Notes under the pieces: model-generated
The model's database searches: none
What the model saw: only the letters and a program-made list of their open reading frames with translations
Told to the model about the DNA's origin: nothing
Position numbers and translations under genes: made by a program
Shown: piece by piece, positions 1 to 18,425 of the stretch
How the letters are laid out: every line of letters begins with the position of its first letter
Position numbering within the stretch: position 1 is the first letter of the stretch
From: a virus
Direction: 5' to 3' (one strand)
Length of the DNA: 18,425 nucleotides
Virus record (IMG/VR): IMGVR_UViG_3300045163_000016

Positions 1-127
1 GGATCGCGGCCGAGAGCACCGACTCGGGCACGGACGCGGCGCCCACCTTGTCGGAGACGAGCTGCGCGGCGCGCGCCTTGCTGTCATCGACGAAGGGGGC
101 ATCGCGCTCGCTCGCTCGCACGTACCC
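1..127. repeat. Left copy of the 127-bp terminal direct repeat (circular-closure overlap)
   Basis: Base-for-base identical to 18299-18425 (offset 18,298) by direct comparison. Confidence 0.95.
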
Positions 128-184
128 TGCGAGGTCCACGTCGGGCATCCCGACGGGGTAGTCGGTGCTCTCGGTCTCGGTCAT
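1..184 (-). CDS. Head-to-tail connector/adaptor (gp6-like), N-terminal part; the gene continues at 18298->18138 across the circular junction (114 aa in total)
   Basis: ATG at 184-182 lies 5 nt after the capsid stop. It reads MTETESTDYPVGMPDVDLAGYV and runs in frame into the 18138..18419 ORF once the 127-bp overlap is collapsed. Its position directly after the major capsid gene and the motif AAILEVGANLYQRR are typical of gp6-like connectors. Confidence 0.6.
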   Translation of the reverse strand, partial: MTETESTDYPVGMPDVDLAGYVRASERDAPFVDDSKARAAQLVSDKVGAASVPESVLSAAI

Positions 185-189
185 CTGGA

Positions 190-1794
190 TCAGCCCTCGC
201 CGCCGCCGGCGGCAGCGGTGGTGACCGGCACGATCGCGGTCGGGAACGGGACGATCACGGCCTGGTAGCCGTACAGCGAGAACTGCTTGGTCAGGTTGAT
301 GATGTTCTCGTCCTGCAGCTGCAGCGGGGCGTTCGCGTTCTTCAGCGTCTTGAGCGCCGAGGAGTCGTAGAACGCCGCGGTGCCGGCGGGGGCCTCGCCG
401 TACAGGCACTTCACGTTGATGGACGCGAGGTTGCCGTTGCCCTCGGGGAGGGACAGCGTGCCGGAGAACTCGTCACCGGCCTGGACCTTGAGCGCGGGCA
501 CCTCGTTGTAGGTGAGGCGCTGCAGGGCCTTGAACTGGTCGGTGGAGACGACCAGGCCCTCGAGGCTGAACCCGTTGTCGGCGTAGCGCTGGCCGGCGTC
601 CACGATCACGTCGCGCCAGTCCCAGACGGTCGCGGCGGCCGGCAGCTCGATGCCGTTCGCGGCCTGGCCGTCGATGACCTCGAGGATGCGCTCCCGGAAG
701 TCGGCGTTGGTCGCCTTGATGTAGGCGAGCGCGAGGGCCTTCATCACGGTGTCGAGGTACGGGATCTCGCTGCGCTCGATGACCTGGCGGGTCAGCTCGG
801 TCCAGCCGCCGAACGTCTCGATCGGCTCGCTCTTGGACACGAGCTTGACCTTGCCGGGGCCGGGGAGGTCCTCGCCCTCGCCGGGCTGCTTGCCGGCCAC
901 CAGGGTGTTCTCGGTGAGCTGCGCGTAGTCGGCGTTCATGCCGGTCGAGGGAAGCGCGCCGGTCTCGAACGTGTTGATGAGCTGCCGGCGGTCCTCGACC
1001 CACTTGATGAACGTGCCGAGGAACGACTCGTTCTTGATCGAGCCCTCGGTGGTCTGGCCGGCGGTGGCGCGGTGGAACTCGAGCGCGGCCTCGTCGCCCG
1101 ACGCGACCTTCTTGAGGTAGTCGCCGATGGAGCGGAACTGCGGCTCGACCGGGGCGGTGCGGGCCAGGGTGGTGTCGATGCCGGCGATCTGGCGCTCGAG
1201 GTCCTGCATGGACTCCTCGAGCGGGCCGAGGTCGGCGCGGGTCAGGGTGGTGTCGGACATGGCGGGGTCTCCCTCGGTGGTGCGGTCAGTGGGGGCGGTG
1301 CGGTGGCGGACCTTGGTCACGGTCGCCGAGCTGTAGGCGGGGAAGGGCACGAGCGAGAACTCGCTCGCGCGGACCTTGGTGTGGACGACGGTCTCGGTGC
1401 CGTCGTCGGCGACCTCGATCCGGTACTCCTCGGGCCGAAACCCGATCGACAGGCGGCTGATCACGCCGTCGCGGAGCAGGGTCGCGGCCTCGCGGCCACG
1501 CTCGGTGTCGGAGAGCGTGCCCTCGACCTCGTACCCGGCGTCGGTGTCGCGGCCGGCGGTGATCTTCCCGATCGGCTCGTCGTGGCGCCACAGCACGAGG
1601 GACGGCACGCCGTCGGGGTCGCGCTCGACGGAGCCGGGCTCGAACCGCTCGCGGATGCCCCAGAGGTCGATCGTCTCGCCGTAGGGCACGCCGATGCCGG
1701 TGAACGAACGGCCGGCGTCGTCCTGCGCGCGGATCTGCACGTCCAGCTGCCGGTCGCTGGTGATGGTGTCTCGGGTGAGCGTCGTCTCGGTCAT
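190..1794 (-). CDS. Fused prohead (HK97 family, S78-type) protease - major capsid protein, 534 aa
   Basis: The N-terminal ~165 aa carry prohead-protease motifs (LVLWRHDEPIGK, RLSIGF, EFSLVPFPAY). The C-terminal ~355 aa resemble an HK97-fold MCP with a coiled-coil delta-like leader (LEESMQDLERQIAGID; TFGGWTELTRQVIERS). No stop codon separates the two parts. The start forms an ATGA overlap with the portal stop. Confidence 0.8.
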   Translation of the reverse strand: MTETTLTRDTITSDRQLDVQIRAQDDAGRSFTGIGVPYGETIDLWGIRERFEPGSVERDPDGVPSLVLWRHDEPIGKITAGRDTDAGYEVEGTLSDTERGREAATLLRDGVISRLSIGFRPEEYRIEVADDGTETVVHTKVRASEFSLVPFPAYSSATVTKVRHRTAPTDRTTEGDPAMSDTTLTRADLGPLEESMQDLERQIAGIDTTLARTAPVEPQFRSIGDYLKKVASGDEAALEFHRATAGQTTEGSIKNESFLGTFIKWVEDRRQLINTFETGALPSTGMNADYAQLTENTLVAGKQPGEGEDLPGPGKVKLVSKSEPIETFGGWTELTRQVIERSEIPYLDTVMKALALAYIKATNADFRERILEVIDGQAANGIELPAAATVWDWRDVIVDAGQRYADNGFSLEGLVVSTDQFKALQRLTYNEVPALKVQAGDEFSGTLSLPEGNGNLASINVKCLYGEAPAGTAAFYDSSALKTLKNANAPLQLQDENIINLTKQFSLYGYQAVIVPFPTAIVPVTTAAAGGGEG

Positions 1795-3017
1795 GCCGGC
1801 AGCTCCTCGGTCGTGGGGGCGTTGGTGGTGGTCTGCTGCTCGACCTCGACGCGCTGCGCGTCGGTGAGCGGGGGGAGGTTCTCAATCGCTCGGACCTCGT
1901 CGCGGGTGAGGAACCCGGCGCGGAGCGCGACCTCGTGCGCGTTGTAGCGCGAGGTCGTGTCGGAGCGGAGCAGCGCGTCGAGGTTGAACCGGACGGTCTG
2001 GCCGCGCGGGGTCAGCTGCGTGAGGGCGTCCTCGATCTTGCGCAGGTAGGCCATGAGGCCGAAGCGGACGAACCCCAGCCACTCCTGCTCCACGTTGGAG
2101 TAGGTCATAGAGTTGCCGTCGATCGCGGTCATCATCAGCGAGGACGGCACGCCGAAGATCCTGGCGATCTCGAGCGTGTCGAACTGCTGCGCCTCGATCC
2201 ACAGCGCGTCCTTCGGGCTGATCATCAGCGGCTCGTAGTGCAGGCCCTTGCCGAGCACACGGATGCGGGAGGGGTTGTCGATCTGCTCGATCGGCTGGCC
2301 CTCGGCATCGAGGTAGTTCCACGAGCGGCGGTAGATCGCGGCCTCGTCGGGTGTGAGCTTGTCGTCGGTCGAGAGGATGCCGGAGGGGTGGCCGGTCTCC
2401 CACCAGTGCGAGCTGTACTCGCGCATGTCGCGGGCCGAGCGCATGGTGGTCTGCGCGGCGCCGATCGGGCCGATGCCCTTCACGGCCCCGGGCATGGTCA
2501 GGTAGCGGGTCTGCACGATCCGGCCGACGTTGCCGGCGCGGCCGGCGGGGTACTCCTTGCCGTCGTAGGTGAAGATCAGCCGCTTGTGCTCGTCGCGCCA
2601 CGCGGTGACGGAGTACGGGTCGAGGGGATGCAGCTCGTTCGTCTCGGTGGGGAGGTCGCCGCCCTCGCGCCAGATGTACGCGTTGCCGGTCGTGGCCATG
2701 GACAGGGCGAGCTGCTCGAGGAACTCGGAGCGGGACATGTCGAGGTTCGGCCGACGGATGTAGGCGGGGACCTCGGAGCCCTCGAGCACCTGGCGGGCGG
2801 GGCCGGTGCCGCGCTCGACGGACAGGCCGAGCTGGCCGACGCTGGTGCCGATGATCTGCAGGGCGCGGTGCACGGCGGGCAGGTGCGCGGCCTCGCCGAT
2901 GAGGACCGGCGCGGACGCGTCGCGCGGGGGCGGGATGATCCCGCTCGCGACGTTGACCGCCTGCCGGCGGGCGACGCCGCCGAGCAGCGCGTCAGCGGCG
3001 CGGGTGAAGATCGACAT
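1791..3017 (-). CDS. Portal protein (HK97-family), 408 aa
   Basis: Size, position between TerL and the protease, and portal-like sequence (GNAYIWRE, ARIFGVPSSLM). Confidence 0.85.
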   Translation of the reverse strand: MSIFTRAADALLGGVARRQAVNVASGIIPPPRDASAPVLIGEAAHLPAVHRALQIIGTSVGQLGLSVERGTGPARQVLEGSEVPAYIRRPNLDMSRSEFLEQLALSMATTGNAYIWREGGDLPTETNELHPLDPYSVTAWRDEHKRLIFTYDGKEYPAGRAGNVGRIVQTRYLTMPGAVKGIGPIGAAQTTMRSARDMREYSSHWWETGHPSGILSTDDKLTPDEAAIYRRSWNYLDAEGQPIEQIDNPSRIRVLGKGLHYEPLMISPKDALWIEAQQFDTLEIARIFGVPSSLMMTAIDGNSMTYSNVEQEWLGFVRFGLMAYLRKIEDALTQLTPRGQTVRFNLDALLRSDTTSRYNAHEVALRAGFLTRDEVRAIENLPPLTDAQRVEVEQQTTTNAPTTEELPA

Positions 3018-3093
3018 GCCGGGAGCATGCGACTCGCCTCGGCGCGGGTCCTAGCTTTCGCGACCCCGCCGGGACGCGAGGGGACACGCGGGG

Positions 3094-4578
3094 CTAGAAC
3101 AGCTGGATCCCGACGTGCTCCTCGCGGTGCTCGGCGTGCCACAGCGCCACGCTGCCGGCGATGAGCGACGGGACGGGGCCGAGGCTCTTATCGCGGTCGA
3201 TCCGCTCGACGCCGTTGTTCGTGCGGAGCTGCGCGGCGGCGACGGCCTGCTCGAGCACGCGGGACCCGTCGTGCTTGAGCGTCCGCTCGTCCCGGGCGGC
3301 GGCGAGCAGGTCGAGGTCGGCGGTCGAGCGGTCGGGCAGGGACAGGCGACGCACCGGCAGCTCGGCGTCGTCAGCCTCGGTGCCATGGGGGTGCAGGTCG
3401 TCGGTGATCCGGCGGACGGGGCCGGCGTCGTCGGCGGCGATCTCGGTCACGCCGTAGTCGTCGCGGAGCCGCCGGAGGTAGGGGAGCAGCCACGACGTGC
3501 CGGGGGCCTGGTGCAGCACGCGGAGCACGGGCGATCCGTCGTCGTCCCACCAGCCCGCGACGACGGCGGCGCACGCGTTGCCGGGGGCGACCTCGACGCC
3601 GATCCCGACCTCGGAGAGCTCGGGCACGCGCTGGCCGAGGCGGTCGTCGGCGAGGGACGCCCACGAGGCGGCGTCGATGATCGAGTCCGTCACGGTCGTG
3701 ATCTGGTTCATGTAGGCGCGGATGCGCTCGGAGTGCGACACGCCCTCGGCGTACATCTCGGCGGCGAGGTCGTCCTCGCTGATGGTGTTGCCGAGCGCGG
3801 GGTGGAACGCGCGCCAGGTCTCGGGGTCGTCGGGGTCGAGGCCGGCGGGCATCTCCCAGGAGAAGTACGCGAGCGTCGGGTCGGTGCCGTTCTCGCCCGC
3901 GTCGATGTAGCGGTTCATGAACGTGCTCGCCGCGGTGCCCTTGGTCGAGACCATCCACACCTGCGCGAGCGCACCGAGGGTGATCATCGCGGGCCGCGCG
4001 CCGCCGAGCAGCATGTCGCCGAGCTCCTCGGAGTAGCGCCAGATCTCATCGAAGTCCACGAGGTGCGGAGTCTCGCCGTGCAGCGCGCCGGTCACCGGCG
4101 AGAACCGGACGCACCGGCTGTTCGTGCCGTGCACCTTGAGGCCCTCGGCACCGTTGGAGCGCAGGGGCTTGAACAGCGACGCGATGGGCGAGACCTCGAC
4201 CTGCTCGATCATCTTGAGGATGCGGTCGCGCGCGGCCTTCCCGGTCTGCGCCGTCGAGAACGCGTCGATGCCGGGGCGGGTCATGATCCGGTGCACGCGG
4301 ACCGGCGTCATGAGCGTGGTCTTGCCCGACTGCCTCGGCACGGTCACGACCACGGTCCGGTACTTGTAGCGGCGCCGCCCGTGCTCGTCGAGTCGGTACT
4401 CGGTCGCGATGTCCACGACGTGCCGCTGCCACGGCATTAGCTCGATGCCGAGCAGCCGCGCGACCCTCGCGATCTCCCCGCCCTCGGACTGCCACGACGG
4501 GTCACGGACGGGCGAGAACGCGGGAGCGGGCGCGTGCTCGAACTTCTGCAGCGGCGCGGAGACCGCCGGCGCGCTCAT
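3094..4578 (-). CDS. terL: Terminase large subunit, 494 aa
   Basis: Walker A-like VPRQSGKTT near the N-terminus. Size and position upstream of the portal fit. The start forms an ATGA overlap with the upstream ORF. Confidence 0.9.
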   Translation of the reverse strand: MSAPAVSAPLQKFEHAPAPAFSPVRDPSWQSEGGEIARVARLLGIELMPWQRHVVDIATEYRLDEHGRRRYKYRTVVVTVPRQSGKTTLMTPVRVHRIMTRPGIDAFSTAQTGKAARDRILKMIEQVEVSPIASLFKPLRSNGAEGLKVHGTNSRCVRFSPVTGALHGETPHLVDFDEIWRYSEELGDMLLGGARPAMITLGALAQVWMVSTKGTAASTFMNRYIDAGENGTDPTLAYFSWEMPAGLDPDDPETWRAFHPALGNTISEDDLAAEMYAEGVSHSERIRAYMNQITTVTDSIIDAASWASLADDRLGQRVPELSEVGIGVEVAPGNACAAVVAGWWDDDGSPVLRVLHQAPGTSWLLPYLRRLRDDYGVTEIAADDAGPVRRITDDLHPHGTEADDAELPVRRLSLPDRSTADLDLLAAARDERTLKHDGSRVLEQAVAAAQLRTNNGVERIDRDKSLGPVPSLIAGSVALWHAEHREEHVGIQLF

Positions 4579-4898
4579 CCCGCGTCGCCCTCGAGGATCG
4601 CCTCGAGCGCACGGTCGAGGTCCGTGCTCGACACGGCCCGCTCGGGCTGCGGCAGGTCGAACAGCAGCCGGTGCAGCACGTCATGGATCTGCGCACGCCC
4701 CGACGGGCGACCGATCCCGACCGTCGCGTCCACCTCGGCGGCGAGGGTGAGCGCCTGCGCGATCTGGCCGGCGTAGAGCTCCTCGTCCATGATGCCGGCG
4801 GCGATCTTGCGGTCCAGCTCGGCGCGGACGGCCGTTGCGATCGGCCCATCGGCGCGGGGCGCGGGCCGATCCCACAGCGATCCCTGCTCGTTCGTCAT
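4575..4898 (-). CDS. terS: Putative terminase small subunit, 107 aa
   Basis: Lies immediately upstream of terL and is translationally coupled to it. Small, helical and Ala/Leu-rich, like the short TerS proteins of actinophages. The call rests on position and composition only. Confidence 0.5.
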   Translation of the reverse strand: MTNEQGSLWDRPAPRADGPIATAVRAELDRKIAAGIMDEELYAGQIAQALTLAAEVDATVGIGRPSGRAQIHDVLHRLLFDLPQPERAVSSTDLDRALEAILEGDAG

Positions 4899-5134
4899 GA
4901 TCCGGTCCTTCCCGGCCCAATCGGGCCTGACCTGCGGTTTTTCTGGGCTGATCGGGGGGGATTTCCAAGGTTGGCGCGGGTTGGAAGCGGCCCCCCGCTC
5001 AGAAGAACGGCCGAGCCGAGGGCGCGGTCGCTCGGCGGCGCGGCGGCGAGGGCGTCGAGGTGCTCGGCGGTCGTCACCTCGCCGTCGTCGGGCTCATCGC
5101 TCGCGTCGAGAGCTCGCGAAGTAGTTGAGTCCAT
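4895..5134 (-). CDS. Possible small acidic/basic protein (79 aa) overlapping the HNH 3' end; doubtful
   Basis: ATG at 5134 is preceded by AAGGAGAG 8 nt upstream, and the stop forms an ATGA overlap with the TerS start. GC3 is high in the first ~45 codons but drops in the last ~30, which coincide with hairpin/cos-like sequence. Confidence 0.3.
   Translation of the reverse strand: MDSTTSRALDASDEPDDGEVTTAEHLDALAAAPPSDRALGSAVLLSGGPLPTRANLGNPPRSAQKNRRSGPIGPGRTGS
4899..5093. other. Candidate cos / packaging-initiation region between HNH and TerS
   Basis: In HNH-dependent cos phages the HNH gene is the last gene and terS the first, so cos falls between them. The region is locally atypical: GGTTTTTC, a G7 run (4953-4959), a C6 run (4991-4996), and a nested inverted repeat CGGGGGG..TTCCAA-12 nt-TTGGAA..CCCCCCG. 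Confidence 0.3.
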
Positions 5135-5384
5135 TGTGGATCTCTCCTTCTGGTCCATCAGCATCACGATCTTGGAGCTGGTAGTTGCAGCTCTTGTGTG
5201 CTGGTCGTTCGTTCGCTGCTGTCCGCTGTCCGCCTCGCTTGCGTGAGGTCACGTGCTGCAGCGACTCCTGCCCTGGTGCGATGCCGAGCCCACAGATGCA
5301 GCACACCCAGCCGTGCACGGCGAGGGCCTGGTCGAGCAGGGCCCGGCGCTGGTCCCCCGACAGGCGGGTGTAGTCATCGGCCAC
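5094..5384 (-). CDS. HNH endonuclease (packaging-associated), 96 aa from GTG 5384; the longest ORF extends to 5459
   Basis: HNH signature: CCICG...SLQHVTSRKRGG...N...PAHKSCN. GTG at 5384 has GAGGGGG 5 nt upstream. The longer start would overlap the upstream HTH gene by 86 nt. Confidence 0.75.
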   Translation of the reverse strand: MADDYTRLSGDQRRALLDQALAVHGWVCCICGLGIAPGQESLQHVTSRKRGGQRTAANERPAHKSCNYQLQDRDADGPEGEIHNGLNYFASSRRER

Positions 5385-5640
5385 GGGTACCCCCTCGAGC
5401 AGGGGTGCCCCCCTCCCTCGCGGGGGTGCCCCGCTTGCGTGAGGGGGTGCCCTGCTCACGGGCCAGCATCCACGCCTGCACGCGGGCGGGGTGGTAGCGG
5501 ACAGTGCGACCGAACAGCAGGTGCGGCGGGCCGTCGCCCGACACGCGCCAGCGCTTGATCGTGCGGTCCGTGACGCCGAGCAGCTCGGCCAGCTCCTCGG
5601 TCGTCATCAGGCGGGCGGGCCTGCTCGGCGTCGCGGTCAT
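5374..5640 (-). CDS. Excisionase-family (MerR-like, HTH_17-type) DNA-binding protein, 88 aa, with a basic repetitive C-terminal tail
   Basis: MTTEELAELLGVTDRTIKRWRVSGDGPP..GRTVRYHPARVQAW matches the excisionase-type winged HTH pattern. The start forms an ATGA overlap with the upstream stop. The tail GTPSRKRGTPAREGGTPARGG is encoded by the 21-bp repeats. Confidence 0.7.
   Translation of the reverse strand: MTATPSRPARLMTTEELAELLGVTDRTIKRWRVSGDGPPHLLFGRTVRYHPARVQAWMLAREQGTPSRKRGTPAREGGTPARGGTRGR
5385..5452. repeat. Three GGGGTGCCC direct repeats phased at exactly 21 bp (5402, 5423, 5444) plus a degenerate palindromic copy GGGTACCC (5385)
   Basis: Read directly from the sequence. They lie at the HTH-gene 3' end / HNH 5' end. 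Confidence 0.8.
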
Positions 5641-5882
5641 CGGGTGGTCTCCTGGTCGGGGTCGATCTTGCGGGCGGCGATGGTGAGCAGGTCGGCGGCG
5701 TCGCGGACGAGCCGGAGGGTGTCGAGGGTGATCGGTGCGCCGAGCAGCGCGTCGGCGCGGAGCTCGTCGCGGGTGACCTCGAGCGTGCCGGCGAGGCTGT
5801 GGAGCTCGTCGCGGTGCTGCCGGAGGTGCTCGCGGGACTCGGGTGCGAGGGGCATCGCGGCGCCCTCGGTGCGGGCGGTCAC
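5637..5882 (-). CDS. Hypothetical protein, 81 aa
   Basis: High GC3. GTGA overlap with the upstream micro-ORF and ATGA overlap with the downstream gene. An alternative ATG is 9 codons in. Confidence 0.55.
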   Translation of the reverse strand: MTARTEGAAMPLAPESREHLRQHRDELHSLAGTLEVTRDELRADALLGAPITLDTLRLVRDAADLLTIAARKIDPDQETTR

Positions 5883-5959
5883 AGCGCGACCGCCAGGGCG
5901 AGCAGGCCGAGCAGCGTCAGCAGCGACAGGGCCACGAGGTCGAGGGGCCGGCGGTTCAT
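5879..5959 (-). CDS. Micro-ORF: 26-aa single-TM peptide (MNRRPLDLVALSLLTLLGLLALAVAL)
   Basis: Not in the ORF track because it is too short. ATGA overlap with the upstream stop (5956) and GTGA overlap with the downstream start (5882). All codons are GC3-rich, with a basic N-terminus followed by a hydrophobic helix. Confidence 0.5.
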   Translation of the reverse strand: MNRRPLDLVALSLLTLLGLLALAVAL

Positions 5960-6417
5960 CGCTGCTGCCCGTCGATGATCCACGCGGCGACCTTGACGGC
6001 GAGTAGGGAGCCAGCGTGCGGGAACAGCTTGTGCGCGAGCTCGAGCGCCCACGCGCGGTCGAGCTGCGCCCGCTCGGTCGGGTCGTCGCGGTCGCGGTGC
6101 TCGTCCACGTCCTCGGGGCTGTCGGCCTCGGGCACCTCGCGGTCGATGAGTGCTGCGGTCACGCCGCCCTCGGCGTAGTCGGGCCGGAGGGTGTCTGCCA
6201 CGAAGTCGGGCGCGGTCTCGCGGAGGTAGGCGCGCATCGCGTCGGGGTCGCTGCGGTCGATCATGGCGAGCAGCTCGGCGGTAGGGATCGACACGGGGCC
6301 GGTCCGGTGTCCATCGCGCTGGGCGACGGTGTGGAGGATCGTGCTGTTGGCGAAGGCGGTGAGTCGGAGGGCGGTCCCGGCGGCGTTGTCGGCGTAGGCC
6401 TGAGTCTCATCATTCAT
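5956..6417 (-). CDS. Hypothetical acidic early protein, 153 aa
   Basis: ATG at 6417 has AGGAGA 7 nt upstream. The start overlaps the upstream zinc-ribbon gene by 8 nt (ATGAATGA). The 321-aa version in the ORF track is rejected (see noticed_but_rejected). Confidence 0.65.
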   Translation of the reverse strand: MNDETQAYADNAAGTALRLTAFANSTILHTVAQRDGHRTGPVSIPTAELLAMIDRSDPDAMRAYLRETAPDFVADTLRPDYAEGGVTAALIDREVPEADSPEDVDEHRDRDDPTERAQLDRAWALELAHKLFPHAGSLLAVKVAAWIIDGQQR

Positions 6418-6616
6418 CGGGTGTCTCCTGGTGCTGGTGGTGGAGTAGGGCGCGGATCTCGGCGAGAGCGGCCTCGCGGGCGAGGGCGATGCGACCGCCC
6501 TGGTCGAACAGCGAGCAGCGGGGGTTGCAGCAGATCGCGTCGCGGTTCTGTCGTCGTCCACAGGCAGGGCAGGCGGTGAGCGGTGCGGCGCTGGTGATGC
6601 GGGTCTGATGCGGCAT
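6410..6616 (-). CDS. Small zinc-ribbon-like protein, 68 aa (CPAC...CCNPRC)
   Basis: ATG at 6616 has AGGAGG 7 nt upstream. High GC3. Two Cys pairs have zinc-ribbon spacing. Confidence 0.65.
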   Translation of the reverse strand: MPHQTRITSAAPLTACPACGRRQNRDAICCNPRCSLFDQGGRIALAREAALAEIRALLHHQHQETPDE

Positions 6617-7191
6617 GTCGTGTCCTCCTGTCTGTGATCGGTGTTGGTGGTCGGTGTCTCGGGTGGTTCAGGTGGGCGTCCCCGGCTGGTGGGGGCGGCT
6701 GCGCCCTGGTGGGCCGGTGCCGTGGTGGTGGTTGCGTGGGTAGTGGTGTTGGAGGGGTGATCTGCCTGTTCTCTTGTGGTGCTGCTGGTGGGGGCTGGTG
6801 GCCCCGCACCTTGGGAGGGAGTGAAGGGAGTGAGTGGAGGGAGAGTGGTCCCCCCGTGGTTCGGGGAGGACCACTGCACCTCGGTCGGTCGTTCGGTCGA
6901 TCGCCTCGGTCGGTAGGTCACCTACGGGGATTAGTCGCTGGTCAGGGCCGGGATGTTGAGCAGGTCGTGGGAGGGGTGCTGGTGATCGTCCGGGCCTGCC
7001 TTGACCGATCGCGCCTACTCATCGGAGCCGGAGCACTGAATGAGGGGGTCCGTCACCCCTGAGCCCTTGTGCAGTCGGCTCGTGCGCGTCCCGGTGTCTC
7101 GCCCTGGGCAGTCGCCCCGCTCAGCGCGCGGGGATGCGATGGAGTTGTCAGCAGGCCCGTCACGGGGGGTCGTGGGCGCGTGAGGGGGCGG
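6617..7191. other. 575-bp apparently non-coding tract inside the early operon, with extreme strand skew
   Basis: No convincing ORF. All three minus frames are open only because the minus strand almost lacks T (5 A on the plus strand in 6641-6810). The tract also contains repeats, a palindrome and hairpins (see findings). Confidence 0.55.
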
Positions 7192-7533
7192 TCATGCGGC
7201 CACCTCCCCGAACAGCGAGAGCTGCATGGGCTGTGAGCCGGGGTGTCCGTCGCGGTCGCACTGGCAGCGCCACTCGTGCGTGCCGGCGGCGTAGACGGGC
7301 GCGAGGGCCTTGTGCTTCGCGTTGGTCAGCCAGGTGTTGGTGCCGTCGCGGCCGTAGGCGGGAGTGCCGCCGTCGCGGACGAACGCGCACCGGTCGTGCC
7401 GTCCGTCGATGCAGTGGCCGCACGAGCCCCACGTGCAGGGGCACTTGAGCAGTGCGCCGGCCATCGCCCGTGCGGCGATGTAGGAGGGCCACGCGGGCCA
7501 CTCGGGTTCCTCGACCTGGTTGAGTGCCCTCAT
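7192..7533 (-). CDS. Cys/His-rich small protein, 113 aa, with a C-terminal QLSLF (beta-clamp-binding consensus)
   Basis: ATGA overlap with the upstream stop (7530). CPCTWGSCGHCIDGRHDRC and WRCQCDRDGH clusters. The C-terminus is PMQLSLFGEVAA. Confidence 0.65.
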   Translation of the reverse strand: MRALNQVEEPEWPAWPSYIAARAMAGALLKCPCTWGSCGHCIDGRHDRCAFVRDGGTPAYGRDGTNTWLTNAKHKALAPVYAAGTHEWRCQCDRDGHPGSQPMQLSLFGEVAA

Positions 7534-7982
7534 CGGGTCACCCCGTGGCGCTCGAGCGCGGCGCGGAGCTGCAGCACCTCGACGCGGCGCTGTGCGGCGC
7601 CGGGCTGTCGGCGGGCCACGGCCTTCTCGAGCACGCGGGCGCGCTTGTCGAGCAGGTCGAGCACGGCGTCGGCGTGGATGCGGTCGCACGGGGCCGGCGC
7701 GGGGCGGCGGTGCGGGGAGACGGGCTCGCCGGTCCGCTTGCTCTCGCGGTACATGCGGTTCTGCTCGGCTCGGGCGGCGCGGCAGTCCTCGCACCGGCAC
7801 CCTCGGGCGTAGCGGGCCGTGGTGCCGTGCTCGGGGGCGGGGCGGGGCTCGCGGGCGGGACGGGGCCGCGCGGCGCGGCGGGTGGCCGCGGCGGCGGCGT
7901 GAGCGGCGCGGCAGTCCTTGCACCGGCACCCGTGGTACCTGTAGCCGGACTGCGTGCCGTGCGTCATGGTGCGGGCGGTCAT
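7530..7982 (-). CDS. Hypothetical protein, 150 aa, with two HGTxxxYxxGCRCxDCRAA repeats (putative metal/DNA-binding)
   Basis: High GC3 in this frame, whereas the competing frame is Arg/Pro junk. ATGA overlaps at both ends. The duplicated motif is encoded by a 29-nt near-identical DNA repeat. Confidence 0.65.
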   Translation of the reverse strand: MTARTMTHGTQSGYRYHGCRCKDCRAAHAAAAATRRAARPRPAREPRPAPEHGTTARYARGCRCEDCRAARAEQNRMYRESKRTGEPVSPHRRPAPAPCDRIHADAVLDLLDKRARVLEKAVARRQPGAAQRRVEVLQLRAALERHGVTR

Positions 7983-8089
7983 CGCTCGCGCCCGTCGCGG
8001 GAGAGCACGGCGAGGCCGACCACGGCCCCGACGACGCTGCCGAGGATCATCGCGGCGCTGAGGATCGTCTCGAGCTCGTGCGCGCTCAT
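7979..8089 (-). CDS. Micro-ORF: 36-aa single-TM peptide (MSAHELETILSAAMILGSVVGAVVGLAVLSRDGRER)
   Basis: Not in the ORF track. ATGA overlaps with both neighbours (8086-8089 and 7979-7982). High GC3 and a hydrophobic core. Confidence 0.55.
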   Translation of the reverse strand: MSAHELETILSAAMILGSVVGAVVGLAVLSRDGRER

Positions 8090-8292
8090 CGCTGCGCCTC
8101 GGCGGTGCGCTCGGCGGCGAGGGCCTCGATCTGCTCGGCGTCGAACAGATACGCGCCGTTGCGGCCGGGGAGCTGCCCGATCGGCACCAGCTTGCCGTTG
8201 TCTACCCGCTGGCGGACCGTCGAGCGGGCGATCCCGAGCAGCTCGGCGACCTCGGTGGTCGTGATCGGGCGAACCGTAGTGTGCATGGGCAC
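8086..8292 (-). CDS. Cro-position, excisionase-family HTH DNA-binding protein, 68 aa (66 aa if ATG 8286 is used)
   Basis: ITTTEVAELLGIARSTVRQRVDNGKLVPIGQLPGRNGAYLFDAEQIE matches the excisionase/MerR-like HTH pattern. It is the first gene of the long minus-strand operon and is divergent from the repressor. Confidence 0.7.
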   Translation of the reverse strand: MPMHTTVRPITTTEVAELLGIARSTVRQRVDNGKLVPIGQLPGRNGAYLFDAEQIEALAAERTAEAQR

Positions 8293-8293
8293 A

Positions 8294-8323
8294 CTTCTAC
8301 AGTAAGGGTGCTCACGCCGTCAA
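8294..8323 (-). promoter_or_regulatory. Candidate early (lytic) promoter: -35 TTGACG (8323-8318), 18-nt spacer, -10 TAGAAG (8299-8294); would give a leaderless mRNA at ATG 8286
   Basis: Hexamers read on the minus strand. There is no good SD upstream of the start, and the -10 ends 7 nt before the ATG. Confidence 0.3.
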
Positions 8324-8356
8324 GTGTTCACACGCACACAATGGTGTCTGCACCTG

Positions 8357-8383
8357 TTGCGTAGGGGGCGTGCGACCTAGAGT
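8357..8383 (+). promoter_or_regulatory. Candidate repressor promoter: -10 TAGAGT (8378-8383) ends 6 nt before ATG 8390 (leaderless); weak -35 TTGCGT (8357-8362, 15-nt spacer)
   Basis: A TAnnnT hexamer lies at leaderless distance and no SD is present. The -35 is poor. Confidence 0.3.
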
Positions 8384-8389
8384 GGGCAC

Positions 8390-8767
8390 ATGAGCATTAG
8401 TTACCAGCCGGGAACTGTCCCGTCCTTCACGGTGGCCGACCGTCTGCGCAAGGCGCGCGAGGTCACCGGCATGGACCAGGCCGAGTTTGCCGAGCACGCC
8501 GGCCTGTCGCGCACCGGCGTGAGCAAGGCCGAGCGGGGCGAGAGCACGCCGCGCCGCTCGACGCTCAAGCTTTGGGCGCTCGCGTCGGGCGTGCCGCTGT
8601 ACTGGATTGAAACGGGAGTAGCCCCGTCACCGACTGGTGACGGGGCTACTGATGGGGTGCGCCCGGAGGGATTCGAACCCCCAACCTTCTGGTTCGGAGC
8701 AACGGGCGCACGACCTGCGGCGACGGTGATTCCGATGCGGTCACGGCCCGAGCCGGCGGCGGCGTGA
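8390..8767 (+). CDS. XRE/Cro-CI-type immunity repressor, viral (full-length) form, 125 aa, with attP embedded in its 3' third
   Basis: The HTH is ADRLRKAREVTGMDQAEFAEHAGLSRTGVSKAERGESTPRRSTLKLWALASGVPLYWI. Codons 90-104 (VRPEGFEPPTFWFG) are the antisense translation of a tRNA T-arm and anticodon arm. The protein ends in PAAA. Confidence 0.8.
   Translation: MSISYQPGTVPSFTVADRLRKAREVTGMDQAEFAEHAGLSRTGVSKAERGESTPRRSTLKLWALASGVPLYWIETGVAPSPTGDGATDGVRPEGFEPPTFWFGATGARPAATVIPMRSRPEPAAA
8617..8650 (-). terminator. Perfect 15-bp stem / 4-nt loop hairpin just 3' of the tRNA-like segment; possible terminator for the tRNA reconstituted after integration
   Basis: AGTAGCCCCGTCACC-GACT-GGTGACGGGGCTACT. 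On the minus strand it is followed by CCCGTTTCAAT, a weak U tract. It lies inside the repressor coding sequence. Confidence 0.4.
8658..8700 (-). other. attP common core: 3' portion of a tRNA-Arg(CCG) gene, from anticodon loop to discriminator base (not a complete tRNA)
   Basis: The minus strand reads G-CTCCGAA-CCAGA-AGGTT-GGGGG-TTCGAAT-CCCTC-CGGGCGC-A. That is an anticodon loop with CCG, the 3' anticodon stem, a variable loop, a T-arm with the canonical TTCGAAT loop, and the 3' acceptor strand. The D-arm and the 5' anticodon stem are absent. Confidence 0.7.
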
Positions 8768-8784
8768 TCCGGTAGGGACGTGTC

Positions 8785-9612
8785 ATGGCACACATGAGTG
8801 AATCTTGGACGACGGCAGTGGACGACTGGATCGGGAGCATGACGGCGGCGGGCGTGCCGGCGACGACTCAGCGGACCCGGCGCGAGCACATGCAGCGCTG
8901 CGCGAGGGTGGGCGGCTGGTCATCGCCCGCACTCGTGACCGGCGAGGGGCTCGTGAGGTGGTTCTCCCGGCAGTCCTGGGCACCGGAGACCCGCCGCTCG
9001 CACCGAGGCTCGCACCGGGCGTTCTGGGGCTGGTGGGTCACCACGGGGCGCGGCGAGGTGAACCCGGCCGAGGCGCTCCCACGGGTCAAGGCGACCGCCG
9101 GCATCCCGCGCCCGGTCGATGAGCTCTCCTACCGGGCCGCGCTGCGCGACGCCGCCCCGCGGGTGCGGCTCATCCTGCGCTGCGCCGCCGAAGTCGGGCT
9201 GCGCCGCGCGGAGATCGCCCAGATCCACCGCCGGGACCTCCTGCAGGATCTCGGCGGCTGGTCGCTGATCGTGCACGGCAAGGGTGGCAAGCCTCGCGTC
9301 GTGCCGCTGCCGGGAGGGCTCGCGGCCGAGGTCGCCGAGCAGTGCCAGCGATGGGGGTACATGCTGCCGGGAGACGACGCCGGCCACCTGTCACCGCGCT
9401 ACGTCGGGAAGCTCGCCGCGCGCGCCCTGCCGGACGACTGGACGTTGCACGGGCTGCGGCATCGCTTCGCCACGCGGGCGTACAGCCTCGATCGGGACGT
9501 GTTCACGGTGCAGCAGCTCCTCGGGCACGCCTCGCCCGCGACCACGCGCCGCTACGTCGCGCTCGACACGTCCGGGATGCGCTCGACGGTCGATCGGATC
9601 GCTGCGGCCTAG
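8785..9612 (+). CDS. int: Tyrosine integrase (small, XerC/D-like, no obvious arm-binding domain), 275 aa
   Basis: Catalytic signature GLRRAE...HGKGGKPRVVPLP...HGLRHRFATRAY...LLGHASPATTRRY (R, H-x-x-R, H, Y). Starts 17 nt after the repressor stop. The C-terminus is DRIAAA. Confidence 0.9.
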   Translation: MAHMSESWTTAVDDWIGSMTAAGVPATTQRTRREHMQRCARVGGWSSPALVTGEGLVRWFSRQSWAPETRRSHRGSHRAFWGWWVTTGRGEVNPAEALPRVKATAGIPRPVDELSYRAALRDAAPRVRLILRCAAEVGLRRAEIAQIHRRDLLQDLGGWSLIVHGKGGKPRVVPLPGGLAAEVAEQCQRWGYMLPGDDAGHLSPRYVGKLAARALPDDWTLHGLRHRFATRAYSLDRDVFTVQQLLGHASPATTRRYVALDTSGMRSTVDRIAAA

Positions 9613-9851
9613 TCCTCGTCGCTCTTGGTGGGCACGTTCGCCGAGGCGAGGCCGAGCCCGCCGGTCGCGAGGATCGTCCCGGCGAGGGACAGCCACAGGG
9701 CGACCTCGCTGTCGGTCACGATGCCGTAGGAGACGAGCAGCGGCGCCGACGCGCCGAGCACGCCGTAGACGTACAGGCGGGCCTTCGGGGAGCGGATGAC
9801 GCGGCCGAGGTTGATCTCGGCGGGGCCGGGCTTGCGGTACTTGCCGTTCAT
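9609..9851 (-). CDS. Holin, 80 aa, two TM helices
   Basis: Internal ATG at 9851 forms an ATGA overlap with the upstream stop. TM1 is LYVYGVLGASAPLLVSYGIV and TM2 is ALWLSLAGTILATGGLGLA, followed by a charged C-terminus. It is the last gene of the lysis cassette and resembles 2-TM actinophage holins. Confidence 0.65.
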   Translation of the reverse strand: MNGKYRKPGPAEINLGRVIRSPKARLYVYGVLGASAPLLVSYGIVTDSEVALWLSLAGTILATGGLGLASANVPTKSDED

Positions 9852-10225
9852 GGTCGGGTGTCCTCCATCGGTGTCTCGAGCGCTCGGATGCGCCGGAAGA
9901 TCTCGGAGTGCGCGCGCGAGGCGGTCTCCCTGTCGGTGCGCTGGTCGGCGCGGATCTCGCGCACGTCGGCGGCGGTCAGGCTCATGATCATCTCGATGCG
10001 GTCGATCGCGTCGCGGGTCGAGCTGCCGTGGTTGTTCACGAGCTGCTCGGCGGCGCGGTTGGCCGAGTGCTTCGTCTCGGTGAGCAGCGGCTTGATCTTC
10101 GCGCGCCACACCGCCCACACGCCGGCCAGGGCCGTGAAGAACGTGGCCGCGACAGCGCCGACGGCGACCACGACGGCTGTGGCGACCGCGGCGACCTCCT
10201 CGGCGCTGTCGAGCCACGGTGGCAT
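9848..10225 (-). CDS. Lysis-cassette membrane protein, 125 aa (N-terminal TM segment plus charged helical C-terminus)
   Basis: ATG at 10225 shares one base with the endolysin stop (TGATG). A ~30-residue hydrophobic stretch (VAAVATAVVVAVGAVAATFFTALAGVWAVW) is followed by a charged region. Function (second holin, antiholin or spanin-like) is unknown. Confidence 0.55.
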   Translation of the reverse strand: MPPWLDSAEEVAAVATAVVVAVGAVAATFFTALAGVWAVWRAKIKPLLTETKHSANRAAEQLVNNHGSSTRDAIDRIEMIMSLTAADVREIRADQRTDRETASRAHSEIFRRIRALETPMEDTRP

Positions 10226-11028
10226 CAGAGACGCCCGGTGTTCAGCCGCTTCTGCAGCGCGAGGGTGGTGGACTCGAACCACACACCGTCCGCCTTCACG
10301 CCGAGGCGGAGCTGCAGGGCCTCGACCATCTTGGAGCCCTTGGAGCCCCGGCCGGTGAACCGCCAGCAGCGATCCACGACGCCGTTCCCGAGCTCCTCGG
10401 CGCGGTAGGACTGGTGCGAGACCGCGCCGTCCTTCGGGGTGCCGAGGAACGCCTGCAGCGCCGTCCACGTGGACTCGCACGCCCGGCCGTCGGCCTTCAC
10501 ACCGAGGGCGCGCTGCAGCTCCTTCACGGTCTCGGTGCCGAGACGGCCGTCCTCGTCGATCTTGCCCGACTCCTTGGCCGGCGCAGCACTGCCGCCGGAG
10601 CGGGCGAGGCGGTCGAGCCGGGCGAGGTCATAGGTGCCGGGGCACTCGGTGAAGCTGCCCTTCACGTCGCGGTGACGCACGAGGGGCAGGTCGCCGTGCC
10701 GTCTGCGGATCTCGCGGATCAGCGCGGCCACGGACGCGTAGGTCGAGTCCTGCTGCCTCGGGTCGCACTCGATCCCGATCGAGTCATCGTTGCCGCCGGC
10801 GGCGTGCCACGCCTTGCGGTTCTCGGGCACGAGCTGGTGGATCGAGCTGCCGGAGACGACGTAGTGCGCGGAGACCTTCGCGGAGGGGTTGCAGAGCCAC
10901 GACACGGTGCCGGCGAGGGTGCCGGGGGTCTTCGGGTCGTTCCAGTGGTGGATCACGATGCGGCGGATCTTGCCGGAGCGCGCGGAGGTGTTCGGGGAGG
11001 TGCGCGAGGTGTTGATCTTGAGGGCCAC
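10225..11028 (-). CDS. Endolysin: N-acetylmuramoyl-L-alanine amidase (Amidase_2/PGRP-type) with two C-terminal cell-wall-binding-like repeats, 267 aa
   Basis: IVIHH, SAHYVV, AWHAAGGN, SIGIE and HRD...ECPG are the zinc-amidase motifs. The tandem C-terminal repeats are LQRALGVKADG... and LQLRLGVKADG.... GTG start with GAGGAG 7 nt upstream. Confidence 0.85.
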   Translation of the reverse strand: MALKINTSRTSPNTSARSGKIRRIVIHHWNDPKTPGTLAGTVSWLCNPSAKVSAHYVVSGSSIHQLVPENRKAWHAAGGNDDSIGIECDPRQQDSTYASVAALIREIRRRHGDLPLVRHRDVKGSFTECPGTYDLARLDRLARSGGSAAPAKESGKIDEDGRLGTETVKELQRALGVKADGRACESTWTALQAFLGTPKDGAVSHQSYRAEELGNGVVDRCWRFTGRGSKGSKMVEALQLRLGVKADGVWFESTTLALQKRLNTGRL

Positions 11029-11032
11029 GGGG

Positions 11033-11233
11033 TCACTCCTCGGTCGTGGTGGTGAGCGCGTCGGTGACGCGTGCGAGCAGGTCGTCGGGGTCGCAGCCCG
11101 CTTCGGCGGCGTCGCGGGCCATGGCGGCGAGCTGGTCGGGCAGCTGTGCGAGGCGCTGGCGGCGCTCCTGCTCGGTCAGGACGGCGACGCGACGCGCGTC
11201 GAGCTGGTCATCGGTGAGGGTCGAGAGGTCCAT
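11033..11233 (-). CDS. Hypothetical protein, 66 aa
   Basis: ATG has AAGGAG 7 nt upstream. High GC3. Lies between the tail and lysis genes. Confidence 0.55.
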   Translation of the reverse strand: MDLSTLTDDQLDARRVAVLTEQERRQRLAQLPDQLAAMARDAAEAGCDPDDLLARVTDALTTTTEE

Positions 11234-11244
11234 GGGGGTGCTCC

Positions 11245-11661
11245 TTACGCGGCGGAACCGGGCGGCAAGACGGGCGGCTGGTCACCCGTGAAGTGGGCGA
11301 AGTTGATCGTCACGAACGCGTTCGCGGGAATGTCGCCGACGTGCAGGGTCACGGTCCCGTTCGTCGCGACTGTGAGCTGCGCGGTGGACGGCAGCTCCGC
11401 CGCGACCCTGTAACTGGCGCGGGGCCGGAACCCGGGCGGGAGCGTGAACAGGACCGCGCCATTGGGGACGCCGGCACGGTCGAACTGGCGCACGTAGAGA
11501 TTGAACGTGACGTGCGGGCCGATCCGCTGCAAGGTGATGTGCACGGTCGCCGAGGTGAACGCTCCGAGGAACGCCTGCGCGACGTTCCGGGGGCCGGAGT
11601 CGTAGCGGAGCGGCCGGATGTCCTGCGCGATCCTGCGTGCCAGGTCGGTCAGCGAGGCCAT
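11245..11661 (-). CDS. Hypothetical, probably tail-associated protein, 138 aa
   Basis: Lies directly after the fibre-like gene with GGAGA upstream of the ATG. Sequence looks beta-rich. No motif recognised. Confidence 0.5.
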   Translation of the reverse strand: MASLTDLARRIAQDIRPLRYDSGPRNVAQAFLGAFTSATVHITLQRIGPHVTFNLYVRQFDRAGVPNGAVLFTLPPGFRPRASYRVAAELPSTAQLTVATNGTVTLHVGDIPANAFVTINFAHFTGDQPPVLPPGSAA

Positions 11662-11664
11662 GGG

Positions 11665-13209
11665 TCAGTCTCCGATCTCGGCCGCGTAGGCCGTGAGAGC
11701 GTCACGTGCGGGGGTCGCGACGACGGGGCGGGTGATCGCTGCGGCCAGCGCCGCCGCGCCGGCGGTGTTGGGGTGGAGCTCGTCGGTGCCGTTGCCGCCC
11801 CGGTACTCGGGTCGCAGGACTGTGTCGTCGGTCGAGACGGCGGCCGCGAAGTCGAACACGTCGATCACGCCGTGCGGGAGGGTCTTGAGCCATGCCGCGT
11901 GCTCGCGCCGGACCGCGTTCTGCGCTTCGGTCTTGTTCGCGTGCGGGGTGACGGTGGAGACAGCCACGACGGGGGAGATGTGCGCGCGGATCATCGGGAG
12001 GGTCGTCTCGAACCGCTCCCGCATGATCGCCGCTGTGGTCGCGGTGCCGAGGTCGTTCTGGCCCATCACGTGGATCACCGCATCCGCGAGCGGGAAGTCC
12101 GCCCAGCGCGTCCACTTCTGGTCGGCGGGGTTCGTCCACAGCACCATGCCGGAGCCGGGATACGCCCAGTGCACCGGCAGCGCACCGATCGACCGTGCGT
12201 ACTGAGACAGCCACGAGTCGTTGAGGATCAGACTGGTGCCCGTCCCCGCCGTGATCGAGTCGCCGTAGCCCGCGATCGTGGGCGTGGTCGGGGCGGTCTC
12301 CGCCTCGATCCACCAGTCGAACGGCACCCAGCTGCTCACTGAGAAGCCCGCCCCGGACTGTGCCGACGCGGTACCGGACGAGGCGGACACCCACGCGCCG
12401 CCCGCCGTGCGCACCTTCGGAGAGGACGTGGACGCGGTCCAGCCGACCGAGAGCATCTGCTGCACGCCGGCGTCGAGCGGGGCGCTGATCCACGGGGTGA
12501 CGACCTCGGACCCGTCCGTGGGGATCGTCAGGCCGTCGGCGACCTTGGTGGGCGCGGCAGTGAACGCCCCGGCCCAGCCCTTCCCGAGCCACACCCCGGT
12601 CACGGTGCCGCCGCTGGTGAGGGGGGTGCCCGACGCGTAGTTGTAGTTCCGGACGTGCAGCCGCCACCTCGTGACGGTCGCGCCGTAGTGGAGCGGGAAC
12701 CGGATCGCGCCCGCTCCCGCGGCGTCTTCGCCCGAGGCGGTCGCTGCCGTGAGCGCGAGTGGGACCCGCTTGAGCGCAGACCCCGATCCGCGCCCGCCCT
12801 CCACGAGGGGCGGGGCGACCGCCCCTGCGTCCATGCGCGTCCACTCCGACCAGTACGTGCCGTAGAACCGCTTCCACTGAGAGGTCTGGGTCCCGTAGGG
12901 GAATGCTATCTGTGTACGGGCGGCGCCGGTGCCGGTCGGGGGCGGCAGCACGAGGACTGTCCCCGAGGTCGGCACCTCGGTCGGGGGGATGTTCGCGGTG
13001 TCGGACCAGTACCCGTGCAGGCCGGGAGTCGTGAACGTGTCAAGGTCCCCGCCGGAGCCCGCGAAGGGCTTGATGAACCGGGCATCGTTCACGAGGTCGA
13101 GGGTCACGCGGGCGTTCTGCCGGATCGCGTCGTCCCCGCCCGAGATGAGGTTGGTGCCGACGGGGGTGGAGAATCCGGCGGCGCGGGCGTCAGCGTCGGT
13201 CGATGCCAT
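11665..13209 (-). CDS. Minor tail / fibre-like protein with C-terminal SGNH (GDSL-type) hydrolase domain, 514 aa
   Basis: SGNH blocks: GYGDSITAG (Ser), PGSGM (Gly), GQNDL (Asn), DELHPN (Asp-x-x-His). The N-terminus is typical of actinophage minor tail proteins (TPGLHGYW...GTVLVL...WSEW). AAGGAA RBS. Confidence 0.75.
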   Translation of the reverse strand: MASTDADARAAGFSTPVGTNLISGGDDAIRQNARVTLDLVNDARFIKPFAGSGGDLDTFTTPGLHGYWSDTANIPPTEVPTSGTVLVLPPPTGTGAARTQIAFPYGTQTSQWKRFYGTYWSEWTRMDAGAVAPPLVEGGRGSGSALKRVPLALTAATASGEDAAGAGAIRFPLHYGATVTRWRLHVRNYNYASGTPLTSGGTVTGVWLGKGWAGAFTAAPTKVADGLTIPTDGSEVVTPWISAPLDAGVQQMLSVGWTASTSSPKVRTAGGAWVSASSGTASAQSGAGFSVSSWVPFDWWIEAETAPTTPTIAGYGDSITAGTGTSLILNDSWLSQYARSIGALPVHWAYPGSGMVLWTNPADQKWTRWADFPLADAVIHVMGQNDLGTATTAAIMRERFETTLPMIRAHISPVVAVSTVTPHANKTEAQNAVRREHAAWLKTLPHGVIDVFDFAAAVSTDDTVLRPEYRGGNGTDELHPNTAGAAALAAAITRPVVATPARDALTAYAAEIGD

Positions 13210-13222
13210 GGCGGTGTTCCTT

Positions 13223-14482
13223 TCAGGCGTCCCACGTGCGGGTCTCGGCGTCCCACGCGGTGATGAAGCTGTCCCACGCGAGCGGGGGGACGGTCGGGGT
13301 CGGGGTGCCCGCGCCGAGGGCGTGGGGGATGAGAGACAGGTCGAATCGCCACTCGGACGGGGTGATGGTCTCGGTGATGCCCTCGGCGTAGTGCACGCCT
13401 CGGAGCCGGGGTGGCCAGTCGCCAGAGAGGTAGATCGGCTCGCCAGCCTCGAGGGTGAGCAGCTGCCCCGCGATCTTGAGCGAATATTCGGTGCCCATGC
13501 GGAGCAGCATGAGCAGGTCGATGCTCAGCTCGGGCAGGCTGTAGACGGAGACTGCGCGGGAGTGCGCGTCGGACCATGCGGACCGCCAGAGCTGGTTGTC
13601 GAGATCTCCCATGCGCCAGCGGGTCCAGTCGCGGGTCTCGCGCATCACGGTCTCGCCGGTCGGGTTCGGCGGCTCGACGGAGCGGGTGCGGAGCGAACCG
13701 TCGGTGATGTACGCGGTGTAGTCGATCGGGGTGGCGGGCCGCTCGCCCATCTGCTCATAACGGGCGGGGGCGAGGGCCTGGTGACGCATCAGCGGCCACT
13801 GCGTCGCCATGCGGTTCGCGGCCCACCACTCGCGGTGCTTGTGCCCCCACGCGACGGTCGTCCCGTCGCGCTGTTCCTGCATCACGATGCCGATGTCGGC
13901 GGCGAGGCCGGTGAGCGCCTGCGGGTACAGCTGCGGGTCGCCGGCCGCGTGGTGCTGCAGCTGCGCGCCGTCCACGCGGGTGATCAGGTCGGTGCCTCGC
14001 ACGGGGTCGTCCTGGAACGTGAGGCGCTCGAGCACGTCGGTGAGCAGCTCGCCAGCGGCCGGCGCCACGTGGCGGGGGGAGTGCGCGAGCTGCGCCATCC
14101 ACGACACGGCAGTGAGCTTGGTCGAGACTCGCCGCGCCCGGTCCTCGACGCTGACAGCGCCGAGCCTGCCGGTGTAGCGGGTGCTGATCGAGTCGGCGGT
14201 GACGCCCACGAGGTCAGCGAGCCGATCGACGTGCACGTCGCGAAGCCAGACGTGGAACGGGGACCCGGCAGCGAATCCGTCATACCGTCCGGTGACGGTC
14301 GCCTCGACGGTGGCGGGGAGGTATCCCGAGGTCTTGCTGTTCGCGCCTCGGGTGATGCTGATCTGCTGAATATCGGTGTGGTTGAACGTGTCGACGTTGG
14401 ACGCGCTGATGCCGATGATGTTGGTGCCGTAGCCGACCAGCGGGTCGAGGGTGCGCTGCAGGCGCGACGGGATCGTCCTCAT
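13223..14482 (-). CDS. Minor tail protein in the distal-tail (Dit) position, 419 aa
   Basis: ATGA overlap with the tape-measure stop. Assigned by its position immediately after the TMP; no motif recognised. Confidence 0.55.
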   Translation of the reverse strand: MRTIPSRLQRTLDPLVGYGTNIIGISASNVDTFNHTDIQQISITRGANSKTSGYLPATVEATVTGRYDGFAAGSPFHVWLRDVHVDRLADLVGVTADSISTRYTGRLGAVSVEDRARRVSTKLTAVSWMAQLAHSPRHVAPAAGELLTDVLERLTFQDDPVRGTDLITRVDGAQLQHHAAGDPQLYPQALTGLAADIGIVMQEQRDGTTVAWGHKHREWWAANRMATQWPLMRHQALAPARYEQMGERPATPIDYTAYITDGSLRTRSVEPPNPTGETVMRETRDWTRWRMGDLDNQLWRSAWSDAHSRAVSVYSLPELSIDLLMLLRMGTEYSLKIAGQLLTLEAGEPIYLSGDWPPRLRGVHYAEGITETITPSEWRFDLSLIPHALGAGTPTPTVPPLAWDSFITAWDAETRTWDA

Positions 14483-16527
14483 GCCCCTGCCCCGATCAGC
14501 TGGCGGCGACGCGCGATGAGGCGCTCGAGCTCGCGGGCGAGGGAGAGCTCGTCACCGACGAACGCACCGTCGATATGGATGTGCACGTTCTGCGGGGCCG
14601 CGCTGCTGCGCGCGCCGCCGCTGCCGATCGTGGGGAGACCGATGCGGGGCGCATCGGGCACCTCGACCAGCCCGGACATGGCGCGGCCGGCGCCGCGCTG
14701 CATCCGGTCGATGCCCTGGATCAGGCCCTCGCCGGTCCACAGGCCGACCTGCCTCATGACCTTGGACGGCGAGGCGATGCCGAGCTTGGACTTGATCGAG
14801 TTGATCGCGCCGCCGGCGAGGTCGCCAGCCTTGTTCTTGAGCGCGGAGCCCATGGAGCCGATGCCGTTGATCAGGCCCTGGATCAGGTCCTTGCCGGCTT
14901 GCTTGAGCAGCTCGCCCATGTTGCCGAGCCCGTCCTTGATCTTGCCGGGGATCTCCTTGACCTTGCCGATCAGGTCGCCGATCTTGGTGCCCACGGTGGA
15001 GACGATCAGCGCGAACCCTGTGGTGAACGTGCTCTTGACCTGCTCGACGGACTGCCCGGTCAGGGTGGAGATCCACGTCATGCCGTTCTGGATGATGCCC
15101 TTCACGAACGTGATCGCACCGTCCACGATGCCCTTGATGCCCTCCCAGGCACCGGCCCAGTCGCCGCGGAGCAGGGCGGCGACGGTGTTGAGCACGCCGA
15201 CGATGATCTGGATCGCGCCCTTGATCTGCGTCACGAGGCCGCCGAAGATCCCCGTCACGAGCGGCAGCAGCCACTCGATCGCGGGGCCGAGGATGCCGAG
15301 CACCGTGTTGACGATCGACATGATCGGCGGCACGGCGCTGAGGATCACGGGGATGAGCGTCTGGACGGCCCCGATGATCGCGGGGACGACGGCGGTGATC
15401 ACGCTCTGGATGATCGGCAGCGCCTGCTGGACGATGCCGATGATCGCGGGGATCGCGACCGAGGCGACGTTCATGATGACGGGGATCAGGCCCTGCACGG
15501 CCGAGATGATCGTGGGGATCACGGCCTGGCCGAAGCTGATGAGCGTGGGCAGGAACATCTGCACGGCCGTGCCGATGGACATGAACGCGGTCATGAGCGA
15601 GCCCATGATCGGGGCGAGCAGGCTGGTCGCGGTGCCGATCAGGTCGAACCCGCCACCGAGCCCGGACAGCATCGGGCCGACCTGCGCGATCGCGTTGGAG
15701 ATGTGGGGGCCGATCAGGTTCGCGAACTGCTCGAGTCCCGGCATCACGGAGCCGGTCAGGAACGTGAGCAGCGTCGTGAGGATCGGAAGCAGCAGCATGC
15801 CGATCTGCGCGGTGAAGTTGCCCCACTGCGCGGTGAGGATCTGCATCTGACCGGCCATGGTGCCGGTCTCCTTGCCGAAGTTGCCGTGAGCGTCGGCGGT
15901 CTGCTCCATGATCAGCGCGAGGGTCGCGGCCTGCTGCGCCTCGTCGGTCAGTGCGCCGCCGACCTTGGTGAACCCCATCTCTGCGGCCTTCGCGTCGATC
16001 GACGCCTGCTTGAGCGAGACACCGTATGCCTCGATGGGGTCACGCTCGCCCTTGAGCGCCGAGCTGATCGCGCCCACGGCGTCGGCGGTGGTGCCGCCGA
16101 ACATCGACGCCATGTCCGCGCCGGCGGTCATCAGCTCGTCGGTCTTGCCGGCGAGCTCGTCCATGGACGTGCCGCCGTTCTTGAGCTGCGTGCCCATGAG
16201 CGTGGCGAGCTCGCGGTACTCGTTGCCGGTGAGGCCGAGGTTGGTCGCGGCGTCGTCGGCGAAGGCGTGCACCTGGTCGGCGCTGCCCTTGAACACGGCA
16301 TCGACCGCGCCCATGGACTGCTCGAGGTCACCTGCGGCCTTCACGCCGGTGACGCCGAGGCCGATGAGCGCGCCGCCAGCGACGGTGGCCGCGCCGAGCG
16401 CGGCGCCGCCGAGGCCCTTCATCACGGAGCCGAGACCGCCGGCCTTGCGCTCGACGCCGCCCATCGCATCGACTGCGCCCTTGGCATCGCCCAGGATGCG
16501 CACGGAGAGGATCGCGGTCTTAGCCAC
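14479..16527 (-). CDS. Tail tape measure protein, 682 aa
   Basis: It is the longest gene and follows the chaperone pair. It has an N-terminal helical TMP core (AAGDLEQSMGAVDAVF...GERDPIEAYGVSL) and a long Gly/Ile/Val-rich periodic hydrophobic region. GTG start. Confidence 0.85.
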   Translation of the reverse strand: MAKTAILSVRILGDAKGAVDAMGGVERKAGGLGSVMKGLGGAALGAATVAGGALIGLGVTGVKAAGDLEQSMGAVDAVFKGSADQVHAFADDAATNLGLTGNEYRELATLMGTQLKNGGTSMDELAGKTDELMTAGADMASMFGGTTADAVGAISSALKGERDPIEAYGVSLKQASIDAKAAEMGFTKVGGALTDEAQQAATLALIMEQTADAHGNFGKETGTMAGQMQILTAQWGNFTAQIGMLLLPILTTLLTFLTGSVMPGLEQFANLIGPHISNAIAQVGPMLSGLGGGFDLIGTATSLLAPIMGSLMTAFMSIGTAVQMFLPTLISFGQAVIPTIISAVQGLIPVIMNVASVAIPAIIGIVQQALPIIQSVITAVVPAIIGAVQTLIPVILSAVPPIMSIVNTVLGILGPAIEWLLPLVTGIFGGLVTQIKGAIQIIVGVLNTVAALLRGDWAGAWEGIKGIVDGAITFVKGIIQNGMTWISTLTGQSVEQVKSTFTTGFALIVSTVGTKIGDLIGKVKEIPGKIKDGLGNMGELLKQAGKDLIQGLINGIGSMGSALKNKAGDLAGGAINSIKSKLGIASPSKVMRQVGLWTGEGLIQGIDRMQRGAGRAMSGLVEVPDAPRIGLPTIGSGGARSSAAPQNVHIHIDGAFVGDELSLARELERLIARRRQLIGAGA

Positions 16528-16956
16528 GGTAGCGCCTCGCTTCCTCGTGCTCCTCGAGCAGCAGCTCGATCGCGGTGTCTAGGTAGATCGGGTCCCCGGC
16601 GATCCACTCCTCGGCGGTGATGCCGGAGCGGATCGCCAGGGCGGTGATCAGGCGGACGTATCCGCCGGAGTAGGGTCCTCGTCGTCGGAGGGCTCCTCGG
16701 AGGAGACCTGCACGTCGATCAGCTCGGGCAGCAGCTCCTCGTAGGTCATGCCCTCGCGGGGCAGCTGCCCGATGCGCTCGAGCACGGCGTAGGCGAAGAA
16801 CGAGCCCATCCGGATCTCGTCGCGGGAGAGATCCCAGTTGTTGGCGCGGGCGGTGCGCTCGAGCCGGATCTTGTCGGCGAAGATGATCCGCTCGGGGCCG
16901 ATCACGTCGCCGTTCGTCAGCTCGACGGCGACGAGATTCTTCTTGAGACCTGCCAT
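16520..16956 (-). CDS. Tail assembly chaperone, predicted -1 frameshift product (G-T-like)
   Basis: The -1 frame is open through the 3' part of G and continues for 41 codons past the G stop (..LITALAIRSGITAEEWIAGDPIYLDTAIELLLEEHEEARRYRG). It ends at TAA 16522-16520, overlapping the TMP GTG. The exact slip site is not identified. Confidence 0.5.
16648..16956 (-). CDS. Tail assembly chaperone (G-like), 102 aa
   Basis: Lies just upstream of the TMP and has an acidic C-terminus (SSEEPSDDEDP). The -1 frame stays open beyond its stop. Confidence 0.7.
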   Translation of the reverse strand: MAGLKKNLVAVELTNGDVIGPERIIFADKIRLERTARANNWDLSRDEIRMGSFFAYAVLERIGQLPREGMTYEELLPELIDVQVSSEEPSDDEDPTPADTSA

Positions 16957-17339
16957 TACTTGCCCTTCACTTTCGCTAGTGCTTCGTCCATGAGCTCCTG
17001 GTAGAGCGGGACCCAGATGCTTTCGGTGGCCTGTGCGCCCTCGGTGATGTAGGGCCGTGCCTCGATCCCGCGTGCCGGCCAGCCCCAGTGGATCGGGCCG
17101 GCGTACGGGATCTTCTTGCGGCCGGCGCGGATCGTGCCGGCGGTCTTGGTGCCCGAGGCGCGGATGTCCCCGGCGAGCTGCCCGGTGACGCGCGGTGCGC
17201 GGGCTCGGGCAGCTTCGGCGGCGATCTGCGCCGCTTGGAGGTTCGCGGCCTTGAGGTCCTCGAGGTCATCGCCCGCTGCCTTGAGCGTGCGCCGGAGCTC
17301 GCGAGCACCGTCAACCTGCACGAGGGGCCGCTTGGCCAT
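16956..17339 (-). CDS. HK97 gp10-family neck/tail-completion protein, 127 aa
   Basis: ARAPRVTGQLAGDIRASG...GRKKIPYAGPIHWGWPARGIEARPYI fits the HK97-gp10-like pattern. ATG at 17339 is 1 nt after the upstream stop. The longer ORF-track version overlaps the tail-tube gene. Confidence 0.6.
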   Translation of the reverse strand: MAKRPLVQVDGARELRRTLKAAGDDLEDLKAANLQAAQIAAEAARARAPRVTGQLAGDIRASGTKTAGTIRAGRKKIPYAGPIHWGWPARGIEARPYITEGAQATESIWVPLYQELMDEALAKVKGK

Positions 17340-17340
17340 G

Positions 17341-17763
17341 TCAGCCGCCGATCGTCTCGATGGTCGGCAGACCGATGCAGCGCCACTCGAACTCGGCGGT
17401 GTTCGCGGTCTTGACCTCGCCGCCGACGGTGACGGGCCGGACCACGGCCTCGCCCTTCCACGACAGCTCGGCATCGTTGCGGGGCGTGAACACGAACGGG
17501 AGGGTCTCCCCGTTGTTGTCCCACGTCCACTTCACGAGGCCCTCGACGGTGTACTCCTGCAGGAACTCGCCGGAGATGGTGACCTCGGGGGTCGCGTCGC
17601 CGTCCACGAACTGGTCGCCGGACAGGGTCGGGATGGGGTCCTCCTCGTCGAAGGACGGGTTGATCGCGCACGTGGTGACGTGGGACGCGAACTCCTGCTC
17701 GGAGCCGGTGGCGCCGAACTTGAGGGAGCCGGGGCCGAGCTTGTGGGCGGAGACGTTGGCCAT
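17341..17763 (-). CDS. Putative major tail (tube) protein, 140 aa
   Basis: Beta-rich sequence of tube-protein type (GPGSLKFGATG...ISGEFLQEY...FVFTPRND...GEVKT). Size and location in the neck-tail block fit. Confidence 0.55.
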   Translation of the reverse strand: MANVSAHKLGPGSLKFGATGSEQEFASHVTTCAINPSFDEEDPIPTLSGDQFVDGDATPEVTISGEFLQEYTVEGLVKWTWDNNGETLPFVFTPRNDAELSWKGEAVVRPVTVGGEVKTANTAEFEWRCIGLPTIETIGG

Positions 17764-17781
17764 GATGGGGCCGCCTTTCGA

Positions 17782-18141
17782 TCAGGTGTGCTCTGTGGTG
17801 AAGGTGAGGGTGTAGCCGGGGAAGGTGCGGTCGGCGATGGTGTACGTCTCGGGGCGGGCCGAGTCGGGCAGCAGCACCGGCGCGAGCTCGGCGAGGATCG
17901 GCTCGAACATGCCGGACGCCTCGGTCGGGTCGGCGGTCGGGGTGATCGCCCAGAGCGTCCACGTCGCGGTAACCCGTGTCGCGGTCGCGTACTCGAGCGA
18001 GGGCGGCAGCACGATCAGCGCGGGCGAGCCGCCGGAGATCGCCGAGACCGCCTCGTGCGGCTGGTCGGTGACGGCCACCTCGAGGCCGACGAGCGCGGTG
18101 CGGGCCTCGGCGAGGATCTGCAGAGTGGTCTCGGCGATCAT
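17782..18141 (-). CDS. Neck protein (head-closure / tail-terminator-like), 119 aa
   Basis: ATG at 18141 forms an ATGA overlap with the connector stop. Size and position lie between the connector and the tube. No motif confidently recognised. Confidence 0.45.
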   Translation of the reverse strand: MIAETTLQILAEARTALVGLEVAVTDQPHEAVSAISGGSPALIVLPPSLEYATATRVTATWTLWAITPTADPTEASGMFEPILAELAPVLLPDSARPETYTIADRTFPGYTLTFTTEHT

Positions 18142-18425
18142 GCGAGCCCCGGGCCGAGGTAGGGGCGAAGCATCGGCCACGCCGGCGTCATGGGGTCGAG
18201 CGCGGGCCTCATCGGGTTGCCCATCGTCTCGGGGTCGGCGTAGTTCGCCGTCCCGATCGAGGACACGCGCCGCTGGTAGAGGTTCGCGCCGACCTCGAGG
18301 ATCGCGGCCGAGAGCACCGACTCGGGCACGGACGCGGCGCCCACCTTGTCGGAGACGAGCTGCGCGGCGCGCGCCTTGCTGTCATCGACGAAGGGGGCAT
18401 CGCGCTCGCTCGCTCGCACGTACCC
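18138..18425 (-). CDS. Head-to-tail connector (gp6-like), C-terminal part of the junction-spanning gene (see 1..184)
   Basis: Same reading frame as 1..184 once the 127-bp overlap is collapsed. The M at 18419 in the ORF track is an internal GTG (Val22). Confidence 0.6.
   Translation of the reverse strand, partial: GYVRASERDAPFVDDSKARAAQLVSDKVGAASVPESVLSAAILEVGANLYQRRVSSIGTANYADPETMGNPMRPALDPMTPAWPMLRPYLGPGLA
18299..18425. repeat. Right copy of the 127-bp terminal direct repeat
   Basis: Identical to 1-127. Confidence 0.95.

Follow-up and report, generated by a model that had tools for sequence, protein, structure and literature searches.

In BPs (Cluster G), integration-dependent immunity is encoded by the genes for gp32 (Int), gp33 (Rep) and gp34 (Cro) (Broussard et al. 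2013; PMC3694055, PMC4557955, PMC9262239). The repressor exists in two forms, gp33(103) and gp33(136) (PMC4557955, PMC9262239), and because both forms bind DNA similarly (PMC4557955), the difference between them rests entirely on proteolysis. Both the tag-dependent degradation and the dependence on int have been demonstrated experimentally (PMC3694055, PMC9262239). At the junction formed by integration of BPs a Cys codon is turned into TGA (PMC9262239), and the same device is found in the phage described here.

The window (the whole stretch of DNA that was analysed, 18,425 nucleotides) is very probably the free form of a temperate, siphovirus-type Brachybacterium phage of 18,298 bp that carries a BPs-type integration-dependent immunity cassette. 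The ends of the window overlap by 127 bp, and the window therefore represents the circular free form. In the cassette, rep and int are adjacent on the plus strand, and a helix-turn-helix (HTH) gene in the cro position is divergent from them:

rep, viral form: 8390-8767, plus strand, 125-aa XRE-family repressor.
int: 8785-9612, plus strand, 275-aa tyrosine integrase.
cro-position gene: 8086-8286, minus strand, 66 aa counted from an ATG at 8286; it opens the leftward early operon.
Control region separating cro from rep: 8287-8389, 103 bp.

The rep stop and the int start are separated by 17 nt, and the two genes are probably co-transcribed from Prep. The original prediction had described rep, int, the 17-nt gap and the divergent HTH gene, and the ORF list agrees with it exactly. 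The Pfam families found are HTH_3 for Rep (E 7e-10, residues 19-73), Phage_integrase for Int (E 9e-16) and, for the divergent gene, HTH_17 (PF12728, E 5.5e-10), a MerR-excisionase-type helix-turn-helix. The divergent ORF reaches a GTG at 8292, which would give 68 aa (8086-8292, minus strand); gene callers choose the 66-aa form. Rep also matches the transcriptional repressor family phrog_2328 (E 5.5e-33, residues 1-118), and its homologues in Mycobacterium and Gordonia phages carry the annotation 'immunity repressor'. The predicted fold of Rep consists of a five-helix HTH domain at residues ~11-76 followed by unstructured residues 77-125, with pLDDT values of 90-96 over residues 11-70, below 60 from residue ~81 and below 50 in the viral-only tail.

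Comparison with BPs revealed that Int is 49% identical to gp32 residues 63-331 (E 1e-78) and that Rep is 39-42% identical to gp33, as well as 45% identical to the Weirdo19 immunity repressor. Furthermore, the gene order (cro leftward, then rep and int rightward), the location of attP within rep and the sequence of the 35-bp core are the same in both phages. Judged by these alignments, the cassette is orthologous to that of BPs, in agreement with the layout of integration-dependent immunity that had been recognised beforehand. The two phages differ in host (Mycobacteriaceae for BPs, Dermabacteraceae here) and in genome size (41.9 kb versus 18.3 kb); moreover, rep and int overlap in BPs but are 17 nt apart here, and the BPs Int has 398 aa, whereas the 275-aa Int lacks ~55 N-terminal and ~65 C-terminal residues of gp32.

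Candidate promoters and operators were read from the sequence of the control region:

Candidate PR: minus strand, -35 TTGACG at 8323-8318, 18-nt spacer, -10 TAGAAG at 8299-8294.
Candidate Prep: plus strand, -10 TAGAGT at 8378-8383, -35-like TTGCGT at 8357-8362.
Candidate operator O1: 8279-8294, perfect 6-4-6 palindrome GTGTGC-ATGG-GCACAC.
Candidate operator O2: 8324-8339, GTGTTC-ACAC-GCACAC, 1 mismatch to O1.

The -10 of the candidate PR lies 7 nt from the cro ATG, and a transcript from it would be leaderless or near-leaderless; the relatives L005 and L009 repeat this geometry (TTGACG, 18 nt, hexamer, 7 nt, ATG). The -10 of the candidate Prep sits 6 nt ahead of the rep ATG, and its -35-like hexamer is at the short spacing of 15 nt. 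A scan of 7900-9700 for consensus sigma-70 promoters and terminators returned no matches, and neither did an Rfam search of the window; because the consensus scan was empty, we infer these promoters rather than assign them. O1 overlaps both the start of cro and the +1 region of PR, while O2, 45 bp from O1, adjoins the candidate PR -35. The O1-type pattern (at most 2 mismatches) has 2 matches in the 18.4-kb window, both in the cro-rep intergenic region; this count is not significant, as at least 2 matches occurred in 90 of 200 shuffles, and it is the co-location of O1 and O2, not the number of matches, that argues for them as putative operators. Relatives have different palindromes at the same place, and the candidates are unrelated to the 12-bp CGACATATGTCG of BPs.

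The phage encodes two proteins with the excisionase-type HTH_17 fold, at 8086-8286 and 5374-5640, and one of them may be an excisionase (RDF). If either gene encoded an excisionase, the switch would not be of the minimal three-gene type, directionality would be controlled in a lambda-like manner, and the label 'cro' would be wrong or incomplete. Matches to PF12728 and to phrog_66, described as 'excisionase and transcriptional regulator' (E 2e-8 for the divergent gene), were obtained for both proteins, and the divergent gene resembles the BPs Cro, gp34, weakly (E 4e-4 in a two-sequence comparison). However, a small HTH gene leads the divergent early operon in BPs, and the position is likewise kept in the phages SallySpecial and Barebow (gene 20). 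The part of Int on which classical Xis proteins act is the arm-binding domain, and the Int of this phage, which aligns with residues 63-331 of the BPs Int, is by its length of 275 aa probably too short for a lambda-type domain of this kind. The 88-aa HTH_17 protein encoded at 5374-5640 also matches small-terminase families, and its gene is located just upstream of HNH and large terminase genes. An excisionase-controlled switch is thus unlikely, and the arrangement of cro, rep and int is treated below as a BPs-type switch.

The attachment site lies within rep:

attP common core: 8657-8691, minus strand, 35 bp, GTGCGCCCGGAGGGATTCGAACCCCCAACCTTCTG; encodes Rep residues 90-100 (VRPEGFEPPTF), codons 90-101.

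Read in antisense, the core gives the 3' portion of tRNA-Arg(ACG), comprising the end of the anticodon stem, the variable loop, the T arm, the acceptor 3' strand, the discriminator and 1 more base, and it is the same sequence as the final 35 bp of the BPs attP as annotated. Positions 8657-8704 are 93.8% identical (E 4e-9 in the 2.3 Gb searched) to the attP that BPs and ~80 other phages carry in repressor gene 33; by this measure the tRNA-like segment in rep is far beyond chance. ARAGORN detected no complete tRNA in the window, which is expected because the segment is a partial copy.

The limits of the core are defined by the attP, attL and attR of a prophage in a 527-kb Brachybacterium-like contig (L095). 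Once the window is permuted at the core, this prophage aligns with it over 18,333 bp with 0 mismatches, and it is flanked by identical 35-bp direct repeats 18,298 bp apart. At the attL of L095 and of L005, ARAGORN calls an intact tRNA-Arg(ACG), rebuilt on integration; attR adjoins a host ArsR gene. A Brachybacterium tyrofermentans lysogen has the same junction as the identical prophage. The prediction of a tRNA-like attP in rep was thus borne out, as was that of integrated copies with attL and attR at a tRNA-Arg gene, and a tRNA-Arg attB is indeed common to BPs and this phage; however, the core extends over 8657-8691 and not over the 43 bp (8658-8700) originally proposed. The bases at 8692-8700, which give the appearance of a CCG anticodon loop, are phage-specific and lie beyond the sequence shared with the host. 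A search for the empty attB/attR (tRNA 3' end plus host flank) gave 0 matches in 185,579 species-representative genomes, and no unoccupied attB was found by way of the host ArsR neighbour among 25 large contigs, which were lysogens or ended inside the phage. Scans of a metagenome contig collection for an empty attB and for attL/attP junctions likewise gave 0 matches each, but these zeros are uninformative, since the junction pattern is present in L004 and L007 and the collection does not contain these samples. Altogether, the natural attL and attR prove that recombination takes place inside rep and shortens it.

Two further features describe the effect of integration on the repressor:

Junction codon: 8690-8692, plus strand, TGG (Trp101) in the phage, TGA in the prophage.
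Viral-only rep 3' end: 8692-8764, plus strand, WFGATGARPAATVIPMRSRPEPAAA; rest of codon 101 to codon 125.

The third base of the junction codon is the first host base past the core, and because this base turns TGG into TGA, the prophage rep stops after residue 100. Integration thus shortens Rep from the 125 aa of the virus to the 100 aa read at the attL of the identical prophage, with F100 (...PPTF) as the last residue. The proposed comparison of repressor lengths thus gave a shorter prophage form, but residues 104-125 are not replaced by host sequence as had been expected: integration removes residues 101-125 and adds zero host-encoded residues. The truncated rep' runs antisense into the intact tRNA-Arg(ACG). 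The viral-only 3' end finishes in an ssrA-like AAA tail that integration detaches from rep, and in the prophage int sits 18.3 kb from rep', at the opposite end and away from the rep promoter region. The 527-kb contig has no called CDS at attL; gene callers easily overlook the prophage form of the repressor, presumably the active one, since it overlaps a tRNA.

Prophage-form repressors of B. massiliense, Dermabacter, Glaciibacter and Mycetocola end in ...RPEGFEPPTF, and this type of end was found in five named genomes. The real junction TGA is present in L004, L005 and L095; 100-aa database proteins from L002 and L003 are contig-end truncations without a stop and were not counted. In BPs, the first host base likewise makes the junction TGA (from a Cys codon, as opposed to Trp here), and the prophage repressor of 103 aa ends in ...VRPEGFEPPTF, its F103 corresponding to F100 of the 100-aa form described here. 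The full-length rep-int (attP) junction was also found within three large chromosomal contigs (L007, L093 and L094), with phage sequence head-to-tail on both sides of the junction. These cases represent either tandem prophages or assembly loops, and a tandem prophage may thus provide some lysogens with a full-length rep. As a refutation of repressor truncation they were rejected, since L095 holds a single, cleanly truncated prophage.

The viral Rep ends in EPAAA and Int in ...DRIAAA. The textbook tag is LAA rather than the AAA of both proteins here, which counts against the switch proposed below. BPs also has a C-terminal tail on both proteins, although the tails in the BPs records are KAS (Rep) and AGF (Int). 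Viral-form homologues of Rep (115-151 aa) end in AA, and one in SA. Based on homology to BPs gp33 and gp32 and on the conserved C-terminal AA(A) ends, the following switch is proposed. During infection, the 125-aa Rep and Int would both be produced from Prep, and both would be unstable because ClpXP or other host proteases would recognise their ssrA-like tails. Where enough Int survived, integration would follow and would cut the tag off the repressor gene; the stable 100-aa Rep would then bind operators in the 103-bp cro-rep region, shut off PR and confer immunity. A dedicated excisionase would be unnecessary, and the level of Int would therefore set the direction of recombination. By analogy with BPs, we infer both the degradation of the viral Rep and the immunity conferred by the short form.

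It could instead be a coincidence that the attP of a tRNA-targeting integrase overlaps a dispensable 3' end of rep, with both forms of Rep equally stable and active. The lost residues belong to the segment (77-125) outside the HTH domain that is predicted to be unstructured, and the two BPs forms bind DNA alike (PMC4557955), both of which would be compatible with such an overlap. However, of 31 non-redundant related rep-int cassettes, 21 have retained an AA end on the viral Rep and 19 on Int, against a crude background of 4.6% AA-ending ORFs, even though the tails are otherwise poorly conserved. Furthermore, a host-supplied stop right after the core recurs in cassettes with different tRNAs, and the cassette is orthologous to that of BPs, for which tag-dependent degradation and int dependence have been demonstrated (PMC3694055, PMC9262239). 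A coincidental overlap is decidedly improbable, and these data favour the BPs-type switch. The version originally predicted, with a tRNA-Arg(CCG) attB, a core at 8658-8700 and host residues replacing the Rep C-terminus, is barely credible and is refuted for the hosts seen: the antisense of 8692-8700 does give CTCCGAA, a plausible anticodon loop with CCG, but ARAGORN calls tRNA-Arg(ACG) at attL, which in both the identical prophage and the B. tyrofermentans relative has ...CCTTCTG followed by ATCCGTAG; past the core, the host tRNA agrees with the phage at only 5 of 8 bases; the 43-mer (8658-8700) has 0 exact matches in 185,579 species-representative genomes; and the junction TGA ends translation, adding nothing from the host.

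A second element within rep lies beside the core:

Perfect inverted repeat: 8617-8650, 15-bp stem and 4-nt loop, AGTAGCCCCGTCACC GACT GGTGACGGGGCTACT.

This hairpin occupies codons 76-87 (APSPxGDGA motif), 6 nt from the core, and in the lysogen it is located just 3' of the rebuilt tRNA-Arg. Its folding energy is -32.5 kcal/mol (z -6.5), whereas the core-side hairpin of BPs is weak (z -1.4). A z below -2 was obtained in 22 of 40 related attP arms compared to 3 of 40 control segments. Pairs were counted by script on the loop-anchored arms of 13 different hairpins, with a procedure fitted to each fold: 148 of the 156 stem cells are paired, and the hairpins differ from the window by 1-10 double compensatory changes. 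These compensatory changes indicate that the structure is imposed on the coding region and preserved across many cassettes, and it yields a recurrent 'PSPxGDG'-type peptide motif. The native host sequence that gives way at this position is also a hairpin (L006, z -3.9). It is possible, and is put forward tentatively, that the phage hairpin stands in for the terminator of tRNA-Arg, which is moved to attR by integration. The hairpin would then block read-through in the lysogen from the strongly transcribed tRNA-Arg, which would otherwise run antisense into rep' and then sense into cro and the lytic operon; by halting this read-through it would insulate the immunity switch. No mention of an element of this kind was found in the papers that were read, and the conserved hairpin beside the core may be new.

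The switch itself is a known one. The original prediction held that finding it here would extend the system to a much smaller and unrelated type of phage, but integration-dependent immunity had already been reported for the Gordonia Cluster CW phages GMA5, GRU3, Jeanie and McGonagall, which are temperate, have genomes of 17.1-17.7 kb and carry attP in the repressor gene with a tRNA attB (Pope et al. 2017, PMC5559632). The claim to novelty fails equally on small Bifidobacterium prophages (PMC6109161), on the Streptomyces Cluster BC phage Tubberson, which is annotated with the immunity mechanism (PMC12243558), and on the layout of Barebow. No described Brachybacterium phage was found in the literature searched.

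Cluster CW shares very small siphoviral genomes with the present phage (15.9 kb in SallySpecial), and in SallySpecial, where the cro-rep-int layout is the same, the repressor shows 56% identity across residues 8-87. Differences include the tRNA-Lys attB, the 37-bp core and the Gordonia host, as well as the rep-int spacing, which exceeds 300 nt in SallySpecial and accommodates an extra ORF in GMA5; no nucleotide similarity to the Gordonia Cluster CW phages was detected. In the small Bifidobacterium prophages Bb423phi2 and 689b-1, int and the repressor gene occupy opposite ends, and excision in silico brings back a tagged repressor of full length (Mavrich et al. 2018, PMC6109161); these prophages, likened here by description, differ in host order and in sequence.

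By its repressor, the closest isolated phage is Curtobacterium phage Barebow (PQ868957), 52% identical over residues 6-119. Its genome is of nearly equal size (18,292 bp), and its layout consists of a leftward HTH gene, a rightward HTH gene (133 aa) and a tyrosine integrase, followed by opposite-strand lysis genes. Barebow differs in its Microbacteriaceae host and in its annotation, which reads only 'helix-turn-helix DNA binding protein' and includes neither the immunity system nor attP. The closest structural genes are those of the Microbacterium Cluster EE phages (e.g., Hernandez44), whose genomes of ~17 kb are similar in size and whose capsid-protease fusion protein is ~37% identical over 94-96% of its length. 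There was no Microbacterium phage among the 243 repressor-matching records, and the similarity seen is therefore limited to structural genes.

Because an identical integrated copy exists and insertion at tRNA-Arg cuts 25 residues from Rep, this phage is a well-documented new example of a known switch and not a new mechanism, and the known mechanism is unchanged by it. It documents the BPs-type switch in Dermabacteraceae, where the free form, a single prophage and both junctions, attL and attR, agree at 100% identity. In practical terms, the annotations of closely related isolates, Barebow among them, lack the system. Taken together, these comparisons reveal a rep-attP-int module preserved in detail across actinobacterial families in genomes of 18 to 42 kb, down to an identical 35-bp tRNA-Arg core and a stop codon formed at the junction, and this conservation fits the idea of a compact, portable switch.

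The window carries an exact 127-bp direct repeat at its ends (1-127 and 18299-18425), and the genome is therefore circularly assembled, with a true length of 18,298 bp; its G+C content is 70.8%. The repressor gene (rep) and the tyrosine integrase gene (int), separated by 17 nt, form the sole plus-strand unit, the remaining called genes all lie on the minus strand, and 103 bp separate rep from the divergent HTH gene (cro).

Features of the genome and of the immunity region
193-1794, minus strand: capsid-protease fusion protein gene (Peptidase_S78 and capsid domain)
5094-5459: HNH gene
5374-5640, minus strand: second HTH_17 protein gene, 88 aa, just upstream of the HNH and large terminase genes
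8086-8286, minus strand: cro, small HTH_17 protein, divergent from rep, 66 aa from the ATG chosen by gene callers
8279-8294: perfect 6-4-6 palindrome, GTGTGC-N4-GCACAC
8323-8294, minus strand: candidate promoter toward cro, read from sequence (TTGACG 8323-8318, 18-nt spacer, TAGAAG 8299-8294, 7 nt, cro ATG)
8324-8339: 6-4-6 palindrome of the same pattern, one mismatch
8378-8383, plus strand: TAGAGT, read from sequence, 6 nt ahead of the rep ATG
8390-8767, plus strand: rep, 125 aa, matching HTH_3, HTH_31 and HTH_19
8617-8650: perfect 15-bp GC-rich hairpin within the coding sequence of rep, separated from the attP core by 6 nt (dG -32.5 kcal/mol, z -6.5)
8785-9612, plus strand: int, 275 aa, matching Phage_integrase
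9609-9851, minus strand: holin-like gene, convergent with int

The exact Int and capsid proteins are present in several hundred JGI contigs, many longer than 0.2 Mb. One locus, L095 (a stretch of a 527,668-bp contig), holds one complete single prophage that matches the window permuted at the core over 18,333 bp with 0 mismatches, and is bounded by identical 35-bp repeats, GTGCGCCCGGAGGGATTCGAACCCCCAACCTTCTG (window 8657-8691), spaced by exactly the genome length, 18,298 bp. At the rep-side junction (attL), host sequence ATCCGTAGTCAG... lies beyond the core, and an intact tRNA-Arg with anticodon ACG is found on the opposite strand (ARAGORN); at the int-side junction (attR), a host hairpin and an ArsR-family gene precede the core. 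These junctions prove that the phage integrates inside rep. Proteins of the host flanks are most similar to those of Brachybacterium species (82-86% identity), and Brachybacterium tyrofermentans carries a related prophage (Rep 88% identical) at the same tRNA.

The original prediction had recognized a tRNA-like segment in rep, and this was correct and not a chance resemblance: window 8657-8704 is 93.8% identical to the attP region in the repressor gene of the mycobacteriophage BPs and about 80 other actinophages (E 4e-9), and ARAGORN found no complete tRNA in the window. The proposed core, 8658-8700 of a tRNA-Arg(CCG), is corrected to 8657-8691 by the repeats flanking the L095 prophage; 8692-8700, the source of the CCG anticodon, is phage-specific and shares 5 of 8 positions with the actual host tRNA, and the proposed 43-mer does not occur in 185,579 species-representative genomes. 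Read antisense, 8692-8700 resembles an Arg anticodon loop, CTCCGAA (CCG), as does the same place beyond the core in BPs (locus L001, about 2036-2044), CTCCTAA (CCT); neither agrees with the host tRNA used. This sequence could be a relic, or could reflect a coding constraint on F-W/C-F/L-G.

Codon 101 of rep is TGG in the phage and TGA in the prophage, its third base being the first host base; this gives a prophage repressor of 100 aa that ends in ...VRPEGFEPPTF. Host-encoded residues had been predicted to replace at least residues 104-125; instead none is added, because the TGA lies at the junction, and truncation falls at residue 100. The same ending is shared with annotated proteins of B. 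tyrofermentans, B. massiliense, Dermabacter jinjuensis, Glaciibacter psychrotolerans and Mycetocola saprophilus, and the short repressor is presumably the active form. Homologous rep-int cassettes (L017, L019, L023, L025, L029, L032-L046, L059, L065 and other IMG/VR loci) use other tRNA cores, read within rep as ...LDSNQQPS/F..., ...RDSNPEPAD or ...GLEPTT..., and their prophage forms likewise have a TAA or TGA supplied by the host directly after the core; many stand at the extreme end of 15-21-kb prophage regions in isolate genomes. Rep homologues from 16-19-kb contigs measure 115-151 aa. Some 100-aa database entries considered as prophage forms were mere contig-end truncations and were left out of the evidence.

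The 100-aa Rep is recorded in 12 contigs only, and int in 248 blocks. No CDS was called for the shortened gene (rep') in L095 (2960-3508, at attL, overlapping the tRNA-Arg), an omission that probably explains the scarcity of the truncated form in protein databases; prophage-form repressors of integration-dependent immunity systems may be systematically under-annotated. The only contigs in which full-length Rep is indexed are 50 kb or longer (36 blocks), and the attP-type junction, with the 125-aa rep beside int, also occurs within contigs of 0.05 to over 1 Mb, for example L007 (2.1-Mb contig), L093 (481-kb contig) and L094 (end of a 1.4-Mb contig). Phage genes lie on both sides of these junctions, with more than one unit head-to-tail and 0 mismatches to a tandem model. 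Their source is either tandem prophages or an assembly path passing through reads of free circular phage DNA, and they do not contradict the single truncated prophage of L095.

Rep ends in EPAAA and Int in RIAAA. In a non-redundant set of 31 cassettes drawn from IMG/VR and the other loci, a C-terminal AA is present in 21 Reps and 19 Ints, and most of the remaining ends are A-containing dipeptides; by a crude estimate, the background among ORFs of 100 aa or more from these loci is 4.6%. AlphaFold predicts a confident five-helix HTH domain at about residues 11-76 (pLDDT 90-96) and everything beyond it as unstructured, which would suit a flexible tail with a terminal degron. The predicted lack of structure also accounts for the tolerance of DNA-level constraints (the hairpin and the tRNA core) in the coding region. 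From experiments on BPs (PMC3694055, PMC9262239), we infer that the two Rep forms would differ in degradation and activity.

Hairpins comparable to that in rep occupy the same place in most relatives, with z < -2 in 22 of 40 (some near-duplicates) versus 3 of 40 control segments (Wilcoxon p 4e-4), and equivalent positions in L005 (the B. tyrofermentans relative), L009, L013, L017, L021-L023, L029, L032, L042 and L059. In a comparison of 13 different hairpins, 148 of the 156 stem cells are paired, and with the window as reference there are 1-10 double compensatory changes; the hairpin is kept as a structure despite different stem sequences, and yields a recurrent 'APSPxGDGA'-type peptide. The equivalent hairpin in BPs is weak, and Weirdo19 has none. 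The native host sequence 3' of the tRNA is also a hairpin (locus L006), and after integration the phage hairpin lies directly 3' of the rebuilt tRNA, in its former place. The tRNA in the lysogen is directed antisense into rep' and then onward in the cro sense direction, and given this orientation we suggest that the rep hairpin may stand in for the displaced terminator of the tRNA and insulate the switch. At the other end of the cassette, int and the holin-like gene overlap convergently by 4 nt (9609-9612), and no terminator-like structure is present there.

In the control region, the TTGACG-spacer-hexamer-ATG geometry was found again in two relatives, and because the hexamers lie 7 and 6 nt from the cro and rep ATGs, both transcripts may be leaderless; a consensus scan of the region reported nothing, and the promoter sites are therefore tentative. 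The GTGTGC-N4-GCACAC palindrome has two genome matches only, both in the cro-rep region, and relatives carry different palindromes at the same position, as expected for differing immunity specificities.

Elsewhere, the 88-aa HTH_17 protein matches phrog_66 'excisionase and transcriptional regulator' (E 4e-15) as well as small-terminase families, and is a possible RDF or else a small terminase. The 575 nt between two called early genes (6617-7191) are without a called gene in any contig and hold just a low-complexity Pro/Thr-rich minus-strand ORF and a few imperfect repeats; 6401-6800 is strongly strand-asymmetric (GC skew +0.33, AT skew -0.49). The 6617-7191 segment could be an origin, another non-coding element or a missed gene.

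The capsid-protease fusion is nearest to those of ~17-kb Microbacterium Cluster EE phages and an Exiguobacterium phage (~37% identity), and the immunity cassette has its nearest relatives in Curtobacterium, Mycobacterium and Gordonia phages, which makes the genome a mosaic. Mycobacteriophages of Clusters G, I, N and P are described as having integration-dependent immunity. The predicted extension of this system to a new small phage type was already known: it has been reported for roughly half of those Gordonia Int-Y phages whose attP has been identified, among them the 17.1-17.7-kb Cluster CW phages (PMC5559632), and for small Bifidobacterium prophages (PMC6109161), and an immunity mechanism is annotated in the Streptomyces Cluster BC phage Tubberson (PMC12243558). 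Curtobacterium phage Barebow (18,292 bp) shares the layout, with a repressor that is 52% identical and genes annotated solely as HTH proteins, and IMG/VR holds dozens of 15-21-kb actinobacterial prophages ending exactly at truncated rep. This case therefore belongs to a known system and is unusually well documented.

Within that system, Rep is 45% identical to the Weirdo19 immunity repressor and 39-42% identical to BPs gp33, and Int shows 49% identity to BPs gp32 (E 1e-78). The final 35 bp of the annotated BPs attP equal the core, and the BPs prophage repressor has the same PPTF end, at residue 103, fitting the published forms gp33(103) and gp33(136) (PMC4557955); a junction-made TGA has been described for BPs too (PMC9262239). 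Taken together, these shared properties identify the cassette as an orthologue of that of BPs, and not merely an analogue.
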